This document shows, one piece after another, positions 1 to 64,000 of a DNA stretch of 64,000 nucleotides. Position 1 is the stretch's first letter; each line of letters begins with the position of its first letter. The position numbers and the translations under genes were made by a program. The notes beneath the pieces are model-generated. The model made no database searches and was not told the origin of the DNA. It saw nothing but the letters and a program-made list of their open reading frames with translations. Origin of the DNA: a virus; the IMG/VR virus record IMGVR_UViG_3300016476_001289. One strand, given 5' to 3'.

Positions 1-21
1 ATGGAATACTGACTATAATGG

Positions 22-82
22 ATTATAGACTATAATAGAATTATGTTCTTCTTAAAAACATAATTCTATTATAGACTATAAT
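22..82. repeat. 26-bp-arm inverted repeat containing two copies of the interrupted palindrome ATTATAG-A-CTATAAT
   Basis: 30-47 CTATAATAGAATTATGTT is the exact reverse complement of 57-74; arms extend to 22-47/57-82 with one mismatch; ATTATAGACTATAAT at 22-36 and 68-82. Confidence 0.85.
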
Positions 83-87
83 AGACA

Positions 88-279
88 TCAATAACCATCT
101 TTAAACCACCCTGATCCCTTTAAAGAGAAACTAGAAGGTTTAAGAATCTTATGAACTTCACCAGTACAAGGTGAATCTTTATCAAGATCAGAACATTTAG
201 TAGGTGGTGTTTCAAAAGGATTTAATCTTAAAGTTTTTTCCTTTTCACATTTATTACATTTATAGGTGTAAATAGGCAT
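88..279 (-). CDS. FmdB-family zinc-ribbon protein
   Basis: MPIYTYKCxxC...C...C...FSLKGSGWFKDGY is the typical FmdB pattern. Confidence 0.85.
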   Translation of the reverse strand: MPIYTYKCNKCEKEKTLRLNPFETPPTKCSDLDKDSPCTGEVHKILKPSSFSLKGSGWFKDGY

Positions 280-333
280 ATCAAATATCTCCTGTGTTTA
301 TTTATAACTATACCACTCATAGAAAGAAGAATC

Positions 334-801
334 ATGAGAATAGATAATGAAGCTCTTATGAAAGAAGTAAAAGAATCATCAATAGAGTCTTTTATAGAAA
401 CACTAAATAAGTTAAGTCCTATATGGGAAAAAGAAACCCAACCTCTTAATGCTCTTATGCCTGTGTTGTTTCTACCTGTCTTATTTAAAGAGTTTAATTT
501 TGATAAAGGATCAGTAATATTCAATATAGAAGCACCTATCGTTTTAGATACAGAAGGTGAACTAAAAGAAAGCTGTTATAGAGAGATTTATGATTATATT
601 GAAAATAACCCTAAGACTATTTGTTATGGTATCTTAGGTGAAGATTCAGGTGGCTATTATATAGAATTTGAGAATATAGAAGAGTGTATAAAGGTGAAGT
701 GTGTAAAAGGTGAAGATGGTTTATTAGTAGAAGGTGAGAGAGAGAAATCTTTAAGGATACCTTTACTTAGTTTTCATCCCGATTCTTCTTTTCCAAATTA
801 A
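334..801 (+). CDS. hypothetical protein
   Basis: 155-aa ORF with natural composition. Confidence 0.6.
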   Translation: MRIDNEALMKEVKESSIESFIETLNKLSPIWEKETQPLNALMPVLFLPVLFKEFNFDKGSVIFNIEAPIVLDTEGELKESCYREIYDYIENNPKTICYGILGEDSGGYYIEFENIEECIKVKCVKGEDGLLVEGEREKSLRIPLLSFHPDSSFPN

Positions 802-967
802 CTCTCTTATTGATATAAGAGTCAAGATCAGAGACTATTCTTTTAAGTTCGGTAATATCTTCATCCTCTCTAGAAAGTTTAGATTGTAAGTCTCTTAAAA
901 TAGATTTAGCATTATTAAGAGCAAGTAGGGTATTACGATAAAATCTTTTCTTTCGTGTATCTTCCAT
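767..967 (-). CDS. small helical hypothetical protein
   Basis: 66-aa ORF with GGAG SD upstream on the minus strand. Confidence 0.55.
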   Translation of the reverse strand: MEDTRKKRFYRNTLLALNNAKSILRDLQSKLSREDEDITELKRIVSDLDSYINKRVNLEKKNRDEN

Positions 968-1026
968 TTTTATATAACTCCGTGTATAGATAATCTATAA
1001 TATACAATGAAACGAGGAGTTAAACA

Positions 1027-1548
1027 ATGATGACAACAGAATTATCAGATTTATTTGCTAAAGGAACATTAGCCTGGGCAACCGAGACATCTAAAAGTTT
1101 TTTAAATGCTTGGAATGACACCGTAGGTTGGTCCAAAGAGACACCTATTCCATCTCATTTAATTACATTCTCAGGCGAAGACTTTTATACTGCGACACCT
1201 ACAAAACCTTATTTCTTAGACTTTAAGGGAGGTGCTTTAACCGAAGAGTTATTACAAGAAGACTTTGTACCTAAAGATGCTTGGAGAGATGTTATTAAAT
1301 CTCTTTTAAGAAAAGAGAATGCAATGGGATTCGTTCTTATTGCTGAAACAGAAGTGGAAGGTAAAAGTGCTTTACTTTTATCCTATGAAGGCACCGGAGG
1401 GCATAAATATGCTAGTTTAGTCTATTTTAATTTAGAAGAAGATACACTAGTATATGAAGAACCTAGATATATGAATTTAGATAACCCATTGATTAAGATT
1501 AGTTCTAATTTATCAAATATTTTTGAAGAGAATGACATCCTTAATTAA
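1027..1548 (+). CDS. hypothetical protein
   Basis: 173-aa ORF, GAGGAG SD. Confidence 0.65.
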   Translation: MMTTELSDLFAKGTLAWATETSKSFLNAWNDTVGWSKETPIPSHLITFSGEDFYTATPTKPYFLDFKGGALTEELLQEDFVPKDAWRDVIKSLLRKENAMGFVLIAETEVEGKSALLLSYEGTGGHKYASLVYFNLEEDTLVYEEPRYMNLDNPLIKISSNLSNIFEENDILN

Positions 1549-1599
1549 GTCTTTATAGATACCTCTCATTATATATAATATCTTTTATAGAGAGGTTAA

Positions 1600-2703
1600 A
1601 TGTTTTTTATTGAAGCAAGTGATGATAGATCAGCTGAATTTGCCACCTGGGCAATTATGAGATGTACTACAAATCCTTCTAATAGACCTTATTCAGAAGA
1701 AGAATTTGTACAACGCTTAACTGAAGCAGGTGTACCTTATAAAGACCCTAATGCAACAGACCCTTCTTTACCTAAAACATCATTAGGTAAAGAATTAGAA
1801 GTAGGGGAATTAGTCTTTGTAGATAATAGTAATTGTTCAAATGAAGCTAATAAAGTAAATTGTGCTGAATTACATAATCAAGTACTTATTATCTCTAAGA
1901 TAGATAAGACACCATCAAGTTGTGTTATCTCTGTAAGAAAAATGAGTAAGTTTGGTAATCCTTATGGTGCTCGTTATGCTTTTGCTGGATCAAGAGCAAA
2001 TACTGCAAAAGCAGGTAGAGAAACAGGATTATATAGATATGAGAAAAATAGAGAAGGTGGAGTAGCTACAAAACAAAGAGTAGAGTTTAGTTCACCTGTG
2101 GTATTAGAGTTTGTATATTCATCTAAAAAGGGAACAGCACCACAACCACAATATAGACAAGAGATGTCAAATGCTTATGCTCGTAAGACATTAGCTGAGT
2201 CTATTAAGAGAAGTGGTGATATAGAAATAGATGCCCTAGTAGATAATGTTGGTGAATTTGCTTATAGATATAATAAAGGTATTTGTATAGGTTTCACTAA
2301 GAATCAAAAGGGTGAAGTATATGCAAAGTTTAAATTATCTACTAGGACATTTAGTCGTGGTGGACAAGGTGCTTGGTATACTGTAAATGTAAATGTAGGT
2401 GATTTATTCTATATAGGTAAAGAAGGTGAAAGACCAAGTAATTGGAGAACAGAATTAGTAAATATGTTATTCCCAACAAAAACACCTGTTAAAGCACCTG
2501 TAAGTAGAAGAATGAATAAACAACAAATTACAGAAGTGCTAGACCAAAAAGGTATAGGTAGAGTAAGACCTGGTGTAGTACCTAAACAAAATATTCAAGA
2601 AGTGGTATTTACACCTACAAGAGCAATGGCTAAAAAACATAACATAGGTGAAGATATAGAATTTATATTCACACCTGAAACCCCTCGTAGTAGAAGGAGA
2701 TAA
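1600..2703 (+). CDS. hypothetical protein, possibly virion-associated
   Basis: 367-aa ORF, GAGG SD, basic C-terminus. Confidence 0.65.
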   Translation: MFFIEASDDRSAEFATWAIMRCTTNPSNRPYSEEEFVQRLTEAGVPYKDPNATDPSLPKTSLGKELEVGELVFVDNSNCSNEANKVNCAELHNQVLIISKIDKTPSSCVISVRKMSKFGNPYGARYAFAGSRANTAKAGRETGLYRYEKNREGGVATKQRVEFSSPVVLEFVYSSKKGTAPQPQYRQEMSNAYARKTLAESIKRSGDIEIDALVDNVGEFAYRYNKGICIGFTKNQKGEVYAKFKLSTRTFSRGGQGAWYTVNVNVGDLFYIGKEGERPSNWRTELVNMLFPTKTPVKAPVSRRMNKQQITEVLDQKGIGRVRPGVVPKQNIQEVVFTPTRAMAKKHNIGEDIEFIFTPETPRSRRR

Positions 2704-2707
2704 CAAA

Positions 2708-3295
2708 ATGAATAGAAGTGCCTCTTTAAGAAGAAGAATTGCAAGTCTCGAATCTCAAATTGCTGAAGCAGAAGAACTCTTATCTTCACAAGAAGAACAT
2801 CAAGCACATAATATATTTGATGAATATGACACAAACATGGATGGTTTAATCGACCAATCTGAATGGGGTGGGTTAACTGAAGCTTTTGATGTCCTTGATA
2901 CTAACCAAGATATGTATTTAGACCAAAGTGAAGTTGAAATGGGTTTTGGATCAAGCTTTAGTAAATTAGCTAATGCTAATAGATTTAAAGGTATCGCTCG
3001 TAGAAAATTAGCACATAATATGATTGATGAATATGACGCTAATTTAGATGGTTTGATCGACCAATCTGAATGGATGGGTTCACCTGAATCTTTTGATGTT
3101 CTTGATTTAGATCAAAATGGTTTATTAACAAATGATGAAATTAGTATTGGTGTAGGTGAAAGCTTTGGTAAGTTTGCTTCTTATCGTAGAAGAGCTTCTA
3201 AACAAAGAAGAAAAGCTTCTCAAGAACAATATTTAAGTCCAGAAGAAATAGCCGATATTCTTGGTGGCACTCTTATTTCTAAGAGTAGTAGATAA
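2708..3295 (+). CDS. EF-hand calcium-binding protein (two EF-hand pairs)
   Basis: Loops DTNMDGLIDQSE, DTNQDMYLDQSE, DANLDGLIDQSE, DLDQNGLLTNDE in a duplicated unit. Confidence 0.85.
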   Translation: MNRSASLRRRIASLESQIAEAEELLSSQEEHQAHNIFDEYDTNMDGLIDQSEWGGLTEAFDVLDTNQDMYLDQSEVEMGFGSSFSKLANANRFKGIARRKLAHNMIDEYDANLDGLIDQSEWMGSPESFDVLDLDQNGLLTNDEISIGVGESFGKFASYRRRASKQRRKASQEQYLSPEEIADILGGTLISKSSR

Positions 3296-3331
3296 TTTAA
3301 TTGTATTATATCCCTAAAGGATATAAACAAC

Positions 3332-3784
3332 ATGAAAGAATCATTACTTAAAATTCGTATAGAACAATGTAATTTACTAGCTCAAGCTAGTCCATGTAAT
3401 CGTAGAAAAGTTTCAGCTTTAATACTTGACCCTATCACTAATTCTATTATCTCTGATGGGTTTAATGGAAGTCCTAGAAAATCTCAAGGGACTTTATGTG
3501 GGGGGGAAGTATGTTTAAGAGATAAACAAGAAGTTAAATCAGGAACACAAAATGATGTAGGGTGTCATCATGCTGAAATGAACGCTATATTAAATGCTTG
3601 TCGAGTAGGACAAGCAACACAAGGTAAAGTCCTTATCGTAAATTGTGATCCTTGTTTAATGTGTGCTAAAGCGATTCATCATGCAGGGATAACAAAAGTA
3701 TATTGTCCTTTAGATCTATGGGGAGTACATAATGAAGGAATAAAGTATCTTTTAGAGAATAAAATAGAATTGGAAAAGATTTAG
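3332..3784 (+). CDS. dCMP deaminase (ComEB/dCD family)
   Basis: HAEMNAI and PCLMC zinc motifs; SPCNRRKV and GFNG. Confidence 0.9.
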   Translation: MKESLLKIRIEQCNLLAQASPCNRRKVSALILDPITNSIISDGFNGSPRKSQGTLCGGEVCLRDKQEVKSGTQNDVGCHHAEMNAILNACRVGQATQGKVLIVNCDPCLMCAKAIHHAGITKVYCPLDLWGVHNEGIKYLLENKIELEKI

Positions 3785-3845
3785 TTTTGATAAATAGTTT
3801 ATAAAGTCCTTTATAGATAATAGACTTAAAGGAGTTATATATCAA

Positions 3846-4637
3846 ATGAGAAAGTTTTCTTCCTTAAAACCATATAGACCATCATTCAATAGAACAGCTG
3901 GTGGTGTTAAAAAATATATTATGAATGCTATCATGGAAGCTACTGATGAGTTAGTAGAAATTAATCCTGTTGCTGAAGATATTACAGATCAAATTTTAGA
4001 TTTGGCTATGTATGATGCTGAATCTAATATGGATGAAATGTTTGATCTTATTGATAGCTTACATATTTCTATGTCTGAAAAATTACAAATGAAATCTGTT
4101 ATTAAACAAGCTATCTATGGTCTTGGTTCTAAATTCGCAAGTACTAAAAGATCATTCCAAAATACATCATCTTTCTATAAGACACAACCAGGTTCTGATT
4201 TTGATTTATATGAAGGTGATCTATATGCAGATGAACTCGAATCTTTCGATGAACTATCAGGTGATGATTACTTATATAATGACAATGGTGGTCTTTATGA
4301 TGGTTTTTCATCAGATGAAGATGATTTCAGTTCCGAAATGATGGCAGATGATTTATATGCTGGTCGTAAATGGAATGGTGATAAAGTTAATAAATATGAT
4401 AAGCCACCTGCATTAGATAATACAGGCTGTTATAGCAAAGAAGATTGGAAAGCTAAAGGAAATAAAGGTAAAGGCACTTGTTATAGACTCCATAATGAAT
4501 ATGGTTCAGCAAATGCGGGTGATAATGGTTCTAAAGAAAGAGCTGAATATAATAGAAGATGGAGAAAAGAATGGGCAGATAGTAAATCCAAAGAAAGAAA
4601 AGGACCTCTTCCTGGTAGTAGAAGATGGAAAAAATAA
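3846..4637 (+). CDS. hypothetical, probable virion/head protein
   Basis: 263-aa ORF; acidic middle, basic C-terminus; RTAG and KFAS motifs. Confidence 0.6.
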   Translation: MRKFSSLKPYRPSFNRTAGGVKKYIMNAIMEATDELVEINPVAEDITDQILDLAMYDAESNMDEMFDLIDSLHISMSEKLQMKSVIKQAIYGLGSKFASTKRSFQNTSSFYKTQPGSDFDLYEGDLYADELESFDELSGDDYLYNDNGGLYDGFSSDEDDFSSEMMADDLYAGRKWNGDKVNKYDKPPALDNTGCYSKEDWKAKGNKGKGTCYRLHNEYGSANAGDNGSKERAEYNRRWRKEWADSKSKERKGPLPGSRRWKK

Positions 4638-4700
4638 TATCATAAAGTATTTATACTAAAACCTTATTAAGTATATATTTAAAAATAAGGTTATTACAAT

Positions 4701-5354
4701 ATGAGCTACACTCCTAAAAAAATGAGAAAAACGGCTGGTGAAGTTCGTTTTATCAAAGATAATAATAATGACGGAAGTCAATGGGGTTGGAGTGGGATGC
4801 CCCCAAGCCAACGAACTCTCATTGAAGAACATGACTTTAATTTTAGAGCAAGTAAAGACCTAGCTAAAGTCCTAAGAGCTACTTTATCTTCTCTTGGTCA
4901 TGCTATGTCAGCTTATACTACTTTCACTAAATTAAAATCTCGTGATGTTTCTCCTGATGGCAGTCTTGGTGGTAAAGGCTATATTCAAGAAATTAAACAC
5001 ATGAGAAAACAATATATGAATATAGTAGAAGCCCTGTCTGCTATGACCGATACTTTGTATGATGAAATTAAAGCTCCCCATTGGTCTCAAAAATCTCGTG
5101 ATACCGAAACTATCGTAGAACAAGCTGAAGCGATTAAAGAAGATCCTGAACAATGGGCAGATGAACAAAATGAACAAATGGATGATGTTGCTGAAATACA
5201 AAATCATGTAGGTGACCCGGATACCCAACCATTACCACCTAAAATTGAATGGAAATGGAATGAGAATACTAATAGAGCAGTTCCTATTATATCAGAAACA
5301 CCTACTATGAAAAGAACAGCTAGTTTAAGAAGAAACAAAAGGGGATGGTACTAA
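4701..5354 (+). CDS. hypothetical, probable virion/head protein
   Basis: 217-aa ORF; KTAG near the N-terminus and RTAS near the C-terminus. Confidence 0.6.
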   Translation: MSYTPKKMRKTAGEVRFIKDNNNDGSQWGWSGMPPSQRTLIEEHDFNFRASKDLAKVLRATLSSLGHAMSAYTTFTKLKSRDVSPDGSLGGKGYIQEIKHMRKQYMNIVEALSAMTDTLYDEIKAPHWSQKSRDTETIVEQAEAIKEDPEQWADEQNEQMDDVAEIQNHVGDPDTQPLPPKIEWKWNENTNRAVPIISETPTMKRTASLRRNKRGWY

Positions 5355-5355
5355 A

Positions 5356-8289
5356 ATGATAAAGAAATCTAAATTTGCTCCTGAACATAAAAATGTAAGT
5401 CGTGTTCCTAATGGTGGTTATACCTTAACAAGTGGTTCTAACTATATGTTAGATGGCTTTCAATTTGATACCGAATATAATGGTGGTGTATTAGAGAAAG
5501 CAAGATTACCTGAATCTAAAGGTTTATCTGCTCTTCCATCAGGTATGATTCCTATGGATTCACCCTTATTCTCGGATATACCTAGTCATACAGATGAAGA
5601 AGGTGGTGTTCATTTAGGTGATTTTATGAAAGAAGCTAATGACCAAGTAGTTCCTATTGTAGACCATTCTTGGTTAGCACAAGAAGCTAAAGAAAATTTA
5701 AGTGGTGCTCGATCTAAAAAAGACATCTATGAAGAAATGGATGAAGGCTTCTATTCAGATAGCAACCTTAAAGAATTAGAATCAGCATGGGGGTCTAGCA
5801 CCACAGGTTTAGATTTAGTCCCTAATGAAAATAGAAAACATACTAAATATACTAATCCTGAAAGAGATGTTGATAGTTTACCAGGTGATGATTATAGAGC
5901 TAATATAGAAAAAGCTATGAGAAGATCTGCTTATGGTGAACCTTTAAAAAATATCCTAACGGATCTTAAATCCGAAATGAGAAGTAAATATAGGGAATCC
6001 ATAGGGGATAAAATTGCTAGTGAACATGGTCTTCATGGTAAAGTCTATATTAGAGAAGAAGCCTTCCCAGGTCTATTTAATGGTAAATGGGATAGTGTTA
6101 TTAAAAAGAGATGTGCTTCTGCTATGTACATTATTCCTAATGCTCAAGATTGTGCTTACCCCTACCACCAAAATCGTATGGTGGTGAATAGTATAAATTG
6201 GAAGAAAGCATTTAACACCTATGCACCTAAATTAAAAACTATTGGTATTAAACTAGGCTCAGGTGAGAATTATAAACAAAGACTAAAACAAGCTTTTTTA
6301 ACTACACCACCTGCACCTATTGCTCCTGAAACTTGGTACGAATATCAAGAAGATTTAACTAAGAGATATACTACTGAAGAAGCACAAGAACAACTTGAAG
6401 ATTATATTCCTGAAGAAGAAACTTATGAATCTTTAGAAGAAAAAGAAGCTAGATTATTACTTGCTAAATTAGAAACCACAGCTACTCAAATTGTTAAAGC
6501 AGGTCTTTTAAACAAAAAAGAAGCTAGTCAAATTCTAAATAGTAAATACTCCACCAGTAAAAAAATGAATCTTTTGTTTAAGTTCGCTTCTACATCAAAT
6601 ATTAAAGATTCTAATTATCAAGGTGCAGGTGTGGGTGTTATTACTATGAGTACTAAGATCGCTACGGATTTTAGTGATGTAAAAATAGATACACCTGAAC
6701 ATAGAGAATTAAAACAAAGAATTGCTAATGCCGATGTTAAAATACAAAAGCTTATAGCATCAGGTCTTATTAGTGAAAAGAAAGCTAATAAAATTGCTTG
6801 TGGGTGTGGTTCTTCTCAACCTGAAGATAAAGTAGAAGCTATATTATCTCATATCGCAGATAGTAATATGCCTAAAGCAAGTGAATATGATGGTCAAAAA
6901 TGGGAAGCTTTAAATCAAATTAAAACCTACCAAAATGACTTCAAAAGTCTTGAATCAGAAATTAGTAGTCGCTTAAAACAAGCTAGTGCTTTACCTTTAA
7001 CACAAAAAGAAAAAGCAATTATTGAAATTAACCAAGCTCTTGAAAATAAAATCACTAGACTTGCTAAATCTAACTATATCAATAGAGTCGAATTAGAAAC
7101 CATTACTTATGGTATCACTTCACCTAAACAAAAATTAGCTAAAGTCATTAACTACTTAGAAAACCAACTTATTAAGGTTGGTGAATACTCTCTTGCTGAA
7201 TTTAGAGAAAATAGTAAGTTATCTAATAAAACAGAACAAGATTCTATTAATGCCCTTAAGACTTTAAATAAACAAGCTTCTAAAAAGAACTTAGAAAATA
7301 TACAATCTCTTATCACCGCAGGTGTAGTATCCGAAAAACAAGCCTATAAATTTGCTTCTCAAGGTAAAACCCCACAAGAGATGTATTTATCTGTATTAAA
7401 AGAAGCTAAGAACCTTTATTCTAATGCTGTATATACTCAAAACAATCTCTTATCTGAAGCTAATAACAACTTTGGTAAAGTAGATAGTAAAGAACAAAGA
7501 CTCGCTTCTATTCATGTAAAAGCTATTGAAAATAAAATCAATAACCTTATACAAGCTAACCTTATTACCATAGGTGAAGTAAATAGTATTAAAGCAACAG
7601 ACCCCAATAAGAAATTAGCTAAAGTCTTAAATGCTATTGAAAATAAAGTAGCTGTTCAAACTCAAACTTATAGTGATACACCTTATACTCAACATATCAT
7701 TAGGGATAAGAAACCAAGAACTCTTTTAGCTAGTGCAGAATCTGTTGAAAAATGGGTAAGACAAAAGATGGCTGAAGGTAATATGGGGAGAGATTTAGAT
7801 ACTTTATTACAGACCAAGTATGCTAGTGAAGTATTAGATCACTATGGTGAAAAGATAGGTAGCTTAAGAAAAGCACATGAAGGTTTATCAGGTCAAGTAT
7901 ATGTAGATGCTAAGGCATACGATACACCTAATGGTGTTACAGGGTGTGATCAAGGTGCATTACACCATAGGGCTAATACAATACCCGCAGTATTAGAAAT
8001 GGACAAGTGTGCAACTTGTGTATTTAAGAATGTTGATGGTGTATGTCAAAAGTACAATAAACCTATTGTAGCGAGTGTTGAATTACTCGGTATAGATAAT
8101 CCTAGAAAGTATCAAAAAGAATCAATAAGATTAGCTAATAGTAGTGATTCAGAAAGAACAGCTAGTCTATTTGCTAATAATTACGATCACAATGAATTTT
8201 CACTAACTACTAATGATGAATTAGAGATAGATGATGAACAAACACCACAAGCACTTGCCGATGTTCTATTCGGTGGATTTGAGGTTTAA
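5356..8289 (+). CDS. large repeat-containing probable virion protein
   Basis: 977 aa; duplicated EHGLHGKVYI / HEGLSGQVYV domain, helical internal repeats, C-terminal Cys cluster, many K/R-x-A sites. Confidence 0.6.
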   Translation: MIKKSKFAPEHKNVSRVPNGGYTLTSGSNYMLDGFQFDTEYNGGVLEKARLPESKGLSALPSGMIPMDSPLFSDIPSHTDEEGGVHLGDFMKEANDQVVPIVDHSWLAQEAKENLSGARSKKDIYEEMDEGFYSDSNLKELESAWGSSTTGLDLVPNENRKHTKYTNPERDVDSLPGDDYRANIEKAMRRSAYGEPLKNILTDLKSEMRSKYRESIGDKIASEHGLHGKVYIREEAFPGLFNGKWDSVIKKRCASAMYIIPNAQDCAYPYHQNRMVVNSINWKKAFNTYAPKLKTIGIKLGSGENYKQRLKQAFLTTPPAPIAPETWYEYQEDLTKRYTTEEAQEQLEDYIPEEETYESLEEKEARLLLAKLETTATQIVKAGLLNKKEASQILNSKYSTSKKMNLLFKFASTSNIKDSNYQGAGVGVITMSTKIATDFSDVKIDTPEHRELKQRIANADVKIQKLIASGLISEKKANKIACGCGSSQPEDKVEAILSHIADSNMPKASEYDGQKWEALNQIKTYQNDFKSLESEISSRLKQASALPLTQKEKAIIEINQALENKITRLAKSNYINRVELETITYGITSPKQKLAKVINYLENQLIKVGEYSLAEFRENSKLSNKTEQDSINALKTLNKQASKKNLENIQSLITAGVVSEKQAYKFASQGKTPQEMYLSVLKEAKNLYSNAVYTQNNLLSEANNNFGKVDSKEQRLASIHVKAIENKINNLIQANLITIGEVNSIKATDPNKKLAKVLNAIENKVAVQTQTYSDTPYTQHIIRDKKPRTLLASAESVEKWVRQKMAEGNMGRDLDTLLQTKYASEVLDHYGEKIGSLRKAHEGLSGQVYVDAKAYDTPNGVTGCDQGALHHRANTIPAVLEMDKCATCVFKNVDGVCQKYNKPIVASVELLGIDNPRKYQKESIRLANSSDSERTASLFANNYDHNEFSLTTNDELEIDDEQTPQALADVLFGGFEV

Positions 8290-8294
8290 TTACC

Positions 8295-9329
8295 ATGTTG
8301 CCTACATTACATAAGAAACCTTCAGCTTCTCAACCTTTTAATTTATTAGTAGGTCACCTAGCTAAATCATCTGATCCGTCTAAAGGTTATAATAGTGAAA
8401 AACTAAGATATGGTTTTAAAACACAATTATTCACCACACCTAGAGGTAATGGCTTATATGCTAATTTTGATAACTATAACCCCACTGTTATCATTAAAGT
8501 AAATTCTAATGCTTATGCTAATCATTTATTAGATGACACAGGTGTAGCTTTACCAGGTGGGACACCTATACCTCCTGAATATGAACCTGATATCTTTCAA
8601 ATCTTTAGTGATAATATTAATGAGATGGAATTATTAGCTTCACTTGAAGTAGGTAGTGCTTTTGGTAGAGATCAAGGTAATGGTTTTGGTAATGCTTCAG
8701 ATATAGCAAGTTCTTTAGCAGATGCTATTAATGATGTCGAAATGAACTTATCAGCCGAAGTCGATCCTGATGATAATACTCAAGTTAAAGTCACTTCTTA
8801 TAGTGTTATAGATGACATCTTCATTCAAGTTTCATCTTTTACTTATGATATATGGGGTGGAGATTCACCTTTTATTATTAAAAATAGTGATGGGGATATA
8901 TTATTTGATGGGACAGCGGATACTCTCTTAGGTAAAAAAGTCATTATTAAAGATAATGGTGTAAGTCCTATGGTATCTTTAAATACTGAAACCTTAGCTA
9001 ATGAGTTTGGTAATTTCTTAAAAGAAAAACTAAACTTCCCTATCACTAAAGCTAAAACATCTTTAACTAAAATCCATTATGCTTACTTGTATAATAATGA
9101 GATCGTTATATCTTATGACCCCTCTGCTAATACAGATGGTGCTAAATTTCATATCACTATTGAAAATTTAACCAATAACAATACAGACGATATGAGATTT
9201 ACAGGTTCTAATAAATATGATAATAATGGTAATTTACTTTACACCTTTGGTACTTTAGAAGGTAATAAGAATACTATCAAAACTTTTGTAAATACCTTTT
9301 TAGTGGCTGAAGGATATGACCCTATATAA
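8295..9329 (+). CDS. hypothetical, possible structural protein
   Basis: 344-aa beta-rich ORF co-transcribed with the upstream gene. Confidence 0.55.
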   Translation: MLPTLHKKPSASQPFNLLVGHLAKSSDPSKGYNSEKLRYGFKTQLFTTPRGNGLYANFDNYNPTVIIKVNSNAYANHLLDDTGVALPGGTPIPPEYEPDIFQIFSDNINEMELLASLEVGSAFGRDQGNGFGNASDIASSLADAINDVEMNLSAEVDPDDNTQVKVTSYSVIDDIFIQVSSFTYDIWGGDSPFIIKNSDGDILFDGTADTLLGKKVIIKDNGVSPMVSLNTETLANEFGNFLKEKLNFPITKAKTSLTKIHYAYLYNNEIVISYDPSANTDGAKFHITIENLTNNNTDDMRFTGSNKYDNNGNLLYTFGTLEGNKNTIKTFVNTFLVAEGYDPI

Positions 9330-9347
9330 AAACAAAGGTTTTTTATT

Positions 9348-10034
9348 ATGTTTGATTCAAGTGTATCAAGAGTACAAGTTGTAGATGAATTAGGTAAAAC
9401 AGTATGGAGAAAACCATCTGATATTAGAGATACGGATACTATTAAGATCAATCCCCAAACAGGTGCTCCTATTGTTATGTCTGGTTTACCAGGTAGACCA
9501 GGTTCTAATGAAATCACCCTTACTAATCCCTATGCCGGACCTCCTGCCCATTATCAAACAGGGGGTCCTGTGGGTAATTCTGCTATTCAAGATTTGAATA
9601 AAAGAAGAAAAGAGATTATGGAGGAAGATAAGGTTTTAGATCAGACTTTAAAGAACTCAGACTCAGGTGGTGTTTTAGATGCTGTTCTTGAAGGTCTCGC
9701 TGAAGAATCGGCTTCTCTTAAATTTGAAAGAGCAGAAGCCGAAAGAAAAGGTGAGAATACAAGTCAATTATCTATTCGTAGAATTGCTGCCCTTAAAGCA
9801 GTAGGTGATACTTGGTTAAAGAAAAAAGAAGTCTTATCAGGACAATCTGTGGACTTAGATTCTAAAGCATTTAAAATCATATTTGGATTTATAGCTGAGA
9901 CTTTTAGAAAAGCTTGTGATGAAGCTAAAGTAAGACCTGAAATGTCTGAATCTGTTTTTGCTAACTTTGGTAAAATGGTAGATGGTGATGAATGGTTAAA
10001 AGAAGCTAAAGCAAGAATGGAAAAAGGTGAATAA
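9348..10034 (+). CDS. hypothetical protein
   Basis: 228-aa ORF with helical C-terminal half; function not recognisable. Confidence 0.6.
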   Translation: MFDSSVSRVQVVDELGKTVWRKPSDIRDTDTIKINPQTGAPIVMSGLPGRPGSNEITLTNPYAGPPAHYQTGGPVGNSAIQDLNKRRKEIMEEDKVLDQTLKNSDSGGVLDAVLEGLAEESASLKFERAEAERKGENTSQLSIRRIAALKAVGDTWLKKKEVLSGQSVDLDSKAFKIIFGFIAETFRKACDEAKVRPEMSESVFANFGKMVDGDEWLKEAKARMEKGE

Positions 10035-10183
10035 TGAAATCATTAATAGCAAAGCTACCTAAAAAGTATCAATGGTCTATACATAATATTATCGCCCACC
10101 CTATAAGTGAAGTGTTTCATATATTTGGTTTTGATACATTATCTCAAAAAGTACACGATATAACATTGCCACCTGAAGAATAA
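10034..10183 (+). CDS. small hypothetical protein (49 aa, below ORF-track cutoff)
   Basis: TAATG overlap with upstream stop, AGGTGA SD; MKSLIAKLPKKYQWSIHNIIAHPISEVFHIFGFDTLSQKVHDITLPPEE. Confidence 0.7.
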   Translation: MKSLIAKLPKKYQWSIHNIIAHPISEVFHIFGFDTLSQKVHDITLPPEE

Positions 10184-10224
10184 TTACTATAATCTCCTTA
10201 TCATACATAAAGGAGATAACTTAT

Positions 10225-10863
10225 ATGATACTAGGACTCGACCCCTCTTTAAGAGCATTTGGGTGGACTTTAATTGATGACAATTTATCTATTGTAGATA
10301 AAGGTTTATTCTCTACGGAAGCAGATATTATCTTTGTAGATAGATATATTTACCTAAGAGAAGAACTAAGAAAACTTATACAAGAGTGTAAAAAGAAAAC
10401 AGAGAGATTACAAGTAGGTATAGAATCACCTATCTTTAATGATTTATATAGTGAAGGGATGTATGGTTTATTCTTATATAGCAATGAAGCACTTAAACTA
10501 GAAAAGATGGATGTGGTGTTTTTAACACCTAATCAAGTTAAATCTCATGCTCATGAATTTTTACAAAGACCTAAAGGTTGGAAGATGCAAAAAGCAGATA
10601 TGGTGGAAGCCTGTAAGAAAGCTAACCCCCATGTTAAATCAATTAACCACCACCAATCAGATGCTTATTGGGTAGGTAGGATAGCGAGTAGGTTTTGGGA
10701 TGTTATGGATGAGAGAATAGATATAAGTGAATTGACAGAGTTAGAAAAGAAACAATTTACAGATGTGGATTTATATTTAAAGGGAGCTAAGGAAGGGAGA
10801 GTAAAGAGAACAGGTATATCACATAAAGAAGATGATAGGTGGTTTAGGTGGAGCAATAAATAA
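10225..10863 (+). CDS. RuvC-like Holliday junction resolvase
   Basis: ILGLDPSLRAFGW, VGIESP, PNQVK, KADM, HQSDAY acidic RNase H-fold residues. Confidence 0.85.
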   Translation: MILGLDPSLRAFGWTLIDDNLSIVDKGLFSTEADIIFVDRYIYLREELRKLIQECKKKTERLQVGIESPIFNDLYSEGMYGLFLYSNEALKLEKMDVVFLTPNQVKSHAHEFLQRPKGWKMQKADMVEACKKANPHVKSINHHQSDAYWVGRIASRFWDVMDERIDISELTELEKKQFTDVDLYLKGAKEGRVKRTGISHKEDDRWFRWSNK

Positions 10864-10925
10864 TTTATATAAGGTTCTCTTTATAAGTTTATAAATTAAC
10901 TTAATAAATATAAGGAGAACATTAT

Positions 10926-13900
10926 ATGTTTTTTCAAAGAAATCGTTTTGGATGGAGAAGAGCATCCGATCTTAAATTAAAGATGGAAAAAGAAATTGAA
11001 TCTTTCAAGAAATCATTGAATATTGCATTAGATCAATATTTTCATTATAACACTGCTTTGGGTTTTATGGAATCTAAACACAATATTGATGATTTCACAG
11101 ATATTGTCTATGGTGAAGTAGTTAGAGGACAAATCGTTTCTTTTTATTCTCCTGATAATACAGACAAAAAAGTAAGAGTTTCTACAAATTTAAAGACATT
11201 ACCCGATGGTAGCATATCTGGTGGTTGTCGAATCGAATTTGCTAATACCGAATATGATGTTGATCCTAAATATAATCCATATACTATCTCAGCTTCAGAT
11301 GCTAGTTCTATTTATGAGAGTATAAAAAGAGATCCTTACTCTGAAAATACAAGTAAACTTTTACATTCATATTTCAAAAAGAATACTAGCATTATAGAGG
11401 AATTTGAACCTAATAAAATAGGATATCTTAATCCAAACCCCTGGAATGATATGTTAAATAGCGATGGAACACCCGTCAATTCTATGTCTGATTGGATGGT
11501 AAAACCCAAAGCTCCTAAAGTCACCACACCTAAACAAATAGTTTTAACTCCTGAACAAGCACTTGTCCTTGAATTTTTTGGATTGACCAAAATACCCGAC
11601 AATCAAGTAATTAACCTAAAAGATAAGGACATCTTGGAAAAGGCATTTGAATTTCCTGCTCTTCTAGAAATTCAAAAAGCCATATTCAATAATGTCATTA
11701 GAATTTATTTCTGGGAAGAAAAAGTGGTGACAGGAAAAGATAGAGGTGCGAAATATTTCGATCAATTCTTTAAAAAAGGGACTTTATACTTTACTAAACC
11801 TGGAATTAATTCTCCTTTTGAACTAAAAGTAAATTTAACTTTTGCTGTAAGAGCAGGACTTGAATTAAATCTCACCTATGAGAGTAGTGTAGGTGGTGGA
11901 AATATTAATTTAAGCTATAAGAAATCAAACTTCACCCTACCTTTAAACATGAATCAGGTTTTTCCTTCTATCCATCAAAACCAAGAATTTAAAACTTTTC
12001 TTCAAAATGTATTAAAATCTTTAGGTTTGTATGAAGAACCTAACGAAGAACTAAGTCTAGCTAAGAACAATGCCATAGCCATAACTAAAGCATTTGTTTA
12101 CGCATATTTAGATAAAAAAATAGAGATTAGTGATAGCGAGATTCTCTATAAAAAAGATAGCGAATATCGTATTGAACCTATATCTATTCAGGAATTCGTT
12201 AGCTTCACCTATGATTTGAAGACTAAAGCATCACGCGTTAATATCTATTATGGTAAGTTTGATGAAAAAAAGAATATCGAAACTTTAGACTTTAAACCCG
12301 TTATTACTTTAGAAATAGCTCTCGACCCTTTCTCTACAAGAGTACAGAATTTCTTAAAAAGAAGTATAATGAAATTAGATGTTCCCGTCCAGACACCCCC
12401 ATCTGATATTATTGGAGACCTACCTACTCAACCTAAAGAAGAAGCGATTAAGGCGTTTTCTTTATATTCTAAATATCAAAACCTAGATAACTTTATAGCA
12501 AGAATAAAACCTATTATTAATCTATTACCTTTAGATTCTTATGAATATACAGAAGAGAAAGCTATTACAACCCTCAAATCAAGATTAGATGGTTTTAAAA
12601 CAATGGAAAAATATAGAGTAGTAACAATGGCTAATGTTATGAGTGCTTTAAATTATGTTAAACCACTTTTAGATTCCATTAAAAAAACTCCTATTTTAGT
12701 ACCTGAAGAACCTGAAGTTGTAGAACAACCTATAATTACACCTACAATAGAACAACCTGTATTTACACCTCCTGTAATTGAAGAACCTGTATTTACTCCA
12801 CCATCTAGAGTTAAATCACCTAGAGTAAGACAACCTAAACCTATAATTACACCTACAATAGAACAACCTATATTTACTCCACCCGTAATAGAAGAACCTG
12901 TATTTACTCCACCATCTAGAGTTAAATCACCTAGAGTTAGACAACCCAAGCCTATAATTACACCTGTAATAGAACAACCTATATTTACTCCACCCGTAAT
13001 TGAAGAACCTATATTTACTCCACCACCTATGGTAAAACAACCTAGAGTTAGAAGACCTAATGTACCTTCACCTTCTATTATAGAAAAATCCGATTTCTTA
13101 CCAGAAATAGAAGAGACTCCTATTCTAAAACAAAGAACTAGAAAAGACCTTCCTATTAACCAACCTATTAGCTTACCACCTAAACCACCTAGAGTTAGAC
13201 AACCCAAGCCTTTAATTACACCTACAATAGAACAACCTATATTCACACCACCTGTAATTGAAGAACCCATATTTACTCCACCATCTATGGTAAAACAACC
13301 TAGAGTAAGACAACCTAAACCTGTAATTGAAGAACAAGTATTTAATCCTCCTGTAATTAAGACTCCAGAACCTGTATATACTGCAATACAACAAAAAGCA
13401 GCAGATGCTTTCTCTTTCTTAGCTGCAGAATTAAATCTAGGTAGTCTTCACCCTAATGACATCTATCTAGTAATGTCTGAAATTAAACCTATTACAGATA
13501 AGTTACCAGGAAGAGCCCCATCTGTCACTAAAACTATTACACCTCTAATAGTTAAGAAAGTTATCCAAGTTTTTGCAGACTTACATAACTACTATGATTT
13601 TAGTGATCTTAGTCCAAAGAGTGTGAATGAAGTTTTAATGGCATTAAAACCATTAATGGATAAACTACCTGCTTTAATGTTAAAACCGGTTGCACCTAAA
13701 AAAGTTAAAACAGACATCTTAGCTGAAAAAGCAATTCATACTTTTGAATACCTTAATGCAGATTTAGAACTAGGAAGTCTAAAACCAACTGAGATTTATG
13801 AACTTACTTCTCAAATTAAACCTTTAACAGATAAAATGATTGGTACTCCTCTTAAACCTTTAGCAAGTTTAACACCTTCCTTAGTCAATAAGATTATCAT

Positions 13901-14039
13901 GGCACTAAAGAACTTAGATAAAATCTATGATCTAGGTGATTTAACTATTACTGAAGCAAATGAAGTACTAGGTATCCTAAAACCCTTAATGGATAAAGTT
14001 CCTAATTTATCTTTTAAAAAGAAAGCATTTTGGTTCTAA
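10926..14039 (+). CDS. large protein with Pro-rich tandem repeats and repeated helical domains
   Basis: 1037 aa; 37-aa repeats; repeated IKPxxDKLP helical units; RRAS at the N-terminus and KKAF at the C-terminus. Confidence 0.7.
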   Translation: MFFQRNRFGWRRASDLKLKMEKEIESFKKSLNIALDQYFHYNTALGFMESKHNIDDFTDIVYGEVVRGQIVSFYSPDNTDKKVRVSTNLKTLPDGSISGGCRIEFANTEYDVDPKYNPYTISASDASSIYESIKRDPYSENTSKLLHSYFKKNTSIIEEFEPNKIGYLNPNPWNDMLNSDGTPVNSMSDWMVKPKAPKVTTPKQIVLTPEQALVLEFFGLTKIPDNQVINLKDKDILEKAFEFPALLEIQKAIFNNVIRIYFWEEKVVTGKDRGAKYFDQFFKKGTLYFTKPGINSPFELKVNLTFAVRAGLELNLTYESSVGGGNINLSYKKSNFTLPLNMNQVFPSIHQNQEFKTFLQNVLKSLGLYEEPNEELSLAKNNAIAITKAFVYAYLDKKIEISDSEILYKKDSEYRIEPISIQEFVSFTYDLKTKASRVNIYYGKFDEKKNIETLDFKPVITLEIALDPFSTRVQNFLKRSIMKLDVPVQTPPSDIIGDLPTQPKEEAIKAFSLYSKYQNLDNFIARIKPIINLLPLDSYEYTEEKAITTLKSRLDGFKTMEKYRVVTMANVMSALNYVKPLLDSIKKTPILVPEEPEVVEQPIITPTIEQPVFTPPVIEEPVFTPPSRVKSPRVRQPKPIITPTIEQPIFTPPVIEEPVFTPPSRVKSPRVRQPKPIITPVIEQPIFTPPVIEEPIFTPPPMVKQPRVRRPNVPSPSIIEKSDFLPEIEETPILKQRTRKDLPINQPISLPPKPPRVRQPKPLITPTIEQPIFTPPVIEEPIFTPPSMVKQPRVRQPKPVIEEQVFNPPVIKTPEPVYTAIQQKAADAFSFLAAELNLGSLHPNDIYLVMSEIKPITDKLPGRAPSVTKTITPLIVKKVIQVFADLHNYYDFSDLSPKSVNEVLMALKPLMDKLPALMLKPVAPKKVKTDILAEKAIHTFEYLNADLELGSLKPTEIYELTSQIKPLTDKMIGTPLKPLASLTPSLVNKIIMALKNLDKIYDLGDLTITEANEVLGILKPLMDKVPNLSFKKKAFWF
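12729..13360 (+). repeat. 111-bp coding tandem repeat (PIITPTIEQPxFTPPVIEEPxFTPPSRVKSPRVRQPK)
   Basis: Unit starts at 12729, 12840 and 12951, with a further copy from about 13209. Confidence 0.9.
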
Positions 14040-14088
14040 TTTAATATAATATGCTATTGGAAATCCAAAACTCTTATAGGAGCTACCA

Positions 14089-15282
14089 ATGGCGAAAGCT
14101 AATCTATTAAAAATTCAAGAGGAACTTAAAAAATCCCTTAAAGAAGATTTTGTCGTTAAACTCGATACTAACTCTATCTCTAAAACTACACCACATATCC
14201 CAACAGGTTCTCTAGCTTTAGATTATCTCATCGGTGGTAAAGAAAATGCTAATGGTGTTAAACCATGTCCAGGTATTCCTCGTGGTCGTATCACTAACAT
14301 CTATGGTAATCCAGGTGCAGGTAAAACTACTATCGCTTTACAAACAGCTGCACAAACTTGTATGGCTGGTGGCACTGTTCTTTACATCGACTGGGAAAAT
14401 GAAGTTGAACCTAAATATGCAGCAGAACTAGGTGTGCCTATTTCCGACCCCACTAAATTCATGCTCGTTCAACCTGATACTCTCGAAAATGGCTTAAAGT
14501 TTATGGCTATGGCTGCTAAAGATGGTGTTGACCTTATCGTTATCGACTCTGTTGGTGCAGGTGTTCCTCAAGCTATGTTTGAAAAACAAGAAGGTGAAGC
14601 TCCTGCTGTTGGCTTAAATGCTAGAACTTGGTCTGTTTATTTACCTAAACTCAAAGGTCTCATTGCTAAACATAATACTGCTGTTATTGGCATCTCTCAA
14701 TTAAGAGATGCTATCGGTGGTATGCCATCTTTCTCAGGACCTAAAACTCTTGCTCAAGGTGGTAAAGCATGGCAATATTACTCTTCCTTACAGATTAAAT
14801 TATCTGTTGTCCAAAAAGAAAAGGGTAAAGAATGGGATGCCTTACAAGGTAAATCTATTGAAACCGTTACAGGTGCAGTAGTAAGAGCGCACTTAGATAA
14901 ATGTAAAGTATCTGATAGTGTTCACCATGAAGCTGACTTTTACCTTATGAGTGGTAAAGGTGTAGATAATGAAAGAACAGTTATTGAACTTGCTATCGCT
15001 AATGGTGTTATAGCTAAAAAGGGTGCATGGTTCTCTTGGATGGGACCAAAGGGTGAAATTCGTGGTCAAGGGTTACAAACCTTTAGAGATAACCTAGCGA
15101 CTACTGAAGGGGCTTTAATGTTCCTCTTTAATCAAGTTAAAGATAGTTTAAGTGGTTCTAAGGGTGGGGATAGTGCAACACCTGCTAAACCTATCGTATC
15201 TAAGGGTGCAGAAGCAACTGATTTAGATGATTTATTCTCAGATGTTGAAGAACTTGCTGAAGATTTTGGTGATGATATTTAA
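14089..15282 (+). CDS. recA: RecA recombinase
   Basis: IPTGSLALD, Walker A GNPGAGKTT, LIVIDSV, ISQLR, GGKA, KKGAWFS. Confidence 0.95.
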   Translation: MAKANLLKIQEELKKSLKEDFVVKLDTNSISKTTPHIPTGSLALDYLIGGKENANGVKPCPGIPRGRITNIYGNPGAGKTTIALQTAAQTCMAGGTVLYIDWENEVEPKYAAELGVPISDPTKFMLVQPDTLENGLKFMAMAAKDGVDLIVIDSVGAGVPQAMFEKQEGEAPAVGLNARTWSVYLPKLKGLIAKHNTAVIGISQLRDAIGGMPSFSGPKTLAQGGKAWQYYSSLQIKLSVVQKEKGKEWDALQGKSIETVTGAVVRAHLDKCKVSDSVHHEADFYLMSGKGVDNERTVIELAIANGVIAKKGAWFSWMGPKGEIRGQGLQTFRDNLATTEGALMFLFNQVKDSLSGSKGGDSATPAKPIVSKGAEATDLDDLFSDVEELAEDFGDDI

Positions 15283-15338
15283 TTACTAATATAATATAGT
15301 ATATTCTCTTTGTCTTATTTAATAAGGATATACTACTA

Positions 15339-16736
15339 ATGAAGATCAATGTTGAAAATTTTCAATCTATCAGTAAAGCACAAGTTGAAGTTAAAGGTTT
15401 AACTATTATCACAGGTCAAAATAACACAGGTAAATCAGCACTTGCTAGAGCTATATCAGGTGTCTTCACTAACCCTAGAGGAAATAGCTTTGTTCGTATA
15501 GGAAATCCCTCCACCTCTGTTGAAATTGAATTTGATGATGGTAATACGATTAAATGGTCTAAAGGTAAAAATGTTAATGAGTATGAAGTGAATGGTAAAC
15601 TCATTCAAAAAGTAGGCACTGAAGTTCCTGATGAAGTTTATCTTGCTAGTAAAGTAAAACCTGTTGAAGTAGATAATAAAGAAGTCTACCCTCAAATCGC
15701 TAAACAATTCCAACAAGTGTTTTTAATTGATCTCCCACCATCTTCTCTTGCTAGTGCTTTATCTAATGTCGATATTATCCAACAACTAGAAAAAGCATCT
15801 GCCTTAGCTAGAACAGAGATTAAAGATTTAGGCACTCAAATTAAAACTAAAACTAATGACCTTAATGAAGCTAAAGACTATATCAAAAAATTTAATGGTG
15901 TTGATGATATAGAAAAACAACTTATACTTATAGATCAATTAGAGAACAGGCTTAAACAAAAAGAAGAGAATATCACCACCCTAGAACAAGAATTTAAACA
16001 AAGAAATGCTTTAAAATCTCTTATAGATAACTTATCTGATGCCTTAAATATAGACATTAAAACAGACAATAATGCTTTATTAGACCTAGAAAATCGTTAT
16101 ATCGCAGGGTATGCGGACCGTCTCAAAAGAAACACTTTAAACACTATTATTTCTAATTTAGAAGATGTTAGTCATGTAAATATCACCACCGACCCTTCTA
16201 TTATTGAATATAAAGATAACACCTTATCTAGTGTTTTAGATTTACAGGTGAAACAAGATAAACTTAAAAAAGTATATGAAGTATTAAAAGATAGTGTCTA
16301 TATAGAGAATATAGACACAGATCATATTCTTATAGAAGATAAGACAAACACCTTAAACGATATAGTAGATTTACAAGAAAGACAACTTAAAGCATATAAG
16401 ATATATCAGTCTTTAAAGGGTGTGAGGAATGTTAATTTTAGTATTGATGTAAATAGAATAGAATCTTTAGAAGAGGTGATAAAGTTAAAGAGAAATAGAA
16501 TGAGATTGAAGTTAGCTATATATATTTTAGAAGGGGGTTTAGAAACATTACCTAAGATTAAGAATGTTAATGTAGATAATAGGATAGATGAGTTAGATAT
16601 GTTAAAAGAGAATAAGAATAAACTTGAATCAGCAATAGGTATAATTAATAATGAATTGGTAAAAGTAAACAAAGAACTTGAAGAATTACATATAGGTGAT
16701 ATATGTCCTTTATGTAATCAAGGTGTCTGTAAGTAG
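15339..16736 (+). CDS. Rad50/SbcC N-terminal half (Walker A, coiled coil, terminal zinc hook)
   Basis: VENFQS, GQNNTGKS, Q-loop region, coiled coil, ends in CPLC; no Walker B. Confidence 0.85.
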   Translation: MKINVENFQSISKAQVEVKGLTIITGQNNTGKSALARAISGVFTNPRGNSFVRIGNPSTSVEIEFDDGNTIKWSKGKNVNEYEVNGKLIQKVGTEVPDEVYLASKVKPVEVDNKEVYPQIAKQFQQVFLIDLPPSSLASALSNVDIIQQLEKASALARTEIKDLGTQIKTKTNDLNEAKDYIKKFNGVDDIEKQLILIDQLENRLKQKEENITTLEQEFKQRNALKSLIDNLSDALNIDIKTDNNALLDLENRYIAGYADRLKRNTLNTIISNLEDVSHVNITTDPSIIEYKDNTLSSVLDLQVKQDKLKKVYEVLKDSVYIENIDTDHILIEDKTNTLNDIVDLQERQLKAYKIYQSLKGVRNVNFSIDVNRIESLEEVIKLKRNRMRLKLAIYILEGGLETLPKIKNVNVDNRIDELDMLKENKNKLESAIGIINNELVKVNKELEELHIGDICPLCNQGVCK

Positions 16737-16742
16737 GTGAAT

Positions 16743-16961
16743 ATGTTATTTTGGTTTGGTAATACATCAAACGATATAAGTTCTAATGAAACATTTTTAT
16801 ATTTAAAATCTAGTGTGTCTTCTCGTTTAAGTGGTGTTCCTGTATATGAAGATAATTTTAGAAGAGCTATAAGCTTATATGTCGCTAGGAATAGAAGAGT
16901 AATTATAGATAATTTTGGAATACATGAAGATGTCTATTTAGCACCTAAGGTGAGTAAATAA
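16743..16961 (+). CDS. small paralogue array member 1 (target-recognition-subdomain-like)
   Basis: NFRRAISLYVAR...VYLAPK; ATG at 16743 after AGGTGA SD preferred over GTG at 16737. Confidence 0.8.
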   Translation: MLFWFGNTSNDISSNETFLYLKSSVSSRLSGVPVYEDNFRRAISLYVARNRRVIIDNFGIHEDVYLAPKVSK

Positions 16962-16962
16962 A

Positions 16963-17187
16963 ATGATCTGCTATATACATAGTAATGGTAATGATGTACA
17001 ATTTAATCAAACTCATGTATGGATTATGAGTAATAAATATCAAGGAACAAACTCAGGACCACATGGGTTTTATATAACAAGAGAGAATATAAGAAGAGCT
17101 ATTGCATATTACAATGCTAGAGCTTTAATAAAATCAAGTTGGGTATTTACAAATAATGTATATTTACCACCTAAGGTGAGTAAATAA
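16963..17187 (+). CDS. small paralogue array member 2
   Basis: NIRRAIAYYNAR...VYLPPK. Confidence 0.8.
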   Translation: MICYIHSNGNDVQFNQTHVWIMSNKYQGTNSGPHGFYITRENIRRAIAYYNARALIKSSWVFTNNVYLPPKVSK

Positions 17188-17188
17188 A

Positions 17189-17416
17189 ATGATATGCTAT
17201 TTTGAAATAAGTAGGAATAATACATCAAGAAATAGAATGTTTGTAATTATATTAAGCAGTCAATTTTCTGATAAAAGTGGTGTGCCAATATTTGAAAAGA
17301 ATTTTAGAAACTTTATAAGTTTATCTGTTGCTAAAAGTGATACGATAATACCACAAAGTCGATGGGTTTCTCATGGAGATGTCTATTATGCACCTAAGAA
17401 AGATACTTTAAAATGA
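17189..17416 (+). CDS. small paralogue array member 3
   Basis: NFRNFISLSVAK...VYYAPK. Confidence 0.8.
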   Translation: MICYFEISRNNTSRNRMFVIILSSQFSDKSGVPIFEKNFRNFISLSVAKSDTIIPQSRWVSHGDVYYAPKKDTLK

Positions 17417-17634
17417 TTTGTTGGTTTGAAAATGACTCTAATGATATATCTAGTATAGATACTTATGTATTCTTATTATCTAGTGTATCGAGTAGAAAAA
17501 CAGGTATCTATGTCCACCCTTTTAATTTTAGAAAATCATTATCTCTCTATATAGCTAGAAATAGAGATATTATATCCCCTACAGATTTTCGTATACATAA
17601 TAATGAATACTTAGCACCTAAGGTGAATAAGTAA
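17413..17634 (+). CDS. small paralogue array member 4
   Basis: NFRKSLSLYIAR...EYLAPK; ATGA overlap with member 3. Confidence 0.8.
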   Translation: MICWFENDSNDISSIDTYVFLLSSVSSRKTGIYVHPFNFRKSLSLYIARNRDIISPTDFRIHNNEYLAPKVNK

Positions 17635-17635
17635 A

Positions 17636-17866
17636 ATGATCTGTTGGTTTGAACATAGTAATAATGAGATTGCTAGAAATGAAAAGATGGTTTTCATACT
17701 TTCTTCTCTATCTTCCAGTAAATCAGGTGTCTGTGTAAAGAAAGAGAACTTTAGAGAATTTATTGCTTTAAGTGCAAGTAAAGGTAGAGAAGTTATAGGT
17801 AGGAGTAAATGGTTTATTATTAATGATCCTTATTTTAAACCTAAAAAAAATGAAGGAAGGGGGTAA
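17636..17866 (+). CDS. small paralogue array member 5
   Basis: NFREFIALSASK...PYFKPK. Confidence 0.8.
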   Translation: MICWFEHSNNEIARNEKMVFILSSLSSSKSGVCVKKENFREFIALSASKGREVIGRSKWFIINDPYFKPKKNEGRG

Positions 17867-17871
17867 ATAAA

Positions 17872-18096
17872 ATGATCTGTTGGTTTGAAAATCATGGGAA
17901 CGATGTTTCCAATATTAATACTTATGTCTTTATCACTTCTACTATATCTAGTAGACACTCAGGTTTCTATTCTCAAAAAAGTAATTTTAGAAGATCAATA
18001 GGTTTATATATAGCTAGAAATAGAGATATAATACCCCCCACTAATTACACCTTACATAATAATGTATACCTAGCACCTAATAGAGAAACTATATAA
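17872..18096 (+). CDS. small paralogue array member 6
   Basis: NFRRSIGLYIAR...VYLAPN. Confidence 0.8.
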   Translation: MICWFENHGNDVSNINTYVFITSTISSRHSGFYSQKSNFRRSIGLYIARNRDIIPPTNYTLHNNVYLAPNRETI

Positions 18097-18097
18097 A

Positions 18098-18337
18098 ATG
18101 ATATTTCACTTTGAGATAAATAGAAATGAAGTAAGGACAAATTCTATATTGGTAGTTCTCACATCTAGCTGTTATGGATATGGTAGCACACCTATAAATG
18201 AAAATAACTTTAGAAGAGCTATTGCCCTATATATATGTAGGACAGGTAATATTATTGATAATAGAAAATATGAAAATTGGCATAAGACAAGTGATAAATA
18301 CCTAGCTCCTAAAATAAAGTCTCTTGCTGATATTTAA
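18098..18337 (+). CDS. small paralogue array member 7
   Basis: NFRRAIALYICR...KYLAPK. Confidence 0.8.
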   Translation: MIFHFEINRNEVRTNSILVVLTSSCYGYGSTPINENNFRRAIALYICRTGNIIDNRKYENWHKTSDKYLAPKIKSLADI

Positions 18338-19448
18338 CACTCTTTACTTCTTTATTTATAGAATTACCTTCACCTATATACTCATGTGAATAACATATTC
18401 TCTCAGCATGAGAATTATAATCAAAGCTAGTATAAGCACCTCTCTTCTTATCACTTGTAGCCATACCTACATAAGAACTCTTTCTACTCACATTATTCAT
18501 ACTCGTAGGCTTCCAATTAGATGCCCTATTTCTATGTTCACCTAGTTTAGGGTGTGCTGTTTTAGAAAAATACCTACACCCCTTATCTATAAACATTTGT
18601 GCTATCGTATCAGATAACTTCGATCCTAATCCTATACCTTGATAATCAGGTAGAATAACCGTTCTATGTTCTCTCCAAGCATTTCTTACATCACGACCAG
18701 GTGATGGGATAGCTGATGAGAAACCACAAATGTGATCTTTATCGTTAAGCATTAACCAACAATAAGCACCTGCATTAATATCCGAACTTAAATAGTGATG
18801 GTTTTTGAAGACTGCCCATGCTTTTGTTGAGCAAGGTATAATTCGATATTCTGAAGATTGCCGAACTGACCTCCCTTCTACAAGCGACCCTGTAATAGTG
18901 TTTATAACCCAATCAGGTTCTAACCAATCTATAACATCTTCATGACATGATGCTATTACAATCTTCCTATATCCTAGTTTATCTATGGTATTCCTTAACC
19001 CTATACTAATAGATTTAGCTAAGTCTCTATTACAGACACTTGTAAATTCATCTATAATACAGCCGTCTTTTAAAGACACAGCAATATCCGCCCTATGTTT
19101 TTCACCTGTAGATAAAACATGATATGGTCTACATAGGGAAGGAATGGAAGATAAACCTAATCTCATAAGAAGATTGGGGTCAACTTGAGAAGCAATAGCT
19201 TTATTGGAATCCCAACTAAATTCGGTGATATTACCAAATTCTTGTAATAAGGTAGACTTGCCTGTACCAGAAGACCCATAGATAACCCCTAAAGAAAATT
19301 CATTGGGGACTTCAAATTCAGGTACTAAGAAAGAAGATTCACCTGAAAAAGTATAATCTGTAGCTTGAGATAGATTCTCTAAAATAGAGTCAAGTTCTAC
19401 TTTGATGGTTCTTTGATAACCACCTATTTTTTTGTAATCAAATAACAT
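18309..19448 (-). CDS. ABC-type ATPase fused to a GNAT-like acyltransferase domain
   Basis: GSSGTGKST, LSTGE, IIDEFTS, ASCHED; then FKNHHYL and RTVILPDYQGIGLG acyl-CoA-binding motif; no TM segments. Confidence 0.85.
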   Translation of the reverse strand: MLFDYKKIGGYQRTIKVELDSILENLSQATDYTFSGESSFLVPEFEVPNEFSLGVIYGSSGTGKSTLLQEFGNITEFSWDSNKAIASQVDPNLLMRLGLSSIPSLCRPYHVLSTGEKHRADIAVSLKDGCIIDEFTSVCNRDLAKSISIGLRNTIDKLGYRKIVIASCHEDVIDWLEPDWVINTITGSLVEGRSVRQSSEYRIIPCSTKAWAVFKNHHYLSSDINAGAYCWLMLNDKDHICGFSSAIPSPGRDVRNAWREHRTVILPDYQGIGLGSKLSDTIAQMFIDKGCRYFSKTAHPKLGEHRNRASNWKPTSMNNVSRKSSYVGMATSDKKRGAYTSFDYNSHAERICYSHEYIGEGNSINKEVKSVKYQQETLF

Positions 19449-19649
19449 AATATGATGTCCTTGTAAGAGTAGATAACATCCTATTATTATATGATAGATA
19501 TAATAAACTACTCTGTCTTTTGTTTAAATTGAGATCATATCCTAGACATAAGATCATCATATTGAGATTGGGTAAGTTGTCTTTAAGGTATTATCTATGT
19601 TGTGTCATTAAAATACTATAATATTATATTATCATTGAAAGGATTTATT

Positions 19650-20609
19650 ATGATAAAACTCATATGGAGGACAGATGTCCATTTCTCAGACCACACACCT
19701 AAAAGAAGAAATGGGAATTGGACTGATGATGTTTCAGCTAAACTTGAATGGATAGGTGAATATACACACAAGCATCAAATAGATGCTGTTATTGATGGTG
19801 GAGATTTCTTTGATGTAAAGACACCAAGTAGAAATTCACACAGCCTCGTATCTAAAACAGCTAAAATACATAAAGGCTATGCTTGTCCCGTATATACTCT
19901 TGTAGGCAACCATGATGTTAAATATGGAAATATAGACTACCTAGAAGAACAACCTTTATCAGTATTATTTAATGCTGGTGTGTTTCAACAATTTGGTGGA
20001 AGTAAAGAAGTTATTCTAGATAAGAATGGGATTAAAGTAAGATTAGTAGGTATCCCTTATCATGGGACTAGCTATGATTGGGATTTAATTCGTTCTATTG
20101 AAAAAGGTGATGAAGACTACTTACTCGTAGCTTGTCATTTACTAGCAAGTGAAAAAGGTGGTGTAGGTGCTATGTTTGAAGGTGAAGATATAGTGCCTTA
20201 TGATGAATTAAAAGGAAGAGGTGTAGACGGGTGGTTCTTTGGTCACTGGCATAAAGATCAAGGGATAGTTAAATGGGGTGATACTACTATTGTAAATGTA
20301 GGAAGTTTAACTCGTGGTGCTTTACACTTAGATGATTTAGACAGGAAACCCTATATCGTAGAGGTGAATATAGATAAAGATGGCATAGAGTTTATAAAAG
20401 TAGATGTTCCATGTAGAATGGATGCCTTTAAGGTGGAAGAAGCTCTTATAGAGAAAAAGAATAAGAGTAGGATGGAAGAAGTGGTGGATAGAATGAAACA
20501 AGTAGCAATAGAAGATAAGGGATTAAGTTTAATAGATCGTGTAAATGCAGTTATAGGTGTAAAGCAAGAGGTGAAAGAATTAGCGATATCTTATTTAGAG
20601 AAAGTTTAA
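19650..20609 (+). CDS. Mre11/SbcD-like metallophosphoesterase nuclease
   Basis: TDVH, GGDFFD, GNHD, CH, GHWH, NVGSL; ATG at 19650 after AAAGGA. Confidence 0.9.
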   Translation: MIKLIWRTDVHFSDHTPKRRNGNWTDDVSAKLEWIGEYTHKHQIDAVIDGGDFFDVKTPSRNSHSLVSKTAKIHKGYACPVYTLVGNHDVKYGNIDYLEEQPLSVLFNAGVFQQFGGSKEVILDKNGIKVRLVGIPYHGTSYDWDLIRSIEKGDEDYLLVACHLLASEKGGVGAMFEGEDIVPYDELKGRGVDGWFFGHWHKDQGIVKWGDTTIVNVGSLTRGALHLDDLDRKPYIVEVNIDKDGIEFIKVDVPCRMDAFKVEEALIEKKNKSRMEEVVDRMKQVAIEDKGLSLIDRVNAVIGVKQEVKELAISYLEKV

Positions 20610-20929
20610 TGTAAATCTCTAGCTATTCTTACAGGTAGTTTCTTATATAGGGTTTCAATTAAGTTATCATAGATAATCTTATTATTACTAAGTAGATTAT
20701 CTCTATCATAGATAGACCATTCGACTATATCTCTCATAGAATAAAATTCAATTTCAAGGGTAAGATTCATTTCAATAGAAGCTTTTATAACAAGTTCTTT
20801 AAAAGTCATAGGTGTGTTAATATCTACTATTTGGAAATCAGATAAGAATACTACACCATATTCTTCTAATCTTGCCTTAAGAGAAGATATGAGAGAAGCT
20901 ATAAGTATATTTTTATTGTCATTAAACAT
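20606..20929 (-). CDS. hypothetical protein
   Basis: 107-aa ORF, AAGGTGA SD on the minus strand. Confidence 0.6.
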   Translation of the reverse strand: MFNDNKNILIASLISSLKARLEEYGVVFLSDFQIVDINTPMTFKELVIKASIEMNLTLEIEFYSMRDIVEWSIYDRDNLLSNNKIIYDNLIETLYKKLPVRIARDLH

Positions 20930-20995
20930 ATTGTTTCACCTTAATCATATAAGTATAATATAATAATACAAGTTCATATAAAGGAGATACTATTT

Positions 20996-21952
20996 ATGGA
21001 TGTTTTATATTGGTCTCATATCAAATCAATGAGAGAATGCCCTCAAAAATTCTTATGGTCTAGGGGAAACCCTGAAATTGATTTAGGTGCTGGTTTTGGA
21101 AAACCTAAACCTTTACCAACAGAAGTAGAAAGAGCAAGTGAGCATTATGCCCTTATGGGAAGTGTTTTATCTACAGTAGTAGAGAATATCTATAATGAGA
21201 ATTTATGGAAAGAACCATTACTATTAAGAGATAGAGTGGAAGCCTTAGCTCAAAAAGAATTTGCTTTACAAGAAAGTGGTAAATATCTCGATTGGTCTCA
21301 GATGATGAGATCTGAAGCGATAGATACTTGTGTAAAGGGAGCAGTTAATTTTCTAAAGATTATGAAAGAGAATAAACTACTCGGACCTTATGCTCGATCA
21401 GAAGTTAAAATGGATACATGGGTCTCACCTCAACTTAAAGATTTAAAGATTTGTGGTATAGCAGATTTAATCTTTAGGGATACAAATGATAAGATTCATA
21501 TCATGGATGGTAAAAATGCAGGGCAACCTGGTAAGTGGGAAGATGAAGATCAATTAAGGTGGTATGCTTTATGTTTTAAAATGGCATATGGTGTAATCCC
21601 TAGTAGGTTAGGGTTTTTCTTTTTTAGATTCCCACCTAATGAACCACCTAAGGATTGGACTAAAGATCCTAAAGAGTGGAATGGTATTATAGAAGTATCC
21701 TTAGACCCAAGTGATTTAAAAAGATTATTTGATGAGGCAGTGGAGACTCAAAAAGCGATTAAGAAAAAGAACTTTGAAGCTAATCCTATACCAAAGCATT
21801 GTGTAAACTGTCCTTATGAGAGTGTGTGTGAGCCAAGACAAGCACAGAAGGCAATTAACTCAGCAAAAAGAAATGCAACAAAAGAATTAAAGAAACAAAA
21901 TGATCCTTTAGAAAATATGCAGGGTATAAATATCTTTACGATGGGTAAATAA
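20996..21952 (+). CDS. PD-(D/E)XK Cas4/RecB-like exonuclease with Fe-S cysteines
   Basis: N-terminal CPQ, GIADL...IMDGK, QLRWYA, C-terminal CVNCPYESVC. Confidence 0.85.
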   Translation: MDVLYWSHIKSMRECPQKFLWSRGNPEIDLGAGFGKPKPLPTEVERASEHYALMGSVLSTVVENIYNENLWKEPLLLRDRVEALAQKEFALQESGKYLDWSQMMRSEAIDTCVKGAVNFLKIMKENKLLGPYARSEVKMDTWVSPQLKDLKICGIADLIFRDTNDKIHIMDGKNAGQPGKWEDEDQLRWYALCFKMAYGVIPSRLGFFFFRFPPNEPPKDWTKDPKEWNGIIEVSLDPSDLKRLFDEAVETQKAIKKKNFEANPIPKHCVNCPYESVCEPRQAQKAINSAKRNATKELKKQNDPLENMQGINIFTMGK

Positions 21953-21991
21953 TATAATAGGAAATGCTCAAATAGAAAGGAGTATGATTAA

Positions 21992-22258
21992 ATGCAAGAT
22001 TTGAAAGTTCTAGTCGAGAAAAAGACAGAACTTGAAAGAAAAAAAGAAAGATTGCTAGGTAAGTTAGAATCCGCAAAAAATTCTTTACAAGAGATAGACA
22101 ATCGACTAACAAGTTTAGGGTTTAATCCTGATAATTTGGAAGAAGAGATAAACAAGTTAAAACAAGAAAGAGACAGTATGCTTGAAAACTTTGAGAGTGA
22201 AGTAAGTAAAGCAGAAGAATCCTTAAACAGAATTGAGCAAAGGCTCAAGGAGATTTAA
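21992..22258 (+). CDS. small coiled-coil protein
   Basis: 88 aa of heptad pattern; AGGAG SD. Confidence 0.7.
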   Translation: MQDLKVLVEKKTELERKKERLLGKLESAKNSLQEIDNRLTSLGFNPDNLEEEINKLKQERDSMLENFESEVSKAEESLNRIEQRLKEI

Positions 22259-23467
22259 ATGAAAGTAGTAGTCGCACAAAAAGACTTAAAGTCAGCTTTA
22301 GATATTGCTCAAAACACCTTAGGTAGCAATGCAGATATTTCTTCCCACTTTGTATTTGAAATTCAAAGTGAAACCATTGTAAATGTAATGTCATCTGAAG
22401 CTAAGAGATTATATTCATGTGTTCCAGTAGCACCTGTTAAAGCAACAGGTTCAGGTATGTTCACCGTAGAAGGTAAAAGACTTATTCAAGCAATCAATGC
22501 CATTGGTGATGGTTTTACTATTAACCTAGAAGCTGATGAAAAAGGGAATGTCACCTTATCAAGAGAAGGTAATGCTAAGGGTAAAATGAATTATCCTGGT
22601 CTTGATCCTACAACATTCCCAGATTGGGCAAGTGAAGTAAATGCATCAACTTTAACTAAGAAAGTACCTGCTAAATTACTAAGCACTTGTTTAAATGCTA
22701 TTAAACCTTATGTATCTGATGAAGACACCAAGAGACCTGAGTTATGTCAAGCTGTAATTAAAGATGGTAAGATGATGGCAACTGACGCTTATTCATTAGC
22801 TATTCTAAGATCAGCTGAATTTGATGGTTTAGATTTTAAGATTCAATTAAAAGACTTTCCTAATGTATTGAAGTTCTTGAAAGCACATGAAACTCAAGAT
22901 GTTGAGATTTTCAGCACAGGTAAAGCACATATCCTTAAAGCACAAGATGGTACAACATTAGGATTTATGAGATCACAACATAACTTCCAAAATTTACCAC
23001 CTCACTTCTTAAATTCATTTGATTGGACACCAAGAAGAGTATGGGCATTTAATAAGGGTGAATTACTTCAAGCGATTGATCTTTTAAGTTCAGGTGCAGA
23101 TAAGAATGATTTATTTGTTACTTTTAACCATGACGAGAATGCTTTAACTAATCCTACCTTAACAATGGATTCTTTAACTGAGAGAGATTCTTTAGTAGAA
23201 GAAGTTGCTCAAGTTACAGTAGTAGAAGCAGATGCTAGTGAATACCCATTAAAGATGGTTATTGACAATCAAAAAGCTGAAAAGACTACACCTGATATTC
23301 CTACCTTTAAATTCAATTACAAGTATTTGAAAGAAGTAGTAGCAGGTTTAGATGAACAAGTTGTTTTTGGGTGTAGTAAAGAAGGTAATAAAGGCTTTAT
23401 GTTATTCAAAGACAAGTTTAGTGATTTCAATATTGATATGGTATCTATTGTTGCTTGGGTTAGTTAA
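22259..23467 (+). CDS. DNA polymerase III beta-like sliding clamp
   Basis: MKVVVAQKDL start, DPTTFP, SDEDTKRPEL, MATDAYSLAI, FNYKYLKE; about 400 aa. Confidence 0.8.
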   Translation: MKVVVAQKDLKSALDIAQNTLGSNADISSHFVFEIQSETIVNVMSSEAKRLYSCVPVAPVKATGSGMFTVEGKRLIQAINAIGDGFTINLEADEKGNVTLSREGNAKGKMNYPGLDPTTFPDWASEVNASTLTKKVPAKLLSTCLNAIKPYVSDEDTKRPELCQAVIKDGKMMATDAYSLAILRSAEFDGLDFKIQLKDFPNVLKFLKAHETQDVEIFSTGKAHILKAQDGTTLGFMRSQHNFQNLPPHFLNSFDWTPRRVWAFNKGELLQAIDLLSSGADKNDLFVTFNHDENALTNPTLTMDSLTERDSLVEEVAQVTVVEADASEYPLKMVIDNQKAEKTTPDIPTFKFNYKYLKEVVAGLDEQVVFGCSKEGNKGFMLFKDKFSDFNIDMVSIVAWVS

Positions 23468-23747
23468 TCTTTTTTTCTAATAGTCTTTGAGCTTGTGTTA
23501 ATAGTATAGAAGCTTTTTCAATTAATATACTTGCTTTATTTATTTCGGGTAAAGAACTTAAAGGCATTTGAGTTCCTATGGGGGTAGAAGACATACCCAT
23601 GTGCATCTCTTCTAAACCATCAAGGATTGATTCAAGATCATTAGCCATATCAAATATCGTTTCTTTCCCTTTCATAGAAAGGTTACCCATAGGGTCAACT
23701 AAAGATCTATTAGCATCTGCTTTCTTATAAAAAGATTTACCGTACAT
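23460..23747 (-). CDS. hypothetical, probable virion protein
   Basis: 95 aa, short basic leader ending KKAD; AAGGA SD. Confidence 0.55.
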   Translation of the reverse strand: MYGKSFYKKADANRSLVDPMGNLSMKGKETIFDMANDLESILDGLEEMHMGMSSTPIGTQMPLSSLPEINKASILIEKASILLTQAQRLLEKKIN

Positions 23748-23816
23748 AACTTTATCCTTTAGAGTGTGGTAAAAATATAATATAATGATATATAAATAAA
23801 CTAAAGAGAAATACTA

Positions 23817-24431
23817 ATGAATGATCTTAGAACTAGAATACATACCTTAAAGGCACTAAAAGAAAATACAGAAAATAACATTTCTAAATTAGAAGAACAG
23901 ATAGTTTCTTTAGATAAAGAAATGGTCTTAAAGCAAGAAGCGAATGTTCTATTAGATAGAATCTCTGAAGAAGAAGTCTCTAAAGGAATAGACACCTATG
24001 TCGCCTTATTAGATGAAGGACTAAAAGCTATATTCCCCGAACAAGAAGTAGGTTTAAAAGCTGAGGTAGATAAGATAAGGGGTAAAATATCTGTAAGGCT
24101 AAAAACAACATTTAAGGGAAGTGATGGTTTAGAGATAGAATCTGAGAGTATGGATGCTTTTGGTGGAGCAGTTGCAACAATACAATCTCTCTTATTAAGA
24201 GTAGCTTTAATCTTAAAGAGAGAGTTAAGACCTTTATTGATATTAGATGAAACCTTTGCACCTGTAGATGAGAATAGGGTGAGGTTATTAGTCGATTTCT
24301 TAAAGGTGTTATGTGATAGGTTAGGTATGGATATCTTATGTGTGAGTCATAATCCTATATTAACAGAAAATGCAGATATAGCATATCGAATTAAACCGAC
24401 AGCAAATGGTGCTATATTTGAAAAGATTTAG
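23817..24431 (+). CDS. Rad50/SbcC C-terminal half (signature, Walker B, H-loop)
   Basis: Short coiled coil, FGGA signature, LLILDETFAPVD, CVSHN; no Walker A. Confidence 0.85.
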   Translation: MNDLRTRIHTLKALKENTENNISKLEEQIVSLDKEMVLKQEANVLLDRISEEEVSKGIDTYVALLDEGLKAIFPEQEVGLKAEVDKIRGKISVRLKTTFKGSDGLEIESESMDAFGGAVATIQSLLLRVALILKRELRPLLILDETFAPVDENRVRLLVDFLKVLCDRLGMDILCVSHNPILTENADIAYRIKPTANGAIFEKI

Positions 24432-25765
24432 AGTAGGTTCTTATTAACCATATCTATAAATATGTCTTCTAATTCTTTTTGACTCGGTTTAATTCTATCT
24501 AAGGTTATTAAGGTACACAGTTCTGAAAAAAATTCCGATTCATTATCCATAGAGTATGTACTAGGACAAGAAATTAATTTTAAAAGTTGATTTCTAGTGA
24601 ATGTAATCTTACGGTTATGACTATTAGTGAATGTATAATGATAATCTCCTGAATTCTCGGTTAAGACATAATCCTCTATATTTTGTTTTGGATAAATTTG
24701 ACTTACGGACCACCAATTTTCCCTATAATTGCTTAAGGGATCTCCGATTTCAGGTAAATTTTTCCTATAGCATTCATTACTAACAGAATAAGCCTTTTTC
24801 CAAAGTCTTATAAAATCTTCATTTTCAAATCCATTTTTTATAAAGCGGCGGTGAAAACGATGCGCTAATTCGTGTATTAAAGTAGATACGGTGTCAGAAG
24901 AATCCTCATTATTGTCAATAAAGAAATATATCATATCAAAAAGAGGGACATAAAGACCAATAGCATTCTCTCCCGTTATGAGAGTATGTGTCTTTTCTTC
25001 TATATCTTTTTTATTACCAATAATAAATCTAGCCTTAGATAAAACTTTTTTAAAACCAGGAACTCTAGAATTTTCAACTATATTTTTAGCTTCATTTAAA
25101 CACTTTTTATAAAATAGGACATTTTCTAAAGTCATCTCAGAAACAAAATTACTAGTAATACCTGCATTTTTAATTTCTATATCTAATTTTCTAGAAGGGT
25201 CTGGTTTTGGTTTTTCTTTTTTAATAATAGTAGAAAGGTCTACAGTAGATGGGTCTACGATAGTAATATATTTTGGATGTAATTCTTTAATCATGCCTAT
25301 AAGCCTAACTAATTTACCCACTATACTTTGGAGACCCACACCTTTTTCCTTTATTTTCTCTCTATTAGCATTAAATTTAGTCCAGGGTATGATTTTTGGA
25401 TTTCGATCTAAAGATAAAAGATATTTTTTAAAATCTTTTATAGGTGTTAATTCTTTATTGACTTTTAGTATACCAGGCAACTCATTAAGAAACATTAAAA
25501 TGGCATCTACCATAGGAGCTTTATCTATAGAGGGTACATATATACTACTAGATGGTATGTCTACCTTAAGATTATAAACTTCTGTGATTGTAACAATACC
25601 ACCATCTTCATCAGTCGTTGCAAATATCGAGATATGTGGAGTATTTCGATATTTGCGAGAATCAGGGATGCGTTCTTGAACATTTTCGCAATTTTTTATA
25701 AAATTAAATATAAATGCTATTGTTGGTTCTGCAATTTCTTTTTTATATTGTTCATGAGAAATCAT
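24428..25765 (-). CDS. HExxH zinc metallopeptidase-like protein, paralogue 1
   Basis: LIHELAHRFH, IGDPLSN, EFFSELC. Confidence 0.75.
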   Translation of the reverse strand: MISHEQYKKEIAEPTIAFIFNFIKNCENVQERIPDSRKYRNTPHISIFATTDEDGGIVTITEVYNLKVDIPSSSIYVPSIDKAPMVDAILMFLNELPGILKVNKELTPIKDFKKYLLSLDRNPKIIPWTKFNANREKIKEKGVGLQSIVGKLVRLIGMIKELHPKYITIVDPSTVDLSTIIKKEKPKPDPSRKLDIEIKNAGITSNFVSEMTLENVLFYKKCLNEAKNIVENSRVPGFKKVLSKARFIIGNKKDIEEKTHTLITGENAIGLYVPLFDMIYFFIDNNEDSSDTVSTLIHELAHRFHRRFIKNGFENEDFIRLWKKAYSVSNECYRKNLPEIGDPLSNYRENWWSVSQIYPKQNIEDYVLTENSGDYHYTFTNSHNRKITFTRNQLLKLISCPSTYSMDNESEFFSELCTLITLDRIKPSQKELEDIFIDMVNKNLL

Positions 25766-25784
25766 TTTTAATTCCTTTTTAGAT

Positions 25785-25820
25785 TATCTACTTATAAGAA
25801 TGGATATATAAATAGATTAC
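25785..25820 (-). promoter_or_regulatory. putative late promoter TTTATA-N-TTATAAGTAGATA
   Basis: 18 bp identical at 25785-25802 and 26991-27008; related copies upstream of 28314 and 29347; 15-bp match at 42168-42182 upstream of the capsid genes. Confidence 0.6.
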
Positions 25821-26971
25821 TTTAAGTTCTTCTTAACGATATTGATAAAGTGATTTGCCCATTGTCTTTGTTCTGGTCTTACTTTATTTATAGTAATAGC
25901 AACACACATTTCTGCAAAGAACTCATCTGCATCTTTAGCAGAGTATCGACTAGGACACCTAATCATTTTTAAAATTTTTTCTTTTGGAATAAATATTTGG
26001 TTTCCCACATTCTCTTTGGCTTCATAAACAAAATAATCTTCTCCTTCTTCTTCAAAAACCCCTACAAAATAGACTTCAGGTGTTGCTATTTTAACAAGGT
26101 ATGGCATTTCATATTGTGAATCATAATTAAGAAGATTAGAAAGAGGGTCGCCTATTTTAGGAAAAGAAACTCTTTTACATTCAGCTTCACTGTTAGTAGC
26201 AACATCATACAAGTTTTTTATATCCTGGTTATTAAAACCATCTTTGATATATTGGTGGTGGAATTTATGGGAAAGTTCATGTATCATATCAACAAAGTCG
26301 TTTTCTCCCTTACCTGTTTCATCAAAAAAGAAAATAATATCGGATTGTTTTATTCTATAATATGCTTTAATTGAATCATCCTCAAGTACTAATTTAGATT
26401 CAAAATCTTGTTTCCAACCAGCTCTTATCACAACTTCTTGCAAAACTTTACTAAATCCTGGAACTAGGGAATTATTAATAGCCATAGTAGTTTTCATAAG
26501 AAAATTTTTTAAATAGAAAGCATCTGCTTTGTTCATTCTAGATAATGTATGGATAACTAAACCACCTAATTTATATACTGCTGAGGGTGTACCTAAAATA
26601 TCCTTATCTATTTTCAAGGCTCTATTTATAAAGTTAGGGTTATTCAACAATTTAGGACTTAGGTGTCTTACAAGAGAAAGACTACCCTTAGATGACATTA
26701 AAAATCTTAAAGCGATATCGGCATCTTCTTTTAGTTCAGGTTCTAAGTCCATATAAATAGAAGGCTTTTGTTTAATAGCTTGGTAAACTAACTGTTTATT
26801 TTTAAGCATTTTTGGAGATAGATATATTACATAGGGTGCTTCCTTTAATATAGGGAGCATAAAATCAATATTATCACCTAACTTGTAATCCTGAATAATG
26901 TCTAAGGTTTCCAATGAATCAGGGTCTCTTAAAATCTGTTGTTGTAATTGTTTTTCTTTTTCAGTTAACAT
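25817..26971 (-). CDS. HExxH zinc metallopeptidase-like protein, paralogue 2 (N-terminal helical repeats)
   Basis: IHELSHKFH, IGDPLSN, EFFAEMC. Confidence 0.75.
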   Translation of the reverse strand: MLTEKEKQLQQQILRDPDSLETLDIIQDYKLGDNIDFMLPILKEAPYVIYLSPKMLKNKQLVYQAIKQKPSIYMDLEPELKEDADIALRFLMSSKGSLSLVRHLSPKLLNNPNFINRALKIDKDILGTPSAVYKLGGLVIHTLSRMNKADAFYLKNFLMKTTMAINNSLVPGFSKVLQEVVIRAGWKQDFESKLVLEDDSIKAYYRIKQSDIIFFFDETGKGENDFVDMIHELSHKFHHQYIKDGFNNQDIKNLYDVATNSEAECKRVSFPKIGDPLSNLLNYDSQYEMPYLVKIATPEVYFVGVFEEEGEDYFVYEAKENVGNQIFIPKEKILKMIRCPSRYSAKDADEFFAEMCVAITINKVRPEQRQWANHFINIVKKNLK

Positions 26972-27021
26972 TTGTACACCACTCTATAAGTATCTACTTA
27001 TAAGAATGATTTATAAAGATA

Positions 27022-28314
27022 TTACTTTAGGTTCTTTTTAACGATATTAATAAAGTGATTTGCCCATTGTCTTTGTTCTGGTCTTACTTTATTTATAGTA
27101 ATAGCAACACACATTTCTGCAAAGAACTCATTAGCATCTTCAGCAGAGTATCTACTAGGACATCTTGTCATTTTTAAAATATCTTCTTTTGGTATAGATA
27201 CTGTGGGGACGGAGTTATCTTCAGATTTATAAACAAACTCATTATCTTCATTCATACCTACAAAATAGACTTCAGGTGTTGCTGTTCTAACATGGTATTG
27301 CATTTGATATTGTGAATCATAATTAAAAAGATTAGAAAGAGGGTCACCTATTTTAGGAAAAGAAACTCTTTTACATTCAGCTTCACTGTTAGTAGCAACA
27401 TCATATAAGTTTTGTATATCTTGATTGCCATAACCATCTTTGACATATTGGTGGTGGAATTTATGGGAAAGTTCATGTATTAAATCAACAAAGTCGTTTT
27501 CTCCCTTACCTATTTCATCAAAAAAGAAAATAATATCGGATTGTTTTATTCTATAATATGCTTTAGAATCATCCTCTATTACTATTCCTGATTTAACAAA
27601 ATCTTGTTTCCAACCTGCTATTATCACAACTTCTTTCAAAACTCTACTAAATCCTGGAACTAGGGAATTATTAATAGCCATAGTAGTTTTCATAAGAGAA
27701 TTTTTTAAATGTAAAGTATCTCTTTTGGTCATTCTGGATAATGTATGGATGACTAAACCACCTAAGTTAAATACAGCAAGATTTTGTTTAAAAAGATCTT
27801 TATTTATTTTAAGAGCTCTATTTTTAAAGTTAGGGTTATTCAACAATTTAGGGCTTAGGTGTTGTACAAGAGAAATACTACCCTTAGATGACATTAAAGC
27901 TCTTAAAGCTATATCGACATCTTCTTTTAGTTCAGGTTCTAAGTCCGGATAAATAGAATGATTTTGTTTAATAGCTTGGTAAGCTATCTGTTTAATCTTA
28001 CGCATTTTAGGACTTAATTCATATTGATAAACTAATGGTGTTTTAGTAACGGCAGCTAAAGCAATTTCGGGGTCGTTTTTTAAAGATTCACTTAAAAAAG
28101 ATATGTTCCTACCATCTGATTGGACAGCTAAAAGACCTAATGCTTTATTGTTTGTTAAACGAGGACCTGCATATGATATTAAATCAGGAAACTTCTTTAA
28201 TATAGGAAACATAAAATAGGCATTATCACCTAAATCGTAATCCTCAATAATCTCGGCATTATCAGGGTCTCTTAAAATCTGTTGTTGTAATTGTTTTTCT
28301 TTTTCAGTTAACAT
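27022..28314 (-). CDS. HExxH zinc metallopeptidase-like protein, paralogue 3 (DUF4116-like repeats)
   Basis: IHELSHKFH, EFFAEMC; LKNDPEIALAAV-type repeats; long identical DNA tracts shared with paralogue 2. Confidence 0.75.
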   Translation of the reverse strand: MLTEKEKQLQQQILRDPDNAEIIEDYDLGDNAYFMFPILKKFPDLISYAGPRLTNNKALGLLAVQSDGRNISFLSESLKNDPEIALAAVTKTPLVYQYELSPKMRKIKQIAYQAIKQNHSIYPDLEPELKEDVDIALRALMSSKGSISLVQHLSPKLLNNPNFKNRALKINKDLFKQNLAVFNLGGLVIHTLSRMTKRDTLHLKNSLMKTTMAINNSLVPGFSRVLKEVVIIAGWKQDFVKSGIVIEDDSKAYYRIKQSDIIFFFDEIGKGENDFVDLIHELSHKFHHQYVKDGYGNQDIQNLYDVATNSEAECKRVSFPKIGDPLSNLFNYDSQYQMQYHVRTATPEVYFVGMNEDNEFVYKSEDNSVPTVSIPKEDILKMTRCPSRYSAEDANEFFAEMCVAITINKVRPEQRQWANHFINIVKKNLK

Positions 28315-28363
28315 TTCAATTCCTTCTCATAAGTATCTAATAGGTGAGTTAGATATAAAGATA

Positions 28364-29347
28364 TTACTTTAAATTCTTCTTAACGATATTGATAAACTTA
28401 TTAGCAATATATAATTGAGAATCTTTCACCTTATTTAAAGTAATAAGAGTACACATTTCTGCAAAAAACTCTTCATTGTTAGTTGCTCCTAATTCACTAG
28501 GTTGTCTAATTATTGAATATAACTGCTCAAGTGTAAATCTTAACTCTTGATCTTCATTCTCATAGACAAATTCTTTTATTCCTCCCCTTTTATAAATAAT
28601 ATCTGCAAGATAAAAACTATTTCCACTAGCTTTCTTAACTTCCCACTCATAGTTAATATTGTTCTCAGTATCATAAGTATAATTTATGATATTTGATAAA
28701 GGGTCTCCTATTTTAGGTAAAGGTATCTTTTTATGCTCTTCTCCCCTTATCATCTCTTCATATAATTTTATTATATCTATATTATCATACCCCATTCTCA
28801 TAAAATTAAAATGAAATTTATGTGCATACTCATGTATTAAGTCATTCTCTCTATCTTTGGGTTTCCTATTATCAAAATCTACTAATAGGTATACAGCATT
28901 TGTAGCATTATTGTAAAAAGCATGAGACTTATTTCTAAGCCGTTCAAAGGAATTACCTCGACCTAGAAAACCTTTCATGTCATTTGCTAATTCTTTATTT
29001 CCAACAAATAAATTACCTGTTAATACTTTATGGAAACCTGGTAATAATGAGTTTTTTATATACATCATTGTTTTCATAAGTTCTTTTTTTATATCTAAAG
29101 TACCTTCTTCATCTAGATAGGAATGAACAATAATAGACCCTAATCTAAAAACAAAAGGATTTATTATAGGTTTGTTTTCCATAAAGATATGTCTATCTAT
29201 CTTTAATAACTCTTTAATTAGAGTAGGTGAAAAATCATCTTTTTGTCTTAGTCTATTATCTAGGATAAATTTTTCAGAACTAGTCAGTCTTTGGGTTTGT
29301 TTTTTCTTAACTATTGCTACAAGTAATTCATCAGCAGAATCTAACAT
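28364..29347 (-). CDS. HExxH zinc metallopeptidase-like protein, paralogue 4
   Basis: IHEYAHKFH, IGDPLSN, EFFAEMC. Confidence 0.75.
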   Translation of the reverse strand: MLDSADELLVAIVKKKQTQRLTSSEKFILDNRLRQKDDFSPTLIKELLKIDRHIFMENKPIINPFVFRLGSIIVHSYLDEEGTLDIKKELMKTMMYIKNSLLPGFHKVLTGNLFVGNKELANDMKGFLGRGNSFERLRNKSHAFYNNATNAVYLLVDFDNRKPKDRENDLIHEYAHKFHFNFMRMGYDNIDIIKLYEEMIRGEEHKKIPLPKIGDPLSNIINYTYDTENNINYEWEVKKASGNSFYLADIIYKRGGIKEFVYENEDQELRFTLEQLYSIIRQPSELGATNNEEFFAEMCTLITLNKVKDSQLYIANKFINIVKKNLK

Positions 29348-29395
29348 TATAACTCCTATATAAGTATCTATATAGGTGAGTGATATATAAAGATA

Positions 29396-30274
29396 TTACT
29401 TTAAGTTGTTTTTAACTACTTCCATAAATTCATATGCCACTCTCTTTTGAGATGGCTTAACTAATCTTAAAGTAATAAGCGTACACATCTCAGCAAAAAA
29501 TTCAACAGCGTCTGTAGCACCATAACTACTAGGACACTCAATCATCTTAATTATCTCTTGCTTACTAAAAGTTAAAAAACGACCATATTGATCCTGATAT
29601 ATATAATTACCATCTTTTATTGATTTTAGATAATACTCAGAATTACTTGATCTCTTTACAGTCACCCACCAACGATCACCCTTAAGGATATTAGTTAAAG
29701 GTGAACCTAAACTTGGCATCTTACTATAAACACACTCAGTTTTAGACATCGTTGCTCTCTCAAATAACTCTTGTATATCGTTATTCCTATACCCATCTTC
29801 CATAAACCTATAATGAAGCCTATGAGATAACTCATGTACTAAATTATCACCCATTTTCTTAACATCTAATAACTTCACCACAACATGATCTCTTGATGGT
29901 GAATAATAAGCACCTGCATAAGATTCTATTTTAGATAACCCATATTTCTCTACATCATCAGGAGTACCTATATAGATATTACCATATAACACTTCACTAA
30001 AATTAGATATAGGAGAGTTGTCTATTGAACGCAAAGACCTTTTGAACTCATGAGAGATATCATGTTTTTGTTCCTTTGTTAGTGGAGAAACAAAATATAA
30101 ATACATACCTTCTATTTCTATCCTATTAGAGAATTTAGATTGTAATCTAATACTAGCAAATTGTATGTAAGAAGGGTCTATAAGCATCGCTTCAGATACT
30201 ACATCTTCATCATCACCATATAACTTACCTTTTGATAATATTAGGTCATAGACCATATCTTTTTTACTTATCAT
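29396..30274 (-). CDS. HExxH zinc metallopeptidase-like protein, paralogue 5
   Basis: VHELSHRLH, LGSPLTN, EFFAEMC. Confidence 0.75.
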   Translation of the reverse strand: MISKKDMVYDLILSKGKLYGDDEDVVSEAMLIDPSYIQFASIRLQSKFSNRIEIEGMYLYFVSPLTKEQKHDISHEFKRSLRSIDNSPISNFSEVLYGNIYIGTPDDVEKYGLSKIESYAGAYYSPSRDHVVVKLLDVKKMGDNLVHELSHRLHYRFMEDGYRNNDIQELFERATMSKTECVYSKMPSLGSPLTNILKGDRWWVTVKRSSNSEYYLKSIKDGNYIYQDQYGRFLTFSKQEIIKMIECPSSYGATDAVEFFAEMCTLITLRLVKPSQKRVAYEFMEVVKNNLK

Positions 30275-30337
30275 TTTGTTTCACCTTAAATGTATTATAT
30301 AGTATATATGTATATATAAATAAAAGAGGTGAAGTAT

Positions 30338-32209
30338 ATGTCATTTTCATCAATAGCGATATCTGCTAGTGCTAAAGCAGGTATACAATCTAAAGAAGAT
30401 GCTAATATCATTGAATTTGTAGAAGCCCCCTGGGGTCTAGGTATGACTTTATTTCCTGTTCAAAAAGTTATCCTTAAAGCACACTATGGTCTTGAACTCG
30501 ATGATACTAAGAAATTTAAAATCTCCGATTGGAGAAGAGAGAATTGGAAAGAAGTTACTGAGAAAGAATACCTTAAACATATTTATGACGAAGGTCGGTG
30601 TAATATAGGTGAAGTTGTACCAGGTCATGAAAGAAGAGAAATGGTTTTATCCATCGGCAGAAGATCGGGAAAGACCACAATCTCTGCTTGTATAGCAGCA
30701 TATGAGACCTATAAACTTATTAAGAAAACAGACCCACAAGCATATTATGGTTTACCTGCAAGTAATAATATACAGATCATATCTGTCGCTACAGATAAAG
30801 ACCAAGCAGGGTTGTTATATAATGAGGTGTCAGGTCACTTTAGAAATTGCGCCTTCTTTGGGCCCTATACAGCAAACAACACACAATCGTATGCTCGTTT
30901 CCAAACACCTAAAGATGTAGAAAGATATGGGAGGTATATAGAAGACCCAACAGCCAAAGCGACCTTAAAGGTCACCTTTAGAAGTTGTGTCGCTAAAGGG
31001 CTTCGTGGTGCTGGTAATATTTGCGTTATCATGGATGAGATCGCCCACTTTACCGAAACAGGTCAAAGTGGTGCTGAAGAAGTCTATAATGCTGTTGTTC
31101 CTTCTACTTCTGCTTACTCACCTAAAGACCCCACTGATCGTAGAATCCCTGTTGGTCCTGTGGAAGGTCGTGTTATCTCTATTTCTTCACCTTTAGGTAA
31201 ACAAGGTCTATTCTATAAGTTATTTAATATCGGTATGCAAGGTGGTAAGGCTTCTAGTAATATGTTATGTGTACAAGCACCTACATGGGAAGTAAACCCA
31301 ACTGTTCCTGCAACCGAATTTGAAAAACACTATTTAAAAAACCCTACGGTATTCTTTACAGAATATGGTGGTGAATTTACAGATAGAACTCGTGGGTGGT
31401 TAGAAGATAGTAAAGACTTATATAAGTGTGTTAATCTTAAGAGAACAGTTCAAGAAAGAGGAACACCTAGAAAACCATACTTTATGGGTATAGACTTAGC
31501 TTTAGTAGGTGACGGTACTGCTATTGCTATTGGTCATGTGGAAGAAGATAAGATCGTATTAGATAAGATAGATATGATTAAAGCAGGTGTAGGTAAATTT
31601 AGAGATAAAGAAAGATTGGATTTTGATGATGTAGCCGATTGGGTATTAGACTACACAAAGAAGTTTTATATAACTGAAGGTATATTCGACCAATGGGCAG
31701 GTATACCATTTGAACAAGCCTTAGCTAAAAGAGGGTTAAGTCAAATGAAAACGGTAAATATGACAAAGCAATTAACAAGTCAGATGTTTCAGAACTTTAA
31801 AGATATGATGTGGGATGAGAGATTAGACTTATATGATAAACCTAATCCTGATGTTAATGGACATGAAGCATATTTAGAAGAATTGTTGGAATTACAACAG
31901 ACGGTACATAGTAAGAATTTAATCACCGTAGAAGCACCACAAGCAGATGGAAAGCATGACGATATGAGTGATGCTTTAGTGAGAATGATATGGATAGCGA
32001 GTCAAAATGTAGGGAGTAAGCAAAAGACGATATATACAGCAGGTGGGGGTGGTATGTATAGTCCTAGAAGAGGTGGTGAGATATACTTTGGGAGAACATC
32101 AGGTGCTCAAGGTTCATCGGTGGGGAGAATAGCACCTAAGATACCAACACGAGGTGGGAGTTTAAAAGATGCTATATTAGGTAAAGGTGGATTTGGTAGG
32201 GGTAGATAA
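30338..32209 (+). CDS. terminase large subunit
   Basis: LFPVQK, Walker A GRRSGKTT, VIMDE, ISSP, nuclease GIDLA, FDQW, HDDMSDA; ATG at 30338 after GAGGTGA. Confidence 0.92.
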   Translation: MSFSSIAISASAKAGIQSKEDANIIEFVEAPWGLGMTLFPVQKVILKAHYGLELDDTKKFKISDWRRENWKEVTEKEYLKHIYDEGRCNIGEVVPGHERREMVLSIGRRSGKTTISACIAAYETYKLIKKTDPQAYYGLPASNNIQIISVATDKDQAGLLYNEVSGHFRNCAFFGPYTANNTQSYARFQTPKDVERYGRYIEDPTAKATLKVTFRSCVAKGLRGAGNICVIMDEIAHFTETGQSGAEEVYNAVVPSTSAYSPKDPTDRRIPVGPVEGRVISISSPLGKQGLFYKLFNIGMQGGKASSNMLCVQAPTWEVNPTVPATEFEKHYLKNPTVFFTEYGGEFTDRTRGWLEDSKDLYKCVNLKRTVQERGTPRKPYFMGIDLALVGDGTAIAIGHVEEDKIVLDKIDMIKAGVGKFRDKERLDFDDVADWVLDYTKKFYITEGIFDQWAGIPFEQALAKRGLSQMKTVNMTKQLTSQMFQNFKDMMWDERLDLYDKPNPDVNGHEAYLEELLELQQTVHSKNLITVEAPQADGKHDDMSDALVRMIWIASQNVGSKQKTIYTAGGGGMYSPRRGGEIYFGRTSGAQGSSVGRIAPKIPTRGGSLKDAILGKGGFGRGR

Positions 32210-32259
32210 TTTATCTATTTATTTAGAGTAGATAGTGTGTATTATAAGGAGAAATAAGA

Positions 32260-32517
32260 ATGAAACCAAGAGAATTAGAAACAGCGTATGAGAGAGTAAT
32301 ATCAAGAATATTAGAAATAAGTTATGATGGTAAAAAAGATAACTTAAATCTTATACAAGCGATAGAAAAAATGTATAGTTTAAAGGGAGGATCATGGGCA
32401 AAATTCTTTAGAGGGGATTCAGCTCATGCTTCATTATTAAAACAATGTGCTAAGAAATTAGTTAAAGCAGAAGAGGAAATAAATGACAGAAGAAGAAAAG
32501 CCCAAAACGGTGAGTAA
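32260..32517 (+). CDS. hypothetical protein
   Basis: 85 aa, AAGGAG SD, between terminase and portal. Confidence 0.65.
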   Translation: MKPRELETAYERVISRILEISYDGKKDNLNLIQAIEKMYSLKGGSWAKFFRGDSAHASLLKQCAKKLVKAEEEINDRRRKAQNGE

Positions 32518-34387
32518 GATAACTACTAAGTCTAAGGCTAAAGTAAAACCTGTAAGAAAATTATCTGCTTCTGAAATGAAGTCTAGGGTTAAAGTAGCTA
32601 TGTCATCAGGACCTATGTTAGGTGGTGGTGGTAATTTTTACTCACCTGAACTTTCTACTGACTTTCTCGAATTACCTCAATCACTAGATGAACAAAGGAA
32701 CTTTTATAGGTTCTTTTATAGAACAGATCCCTTTGTGGGACAAGCGATTGACTTACATACAGAATTACCTTTATCTAAAATTCGTTTAGGTATGCCTGTG
32801 GCTAAGAATAAAGACTTAGCTAGAAAAGCATTAAACTTTTGTGAAAAATGGGCTAAGAAAGTAGGGTTGCTTCATAGACTTATTGAAATTATTCATGAAT
32901 ATAACTTACTAGGTGAAGTGTTTGTATTTTGTGAAGATAACAACCCAGATATGCCTAAAGAAGTAACACATTATAGGGTGACTAAGAAATTAAAGAAAAA
33001 GAGTGCAGATGAAAAGAAGCCTAAAGAAGAAGCTAAAGTAGAAGTTAAAAAAGTAGAAATTACACCTGCACCTAAGACTAAAGAAGAAGCACCTAAATCA
33101 AAAGATAAAAAAGTAGAAGTTAGTAAACCTAAAAAAGAAGAACCTAAACCAAAAGAAGAAGATGAAGATATTAGATTAACACCTGATGAAGTAGATGAAC
33201 CTGAAGAAGATCTATATGAAGAAGTAGAAGAATATTGGAAAGAAAAAGAAAATGCTCATGAAGAAGCATATGCTTGGTTGAAGAAAAATTATAAAGGTTG
33301 GACTGCTGTAAGAATACTTCCACCTGAACAAGTACATATGGAAGTATTCCCTTTTACTGATGAGAAGATTATAGAACTTATTCCTGATAGTAAGACAAGA
33401 GATGTAGTAGAAAGAGCGAGTTTAGATGACCCTAATGCTTTAAGAGTAGCTCAATCTATGCCACCTGATGTTGTAGAAGCTATTAGAGAAGGTAGGAACA
33501 TTCCATTAAATACAGACCCCGAATCCGGTTCATTTGTATTCTTTATGGCGAGAAAGAAATCTCAATATGAGCCAAGAGGACACAGTATCCTAGAACGATG
33601 TCTTCGTATTCTTATCTTTAGAGATAAATTAAGACAGGCACAAACATCTATTGCTTCAAGACACATGACACCTATAAGATTAGTATATGCTGAAGATATG
33701 GATGCTATGGATGTTGAGTCTTTAAGAGATCAAGTAGACTTGGCTTTATCTGATCCTGACTATTCTATTATTTCAAATTTCCAAGTGAATTGGGAAGAGA
33801 TGGGTGCAGATAGTCGTTTATTAGATTTGTCATCTGAGTATGATATGACAGATAGACAGATGTATGCAGGTTTAGGTGTAACAGAATCCTTATTAAGTGG
33901 TGAGAGTGCATATAGTGGTGATAGAATACATCTTGAAGTAATTAACACTCGTTATATGTTAATGAGAGAAATATTACAGGAGATGGTGGAAGAGAATATG
34001 CTTAAACCTATGTGTAAGAGAATGGGATTTATAGAAGAAGATGAAGATGGTGAAGAGAGAGTAGTCCACCCCACATTAACCTTTACTCGTTTAGGGTTAA
34101 GAGATAATCAAGATACCTTTGATGCTCTATTTAACTTATATCAAAAGGGATCTTTGGATGTAGGTGTGATATTAGAGTTATTGAATATAGACCCTGAATT
34201 AACAAAAGCTAAATTGGCACAAGATGCTTTCACCTTAAATGATAGTACATTTAATGAAGTGTTGAGAGGTATATATTCTGCAGCAGGTAATAGTTTAGCT
34301 GAGAATAGTGATGCTGTGGAAAAGATAGCAAAACATTTAGGATTGAAATATGCTAAACCTGCAGCAGATGGTGGTGGTAGATTCTAA
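32483..34387 (+). CDS. portal protein
   Basis: Position after terminase; FYRTDPFVGQAIDLH, GHSILERC, GLGVTESLLSG portal-like helices; K/E/P-rich insertion. Confidence 0.8.
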   Translation: MTEEEKPKTVSKITTKSKAKVKPVRKLSASEMKSRVKVAMSSGPMLGGGGNFYSPELSTDFLELPQSLDEQRNFYRFFYRTDPFVGQAIDLHTELPLSKIRLGMPVAKNKDLARKALNFCEKWAKKVGLLHRLIEIIHEYNLLGEVFVFCEDNNPDMPKEVTHYRVTKKLKKKSADEKKPKEEAKVEVKKVEITPAPKTKEEAPKSKDKKVEVSKPKKEEPKPKEEDEDIRLTPDEVDEPEEDLYEEVEEYWKEKENAHEEAYAWLKKNYKGWTAVRILPPEQVHMEVFPFTDEKIIELIPDSKTRDVVERASLDDPNALRVAQSMPPDVVEAIREGRNIPLNTDPESGSFVFFMARKKSQYEPRGHSILERCLRILIFRDKLRQAQTSIASRHMTPIRLVYAEDMDAMDVESLRDQVDLALSDPDYSIISNFQVNWEEMGADSRLLDLSSEYDMTDRQMYAGLGVTESLLSGESAYSGDRIHLEVINTRYMLMREILQEMVEENMLKPMCKRMGFIEEDEDGEERVVHPTLTFTRLGLRDNQDTFDALFNLYQKGSLDVGVILELLNIDPELTKAKLAQDAFTLNDSTFNEVLRGIYSAAGNSLAENSDAVEKIAKHLGLKYAKPAADGGGRF

Positions 34388-34445
34388 TATTAAATAACTC
34401 TTTTATATATTTAGGTATTATGTAATATATAAAGGAGATGAAAAT

Positions 34446-34793
34446 ATGATGTTTCGTAGAGCAATGGTAAGAAGAATCGCACAACAATTTGCTAATACTT
34501 TTTATAGTGAAATAGATAAGGTGGCGAATAGCAAATTAGCTAAGATGGGATTTGTTATGGTAGTGTTAAAGCATAAGGGTGAAGATGCTGCACTAGACTT
34601 GTTAGAATATCTTACTAAACAGGAAGCAGACACAGATACTCTTACTAAATATTCTAAAACACCTGCACTTGTTAAACTTGTAAATTTAATAGACTCATCT
34701 TTAGAGTATCAAGAATTTGTAAGATATGTAGGTGAAAAGATATTTAATGTAGATGAATTAAGAAATGCTACTGAAATTGCCCTTAAAGATTAG
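34446..34793 (+). CDS. hypothetical, probable head protein
   Basis: Leader MFRRAMVRRIAQQFA; AAGGAG SD. Confidence 0.6.
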   Translation: MMFRRAMVRRIAQQFANTFYSEIDKVANSKLAKMGFVMVVLKHKGEDAALDLLEYLTKQEADTDTLTKYSKTPALVKLVNLIDSSLEYQEFVRYVGEKIFNVDELRNATEIALKD

Positions 34794-35102
34794 TTACCTA
34801 TAAAAATCTTTATTACCTTCGACCCATAGGGAATGAATAATACTTTTAAGACACTCTAAATTATCAGGTCTTATATAATGAGTCTCAGTATATCCTCTTA
34901 AACTTAAAGTAATTTTGTAGCTAAGATCAGGTGAACCATTATCTAAAAAACCACGATATAAAACACTTGCCTTTAAAAGATGATTAAAACTGAAAGCGAA
35001 TAAAGGGTATTCTAAAATCCTATCTCTCTCTAAATGTGGGATAGGCATTAAATTTTCAGATTCTAAAACAAAACCTAAATCTAAAAATATGTTTTTGATC
35101 AT
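34794..35102 (-). CDS. hypothetical protein
   Basis: 102 aa, AGGAGG SD on the minus strand. Confidence 0.65.
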   Translation of the reverse strand: MIKNIFLDLGFVLESENLMPIPHLERDRILEYPLFAFSFNHLLKASVLYRGFLDNGSPDLSYKITLSLRGYTETHYIRPDNLECLKSIIHSLWVEGNKDFYR

Positions 35103-35169
35103 ATTCCTCCTATGAAAAAAGTAATCTTCATGTTATATACTATACTTAAACTTCAAAGGATTTTTTTAA

Positions 35170-35235
35170 ATGTTAAACACTATTATTTGTCTTATGCTAT
35201 TTTGCTTTCTTGTGTATATACATACAAAGCTATAA
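35170..35235 (+). CDS. putative 21-aa hydrophobic peptide
   Basis: AAAGGA SD; MLNTIICLMLFCFLVYIHTKL; TATACT upstream. Confidence 0.4.
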   Translation: MLNTIICLMLFCFLVYIHTKL

Positions 35236-35289
35236 AATATTTATATCTCACCTTATCTTTATAAGTCTAAAATATAAAGGTGTATATAT

Positions 35290-35958
35290 ATGAGATATAG
35301 GTTTGCTAATCTAAATCACCAAGAGTCTGAAAAAGACCTTGATCTACTTCCTATTATGAATCCTCTCTTTAATATGAGAGAGATTTGTAAACAAATGGTT
35401 CTCTTAGAAGACCACTTAAATAACTTTCGTAAAAGATGTCACGATTGTATTAGAAAACATTTTCTCACTATTGAAGCTTTCTTTGAAGAAGCTATATCTT
35501 TAGATAAAGATTTAAAGTATCTAGATATTCTTGAAGGTCAAGCACAAAATATAAGAAACCTTCAAGGTGTATGGTTAAGATTTAAAGAAGATAAAGACAG
35601 TAAAGGTTATTATCTAATTTCTCAGAAGTTAAGAGATATTAGAAAAGAATTAACACCTTATTGTTTTGATGTCGTAGAAATGGATACAAGTCCCTTTAAT
35701 AAGAAGTTTGCTTGTTCTTTAGCGACCTGTCCGCATAGAGTAGCGAAATTGTATTTAGCTACTAAATCTGTCACTCAAAAAGAAGATGATCAAGTAGCAT
35801 CTATGGTAAAACCCAACCCTAAAAAGAAACCACCAAGAAAAGACTTGAAAAAAACAAGAATCTCTGTTGATGATAGAGATATAGAAGATTTGTCAGGTGA
35901 TGGGGATAGAGATTTATCTTTACATAATACTAAGGTGGGTTCTCGCTATCGTTTTTAA
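35290..35958 (+). CDS. hypothetical, probable head protein
   Basis: 222 aa; H..CHDCIRKH possible metal site; RFAN, KFAC, RVAK motifs. Confidence 0.6.
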   Translation: MRYRFANLNHQESEKDLDLLPIMNPLFNMREICKQMVLLEDHLNNFRKRCHDCIRKHFLTIEAFFEEAISLDKDLKYLDILEGQAQNIRNLQGVWLRFKEDKDSKGYYLISQKLRDIRKELTPYCFDVVEMDTSPFNKKFACSLATCPHRVAKLYLATKSVTQKEDDQVASMVKPNPKKKPPRKDLKKTRISVDDRDIEDLSGDGDRDLSLHNTKVGSRYRF

Positions 35959-36006
35959 TAATTTATATTCCCTATCTTATTAAATACTCTTAAAGGGATA
36001 ATAGAA

Positions 36007-37911
36007 ATGAATTTAGTAGATCGTATTATAAAGAGACATATTGAGAAGTTAGCTTTCTCAATTACTAAAGTTAAAGATGTCTTAAAAGATAAAAAATATA
36101 GAGATGATAAATCAGGCAGACAAATTGCTTTCTCAACAGCTTATAGTAGAGGCAATGAAAAAGCCGTTGCGGACTTTAAAGAAATTAATAGTCAATTAAA
36201 AAAAGAAGAGAAAAAACCAACTGAAAAAAATAAAAAAATCACAAATAAAGTTAAGGTGGAAGATTTACCTAAACTTGATGAGAAATCTATTAAATCTATT
36301 AAATCTATGGATTCCTGGATGAATCAAAAAAAACAAAAGCAACTCCAAAATATCAAGAACACACAAAAAGAAATTCAAGAGATAAAAGAAAACCCATCTA
36401 TTAACAAAAACCAAAAGAAAAAAAAGATTAAAGATTTAAATGAGAAAATTAAAACTGAGAGTGCTATTTCTTATAGCCCTTTAGATAGAGATGGCGTGGA
36501 AGCTTTAGGTAAAATTTTAAAAGGCACTGAACTTAGTGCCTTATTACCTAAAGATAATTTTAATGACTTTATGTCTAGTCTCGTTAAAAGAAATACTGAA
36601 CTAGGTGATAAATTTAAAAAGATGAATTCCAAAGAAGCTCTTGACACCCTTAAAATGATGAAGGGTGAAAAAATAGAAAAAACTAAAAAGAAAAATGATG
36701 ATGATTATTGGGGGAATGGGTTTGATGATGATGATTCGGATGATGATTTTGTTAGTAAGTCCGATTTTAGACCCGTGTCTAATATTGTTAAAGATATTAA
36801 ATCTCTTAAAGATAAAACAGATAAAGATAGTGAAGCTAAATTAGGTGAACTATCTAATGAATTAGCAGAGTCTTTAAGTATAGAATACACTTTAGATAAT
36901 GTTATTTTAAACCCTACTGCAGGATTACCTAAATTTAAAAACACTAAAATGATGACACCTAAAGCTATGTCTAAATTATATAAAGACCAACAGGACAGAT
37001 ATGGGTCTTTACCCATAAAAGAAAGAAATATTATGATGAAGAAACTTGAGAAGAAATTAGAATCTGCTCAAGGTGCTCAAAAAACAATTCTTGAAAAAGC
37101 TATGGATGCTGCTGTTACGGATGTCTTTATGACTGCCCTTAGTGATCCCGATAGTAAAGAAAACAAATTACCTAAAAATAGAGTAGTTACTGACCCAAAA
37201 CTTATGTATTTAGCAGATAAATTTGGTCGTAATGATTTTGTAGAGAAAGTAGCAGAATTAACTCGATCCTCAGATGCTAATGTACATAGAGATGTTACTT
37301 CTTCCATGATGCATAGTTTATCAGATGACCAATTCAAAGAAATGATAGGTGAAGATAATCCTATGTTTAGACCTTTCTTGGAATTACTCGAACCTGATTA
37401 TTGTCCAGTACACCCTCAAAATGAAAGATCAGGTAATAATGTCGATGATGAAGAATGTTCTGTAAGATTCACCGAAAAAGAAAGACATGATATAAAACAG
37501 AAAGTTATAAATATGTATCAAGATACCACTTTCTTTATTGCAGGTGGTTTAAATTTAGATGAGTATGGGGATGAAACGGATGTTAAAACATATAATGAAA
37601 GATATGATAAAGCTAAAGTTAGCATAGAAAAAAAGGTTAATTCATCCTCTAAAATCAAATCAAAAATTAAAGATGTTGTTGAAGGTATTACCAATAAAGA
37701 CTTACAAGATGTTCTAACAGAACAAGAAGCTAAAAAAATAGAACAAGAAATGAGAAAAGAAATCACCCAAGAACATATAGAAACATTTGGATCTATTACT
37801 GCAGGTTTGGCTAAATTATTAAGTGATAGAAGAACTGCTACCAATAACCAAAAATTAGAATGGGTGGAAAGTGCTTTTGAAACTATTCCTGGTTTCCCTG
37901 CTTTAAAGTAA
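36007..37911 (+). CDS. Lys-rich hypothetical, probable head protein
   Basis: 634 aa in the head module; leader ending KLAF. Confidence 0.6.
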   Translation: MNLVDRIIKRHIEKLAFSITKVKDVLKDKKYRDDKSGRQIAFSTAYSRGNEKAVADFKEINSQLKKEEKKPTEKNKKITNKVKVEDLPKLDEKSIKSIKSMDSWMNQKKQKQLQNIKNTQKEIQEIKENPSINKNQKKKKIKDLNEKIKTESAISYSPLDRDGVEALGKILKGTELSALLPKDNFNDFMSSLVKRNTELGDKFKKMNSKEALDTLKMMKGEKIEKTKKKNDDDYWGNGFDDDDSDDDFVSKSDFRPVSNIVKDIKSLKDKTDKDSEAKLGELSNELAESLSIEYTLDNVILNPTAGLPKFKNTKMMTPKAMSKLYKDQQDRYGSLPIKERNIMMKKLEKKLESAQGAQKTILEKAMDAAVTDVFMTALSDPDSKENKLPKNRVVTDPKLMYLADKFGRNDFVEKVAELTRSSDANVHRDVTSSMMHSLSDDQFKEMIGEDNPMFRPFLELLEPDYCPVHPQNERSGNNVDDEECSVRFTEKERHDIKQKVINMYQDTTFFIAGGLNLDEYGDETDVKTYNERYDKAKVSIEKKVNSSSKIKSKIKDVVEGITNKDLQDVLTEQEAKKIEQEMRKEITQEHIETFGSITAGLAKLLSDRRTATNNQKLEWVESAFETIPGFPALK

Positions 37912-37967
37912 TTAGTTTTTTAATATTCTCTTTATATGTATATGCTATAAATTTTAAGGGGCTATAT

Positions 37968-38462
37968 ATGTATAGAAAATCTACAACTATACCTAATTAT
38001 CAAACACTTGCTAGGTCTTTTAAACCTGGTATGAAGGTCTTCCCATTTTATGGTGGCTCTTCTGATAAGGCTGGTACTGTCTTAGCTGTATTCCCTGCTA
38101 TCGGTATGGTGGATGTCCAATTCCCTCACGGTAGCTCTCGTTATCCTGTAGAAGATTTAGTAATAAATACTGATGCAGATATTAAACCACTAAAAACAGA
38201 TTCTGTACCTGGTGGTCTTTCTACTATTCCTGTTAGCTCAGGACCTAGTATGTCCAAAAAAGCAATTTATTGGGCAGATAAAGACCGTAAGTATAGAATG
38301 TGTAAAAAAGAAGCTCACCCTTCTTGTCCTAGATGTCCCGATTCCGTCTCCCTTAAAAAAGTTATTTATAAACGAAACGAAGGAAGATCGGAAAGACTAC
38401 TCTGCTGTCCAGATTGTCTCTTTCTCATTAAAACCTCTGACATCTTAGGTTTTAACCTTTAA
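37968..38462 (+). CDS. protein with C-terminal zinc ribbon
   Basis: CPRC...CPDC; SH3-like N-terminal part. Confidence 0.6.
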   Translation: MYRKSTTIPNYQTLARSFKPGMKVFPFYGGSSDKAGTVLAVFPAIGMVDVQFPHGSSRYPVEDLVINTDADIKPLKTDSVPGGLSTIPVSSGPSMSKKAIYWADKDRKYRMCKKEAHPSCPRCPDSVSLKKVIYKRNEGRSERLLCCPDCLFLIKTSDILGFNL

Positions 38463-38486
38463 CACCCCTAGAAGGAGATACGAATC

Positions 38487-39956
38487 ATGGCTTTTTTACG
38501 ATATGCAAGATCTAATGTAGTCAAACCCAAAATTTATGCAAATGAATGGGACAAAATAAGAGTAGCTTCTGCCGTTAAACGAATGGACTATTCTCTCAAA
38601 GAACAAGCTGAAAGAATTCTTGGCGAACCTTTCTCTCCTGATAAATATCTATTAACTCATTCTACTATTGTATGTTCAGTAGATGCTGTTAATGGTTATG
38701 ATACCGCTTTAGGTGAAGTCACCTATGATGGAGAAAAGATTAATCGTAGATATAAAGATTATGCTGTAACAACAGAAACAGATCAATTTATAAATAATAA
38801 TATGGATTGTTGGTCTAGGGGTGTTATTGAAAAATCTTATAAGTCTTTTATTGGTGCTCATAATTTTGTTGAACATATTCAAGTAGAAGAATTATCTAAA
38901 GGTAAAATTATTGATGCTGTTCTTAGAGATGTTGGTGAGTCTTTGTATGTAGATATATTAGTAGCTACTAATAAGAAACATACAGAACTTGTAGAACAAA
39001 TCATGTCAGGGCAAATGAATGCCATGAGCATGGGCTGTAGTGTCGATTTCACCGTCTGCACTAAATGTGGGAATGTAGCTGCGGATGAAACAGAAATGTG
39101 TCGCCATGTTAAATATGAAAAAGGTAATGTGTTTTATGATGAAAAAGGTCAACCTCATAGAGTAGCTGAACTTTGTGGTCATGAAACTGAAAATCCTAAT
39201 GGGGCTGTCACATTTATTGAAGCATCATGGGTAGCTACACCTGCATTTAAAGGTGCTGTTGCTCGTAATGTACTCGAAGTACCCACCCCTTTCACCGATA
39301 AACTTGCTAAAGAAGAAGTGATTAGTAAAAAAGCCCACCAAGTATATGCTTTGACTAACGACAAATTAGCAGGTCCTTTTGACGATATGGATTTTGGTGG
39401 TGGGGGTGGTGATGCTGGTGGTGGCGATGCAGCAGGGGGTGGTGATGCTAAACCTGCAGCACCTGCACAACCATCTCCTTTTGATGATCTTCAAAAAGAA
39501 CTTCAAACCTTTTTAGTTGATAAAATCAAGAATAAACTCATTGAAGAATTTGAATTTAAACTTGATAAGAAAAAAAAAGATAGTGAATTGGATATGACTA
39601 AATCATCTGTCCATGAAAATGATACTATCATTCGTGAAGCTAAAAAGATTGCTAGTCAAAAGAAAATCTCTAAAGTAGTTAAAGAATACACTCATGCTTT
39701 AGATGTTGCTATTAAAGTAGCTAAGTCTGATATAGATGCCGTTAAAAACATTGCTTATGTTAATGAAAACTTTGGTATTGAATTACCAAGTCATTTGTAT
39801 AAGTTAGCCTGTAAATTAGGTTCAGCTAAACAATATGGTTCATTAGACACTTTTTTAATTGTAGCTAATGAATATTCAAATAGACCTTTAAGAGATAATG
39901 AGAAGATGATTCTTATTAAATTCGCTAAATTACTTTCCTCTAAAAAAACAAAGTAA
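38487..39956 (+). CDS. prohead maturation protease with Cys/His insertion
   Basis: NFVEH, KGKIIDA, MSMGC, CTKCG..C.H, FIEASWVATPAF; located upstream of scaffold and capsid genes. Confidence 0.75.
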   Translation: MAFLRYARSNVVKPKIYANEWDKIRVASAVKRMDYSLKEQAERILGEPFSPDKYLLTHSTIVCSVDAVNGYDTALGEVTYDGEKINRRYKDYAVTTETDQFINNNMDCWSRGVIEKSYKSFIGAHNFVEHIQVEELSKGKIIDAVLRDVGESLYVDILVATNKKHTELVEQIMSGQMNAMSMGCSVDFTVCTKCGNVAADETEMCRHVKYEKGNVFYDEKGQPHRVAELCGHETENPNGAVTFIEASWVATPAFKGAVARNVLEVPTPFTDKLAKEEVISKKAHQVYALTNDKLAGPFDDMDFGGGGGDAGGGDAAGGGDAKPAAPAQPSPFDDLQKELQTFLVDKIKNKLIEEFEFKLDKKKKDSELDMTKSSVHENDTIIREAKKIASQKKISKVVKEYTHALDVAIKVAKSDIDAVKNIAYVNENFGIELPSHLYKLACKLGSAKQYGSLDTFLIVANEYSNRPLRDNEKMILIKFAKLLSSKKTK

Positions 39957-39973
39957 AACATAGGAGAAGAACG

Positions 39974-42049
39974 ATGACTTTTCGTAGAAGAATGAATCGT
40001 AAAGCAGACTCTGGTATGCCAGGTTATGACAATCTTGGTCGTCTTAACATGGGTCATCCAGCAGCTAAAGAATTACCATCTATTGACCAATATGGCTTTG
40101 ATGCTGAATTTGGTGAAGGTGTGCGTAAAGGACCTTATTTATCAGGTCCCCCACCAGCTAGTTATGGTTGGATGCCTGATCACCCAGCAGCTAAGAAATC
40201 TTTAGTTGAAGATTATGAAATTGGTCAAGAACTCCATGACGCTAATATCAAAAAAGCTATGGAAAAGAAAGCTAATAAGTGTATTGCTATCGCAGAACAT
40301 CGTCTTGGTCGTACTGCTAGTGCAAGAGAAATTGAATCTCTCGCTTTAAGACTTATGGATCTTCCAAATAGTTCTATCAATTCTAAATATGCAGCAACTG
40401 ATTTTATGGCTGAAGAAGATATTCTTGGTATGGATGAAATGGGTATGGATGAAATGGGTATGGATGAAATGGGTGAAGATGATGAATTAGCTTCTCTCAT
40501 GGCAGAAATCGAAGCTGATGAAGAAGAACAACAAGCTTCTTTCATGGCAGGTATGCACCATAAACAAGCTTCTCGTAGAAACAAAAGAGCTTCTTTCCGT
40601 AATAGAAGAAGAGCATCTATGTTCGGTCAAAATGATAATGTAATGGCTGAAGATGATGAATTAGCTTCTATGTTAGCTGACCTCGAAGCTGGTGATGAAA
40701 TGCAACAAGCTACAGGCTATCATGGTTCAGACTTCGGTCCTGGTAATCGTAATGCTGACTTCGATGGTGGCATTATGGGTTATGACGAATTTGATGGTGG
40801 CATGATGATGGAAGATGATTTCAGTGATGCTATGTCTCCTGTTGATGTTCTCGCTGAAGAACTTGCTACCCTTAAACAAGCTAATGCTAACCTCAAGAGA
40901 AGATTGAAGAAAGCTGAAGAAGCTGTTCAAGATGCTACAGGTTATCATGGTGAAGAAGATAGTGTACAACCAGCTGGTCGTTATAAAGAACCAGGTGAAG
41001 GTGCTGCTACTGCTAAGTACGCTTCTAAAAGAGGTTTAAAGAGATTAGCTAATGTTCTAGCTGATTACTTAGCTGAAGAAGAAGTTACTGCAGGTCATGG
41101 TCACATGAGTTCTTGGATGGCAGACCAAGAAGAAGCTGAAGAAGAAAATGTTATGGCTGAAATCCTTGCTGAACTCGAAGCAGGTTACAATCCTAATGTT
41201 TCTCAAAATGCTGGTGACTTTGGTTATTCAGAAAACCTAATTGGTGAAGAAGAAGAAGCTGATGATGAAGATGTAGCTTCTATGTTGGCTTCTATGTTAG
41301 CTGAAGAACAAGCTAAGAAACAAGCTTCTAAAAAAGCTCCTGCTAAAGCAGAAAAAGCTCCAGCTAAAGCAGAAAAAGCTTCTGCTAAAAAAGAATCTGA
41401 AGATCCTATGGGATTAGATGAAGAAGCTGATGATGAAGAAGCAGGTGTAGATCCTAAATTAGCTTCTCTCTTTGCTAAATTTGCAGAAGAAGAAGAAGCT
41501 GATGAAGAAGAAGCTGATGAAGAAGAAGAAAAGAAATCTTCTAAGAAAGCTTCTGCTAAAGGCAAGAAAGCTGAAAAAGGTTCTAAATCTTCTACTAAAG
41601 GTAAATTAGCTGAAGAAGAAGAAGCTGATGAAGAAGAAGAAACCGCTTCTAAGAAGTCTTCTAAGGGTGAAAAGAAATCAAATAAGAAAGCTTTTGAATG
41701 GAAGTTCTCTGCTGATGAAGAAGCTGACGAAGAAGAAGCTGATGATGAAGAAGCTGATGATGAAGAAGCTGATGAAGAAGAAACCACTGCTTCTAAGAAG
41801 AAAGCTTCTTGGAGATTCGCAGAAGAAGAAGAAGCTGATGATGAAGAAGCAGAAGATGAAGAAGCCGATGAAGAAGAAACCACTGCTTCTAAGAAGAAAG
41901 CATCTTTCTCTCCAAGACCTTCTTTAAATTCTCGTAAAGCAGCTGTAAAGACTCTTGGCAATATTTCTCGTACTGCTTCTAAGTCTGATTCTAATGAACT
42001 TTCTAAGTTGTGGGAATCTGCTCCTGATGTTAGCAAGTTCTTTAGCTAA
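39974..42049 (+). CDS. acidic low-complexity scaffold/core protein
   Basis: EEEADEEE tracts alternating with KKAS motifs; between protease and capsid genes; GGTATGGATGAAATG x3 at 40427-40471. Confidence 0.7.
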   Translation: MTFRRRMNRKADSGMPGYDNLGRLNMGHPAAKELPSIDQYGFDAEFGEGVRKGPYLSGPPPASYGWMPDHPAAKKSLVEDYEIGQELHDANIKKAMEKKANKCIAIAEHRLGRTASAREIESLALRLMDLPNSSINSKYAATDFMAEEDILGMDEMGMDEMGMDEMGEDDELASLMAEIEADEEEQQASFMAGMHHKQASRRNKRASFRNRRRASMFGQNDNVMAEDDELASMLADLEAGDEMQQATGYHGSDFGPGNRNADFDGGIMGYDEFDGGMMMEDDFSDAMSPVDVLAEELATLKQANANLKRRLKKAEEAVQDATGYHGEEDSVQPAGRYKEPGEGAATAKYASKRGLKRLANVLADYLAEEEVTAGHGHMSSWMADQEEAEEENVMAEILAELEAGYNPNVSQNAGDFGYSENLIGEEEEADDEDVASMLASMLAEEQAKKQASKKAPAKAEKAPAKAEKASAKKESEDPMGLDEEADDEEAGVDPKLASLFAKFAEEEEADEEEADEEEEKKSSKKASAKGKKAEKGSKSSTKGKLAEEEEADEEEETASKKSSKGEKKSNKKAFEWKFSADEEADEEEADDEEADDEEADEEETTASKKKASWRFAEEEEADDEEAEDEEADEEETTASKKKASFSPRPSLNSRKAAVKTLGNISRTASKSDSNELSKLWESAPDVSKFFS

Positions 42050-42145
42050 GATCGACCAAGATTAAATACTAAAAATATTTAATCTTTAGTTTGAAAATTT
42101 ATTAAGTTTTCAAACAAAAACCCAAAATATAGGGGGTTATTTATA

Positions 42146-42182
42146 ATAATCTTTCTATACAAATAAGTCTTATAAGTAGATA
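42146..42182 (+). promoter_or_regulatory. putative late promoter of the decoration/capsid genes
   Basis: TCTTATAAGTAGATA at 42168-42182 is shared with the metallopeptidase upstream regions. Confidence 0.55.
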
Positions 42183-42286
42183 TATAAACTTATATATTTA
42201 TGGGCTTTAAAACTTTTAAAAAACTTTCTTTTTAACCCTTCCACTTCCCTTGAAAACAGGGAGTAGAATAACATAGGAGATTTACT

Positions 42287-42913
42287 ATGGCTCTACTTGG
42301 ACAAGCTAGTGGTGGTTTTACTGAAAGCAACAGTGCTTTGCGAATCCTTCATGTTGGTGTTCGTAATACTGTTACTCAGCTCGTTGCTGATGCTTTCACA
42401 CAAACCAACCCTCCCGTTGTTACAACAGCAGTAACCACTGCTTCAGGTTTCTCTGCAACAGTATTTGGTGTATTGAGCGGTTCTATCGCTTTCACAAGAC
42501 CAGATGCTGGTGTTGTTGGTGGTATCGGTGGACCTACCAATGCAGCTGATGATACTACTGAAAGACCTATCGGTGTTTTCATTAATACCGCTAACGGTCT
42601 TGCTTTCACCAACCAACCTGGTGTTGCATCAAATCGTGGACCTTATGTTTCTGCACAAGGTACTTATGCTAACAAGCTCTATGAAACCAAAGACTTGAAT
42701 AATGGTGCAGTCTTAAATCCAGGTTATCTTATTGGTGATGAACTTGTTGCTTCTCGTAATGGTTATTTAACTAAACTTATTGATGCAAATAATGCTCACG
42801 ATATTGCTCAAAGTAATGGTCCCGCAATGGCAGCAGCTGCATGGACTATCGGCATTGTTACAATCGCTCCTGACTCTAATTTAGACGAATTAGTTTATGA
42901 CCAAAGAATTTAA
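42287..42913 (+). CDS. capsid decoration/cement protein
   Basis: Ala/Gly/Thr-rich 208 aa directly upstream of MCP; PIGVF, GDELVASRNGYLT. Confidence 0.65.
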   Translation: MALLGQASGGFTESNSALRILHVGVRNTVTQLVADAFTQTNPPVVTTAVTTASGFSATVFGVLSGSIAFTRPDAGVVGGIGGPTNAADDTTERPIGVFINTANGLAFTNQPGVASNRGPYVSAQGTYANKLYETKDLNNGAVLNPGYLIGDELVASRNGYLTKLIDANNAHDIAQSNGPAMAAAAWTIGIVTIAPDSNLDELVYDQRI

Positions 42914-42927
42914 GGAGGATTGTTAAA

Positions 42928-43806
42928 ATGACAAATACAGTTGATAATGCAGTAAAACAAAAGATCATTTCTGATTACATCAAGACCCCACAAGGTCGTG
43001 CTAAATTAGCCGCTTCTATGACTCAACCATTGCGTCTTAGAAGAGATTATACCTCTGTTGGTCGTAAGACTTTCTTGGTAGAACAATTACCTGATGGTGC
43101 TTTGCCAATTTATGACAAAGATCCTGATGTTACAGCTTTCGTAGTTGGTGAAGAAGGCGAAAACATTCTCGCTATTACCAAGCCACGCAGAGTTATTTTC
43201 CCTCTCTTTGAAATCGCTTCAAATCCTGAAATTCCTTTAACTCAAATTAAGGAAAGACGCTTTGACTTGATCGAAAGAGCTCAAGATTTAGCTAGAGCAC
43301 AAATCCAAGCTGCAGAAGATGAAAGAGTATTCGCTATTCTTGATGCTGTTGCTACTCAAGGTTTTGATTCTCTTCCTGGTCAAACCAATGCTGATATTCC
43401 AGTTGTTGCTCCTTTAAATGGTGCTGTATTGGCTGATGCTTATTCTCTAATTGAAAGACATGATCTCCGTGTTGCTCGTGTATTCATGAATGCTCGTGAT
43501 TATGCTGATATTAGAAAATTCGGTCGTGACATCTTGGACATCGAATCACAAGCAGCATTATTGAAGACAGGTCTTCAAGCTACTCTTTGGGGTGCTCAAT
43601 TAATCACCTCTCGTTTAGTTCCTGTTGGCACAGTATATGTATGTTGTGAACCAGAAATGTTCGGTCGTATCCCAGTTCGTACTGAATTGACCGTCCTCTC
43701 TGCTGATGATCCTAAAGCTCGTACAATCGGTTTCAGTGTGTTTGAAAACTTGGGTGTGGGCGCTTACAATCCTCGTGGTTTGGCTCGTTTAACCGTTACT
43801 CGTTAA
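42928..43806 (+). CDS. major capsid protein (HK97 fold)
   Basis: Strong AAGGAGG SD, highly biased codons, AQIQAAEDERVF long helix, VFMNARDY, LWGAQLITSRLVPVGTVY; followed by a terminator. Confidence 0.85.
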   Translation: MTNTVDNAVKQKIISDYIKTPQGRAKLAASMTQPLRLRRDYTSVGRKTFLVEQLPDGALPIYDKDPDVTAFVVGEEGENILAITKPRRVIFPLFEIASNPEIPLTQIKERRFDLIERAQDLARAQIQAAEDERVFAILDAVATQGFDSLPGQTNADIPVVAPLNGAVLADAYSLIERHDLRVARVFMNARDYADIRKFGRDILDIESQAALLKTGLQATLWGAQLITSRLVPVGTVYVCCEPEMFGRIPVRTELTVLSADDPKARTIGFSVFENLGVGAYNPRGLARLTVTR

Positions 43807-43836
43807 TAGTTAAAACTCCGATTTCTTGGGACTTAG

Positions 43837-43873
43837 AAAACCCCAATGTCTTTTTTAGGCATTGGGGTTTTTT
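43837..43873 (+). terminator. rho-independent terminator after MCP
   Basis: AAAACCCCAATGTC-loop-GGCATTGGGGTTTT plus T-run. Confidence 0.85.
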
Positions 43874-43890
43874 ATTTTGTGCTAAAAAAC

Positions 43891-43919
43891 TTGCACCATA
43901 CTCCTTGTTTTAATATAAT
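43891..43919 (+). promoter_or_regulatory. sigma70-type promoter
   Basis: TTGCAC-N17-TATAAT. Confidence 0.75.
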
Positions 43920-43940
43920 ATGAATACAAGGAGGACACAA

Positions 43941-44870
43941 ATGAAAAAGATACCATGTCCAATTACACCTGATAGATTATCAGAGTTATATACTAAAGAA
44001 TTTCTAACCGATGAAAAGATTGCCGAACTCTTATGTTCGGAAGGTTATGAAGCTACTAAAAAAAGAGTATTAAGATGGAGAATCGATTTCAATATCCAAA
44101 CTCTAAAACAATATGAGAGATTTATCCCTCCTGCTATTGAAGGTGAATTGAAATCCCTATTGATAGGAAGTATGTTAGGTGATGGTCGTATTGCATTTAG
44201 AGGAAATGCTTCACATTATGAAGAAAGACATTGCCCTGATCAATTAGACTATTTAAAATGGAAAGCGGACATTTGGGGTGAATGGTCAAGTGGTGAGTTG
44301 AGTGTTACTTATAGTAGAGAATTCCCAAGTTATATCTTTAGAACTAAAGCACATAGTGATCTTAATCCATATAGAGATTTGTTCTATGAACAAAGAGAAC
44401 ATGGGTGGAAGATTGTTAGGAATGAACTTGTAGATATGGTAGACCCTTATGCTTTAGCGATATGGTATTTAGATGATGGTAGTGCTGGTCATTATCCTTT
44501 AATAACATTTGGAGCTAAAGGTGGGAGTAGGGGTAATGTTTATCTTATTTTTGAGAAGTTTGGATTAAGACCTAAATGGAAATTAATGAAAGGTGAAACA
44601 GGACAATTTCATTTTGAGAAAGAAGAGGGGGATAAGTTTATAGAGATTATTAAACCTTATGTCCCAGAGAGTATGAATTATAAGATGACCTTTGCTTATA
44701 GAGATGGTAAGATTAATGCTGTTGCTAGGAAGATGAAAAGAGAAGTGATAGAAGAGATGGTAAATAAAGGCTATACTTATGAGATGATGAGTAAAGAATT
44801 AGAAGTGGGGGAAGGGACGATAGGTAGGTGGTTAAAAAAGTTTGATTTAAAGACAATTAATAGTAGGTAA
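43941..44870 (+). CDS. free-standing LAGLIDADG homing endonuclease with flanking HTH-like segments
   Basis: LLIGSMLGDG and LAIWYLDDG; ATG at 43941 after AGGAGG. Confidence 0.85.
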   Translation: MKKIPCPITPDRLSELYTKEFLTDEKIAELLCSEGYEATKKRVLRWRIDFNIQTLKQYERFIPPAIEGELKSLLIGSMLGDGRIAFRGNASHYEERHCPDQLDYLKWKADIWGEWSSGELSVTYSREFPSYIFRTKAHSDLNPYRDLFYEQREHGWKIVRNELVDMVDPYALAIWYLDDGSAGHYPLITFGAKGGSRGNVYLIFEKFGLRPKWKLMKGETGQFHFEKEEGDKFIEIIKPYVPESMNYKMTFAYRDGKINAVARKMKREVIEEMVNKGYTYEMMSKELEVGEGTIGRWLKKFDLKTINSR

Positions 44871-44930
44871 ATAGGGTATGTTGGTAAGGATAATATAATA
44901 TAAGAATATTTTTTAAAGAAAGATACAATA

Positions 44931-46118
44931 ATGAAAAAGACATTAGTAAGCTTATTTTCAGGTTGTGGTGGTTTAGATGTTGGGTTTATGGAAGCGGGAT
45001 TTGAAGTTATATGGGCAAATGACTTTAATGCAGATGCTGTTAAAACATATGAGAATAATATAGGAAAACATATAGTGTTAGGTGATATTACAAAAGTATC
45101 AAGTTCTAGTATTCCTGATTCTTTTGATGTATTAACAGGAGGATTCCCATGTCAAGGGTTCTCTATATCAAATCATAAGAGAACGATGAATGATAAGAGA
45201 AATTTTTTATATTTAGAACTTTTAAGGGTGATAAGAGACAAGAAACCTAAAGTGTTTTTAGCTGAAAATGTAAAAGGGTTGATGTCAATGGAAAAAGGTA
45301 AAGTTCTTGACATGATATTAGATGATTTTAGGAATATCGGATATGATGTAGAATATCGTTTATTAAAAGCATCAGATTATGGTGTGCCACAAAATAGAGA
45401 AAGAGTAATTATTTTAGGGAATAGGATAGGAGTAGAAAACATCTTTCCTGAGAAGACACATACTAATAGGATAGAATTAGTTTCAGATTTAAAAACTCAC
45501 ATTAGTGTAAAAGAAGCAATATCCTTTTTAGAAGATGAAAGGATAAGAGATGTGCCATTTATGAAGAATGGTGAAATGATATATAATCATGTAGCGAGGA
45601 CAAATGTAGCAAGTGATTTTTGGGCAAGGAAGTATTCTGTGTCTCAATCTACAATATGTGAGTATTTAAAAGAATGGAGAGATAAAGCGAAAGTAAGTGT
45701 AAAACAGATAGATAAGTTAATGGGGTATTCACACACAGCGGGGCATTGGTTTAGGTCAGATTCTTCTGGGAGTATACCTAGAATAGAAGATTGGTGGGAG
45801 TTAAAAAAGATATTAGGTTTTGATGATACTTATGATGAAGTAGTAACAAGTCTGATTCAAAAACCTATATCTTATGAGCAATCATTAAGAGTAAGTAATT
45901 GGGATAGTCCTAGTGATACAATAACGGCAAGTGGGCCTGAGATACATCCAAATAAGCAAAGAAGATTATCTGTGAGAGAGTGTGCTATTTTACAGAGTTT
46001 TCCAATGGATTTTATATTTGAAGGGTCTATGTCTTCTATGTATAGGCAGGTAGGAAATGCAGTTCCAAGTAAATTAGCATATCATTTAGGATTAGGGATA
46101 AAAAAAATGTTAGAATAA
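44931..46118 (+). CDS. DNA (cytosine-5)-methyltransferase with HTH-like insertion
   Basis: FSGCGG, GFPCQGFS, ENV, QNRER, RRLSVRE, QVGNAV. Confidence 0.95.
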   Translation: MKKTLVSLFSGCGGLDVGFMEAGFEVIWANDFNADAVKTYENNIGKHIVLGDITKVSSSSIPDSFDVLTGGFPCQGFSISNHKRTMNDKRNFLYLELLRVIRDKKPKVFLAENVKGLMSMEKGKVLDMILDDFRNIGYDVEYRLLKASDYGVPQNRERVIILGNRIGVENIFPEKTHTNRIELVSDLKTHISVKEAISFLEDERIRDVPFMKNGEMIYNHVARTNVASDFWARKYSVSQSTICEYLKEWRDKAKVSVKQIDKLMGYSHTAGHWFRSDSSGSIPRIEDWWELKKILGFDDTYDEVVTSLIQKPISYEQSLRVSNWDSPSDTITASGPEIHPNKQRRLSVRECAILQSFPMDFIFEGSMSSMYRQVGNAVPSKLAYHLGLGIKKMLE

Positions 46119-46121
46119 CAC

Positions 46122-46150
46122 TTGCACAAGTATAAAAGGTAGACTATACT
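46122..46150 (+). promoter_or_regulatory. sigma70-type promoter
   Basis: TTGCAC-N17-TATACT. Confidence 0.7.
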
Positions 46151-46155
46151 AATAT

Positions 46156-46229
46156 ATAGTCAGACTCATGACTGTTTTGTGTTGGGGAAAAGGGTATGTG
46201 GTTTTTTTCAAACTGCATACCCTTTTTTT
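46156..46229 (+). ncRNA. putative small RNA 1 (~70 nt)
   Basis: Lies between a promoter and a terminator hairpin (46188-46229, G.U pairs favour the + strand); no ORF. Confidence 0.45.
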
Positions 46230-46231
46230 AT

Positions 46232-46260
46232 TTGACAAGAAAGAAAGAGACAAGTAGTAT
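46232..46260 (+). promoter_or_regulatory. sigma70-type promoter
   Basis: TTGACA-N17-TAGTAT. Confidence 0.7.
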
Positions 46261-46266
46261 AAAAAA

Positions 46267-46425
46267 GGATTTTGAATGAGACCTATACTTAGCCTACACA
46301 ATTTCTGAAAAGAAAGAGAGAATGTAAAAGAGTATAGGTTTTTAATCTAAGACCTTAGGTTCTGTCCTTTCTTACTAAGGTCTTAAAGTGAAGGGGTATG
46401 AAAAATAATTTCATACCCCTTTTTT
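46267..46425 (+). ncRNA. putative structured small RNA 2 (~160 nt, three hairpins)
   Basis: Stems 46281-89/46331-39 (GAAA-capped inner stem), 46348-58/46375-85, and terminator 46391-46425. Confidence 0.6.
46391..46425 (+). terminator. rho-independent terminator
   Basis: AAGGGGTATGAAA-AATAA-TTTCATACCCCTT-TTTT. Confidence 0.85.
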
Positions 46426-46513
46426 ATTTAATGTGAAAAAGTAATTGTATAATGCTTATAAATGAATGTATATAGAATACATATATACTAAACAATAAAG
46501 AGGAGTATCCTTT

Positions 46514-47587
46514 ATGTCAGATATTAATTTTTTTAAAGGGACTTTTGTAAAAGTTCAAGCGACAACAACAATCCACTTAGGTAAATTAGAAAGAAATCTA
46601 TATCAAGGTGATATTGTTGAATATGATGGTGTGACTTTAAAGATTGGAAATGAACAAGTTGTAATGCCTGAATTGAAATCAGGTGTAAAAAGAGGTTGGT
46701 TAAAGATTGTGGAAGAAGTATCTGCACCTGTGGTTAATAATACACCTGTAGTTACAGCTAAGAAAGAAACACCTGCACAACCAGCTAAGAAAGAAATGGC
46801 TGTACAAAAAGTGTATGATGAAGAAAAGACAGTTCATAACTTAAATAAGAAAGCAACTGAAGAACAAGTACAACCTAAGAAATTTGCTCTTAAAATTGAA
46901 TCACAAGATGATGATGTAAGACCAGTTCATAAGGTAGATAATAAGAGTGGAGCTACAGTAACAGGTGCAACAAGTGCAATGGATAATGTAAGTTCACAAC
47001 AAGGTGCAGAAGCAGTAAAGATTCCATTAAAGACAGCAAGTAAGCAAAAGTTAATTATTTCTGATGGTAGTCAAATTACAAAAGAAATGGCTAAGTTAGA
47101 GAATCTTTCAAGAGATCCTGTAAAGAAGCCTATTATAATGGTAGACGATCAACAAGAACCTAATGTAGTAAGTAAAGTAGGACAAGAAGCTACTGTAGAA
47201 GTAGATGAATTTGAAGATTTACAATTAGGTGAAGAACAATCAGGTGAATTAGAAGTATCTATTGAAGAACTATCTGATATTATCAATAGTGATTTGGAAG
47301 AATTAGATTTAGCTGATGAAGAACCTGTAGTAAGTCAATTTGAAGAAAACTTACAAACATTAAATGCTTTAGAACAAGTAACACCTACAGGTGCAGTGAT
47401 TACAGGTGCAGATACAAGTAAAGTTGTAAGTGTAGACGGTATTGATTGGGATAAATCAAAGCATTGGCAACATCGTGTAAAGTTAGCGATTGAAAAGTAT
47501 AAAGACAATCCTGAGATGATGGATAAGATCAAAGCGATTGAAACTGAAGGTGTAGTAAAGGCTATTGATAAGGCATTAGGGTTATAA
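46514..47587 (+). CDS. hypothetical protein
   Basis: 357 aa, GAGGAG SD, acidic linker between small terminal domains. Confidence 0.65.
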   Translation: MSDINFFKGTFVKVQATTTIHLGKLERNLYQGDIVEYDGVTLKIGNEQVVMPELKSGVKRGWLKIVEEVSAPVVNNTPVVTAKKETPAQPAKKEMAVQKVYDEEKTVHNLNKKATEEQVQPKKFALKIESQDDDVRPVHKVDNKSGATVTGATSAMDNVSSQQGAEAVKIPLKTASKQKLIISDGSQITKEMAKLENLSRDPVKKPIIMVDDQQEPNVVSKVGQEATVEVDEFEDLQLGEEQSGELEVSIEELSDIINSDLEELDLADEEPVVSQFEENLQTLNALEQVTPTGAVITGADTSKVVSVDGIDWDKSKHWQHRVKLAIEKYKDNPEMMDKIKAIETEGVVKAIDKALGL

Positions 47588-47653
47588 TATATAGTTTATA
47601 GTTAAAGCATATATAAATATAACCCTATATTATTTCAAAGGTGGAGTTTATAT

Positions 47654-48511
47654 ATGAACGCACAAAATTTAAATCGTATGATCAAAGCATCATATTATGC
47701 ACCCAATGGTGCTCAATTAAGAAAAGCTTGTTATGGTCTTATGGCTGTAAATAGTCGTAGAGCATCTGTTGGTGCTATGTCTTTGGAACAAGTTGCAGAA
47801 TTGCCTAAAGAAGAACAAGCTGGAGTAAAGTCTCAAATTGTTCAAGAAGCATTGGTACAAGGTTCTGCGGAAGACCAAGCTAAATTAGCAGGTCATGGTT
47901 TAAAAGATGTACAAATGTATTTAAAGCATGAAGGTGCTTCACTTGAAGATGTCGCTAAACAAGTTCAAAAGGCAGACCCTGTAATTGTAAAAGCAATTAA
48001 ATCAGAAGCACATGACTTAAAAGGTGCAGTTCAAGTTGCGGGTGCTATTGCAAAAGCAAGAACATTTGAAGAGATTTTTAGTTTCTTAGATTTTCCTATT
48101 AACTGGGTACAAACCAAGTATCAAGATTTCAATTGGTTTAAATGGTCTTCTATTATTGGTGCTATTGGTTTCATGTTGCAAATCATTGGTGAAGGAGCTG
48201 TTATGGGTATGAGTGGTGGTATGATTGCGTTAGCTGCTATTGTTGGGGTAGTAGGTTATGCAGCTATTGCTCTTGTCATCTATTACTTGTTTGGTGATGT
48301 TATCAAATGGGTTAATAAGAGACTTGCTATGTTGGATGCTTGGGTCTTGTTACTGCCCTTTAGAGCTTTAAGTTTAATCTTAAAGTTTTTTGGTTGGGGT
48401 TTGGATCAATTTGTAGGTGGTATTAAAGATGCTTGGAAAAGCTTCTTTAGTCGTCAAGCAAGTATTGCTATGCAATCACCAGAATTTAGAAGAGCTTATT
48501 ATAGTATTTAA
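47654..48511 (+). CDS. membrane protein, possibly virion-packaged
   Basis: Two or three hydrophobic helices in the C-terminal half; RRAS and RQAS flanks. Confidence 0.65.
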   Translation: MNAQNLNRMIKASYYAPNGAQLRKACYGLMAVNSRRASVGAMSLEQVAELPKEEQAGVKSQIVQEALVQGSAEDQAKLAGHGLKDVQMYLKHEGASLEDVAKQVQKADPVIVKAIKSEAHDLKGAVQVAGAIAKARTFEEIFSFLDFPINWVQTKYQDFNWFKWSSIIGAIGFMLQIIGEGAVMGMSGGMIALAAIVGVVGYAAIALVIYYLFGDVIKWVNKRLAMLDAWVLLLPFRALSLILKFFGWGLDQFVGGIKDAWKSFFSRQASIAMQSPEFRRAYYSI

Positions 48512-48561
48512 TTTATAATTAACATATCTTTATAGATTATTTACTTATAAGGATATGAAAA

Positions 48562-48927
48562 ATGAAAAGACAAGCATCTAGCCAAGCATCTTGGTCATTA
48601 TTAGCTGAAGGTGTTACATCAGCAAGAGTTCAAGCACATAGAGTAAGAGCATCTGTTATACAATTACAAAATGCTATTAAAGGAACACCTTTAGAAGAAG
48701 AACTCCAAAGACTTTGTGGTGATGTTTTATTAGCTATTCCTAGAGCTGCTGAAATTATTGAAAGAGATCTAGATAGAACTAATTATGCTTTGATAAAACT
48801 AGGTGAAGGTTTTTATAGATCAAGATTACCTATTGAAGATAGAGAAATTGTTGAAATATCTTCTAAGTTCAATCCATATCCAAGTCCTAAAAAAGTTGCT
48901 AGTAAGTATCTTAACTCAAAGAGATAA
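48562..48927 (+). CDS. hypothetical, probable head protein
   Basis: MKRQAS...KVASKYL. Confidence 0.6.
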   Translation: MKRQASSQASWSLLAEGVTSARVQAHRVRASVIQLQNAIKGTPLEEELQRLCGDVLLAIPRAAEIIERDLDRTNYALIKLGEGFYRSRLPIEDREIVEISSKFNPYPSPKKVASKYLNSKR

Positions 48928-48932
48928 TCAAA

Positions 48933-50249
48933 ATGGATAGATATGCTTATCGAGCACCTGCACAAGATTTAGCAGGTGTTAAGACATGGGTAGAAAAAGA
49001 AAGAGCTAAAGGAAAAGCACCTGAAAAAGGTAGAGAACAATATGAGGATGGGAAACCTCAAAGAGATAGAGTATTGCCTTTACCTAGTGGTCATCCTAAA
49101 GGAAGAGATGTAGAAAAGTATGCACCTGGTGCTATGAATACACCTAGTGATAGTCAAGATAGTCCTTTAAAACCATCTCATTCTTATGCTAAGTCTAATA
49201 AACCTATGGGTAAGCCTTTACACGAGTCCCCAAGAACTACGGGTGTCCCTGGAGAACAATATGGTCACCCTTATATAGATATGGGAACTATTGTAAACCA
49301 AAGAAGGACAATGACAGCTAGTGAAGATGAAGATATTGTCATGGGGGATATAAATTTTAGGACACATCCTCAATATACAGATAGACAAAGAAAACAACAG
49401 GGTGAAGCTAAGAGATATTATAAGCGATGGTATAGGGAGAATAAGAGAGATGTTAAAAGGAGAATGAAGAGATATAATAGAGAGAATAGGGTGGATATAA
49501 AGAGATATAATAAGAAGAGAAATGATGAGCCTGAAAAACATACAAGAATAAAGCCATTTGGAGTTAGGTCTATGAAAGAAAGAAACAAAGAAGCTATGGC
49601 TATAAGAGTAGCAAGTATGTATATAGAAGCTAGACCTAAAACAGGACCGGGTAGTCATAGTGGACCAGGGGTTAAAAGAAGAAAACCCATGAGAGGTATG
49701 GCTAAACTTAAAGCAAGACAAAGTTATATTCGTAACAAAATAGATCGTTTGAAATATCAAAAACACTACTACAAAAAAAACAAAAGGAAAATACAGATGT
49801 ATCGTAAAGCAAGTGATAAAAAGTTAATGTACTTACAAATGTTATTGAGTGGGTTAAGAGCTGCTCACTTCGCACATTGGACTACACATTGGCAAGTACA
49901 AGGTCAATCATCTTATGGTGATCATTTACTTATGGAAAGACTATATACAGGATTAGTAGATGAGATTGACACATTAGCTGAAAAACTAGTAGGTGAATTT
50001 GGACCAGGTGCTGTTGAACCTGAAAGTCAAGTAACTCAAATGTCCGTCTATATTAAAGGTTTAGTTAATTTAGAACAAGACCCTATTTATAGAGCGATGT
50101 TAGTAGAAGAAGGCTTACAACAATTATTCACTTATGTATATAATAAACTTGAAGGACAAATGTCATTGGGTTTAGACGATTATATTATGAGTACAGCTAA
50201 TACTCATGAAACTAATGTTTATTTGTTAAGACAGAGGACAAGTAAGTAA
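48933..50249 (+). CDS. basic low-complexity protein with C-terminal Dps/ferritin-like domain
   Basis: HWTTHWQVQGQSSYGDHLLMERLY...DTLAEK...HETNVYLL. Confidence 0.75.
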   Translation: MDRYAYRAPAQDLAGVKTWVEKERAKGKAPEKGREQYEDGKPQRDRVLPLPSGHPKGRDVEKYAPGAMNTPSDSQDSPLKPSHSYAKSNKPMGKPLHESPRTTGVPGEQYGHPYIDMGTIVNQRRTMTASEDEDIVMGDINFRTHPQYTDRQRKQQGEAKRYYKRWYRENKRDVKRRMKRYNRENRVDIKRYNKKRNDEPEKHTRIKPFGVRSMKERNKEAMAIRVASMYIEARPKTGPGSHSGPGVKRRKPMRGMAKLKARQSYIRNKIDRLKYQKHYYKKNKRKIQMYRKASDKKLMYLQMLLSGLRAAHFAHWTTHWQVQGQSSYGDHLLMERLYTGLVDEIDTLAEKLVGEFGPGAVEPESQVTQMSVYIKGLVNLEQDPIYRAMLVEEGLQQLFTYVYNKLEGQMSLGLDDYIMSTANTHETNVYLLRQRTSK

Positions 50250-51052
50250 TGTTAAAGACAAGTACTATACAAATGGCACGGATAGCTAAAAGTGTCATGA
50301 GAGAGAATAATTTAAGAGTGGGTGGAGATATTACAGGTCTTCATTCCTTAATCTTTGCTAGGGCGATGTATCCAAAACAATTAACAGCAGCATTAAGATC
50401 TGTAGGTTTTAGAACTGCAGATGTTAATTTTTGTGAAGCAGATGAAGAACTTTGTGAAGGTAATGTTGGTCTTGCCCGTATAGATATGCCAGTATTAGAT
50501 AATGAAGAAGGTTTAGCAGGTCCTGGTATGGGTTATCTAGATGAAGTAACAATGCTATTACAAAAAGGTATGTTAGATATATATAATGTACCTGCTTTAG
50601 GTGAAGCTAAACCTAGTTATCTAAGAAGTGGTTTAGGATTGAATGAAAATAAAGTAACCGTTACTCATAAACCTGTTAATGTAAAAGAATTAAAAGCGAC
50701 ACAAAATCAATTATGGTTAGGTAAAGCTATTTCGATGGCACTTAATAATGATGGTTTAGATGAAGTCTTAGTATTATCTAAAGATAAATATGTAATAGAT
50801 GGACATCATAGATGGGCAGCATTATTATTACTTTCAGAATATTCAAGAGAACAACTAGCTAGAATTTTGCCTATGGCACAACATAATAACACAGAAAAAG
50901 TACAATTCCTCTTTGACCAATATAAAAGATTACCTTCTGTTAAATCTAAAAGACAAATGGCAAATTGTGCAATATTTAATTTAGGATATAAGAGACTCCT
51001 TGCTGTCATGAATGCTTATACGGATGCTAAAAATATCACTAGAAAGCCTTAA
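50249..51052 (+). CDS. ParB/Srx-like domain protein
   Basis: LKATQ...LSKDKYVIDGHHRWAA. Confidence 0.7.
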   Translation: MLKTSTIQMARIAKSVMRENNLRVGGDITGLHSLIFARAMYPKQLTAALRSVGFRTADVNFCEADEELCEGNVGLARIDMPVLDNEEGLAGPGMGYLDEVTMLLQKGMLDIYNVPALGEAKPSYLRSGLGLNENKVTVTHKPVNVKELKATQNQLWLGKAISMALNNDGLDEVLVLSKDKYVIDGHHRWAALLLLSEYSREQLARILPMAQHNNTEKVQFLFDQYKRLPSVKSKRQMANCAIFNLGYKRLLAVMNAYTDAKNITRKP

Positions 51053-51105
51053 TATATATTAAATATTTGATCTTATATAAAACCTGCTAAGGAGACATAT
51101 AAGAA

Positions 51106-52533
51106 ATGTTAAATAAAGTAGCTAGACTTCTTTTAAAAGAGATTAAAAATAATGCACCTGAAGCTAGATTAAAAAAGATAGCTAAAGTTCTATACAAAAT
51201 GGCAGTTGATGCATCATATAAAGATGCGGTTATAGATAACTTCATTAGTTTGTTTTATGGATTAGATGAAGAATTACTTCTAAATGCTATACAAGTATAC
51301 TCAACAGGTTTATGGTTATCTGATACTGACATAGATAAATTCACTACTATAGAAAATAAGGCAGATCAAAATAAAATACAAAATATTAAAAATGCTTTAA
51401 AAAGTTCTCAATATAGAATGAATGTTGAAAAAATAGGTAAACTTGCTAATGACCTTATTGAAAAGAACACACGCATAAAAAATTTTGTTATGCCTATAGT
51501 TAGAACAAAGATGGGAACTATTAAATTACTCGTTCAGAATAATGCAACAAGAAGTAGTGTAAACTATACTTTTGAAACAACTTTTCACTTTGCACATAGA
51601 GCATACCTAAGAGAATTTTCAGCTACTGAAATTAAAAATGCAGTATCTGAATTAGTACTTGCCTATTGGTCTAATAAATCTAAAATAAAAAGCGCAATAA
51701 GTTCTAATAATGAGGGTTATGTATACACTACACTAAAGAAAAAAACAGATGCCGGTACACCTGTCACACTAGTATACGACTTTAAAAACCCAAATGAAAA
51801 TCAAATTACTCTAATAACTATTTATCCTGATGAGAATAATGACCCCACTTTAAAGGATTCAGAGTTTAACAGGGGTTTTAGCATTGATGGATATACTCCA
51901 CCTTATTTATTAGGTGCTAAAGAAAAAGCTGAAGTTAAACCTAAAATTGAAGTAAAACCTGAAGTAAAACCCATTATCCAATTAGATGTAAATCACATAG
52001 AGAAAACAAAAGAAAATTTCCTATATAGTATACCTAAGAATAAAGAACCCAAACCAAGAGCTTTTTCACCTCGTTGGATAGATGGTAATATTCCACCTAG
52101 TGAAAGTTTACCTGAAAAAGAAAAAGAAAAATATAGTGTCCTCATAAGGAATTTCCCAAGTTCTTTGACTTATGCTGTTGGGGAAGAAAATGTAAATAGA
52201 ATAGGTCAAAGATTATGTATTGTCTTGAGAAAATGGAGTAAAGAAAAATCTTTTGGTTTGAAAGTCCAAATCCCATGTAAAGGTTGTAGAGATATTACCA
52301 CAGGTGAACCTACGACACCTTATGTCTATGTACTCTTAAACTTAAAATTGGGTTTGATTCTCCCAGCAAACAAAATACCTGTTTATGATATAGTGAATTA
52401 TTCTTTTATTGATGCACCCGAAACTCAAGACCCTAAAGCATTTTGGAGTCTTAGAACTATACAAAGTATCCCAGACCCACCATCAGCTATAAAACAAGCT
52501 AGAAGAAAATTATACAGCCCAAATATATGGTAA
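51106..52533 (+). CDS. hypothetical, probable virion protein
   Basis: 475 aa, AAGGAG SD; KVAR and KIAK leader. Confidence 0.6.
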   Translation: MLNKVARLLLKEIKNNAPEARLKKIAKVLYKMAVDASYKDAVIDNFISLFYGLDEELLLNAIQVYSTGLWLSDTDIDKFTTIENKADQNKIQNIKNALKSSQYRMNVEKIGKLANDLIEKNTRIKNFVMPIVRTKMGTIKLLVQNNATRSSVNYTFETTFHFAHRAYLREFSATEIKNAVSELVLAYWSNKSKIKSAISSNNEGYVYTTLKKKTDAGTPVTLVYDFKNPNENQITLITIYPDENNDPTLKDSEFNRGFSIDGYTPPYLLGAKEKAEVKPKIEVKPEVKPIIQLDVNHIEKTKENFLYSIPKNKEPKPRAFSPRWIDGNIPPSESLPEKEKEKYSVLIRNFPSSLTYAVGEENVNRIGQRLCIVLRKWSKEKSFGLKVQIPCKGCRDITTGEPTTPYVYVLLNLKLGLILPANKIPVYDIVNYSFIDAPETQDPKAFWSLRTIQSIPDPPSAIKQARRKLYSPNIW

Positions 52534-52938
52534 ATCACCTGACACACCTTTAAACATATCCCTATAATAATCAGGCTTCTTTTTTATTAAATTACTTTGA
52601 TGACTCGTATGTATATCATCTCTTCCCCACCAATTAGGTTTATTTGTATTTTTACTAAATAATAATCCCACCTCAAATCTCTCTTTAAGAGAGTCTTTAT
52701 ATCCTAAAGAAATCCACTTATTACATATAGCAATAGCATATTCACATAAAGCACCTTCATAACCTTCCCACATTTTTACAGCAGGGTGATTAAACCATGC
52801 ACCTTTTACCACACCCCTCTTCTTTGCATATAACACTTTTAAGATTTGATATGCTTCTACTCTCTGTTTACCTAATCTTTGCCTATCTAAAGCATTTGCT
52901 ATTTCTTCATAGCTTTTGTATGGAATGAATGTTTGCAT
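52510..52938 (-). CDS. pyrimidine-dimer DNA glycosylase/EndoV-like (MSMEG_6728-type)
   Basis: MQTFIPY, LDRQRLGKQRVEAYQIL, HPAVKMW, SHQSNLIKK. Confidence 0.85.
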   Translation of the reverse strand: MQTFIPYKSYEEIANALDRQRLGKQRVEAYQILKVLYAKKRGVVKGAWFNHPAVKMWEGYEGALCEYAIAICNKWISLGYKDSLKERFEVGLLFSKNTNKPNWWGRDDIHTSHQSNLIKKKPDYYRDMFKGVSGDLPYIWAV

Positions 52939-53024
52939 TTTTTTATCTGTCCTTTCATCTTTTTATTATATTTTTTTGTATAGTTAAAACCATTAACCCT
53001 CCCTTTCTTAAAGGAAAAATGTAA

Positions 53025-53417
53025 ATGCCATTACAGCACCAACATATCGTCATTAAGGCTTATGTAAAAAATACACCTATGACACCTGAAGCTATTGAAC
53101 AATGGCTTCTCGAACTTATTCCTGCTATTGATATGAAAATCCTAGCAGGTCCTTATTCTGTTTATCTTGATCGTGTAGGTAATAGAGGACTCACAGGTGT
53201 CGCTATTATTGAAACTTCTCATATCGTTGCTCATGTGTGGGATGAAGATAATCCAGGTCTTATTCAACTTGATGTTTATTCATGTAAAGAATTTGATAAA
53301 GAAACAGTATTTAAACACCTTGATAAGTTTGAAGTGGTTTCTGCTGAATGGTTTATGTTAGATAGAACTGATAATATTGTTATCACCGATCACCCTACAA
53401 AAGGTATCTCTTACTAA
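53025..53417 (+). CDS. speD: S-adenosylmethionine decarboxylase proenzyme
   Basis: GLTGVAIIETSHIVAHVW, LDVYSC. Confidence 0.8.
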   Translation: MPLQHQHIVIKAYVKNTPMTPEAIEQWLLELIPAIDMKILAGPYSVYLDRVGNRGLTGVAIIETSHIVAHVWDEDNPGLIQLDVYSCKEFDKETVFKHLDKFEVVSAEWFMLDRTDNIVITDHPTKGISY

Positions 53418-53474
53418 GATTAGTAATAGTATATTATATATATAATAATATAATAATACTCTAAGGAGTACATT

Positions 53475-54068
53475 ATGATTATTATACATCATGGACCAGG
53501 TGTCCAATCAGGCATAGGTGAATATGTCAATGAACTTAACTTAACTCAAGTTAAAGAAGCCTATGAGAAATTAAATGCAGAAGAGATAAGAAATCTTTGT
53601 GAAGATTTAAAACAATCTTATCCGTATCAAAATCCCTGTTTAATTGCTGGTCCGATAGACGATGCGGACCCCTCCCAATTAGACACTCTTTTAAAGATTA
53701 TTGAAGAACCTTTACCAAATACACCCATTCCCATCTTATGGGCTAATGATTTTGGTGCTATCCCTAACACTATCAGATCACGATGTGGTGAACGATATTG
53801 GTTCGATAATCAAACAGAACACCCTATGCTAGATAAAGCACTAGAATTTGTTAATGCCCTTAATTCTAAAGATAGCTATAAATCTTTCTCTATCTTAAAA
53901 TCAGTGGATAAATCTAAAGAAAGAGATTTTATAGATGCTCTTGCTGAAGCTCTTGTAGTTAAAAAACAATTTAAACTATGGGATACTATAAAACCTTATA
54001 CTCTCTCTAAGAGAGTAAGTCGTATAGGTTTATATTCACTATTCATAGAACTTGAGGAAAATAAATGA
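53475..54068 (+). CDS. clamp-loader delta-prime-like subunit (short)
   Basis: LLKIIEEP and TIRSRC (SRC motif). Confidence 0.75.
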   Translation: MIIIHHGPGVQSGIGEYVNELNLTQVKEAYEKLNAEEIRNLCEDLKQSYPYQNPCLIAGPIDDADPSQLDTLLKIIEEPLPNTPIPILWANDFGAIPNTIRSRCGERYWFDNQTEHPMLDKALEFVNALNSKDSYKSFSILKSVDKSKERDFIDALAEALVVKKQFKLWDTIKPYTLSKRVSRIGLYSLFIELEENK

Positions 54069-54982
54069 AAATCCACCTTAATGGAGATTTTGAAGACCTT
54101 AAATACTTCAAATTGAAAAAACTCAAAGAAGAGAAAAACTCTAAGGGTTATGATATTAGGGAAGTAGAAAACAAAGAAGATATAGATCAAGCTATACAAG
54201 TAGGTTTATTTGATACTAGACCTGTTATTGTCATTATACATAATGCTAATAAGATCGCTAAATCAGACCTTGATAGAGTCTTAACCGCATCAGATAGTTT
54301 TGAACTTGTCCTAGTTGATAAAGGCACTGCTAAATTAAAAGCTACTCACCCACAACTTAAAACTGAAACCCTTGATGAACCTAAGAAACTTGAAGAGTGG
54401 TGTATTAAGTTTATACAAGACCATTTAAAGACAGATTATAATATCACCATAGAAGAGAATCTAGCTAGGGCTATTATAACTCGTGTAGGCACTGATTTAG
54501 GTCATATTGTCTTTGAGTGTTATAAGTATAGTTATCTTGCTAAAGATGGCAAATTAGAACCTAAAGATGTAGCTAGTGTTTTATCACAATTAGGTGATGT
54601 AGAAGGCACTAAACTTATAGATGCTATTAAGAGACTCTCTATAAGAGAATTTTTAACTATCTCAGGTGAAATGGGTAAATCTAAAATAGATCCGACAATG
54701 GGATTTATAGCAGGGTTATACACCTATAATGTGAGTATGTGGTTAGAAATAGCCTTATTATTAAATAAGGGTGTTTCACCTAAAGATATGGTGAACTATA
54801 TAAAAATGAATCCCTGGTTTTTAGAAAATATTTTAGTACCTGAAGTAAAAAATTTAGGGTTAGAAAGAATAAAAAAACTTGTGAAAATAGGTAGCCAATG
54901 TGAAATAGGAGTGCTCTCAGGGCAAAGAGATGTGTGGAACTGTTTTAAAACTAGAGTTATAGGTGTTATGAATTTTAAATAA
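54065..54982 (+). CDS. clamp-loader delta (HolA)-like subunit
   Basis: GLFD..VIVII, IITRVGTDLGHIVFECYK; coupled to the delta-prime-like gene. Confidence 0.7.
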   Translation: MKIHLNGDFEDLKYFKLKKLKEEKNSKGYDIREVENKEDIDQAIQVGLFDTRPVIVIIHNANKIAKSDLDRVLTASDSFELVLVDKGTAKLKATHPQLKTETLDEPKKLEEWCIKFIQDHLKTDYNITIEENLARAIITRVGTDLGHIVFECYKYSYLAKDGKLEPKDVASVLSQLGDVEGTKLIDAIKRLSIREFLTISGEMGKSKIDPTMGFIAGLYTYNVSMWLEIALLLNKGVSPKDMVNYIKMNPWFLENILVPEVKNLGLERIKKLVKIGSQCEIGVLSGQRDVWNCFKTRVIGVMNFK

Positions 54983-55032
54983 TGATATGTATGTTTTTAC
55001 ACAAGGTATAGTTGTGTATAGAATTTACCTAA

Positions 55033-56769
55033 ATGGAGAAGTATAAAATGTTAGAATTTTCAGATCATGCTATTAGTCTACTAGAAAACTATTACATGAT
55101 GGATGGTGAAAAAACCCCTTCAGAAGCATTTAAACGAGCTTCTGAAGCCTTTTGTGGTGGCGATAAAGAATTAGCTAGTCGTATTCTCTCTTATGTAGAG
55201 AATGGGTGGTTTATGTTCTCAAGTCCTATCTTATCTAATGCTAGACCAGAAGGACAAAAGAAATCAGGTCTTCCTATCTCTTGTTTTCTCACCTATGTAG
55301 ATGACTCTCTCGAAGGTCTTATTTCTCATAGTGAAGAATTAAGATGGATGAGTGTTATGGGTGGTGGTGTAGGTGGTCATTGGTCTAATGTTAGATCAGT
55401 ATCAGATAAAGCACCTGGACCTATCCCTTTCATTAAGACGATTGATAGTGATGTCGAAGCTTATAGGCAAGGTAAAACAAGAAAGGGCAGTTATGCTGCA
55501 TATATGGATGTCTCTCACCCGGATATTATTGAGTTCCTAAATATCCGGGTTCCTACAGGTGGTGATACTAATAGAAAGTGCTTTAATCTCAATAATGCTG
55601 TTAATCTCACAGATGCTTTTATGACAGCTGTAGTAGAGAATAAAGAATGGAACTTAATTGACCCCCATAGTAAACAAATTAAAGAAACATTACAAGCAAG
55701 AGAACTTTGGCAAAGAATTTTAGAAGTAAGATTTAGAACAGGTGAACCCTATTTCTTTTTTAGTGATACTGCTAATAAGCATTTGCCCCAACCCTTAAAA
55801 GACAAAGGGTTGAAAATTCATGGCTCAAACCTGTGTAACGAAATCTTCTTAGCGACAGATAAAGATAGAAGTGCTGTATGTTGCTTATCTAGTCTTAATG
55901 TAGAATATTTTGATGAATGGAAGAATACATCTATTGTAGAGGATTGTATTACCTATTTAGATAATGTCTTACAATACTTTATAGACAATGCACCACAACC
56001 ACAAATGAAGAGAGCAGTATACTCAGCTATCCAAGAACGATCTTTAGGTTTAGGTGCTATGGGTTTCCACTCTTATCTACAAAGAAAGAATATAGCATTT
56101 GAATCACCTATCGCTAAAGGTGTAAATAAGAAAATCTTCTCTCTTATTAAAGAAAGAGCAGTTAAACAGACTGAACTCTTAGCTAAAGAGAGAGGTGAGT
56201 ATTTAGATGGTGTAGGTTATGGTAGAAGGAATAGTCATTTATTAGCTATTGCTCCTAATGCAAATTCAGCTATTATTTTAGATACTTCACCAAGTATTGA
56301 ACCCTGGAAGTCAAATGCTTTCACCCATAGAACAAGAGCGGGTGCTTTCTTATCTAAGAATAAGTATTTAGATAAGATTCTCATAGAGAAGAATATGCCT
56401 AAAGAAGAGTATGATGCTATATGGCAATCTATCATTTTGAATCAAGGGTCAGTTCAACATTTAGAGTGTTTAACTGATTATCAAAAGGCTGTGTTTAAAA
56501 CAGCATTTGAATTAGATCAAATGTGGTTAATTGAACATGGTGCAGATAGACAAGAGTTTATCTGTCAAGGTCAATCATTAAATCTGTTTTTTCCGGCAGG
56601 TAGTGATAAGGCATATGTAAATGCTGTTCATTTATCAGCATGGAAGAAAGGATTAAAGGGGTTGTATTATTTAAGAACAAGTACGGGTGTGGTAGCTGAA
56701 AAAGTATCTACCAAGATAGAAAGAAAAGCTTTAAAAGACTATGATGAGTGTGTTGCTTGTCAAGGGTAA
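55033..56769 (+). CDS. nrdA: class Ia ribonucleotide reductase alpha subunit (no ATP cone)
   Basis: SSPILSN, SCF, GGGVG, SNLCNE, CCL, APNA, LYYLR, terminal CVACQG. Confidence 0.95.
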   Translation: MEKYKMLEFSDHAISLLENYYMMDGEKTPSEAFKRASEAFCGGDKELASRILSYVENGWFMFSSPILSNARPEGQKKSGLPISCFLTYVDDSLEGLISHSEELRWMSVMGGGVGGHWSNVRSVSDKAPGPIPFIKTIDSDVEAYRQGKTRKGSYAAYMDVSHPDIIEFLNIRVPTGGDTNRKCFNLNNAVNLTDAFMTAVVENKEWNLIDPHSKQIKETLQARELWQRILEVRFRTGEPYFFFSDTANKHLPQPLKDKGLKIHGSNLCNEIFLATDKDRSAVCCLSSLNVEYFDEWKNTSIVEDCITYLDNVLQYFIDNAPQPQMKRAVYSAIQERSLGLGAMGFHSYLQRKNIAFESPIAKGVNKKIFSLIKERAVKQTELLAKERGEYLDGVGYGRRNSHLLAIAPNANSAIILDTSPSIEPWKSNAFTHRTRAGAFLSKNKYLDKILIEKNMPKEEYDAIWQSIILNQGSVQHLECLTDYQKAVFKTAFELDQMWLIEHGADRQEFICQGQSLNLFFPAGSDKAYVNAVHLSAWKKGLKGLYYLRTSTGVVAEKVSTKIERKALKDYDECVACQG

Positions 56770-56837
56770 AGAAACTTTCAAAAGGATTAAAAATATAATA
56801 CAATATAGGACTAGACTTTGATTTTTAAGGATTGTGT

Positions 56838-57950
56838 ATGTTAAGTTATATCTCTTTATTTAGTTGTGGTGGTGTAGGTTGTTATGGTTTTAAACAACAA
56901 GGTTTTGAATGTATTGCTACTAATGAATTATTAGCAAAGAGATTAAAAATCCAAAAAGTAAATAACAAGTGTAAATATGAAACAGGATATATTAGTGGAG
57001 ATATAACTTTAGATGAAACTAAAGAAGAAATTTCTAAAGAGATTGAATATTGGAAAGAACATGAAGGATTAAAAGAAGTAGATGTTGTGATAGCGACACC
57101 ACCTTGTCAAGGTATGTCTGTTATGAATCATAAGAAGAAAGGGAAAGAAATTCCTAGAAACAGTTTAGTGGTAGAAGCCATTAAAATGGTAGAGAGAATT
57201 AAACCTAAATTTTTTATCTTTGAAAATGTACCTACTTTTTTAAAATCTACTTGTTTAGACATAGACAATCAATTTAAACCTATACCACTAGCGATTAAAA
57301 ACCATTTAGGTGAAGAATATGATATTATTTTTGAGAAAGTAAATTTTTTAGCCTATGGTTCAAATTCTTCAAGAACTAGATGTTTAACAATAGGTAAAAG
57401 AAGGGATTTACAGGAATCTTTTTTTGATTCTATTCGTTTAGATGATTTCTTAAAAAGACAAAAACCTAAAACAATAAGAGAATGTATAGGTCATTTACCA
57501 TCACAAGAGAGTGGTGAATATTGGGAAGAAGATTTGCTACATTACAGCAATAAATTACCCGATCATCATATTTATTGGTTTGAGAAAGTAAAAGAAGGAC
57601 AAACAGCATTTGAACAAGATGATGTTTCAAGAAGACCCAATGTGACAAATAAATTAGGTGATAAATTTTTTAGATGTTATTGGGATAAACCTGCACATTG
57701 TGTTCATACTGTTTCTTCAAATTTAGGTAGTCAAAACACAGGACATCCTAAAGACAATAGGACTTTCTCAATTAGGGAACTTATGATTTTCCAAACCATA
57801 CATAATGAATTTAAGTGGTTTGAAGAAGATATTACTAAAGAAAATGTAAAAAAACATAACCATAACATTAGAGAATGTATTGGTGAATCCGTCCCTACTG
57901 CAATTTTTAGTCAGATTGCACAAAACATTAAAACTATTTTAGAAAGGTAG
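56838..57950 (+). CDS. DNA (cytosine-5)-methyltransferase inserted between nrdA and nrdB
   Basis: FSCGGVG, TPPCQGMS, FENV, SSRTR, RTFSIREL, IGESVP. Confidence 0.9.
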   Translation: MLSYISLFSCGGVGCYGFKQQGFECIATNELLAKRLKIQKVNNKCKYETGYISGDITLDETKEEISKEIEYWKEHEGLKEVDVVIATPPCQGMSVMNHKKKGKEIPRNSLVVEAIKMVERIKPKFFIFENVPTFLKSTCLDIDNQFKPIPLAIKNHLGEEYDIIFEKVNFLAYGSNSSRTRCLTIGKRRDLQESFFDSIRLDDFLKRQKPKTIRECIGHLPSQESGEYWEEDLLHYSNKLPDHHIYWFEKVKEGQTAFEQDDVSRRPNVTNKLGDKFFRCYWDKPAHCVHTVSSNLGSQNTGHPKDNRTFSIRELMIFQTIHNEFKWFEEDITKENVKKHNHNIRECIGESVPTAIFSQIAQNIKTILER

Positions 57951-57958
57951 TTTAAAAA

Positions 57959-59902
57959 ATGAGTAAGTTATTAGAACCTACATTAACCTATAAACCTTTT
58001 CACTACCCCTGGGCTATGGAATATGCTGAAAAGCATGAAAAAATCCATTGGGGTACATGGGAAGCTAAACTACAAGAAGATGTTAAACAATGGAAGAATG
58101 GTGGTCTTACAGACCATGAAAGAAAACACATTACTTCTATTCTTAGAATCTTCACCCAAAGTGATTGTGCCGTAGCAGGTAATTACTGCGACCAATTTAT
58201 TCCTGTTTTCAAGAATAATGAGATTAGGAATATGTTGTTAAGCTTTGCCAATCGTGAAGGTACTCACCAAAGAGCCTATGCTTTATTGAATGATACTTTA
58301 GGTCTAGCTGAAGAAGAATACTCAAGTTTCTTATCTTATACAGAGATGAAAGATAAAATTGAGTTTATGCAAGAGTCGGGTATTCATAATGATCACCCTA
58401 CTTTAAAAGCTATTGCTACATCATTAGCACAAGCAGTATGTAATGAAGGTATGAGTTTATTTTCGGCTTTCGTTATGCTTTTAAATTATCAAAGATTTGG
58501 TAAAATGAAAGGGATGTGTGAAATTGTTGAATGGAGTATTAAAGATGAAACTTGCTTTACACCTGATACTGAGATTCTAACTGAGAAAGGGTGGGTTTCA
58601 TTTGAGTCTTTACCTAAAGATTTAAAAGTTGCTCAATATAACTCGGATACACAAGAAGTCTCTTTTGTATTACCTATGGAATATATAGATAAAGAATATC
58701 AAGGGGATCTCGTCACCTTTAAAAACATGAAGTGTGGGATTGATATAACAGCAACAGCTGACCATGATTTACTTTACCTACATTCTTATAAAGATGGTTT
58801 AAAGCCATCTAAGGTGAAGTTTAATGACTTTGAACCTCATTATAGAAAAAAGATTATTGTATCAGGATGGAAGCAAGAAGGTGAATGGGAATCTCTTACA
58901 GCTAAGGATAGATTCTTAATCGCTTTACAAGCTGATGGTTCTCTTGATTATCGTATTAAAGAATATGGTAAAAACACAGGACTTAAGAAAGTCCATTTCT
59001 CTTTAAAGAAAGATAGAAAGAACGAAAGACTACAAGGAATTTTAGATGAATTAGGGTGGAAGTATACTAAGACTTATAATGAGAAGAGAGGAGATTATAC
59101 TTGGTATGTATGGAGTTCTGATTTAACCTTATCTAAGACTTTTAATTGGGTAGATTTATCTAAAGCTACAAGTCAATGGGCAGAAGAATTTATCAAGGAA
59201 CTTATGTTTTGGGATGGTCATGATGTTAATAAAGATGGTCAGACTATTTATTATTCTTCAGTAGAGTCTTCTAATGTAGATGTAATTCAAGCATTAGCTA
59301 CTTTTGCTAATATTAAATGCTCTAGGTCTTTAAAAGAAGATATTAGAAAAGATAGTTATAAAGACACCCATAGATTATGGTTATATTTAGACACCTCTTA
59401 TATTCCTACAGGCAATACTAAAAAGACAGTTAAGACCTATGTAGGTCGTGTTATGTGTGTATCTGTCCCTACAGGTAATATTATTGTAAGACAAAACAAT
59501 AAGGTGGCTATCGTAGGTAATTGCCATGTTGAAGCGATGAATAAGTTATTTCAAACTTTCTGTGAAGAAAACCCAAGAGTAGTCAATAATGAATTGAAGA
59601 AGCAAATCTATACTAACTTTACTAAAGCAGTAGAATTAGAAGATGCTTTAGTCAATTTGATATATGAGAATGATGAAAATGAGATTTGCACCTTAAAGGG
59701 TAAAGATATTAAAACTTATGTGAGATATTTAGCAGATCGTAGATTATTACAATTAGGCTTAAAACCTATCTTTGAACAAAAAGAGAATCCATTACCCTGG
59801 TTAGATTGGATTGTGTCAGGTGATAGTTTCAAGAATTTCTTTGAGGGTGTGGTAACAGATTATAATGCTAGTGGTATGAGTGGTGAGTGGGGTTGGGATT
59901 AA
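57959..59902 (+). CDS. nrdB: ribonucleotide reductase beta subunit with intein
   Basis: YKPFHYPW, FTQSD, REGTHQRAY, EGMSLFSAF, DET|CH, NFFE; 324-aa extein. Confidence 0.92.
   Translation: MSKLLEPTLTYKPFHYPWAMEYAEKHEKIHWGTWEAKLQEDVKQWKNGGLTDHERKHITSILRIFTQSDCAVAGNYCDQFIPVFKNNEIRNMLLSFANREGTHQRAYALLNDTLGLAEEEYSSFLSYTEMKDKIEFMQESGIHNDHPTLKAIATSLAQAVCNEGMSLFSAFVMLLNYQRFGKMKGMCEIVEWSIKDETCFTPDTEILTEKGWVSFESLPKDLKVAQYNSDTQEVSFVLPMEYIDKEYQGDLVTFKNMKCGIDITATADHDLLYLHSYKDGLKPSKVKFNDFEPHYRKKIIVSGWKQEGEWESLTAKDRFLIALQADGSLDYRIKEYGKNTGLKKVHFSLKKDRKNERLQGILDELGWKYTKTYNEKRGDYTWYVWSSDLTLSKTFNWVDLSKATSQWAEEFIKELMFWDGHDVNKDGQTIYYSSVESSNVDVIQALATFANIKCSRSLKEDIRKDSYKDTHRLWLYLDTSYIPTGNTKKTVKTYVGRVMCVSVPTGNIIVRQNNKVAIVGNCHVEAMNKLFQTFCEENPRVVNNELKKQIYTNFTKAVELEDALVNLIYENDENEICTLKGKDIKTYVRYLADRRLLQLGLKPIFEQKENPLPWLDWIVSGDSFKNFFEGVVTDYNASGMSGEWGWD
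58553..59521 (+). mobile_element. 323-aa intein with LAGLIDADG endonuclease
   Basis: CFTPDTEILTEKGW block A, TADH block B, FLIALQADG and ELMFWDG, VMCVSVPTG...IVGN followed by Cys+1. Confidence 0.92.
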
Positions 59903-60741
59903 TCTTCCCAACCATCGCCTTCGGGTTCAGACATTGGACCCCATTTAGTCATATGTTGAGAACTTAGACCACTATTTGACCTTCTAATTCTCTTATGATG
60001 AATTTCTTCCTTTAAATTTAAGAAGATCCCAGCAAAAGTTTTACTCCATTCTTTAGTTTGGATGACTTGACCTTGTTCATTTAAACCATATTCGTCCCAT
60101 ACTTGTTTAAATAGGGGATTTTCAAAACCACCGAACTGAGAATATTGGTATCCTAGTTTGCTTAGGGCATCTAGAATAAGTCTTTCAAATTTAGTTTCAT
60201 CATCAAATTCAGCAGACTTATTAAAAAGAGGAACAATAAACTTCTCTAAGTTGAAAAGAATAGATTGGAAGATAGCTTGTTCTTTAATCTGTTTAGTTTC
60301 TTCATTTCTTAAAGAAGAAAGAATATCTTTATCAAAGTCGGGATTAGGAATATCCCATTTTTGAACTAGTTTGTCATAGATAAGTCTTGCCTTATCTTGA
60401 TCTTTAGCATAGGCTATTTTAACAAAATTAAAGATATATTCAGCATTAGTAGAGATATGCCATTCAGTAATTTCAATAGACTTCTTATTGTTTTGGTTGG
60501 TGATTTGAAAACCCTCAGCAACACTTTCATCATTTTCTCTGTCCCAGATAGTACATTTAAATCTTGACACTTCACCATATTTAGGGGTTTCGGGGTGTCT
60601 TGAAGTATCAACTACGAGTTTTCTTTTACGAATATCATTTGTAAGAGAGACAAGACCTGTATATAGTTCATCGGAAAGAGAAGGCAAGTGCCATATTTTT
60701 TTAGGAAGTAATCTTCCATTAGGGATTTGTTTAGCAAACAT
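59899..60741 (-). CDS. hypothetical protein
   Basis: 280 aa, AAGGAG SD on the minus strand. Confidence 0.65.
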   Translation of the reverse strand: MFAKQIPNGRLLPKKIWHLPSLSDELYTGLVSLTNDIRKRKLVVDTSRHPETPKYGEVSRFKCTIWDRENDESVAEGFQITNQNNKKSIEITEWHISTNAEYIFNFVKIAYAKDQDKARLIYDKLVQKWDIPNPDFDKDILSSLRNEETKQIKEQAIFQSILFNLEKFIVPLFNKSAEFDDETKFERLILDALSKLGYQYSQFGGFENPLFKQVWDEYGLNEQGQVIQTKEWSKTFAGIFLNLKEEIHHKRIRRSNSGLSSQHMTKWGPMSEPEGDGWED

Positions 60742-60802
60742 AGATAAAGCTCCTTATTGGTATAATACATATATTAAGTACCTTAAAAGAGGAAATATAA
60801 AA

Positions 60803-61093
60803 ATGAAATTAAGATTCATAAAGAAGTATATAGATGAGAGTGATCCTTCTATATTAGTAATAGAAGCAGATGTGTTTAAATCAAAGCACCAACCTACACC
60901 CGATGAGAGAGTATGTTTAAGAGTACCTGTGGAAACGGGGTATACAAAGAAAGGACTTAAAGAACAGGTGAGTAATCCTATGGGTGAAGAAATACCTGAA
61001 GAGATAGATTTTGAGAATTTAGGTGTATATAATATATCTATGTTATACTTGGTGATGAATTACTTATATAGGTATTTAGGTCTTTTGGTTTAG
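60803..61093 (+). CDS. hypothetical protein
   Basis: 96 aa, GAGGA SD. Confidence 0.6.
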   Translation: MKLRFIKKYIDESDPSILVIEADVFKSKHQPTPDERVCLRVPVETGYTKKGLKEQVSNPMGEEIPEEIDFENLGVYNISMLYLVMNYLYRYLGLLV

Positions 61094-61144
61094 ATAAATA
61101 TTTAATAATCAATCTTTAATATGTAATCTATACGGGAGTAGAAT

Positions 61145-64000
61145 ATGATAGACAGACTTATGAATCCATATAAAAGAAATATTCTTTTAAAATTAAAGGC
61201 GAAGTATAAGGGGGTATGGAAAGATTTATATGCGATATTTGAATTATATCAATTTCTAATACAGCTAGATGAGTATCTGGTCTTAACACTTAAAGATAGT
61301 AGTATATATAGTTCTTTAGAAGATAAATTTATGACTTTTCTTAAAGAGTTTAAAAGGCATTATGAAATAGAAGATATTGTTAAACTAACACATATAAGAA
61401 AGACACTACAAATTATAGATGTTGCTTTAAAAGATATGAGTATAGACAATAAGGCTTTTATTATCAAGTTGGGGCATAATCCTAGATTTAAAGAATCTTT
61501 AAAAGGGGTGCAAGATCTAGTAGAGTTTCTGTTTAGAATTAACCAAATACCTTTTGTATTAACATATAGGACATCACCTAATGGTTTTAAGTATCTTGAG
61601 TTTAAATACAATAGTAGGAATTTAGAAGTAGATTCAAATGACCCTATTAAATTACAACTTGAGATCAATAATAAACTTGTAGAATATCAAGAATTAGAAA
61701 AGAGTAGGTATATCAAAGAGAAAAACCTTAGTCTTAACATACAAGAACTTAGGGGTGAAGAATATGCTATTGCTATAAAACCGGATGGTAAGGTAGATAG
61801 TATCTATACAACAGACAATAAACAACATAGAACAATAGAACTAGCAATACAACATAATGAAGACAAAAAAGTTATAAGTGAGAATTATAACAAGTTCTCA
61901 TTAAATGACGATAAATTACTTTTTGATGGTGAAGTATATGGGATTGTAGAAAGAGTAGATAACTTAGAAGAAAGAATTAATAAATTCAACACAGAGTTAG
62001 TTGAGTATAATAGTTTCTTAAAAGAATATGAAGAAAAAGAGTCGAATCCTGTAACATCTGTCTCTTTATCTGAGAATGAACTTACAAGACAAGTATCCAT
62101 AGTTAATATTAAAGATGATAGGGGGTTAGTGAGACCTGTCATTATAGAAGGTAAATTTAAAGGTGTGTATTTAGATCAAATTGTATCTAGTATAGGTCAT
62201 ATGTTAGATACTGAATTTTATATGGTGCATACGGATAGTCAGGTGGTGGAAAAAATAAAAAACAATACTAACCTCTTAAACGAGCCTTATATTACATTAG
62301 AAGGTAATAGTCTTGTGTTGTATTTACCCTTAAGGGCAGTTAAAGAAAAACAAGCTATATCTAAACTAGCCACACCTAAAAATAAGAATGAGTTTTATGT
62401 TGATGTAGAGAATTACTTAGACCTTAGAACTTATTTAGGATCTGTTATTTTATCTAAGTCAGCTAAAGACTATATCTTTAGATATTTCCAAATAGAAGAA
62501 AAGAAAACCTACTTAAAAATATCAGACCATTTAAATAAGTATAGTACTCTTAAAATAGATGGTTTTAAAAAAGACATTCCTGAACTTACACTAAATGAAA
62601 AACAAGCTCTTGATTGGGTGGAGAATAATGTTAATGGGATTATAGGTCTTAATAAAGATATTGAGAAAATAGCTTTAGCTTTAGCGTTGAAAAACACTAA
62701 GAATAACTACTTACTTGTATCTAAAGAAAAAGGTGGTCTAGCTAAAGAAGTTCATAATTCTTGTGAACTATTTCCTGTAAATCTTAAAGAGATAACACCT
62801 AGTGAAGTTAATAAGATCAACCCGGATAAATACGATAAGATTCTATTTAATAATGTGGAAGGTGCAATATCACATAAGAATAAGTATTACTTCACAGAGC
62901 CATCTGTGTCTAATAGGATAGATATGTTATTTCACCTTAATAAGTTTGTAAATAACTTAGCTTATACAGAAAATGAAAAGACAACATGGTGTTCTAAATA
63001 CTCACATAAAGTAGTAGATACTTATGTAGGTATAAAAAATGAGACAAGTGAAGAATTCTTTGAATGGTTAAGAGAAAATTGTCTTATCTTATCTAAGAAA
63101 GACATAACACTAGAATCTGCTCTTGGGATTAAAGAAGAAGATAAACAAAGTGATATTCAAGTAACTAAAATAGATTCTCAAATAGAAGGTCTTTATATAA
63201 CCACAAGTAAAGAGATTACAAATAACCTTAAAAGTGGGAATCTAGATAAAAAAGCATTTGCCAATAAAATTGAGATTCTCACCCTACTTCTCAATAATCC
63301 TAAAAAAGCACTTTCTATATTAGGTAAAAGTATCCCTAATTTATCTAACCCTAAAATCAATAAAGCGATTGCTCTCGTTAAACAAAATGAAGGTAAAACT
63401 TTATTCTTTACTGAAGATGATGACCTTGCAGAAGAAAACTCTTCTCTTATATCTAAACAAATACCAGGTCTCCATGCTTATGTTCATAGTGGTGTTATTT
63501 ATATCTATGAGAATGGATATAAAGTTAAAAGTAAAACAAATACATATAAAACAATAACAGCTAGTCATTATGACTTAAACAATGTAAATACCAGTGATTA
63601 TAGTTTATATGTTCACCTAGATAGAGGTAATTATAGCACCCAAGTCTTATCTGAAAGATCTTCTCTTATAGGAGATAAAAAAGAAGTATATATAGATGCT
63701 ATATCTTCAAATCCCACCTTAGATAGAATATTCTCTCAATTATCATTAGAACAAAAAGAAGAAATTGAAAAAGTCTTTGAAGAACACAAACCTGTTTATA
63801 TTAAAGTTAATGCTAATCAAGAAGGTTTAAAGATCAATAGAGATTTACTTGAAGCTTGTGTTTCAGCTAACCCATCTTTATATCCTCTTGTAAATAAAAG
63901 AATTGTAGAAGGTGATAAATACCCACTTATCAATAAATCTTTCTTAGATGATAAAAGAATAGAGAAGCTAGAAAAAAACAATCCCCATGTTATAGCTAAA
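61145..64000 (+). CDS. large protein (>950 aa, truncated by window end) with degenerate SNF2/SF2 helicase-like region
   Basis: Absent from the ORF track (no stop in window); GGGAG SD, ATG at 61145, frame reads open by hand translation; helicase-like motif order with eroded catalytic residues. Confidence 0.7.
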   Translation, partial: MIDRLMNPYKRNILLKLKAKYKGVWKDLYAIFELYQFLIQLDEYLVLTLKDSSIYSSLEDKFMTFLKEFKRHYEIEDIVKLTHIRKTLQIIDVALKDMSIDNKAFIIKLGHNPRFKESLKGVQDLVEFLFRINQIPFVLTYRTSPNGFKYLEFKYNSRNLEVDSNDPIKLQLEINNKLVEYQELEKSRYIKEKNLSLNIQELRGEEYAIAIKPDGKVDSIYTTDNKQHRTIELAIQHNEDKKVISENYNKFSLNDDKLLFDGEVYGIVERVDNLEERINKFNTELVEYNSFLKEYEEKESNPVTSVSLSENELTRQVSIVNIKDDRGLVRPVIIEGKFKGVYLDQIVSSIGHMLDTEFYMVHTDSQVVEKIKNNTNLLNEPYITLEGNSLVLYLPLRAVKEKQAISKLATPKNKNEFYVDVENYLDLRTYLGSVILSKSAKDYIFRYFQIEEKKTYLKISDHLNKYSTLKIDGFKKDIPELTLNEKQALDWVENNVNGIIGLNKDIEKIALALALKNTKNNYLLVSKEKGGLAKEVHNSCELFPVNLKEITPSEVNKINPDKYDKILFNNVEGAISHKNKYYFTEPSVSNRIDMLFHLNKFVNNLAYTENEKTTWCSKYSHKVVDTYVGIKNETSEEFFEWLRENCLILSKKDITLESALGIKEEDKQSDIQVTKIDSQIEGLYITTSKEITNNLKSGNLDKKAFANKIEILTLLLNNPKKALSILGKSIPNLSNPKINKAIALVKQNEGKTLFFTEDDDLAEENSSLISKQIPGLHAYVHSGVIYIYENGYKVKSKTNTYKTITASHYDLNNVNTSDYSLYVHLDRGNYSTQVLSERSSLIGDKKEVYIDAISSNPTLDRIFSQLSLEQKEEIEKVFEEHKPVYIKVNANQEGLKINRDLLEACVSANPSLYPLVNKRIVEGDKYPLINKSFLDDKRIEKLEKNNPHVIAK

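Follow-up and report, generated by a model that had tools for sequence, protein, structure and literature searches.

Arrayed small proteins of a huge freshwater phage as probable recognition-domain inserts for a module-less adenine methyltransferase

Temperate phages of Bacillus encode multispecific C5 methyltransferases (the SPR, phi3T and rho11s type) that carry several recognition domains on one polypeptide, according to the passage on these enzymes in PMC12707154, where Trautner et al. 1996 is cited for them. As in what we propose here, one phage core serves several short interchangeable recognition units and is directed against many restriction systems. The Bacillus-phage enzymes have no sequence relationship to the family described below, and they are C5-cytosine methyltransferases with all of their recognition domains in cis, whereas the present core is a gamma-class N6-adenine methyltransferase (NPPY). 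The S subunits of Type I systems (HsdS) and of type IIB/IIG systems offer a second comparison. According to PMC12707154, it is the exchange of subunits in vivo, of HsdS above all, that defines the Type I families. In these systems a separate polypeptide gives the core its specificity and alternative versions are exchangeable, which is also what we propose for this locus. HsdS is much larger, however, and comprises two recognition domains separated by conserved helical spacers, whereas the proteins described here consist of a 50-aa sub-domain and a tail and, unlike HsdS, would complete a recognition domain of which the core retains the other half. To our knowledge, no described member of the type IIG/IIL and gamma-class families has a sub-domain excised into a multi-copy gene array.

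The window, by which we mean the whole 64,000-nucleotide stretch of DNA that was analyzed, is part of a 371,667-bp metagenomic contig from an uncultivated freshwater huge phage. In GenBank, an uncultured phage of 485 kb comes closest to it, with a RecA identity of 51%. At 16743-18337 the window harbors seven successive ORFs of 72-79 aa on the + strand, each with its own ATG and stop codon, which we refer to as modules. Upstream of the array lie a recA/uvsX-like gene and then a gene for an sbcC-like ATPase ending in a CxxC hook. On the other side is a gene for an ABC-ATPase and GNAT protein, beyond which are sbcD-like, PD-(D/E)xK exonuclease and sliding-clamp genes. Among the genes next to the array there is no gene for an invertase or recombinase. 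An earlier note, made from the sequence alone, had called the ABC-GNAT neighbor a putative DNA-modifying gene, but that reading is unsupported. Its Pfam and PHROGs matches are listed here with the features of the locus.

GTG at 16737, + strand: alternative start of module 1, directly 3' of the sbcC-like stop codon.
16743..16961, + strand: module 1, 72 aa from the ATG at 16743; profile E 1e-35.
16930..16995, + strand: inter-cassette junction (..CACCTAAGGTGAGTAAATAAAATGATCTG..), conserved; repeat family D3.
16963..17187, + strand: module 2, 74 aa; groups with the methyltransferase-adjacent type; missing in the near-identical strain L086.
17189..17416, + strand: module 3, 75 aa; missing in strain L086.
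17413..17634, + strand: module 4, 73 aa; the copy that was modeled and co-folded.
17636..17866, + strand: module 5, 76 aa.
17872..18096, + strand: module 6, 74 aa.
18098..18337, + strand: module 7, 79 aa; its last 29 nt lie within the convergent ABC-GNAT gene.
18309-19448, - strand: ABC-ATPase and GNAT protein, convergent with the array; Pfam Acetyltransf_1, phrog_11143.

The module ORFs are coupled to one another, mostly through TAAAATG or ATGA stop/start overlaps and otherwise across gaps of 1-5 nt, and the conserved PKVSK codons for the C-terminal part of each preceding module contain an SD-like AAGGTGA. The junction at 16930..16995 is made up of these PKVSK codons with their SD-like sequence, the stop codon and the next ATG, and it repeats at 17156-17221 and 17603-17668. 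When the seven proteins were aligned over their full length, M, N, S, N, R, Y and P positions were invariant within the scaffold MIC(W/Y)F..N..V..SS..G..NFR..I.L..(R/K)..W..YLAP, and pairwise identity was 30-60%. Modules 1, 4 and 6 form one subgroup (46-60% identity) and modules 3 and 5 another (47%). Judged from this alignment, the seven ORFs are true paralogues, and the earlier note had been right about the scaffold, the coupling with individual starts and stops, and both subgroups. It had also stated that no catalytic domain is attached, and none is present in any of the seven. The copies share only 60-80% identity at the DNA level, so the duplications appear to be old. All seven proteins are basic (pI 8.9-9.8); they are thus not DNA mimics, and an anti-restriction protein of the Ocr or ArdA type, with its acidic surface, is ruled out.

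A profile of the module family matched 229 cluster representatives at E<=1e-3 in a search of 1.84 billion proteins, which places the family far beyond chance. The majority of these relatives are stand-alone proteins of ~70-80 aa, and dozens are long proteins. We also compared the small proteins with curated collections. Pfam at E<=10 returned a sub-threshold HEPN-like match only and neither Methylase_S nor TaqI_C, PHROGs and PADLOC returned no annotation, and the best match in a PDB sequence search had an E of only 0.67. The structure model of module 4 (73 aa) has a single beta-alpha-beta-beta-alpha core with an extended W..D.Y.AP tail. Taken in isolation, this model matched no solved fold in Foldseek (best E 4.6) and reached a Z of at most 2.4 in a wide VIA-align search. 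A tblastn search of 50,697 GenBank phage records with a module and with two of the long proteins introduced below (P0118 and P0508) found no match, blastn of the array locus gave trivial matches only, and a promoter and terminator scan around the array scored no better than shuffled sequence.

The long proteins that contain the module, which we call the parent family, are ~820 aa in length and hold it at a fixed place, ~166 residues before the C-terminus. When 137 stand-alone modules were compared by hhalign with 46 parents, the probability was 99.5% (E 7.3e-23, 76 columns), with the match at 593-671 of parent P0118, and an HMM built from the parent profile matched 7/7 of the window ORFs at E 1e-12 to 3e-18. 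The stand-alone modules are therefore homologous to a segment of ~70 aa that, in the parents, lies just C-terminal to an NPPY gamma-class N6-adenine methyltransferase domain. From the N-terminus, the parents have a conserved E..D..ExK nuclease-like region followed by FxTP, motif I and NPPY. The gamma-class motifs FxTP, motif I (xDxxxGxG) and motif IV (NPPY) are visible in P0118, P0138, P0143 and P0508, and N407, P408 and P409 are invariant in the family. At 90% identity it comprises more than 1000 clusters, mostly phage-borne (68 IMG/VR loci), with some in Clostridium genomes. No Pfam or NCBIfam model covers the whole parent family, and searches of NCBIfam and PADLOC with the parents gave marginal MTase_II and MAD2 matches only. 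These parents define a large uncharacterized family of phage type IIG-like enzymes.

An AlphaFold model of P0118 (pLDDT 91) was compared with solved structures. Foldseek matched it to DrdV (7e-9), BpuSI (2e-8), M.BseCI (1e-6) and MmeI (2e-6), and it also resembles type ISP enzymes, M.TaqI and CamA, at a sequence identity to DrdV, BpuSI, MmeI, M.TaqI, M.BseCI and CamA of only 9-17%. VIA-align gave a Z of 18.0 against DrdV (357 aligned residues, rmsd 10.4), a Z of 16.6 for P0118 299..683 against M.TaqI 21..412 (303 residues, rmsd 5.0), and a Z of ~15.6 for P0118 298..831 against CamA and M.BseCI. DrdV, BpuSI and MmeI also share with the parents the order of nuclease-like region, gamma methyltransferase and C-terminal recognition domain. 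The alignments to M.TaqI, CamA and M.BseCI pass through the module into the C-terminal DNA-recognition domains, and the recognition domain of CamA starts near residue 320 (PMC8187626). The module therefore falls in the region equivalent to the recognition domains of enzymes that share the parent fold, and the recognition region of the parents begins with it. The resemblance to the C-terminal specificity region of type IIG-like adenine methyltransferases, which the earlier note had proposed, is thus correct on both profile homology and structure matches.

If the module set specificity in the parents, it might be expected to be their hypervariable part. This was not so: mean entropy in the parent family was 1.88 within the module versus 2.11 in the rest of the protein. 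Other parts of the parents thus vary more than the module does, which makes it no more than a candidate specificity determinant.

The lineage of the window departs from the parent layout. In two relatives, the complete 316-kb genome G012 and the genome G014, ORFs of 519 aa and 520 aa respectively cover the parent profile from 244 to 577 and from 634 to 816 and leave the module (579-652) unmatched. Each is colinear with the methyltransferase domain, linker helix and C-terminal domain of the parent, and the ~57-column core (IGY..N..N..V.L.SS..G..NF.R..LF.ARK) is replaced by about 17 residues. The nuclease-like N-domain is a separate gene in G012, 54 kb distant. A 510-aa protein on the window's own 371,667-bp contig (P0508) also has no module core; its FxTP, motif I and NPPY are intact, the sequence at the gap reads ..PKEIPYI/DHPIIPFTQKW..YIQP, and its cluster representative is 78% identical to the G012 core. 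An N6-adenine methyltransferase without the segment, which the earlier note had proposed looking for, is therefore encoded in G012, in G014 and on the contig of the window. In these sequences, the methyltransferase of this lineage is without exactly the piece that the stand-alone modules encode, a precise complementary deletion.

The genes for the module-less enzyme and the modules also co-localize. In G012 and G014 an array of stand-alone modules lies directly 3' of the module-less methyltransferase gene, and in G014 the first module overlaps the methyltransferase stop codon. Gene maps of two other contigs with P0508 have 5-7 ORFs of 70-88 aa downstream of it. The window array is ~90 kb away from its methyltransferase gene. 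The module-less proteins form a clade of 12 clusters at 69-89% identity, after which identity jumps to 37-40% (the parents). This clade and the modules co-occur on at least 11 contigs, with contigs equated by their length, and stand-alone modules were found in 0/10 of the jumbo-phage genomes with an intact parent.

We co-folded the G012 core with window module 4. The ipSAE was 0.81 (0.81, 0.87 and 0.76 in separate runs), while the best of 3 controls gave 0.00, in agreement with the suggestion in the earlier note that such proteins could plug into a methyltransferase core. About 200 contacts were predicted, with at least 71% contact agreement between runs and a partner pLDDT of at least 67; the mark used for a positive co-fold is reached by 58/80 solved complexes and by 2/110 mismatched pairs. 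The core was taken from a relative, and the alignment included fused parents and may bias the prediction toward the intramolecular arrangement. In the model, the module is seated among the final part of the catalytic domain, the linker helix (282-305), the beginning of the C-terminal domain (358-380) and the last residues of the core protein (501-518). The co-fold supports binding of the module to the core, with docking into this seat as a prediction of the model.

The predicted interface buries most of the module and leaves residues 6, 8, 14-18, 28, 30, 31 and 34 outside. Of these, 14-18, 28 and 30 rank with the most variable positions, both in the stand-alone copies and in the parents. The residues conserved in the stand-alone copies are those conserved in the embedded module, and they are predicted core contacts. 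Overall, the difference in entropy between contact and non-contact positions was not significant (p = 0.065).

Four arrangements of the module occur among the relatives. The commonest is one module in cis. A second has 2-5 modules in cis within a single ORF (P0084, P0083, P0102, P0103, P0166 and P0082), which is the layout of the Bacillus-phage C5 methyltransferases. P0084 has four modules back to back and P0083 three, and P0082, which matches Pfam N6_Mtase and Eco57I, has five in a permuted arrangement. In the third, found in at least 12 phage loci of the parent family, the whole recognition region is split off as a separate subunit of ~305 aa. The fourth is that of the window lineage, with 0 modules in cis and about 13-19 in trans per genome: G012 has 13 in three arrays and G014 at least 19. 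In this lineage, unlike in the Bacillus-phage enzymes, the modules are separate proteins of ~75 aa in arrays, which may give the core several specificities. Single arrays hold up to 11 modules and are found after the methyltransferase gene, after polA, between dnaB and the primase gene (in G012) and, in the window, after sbcC.

The content of the arrays varies among related phages, even between near-identical strains. The module 7 protein is identical on 18 contigs, and the arrays on these contigs have 4-7 cassettes of differing types. In strain L086, cassettes 1, 6 and 7 are nucleotide-identical to those of the window (100% for module 1), and cassettes 2 and 3 are absent owing to a 452-bp indel that ends at the shared junction. 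Contigs from other freshwater studies join and diverge at cassette borders (for instance at the contig joint 16968->17419), and chimeric cassettes as well as cassette swaps were seen among the arrays. The inter-cassette junction is likely to be the homology arm for the gain, loss and swapping of cassettes.

Our data best support a mechanism in which interchangeable recognition-domain inserts complement a methyltransferase core in trans. The module, a core of ~50 aa with the beta-alpha-beta-beta-alpha fold and a W..D.YLAP tail, is internal in ordinary members of the family. In the huge-phage lineage the methyltransferase gene has lost this core, which the small genes of several arrays, the seven in the window and an array near polA among them, would supply instead. 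Each small protein would dock into the vacant slot between catalytic domain, linker helix and C-terminal helical domain and complete a functional enzyme, one module at a time. We infer that docking restores activity and that each module gives the enzyme a sequence specificity of its own; the exposed residues facing the DNA cleft (positions 13-18 and 28-30) would vary from one paralogue to the next. A single core would then methylate several motifs, so that the phage DNA would be protected from many restriction systems, and strains would exchange cassettes by recombination at the conserved stop/SD/ATG junctions. Multiple DNA specificities are the simplest explanation for a repertoire so large and so shuffled. 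We think it probable that the modules are trans-acting recognition-domain inserts that make one catalytic core multispecific. The complete picture, in which one core with a vacant slot accepts ~15 inserts of 75 aa, each directing a different motif, in strain-swapped cassettes that serve counter-restriction, is put forward more tentatively, as somewhat less likely than not.

If it is true, this would be the first adenine-methyltransferase counterpart of the multispecific phage C5 methyltransferases, and the first case of a multi-copy cassette library providing a recognition sub-domain of only ~75 aa in trans. It would also explain how the DNA of huge phages broadly exposed to restriction systems is protected. 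The scaffold would be naturally modular, allowing the specificity of methyltransferases or restriction enzymes to be engineered by swapping a tiny subunit.

Three functions had been suggested for the array in the earlier note, namely plugging in trans into a methyltransferase core, donating sequence to one by recombination, and acting as decoys against restriction enzymes; our results favor the first and disfavor the other two. Even if the modules do assemble with the core, they might be structural or regulatory plugs whose paralogues differ in timing, stability, tethering or inhibitor resistance and not in specificity. The relative conservation of the module within the parent family fits such a role, as do its extensive burial in the predicted interface and the location of arrays behind different replication and recombination genes (sbcC, polA, dnaB/primase). 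We consider it unlikely, however, as ~13-19 diverged paralogues per genome and cassette turnover at the level of strains would be hard to explain, and the positions that vary, in parents and stand-alone copies, are the exposed ones. It is decidedly unlikely that the modules are subunit poisons or decoys that fill the slot or interface of type IIG-like enzymes of rival phages, prophages or hosts. The slot of an intact parent is already filled in cis, and the very genomes with modules encode the complementarily deleted core, with modules translationally coupled to it. What speaks for poisoning is that potential targets with a conserved D..ExK nuclease-like N-domain are widespread in phages and present in some Clostridium genomes, that in naturally split forms the recognition region is assembled in trans, that the rapid turnover of cassettes is reminiscent of counter-defense islands, and that genomes with an intact parent lack stand-alone modules.

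The modules might instead have been exapted for a role unrelated to methylation, for example as small accessory proteins that bind DNA or the replisome. The position of the window array inside a recA-sbcC ... sbcD cluster, the arrays after polA or dnaB and the failure of the isolated module to match a solved fold are all compatible with this. Set against it are the conservation of the same residues, predicted to contact the core, in stand-alone and embedded modules, and the co-occurrence of module arrays with the module-less core throughout the lineage, and we regard exaptation as more improbable still. Recombination is evidently frequent, given the conserved junctions, chimeric cassettes and swaps, and would be expected if the copies were silent donors for gene conversion into the recognition region of the methyltransferase, in the manner of shufflons or hsdS, and not working proteins. 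Yet every copy has an ATG exactly at the start of the module and an SD-like AAGGTGA upstream, its frame is intact, and stop/start coupling is kept throughout. The resident methyltransferase offers no module as a target for conversion, and an invertase or recombinase gene is absent beside the array. Silent cassettes were rejected on the basis of the intact starts and the coupling, and we give this explanation hardly any credence.

Returning to the preferred reading of inserts acting in trans on a core, a tree of the modules bears on which partner each would have. Cassette types are kept across divergent genomes and are shuffled between near-identical strains. With moderate support, the tree separates a methyltransferase-adjacent group, which includes window module 2, from a MICWF group that holds the other six window modules. 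Because the MICWF group stands apart from most methyltransferase-adjacent modules, and the window array lies far from the methyltransferase gene, these six modules could serve another partner. The 316-kb relative has an orthologue of module 4, 82% identical to it, behind polA, and in strains L084 and L085 the position of module 6 is taken by a different cassette with the same C-terminal tail.

The parent family of phage adenine methyltransferases, represented by P0118, P0138 and related phage proteins (loci L015-L082), is very large and comprises over 1000 clusters at 90% identity. Its members, ~820 aa each, join a nuclease-like domain with a D..ExK motif to a gamma N6A methyltransferase domain and a recognition domain. 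Neither Pfam nor NCBIfam has a model for the family in its entirety, and two members, P0118 and the module-less core P0508, gave no match when searched by tblastn against GenBank phage records. Split forms were found at 12 or more IMG/VR loci, where a break after the methyltransferase domain yields proteins of ~500 aa and ~305 aa. In P0082 the order is permuted, so that the C-terminal domain comes first and is followed by the methyltransferase domain and then by five tandem units of linker plus module.

L006:698-3712, P0082, 1004 aa, adjoining a small-terminase gene.

The 316-kb relative phage genome G012 carries the nuclease-like N-domain of the family as a gene of its own, and also carries several module arrays.

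L103:1808-2791, minus strand, separate nuclease-like gene, 328 aa.
L101:786-1082, minus strand, chimeric module ORF, 98 aa, in the methyltransferase-adjacent array.
L102:5273-6024, minus strand, third module array, three modules.

The separate nuclease-like gene, which keeps the D..ExK motif, and the methyltransferase core are about 54 kb apart. In the 98-aa ORF two module halves are joined, with a MICWF start and then two NFR..A.Y segments; it is direct evidence that the cassettes recombine with each other. The third array is flanked by genes for a DnaB-like helicase and a DnaG-type zinc-ribbon primase.

Two genes flank the seven-module array in the window.

15339-16736, plus strand, sbcC/Rad50-like ATPase (AAA_23, phrog_16465).
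18309-19448, minus strand, fusion of an ABC-type ATPase with a GNAT acetyltransferase (phrog_11143, a group with no assigned function).

The array starts at the stop codon of the sbcC/Rad50-like gene. This ATPase is just 465 aa long. Since its last residues form a CPLC zinc-hook-like motif, it seems to represent just the N-terminal half, and the C-terminal ATPase half is not encoded next to it. The ABC-GNAT gene is convergent with the last module, overlaps it by 29 nt and keeps its place beside the array in all strain variants. The earlier note had called this neighbor putatively DNA-modifying, a label that the results do not support.

Near-identical matches to window 15300-19500 occurred in metagenomes from 16 studies, which sampled freshwater, lakes, lagoons and estuaries and included some soil or marine sites; the phage lineage is therefore widespread.
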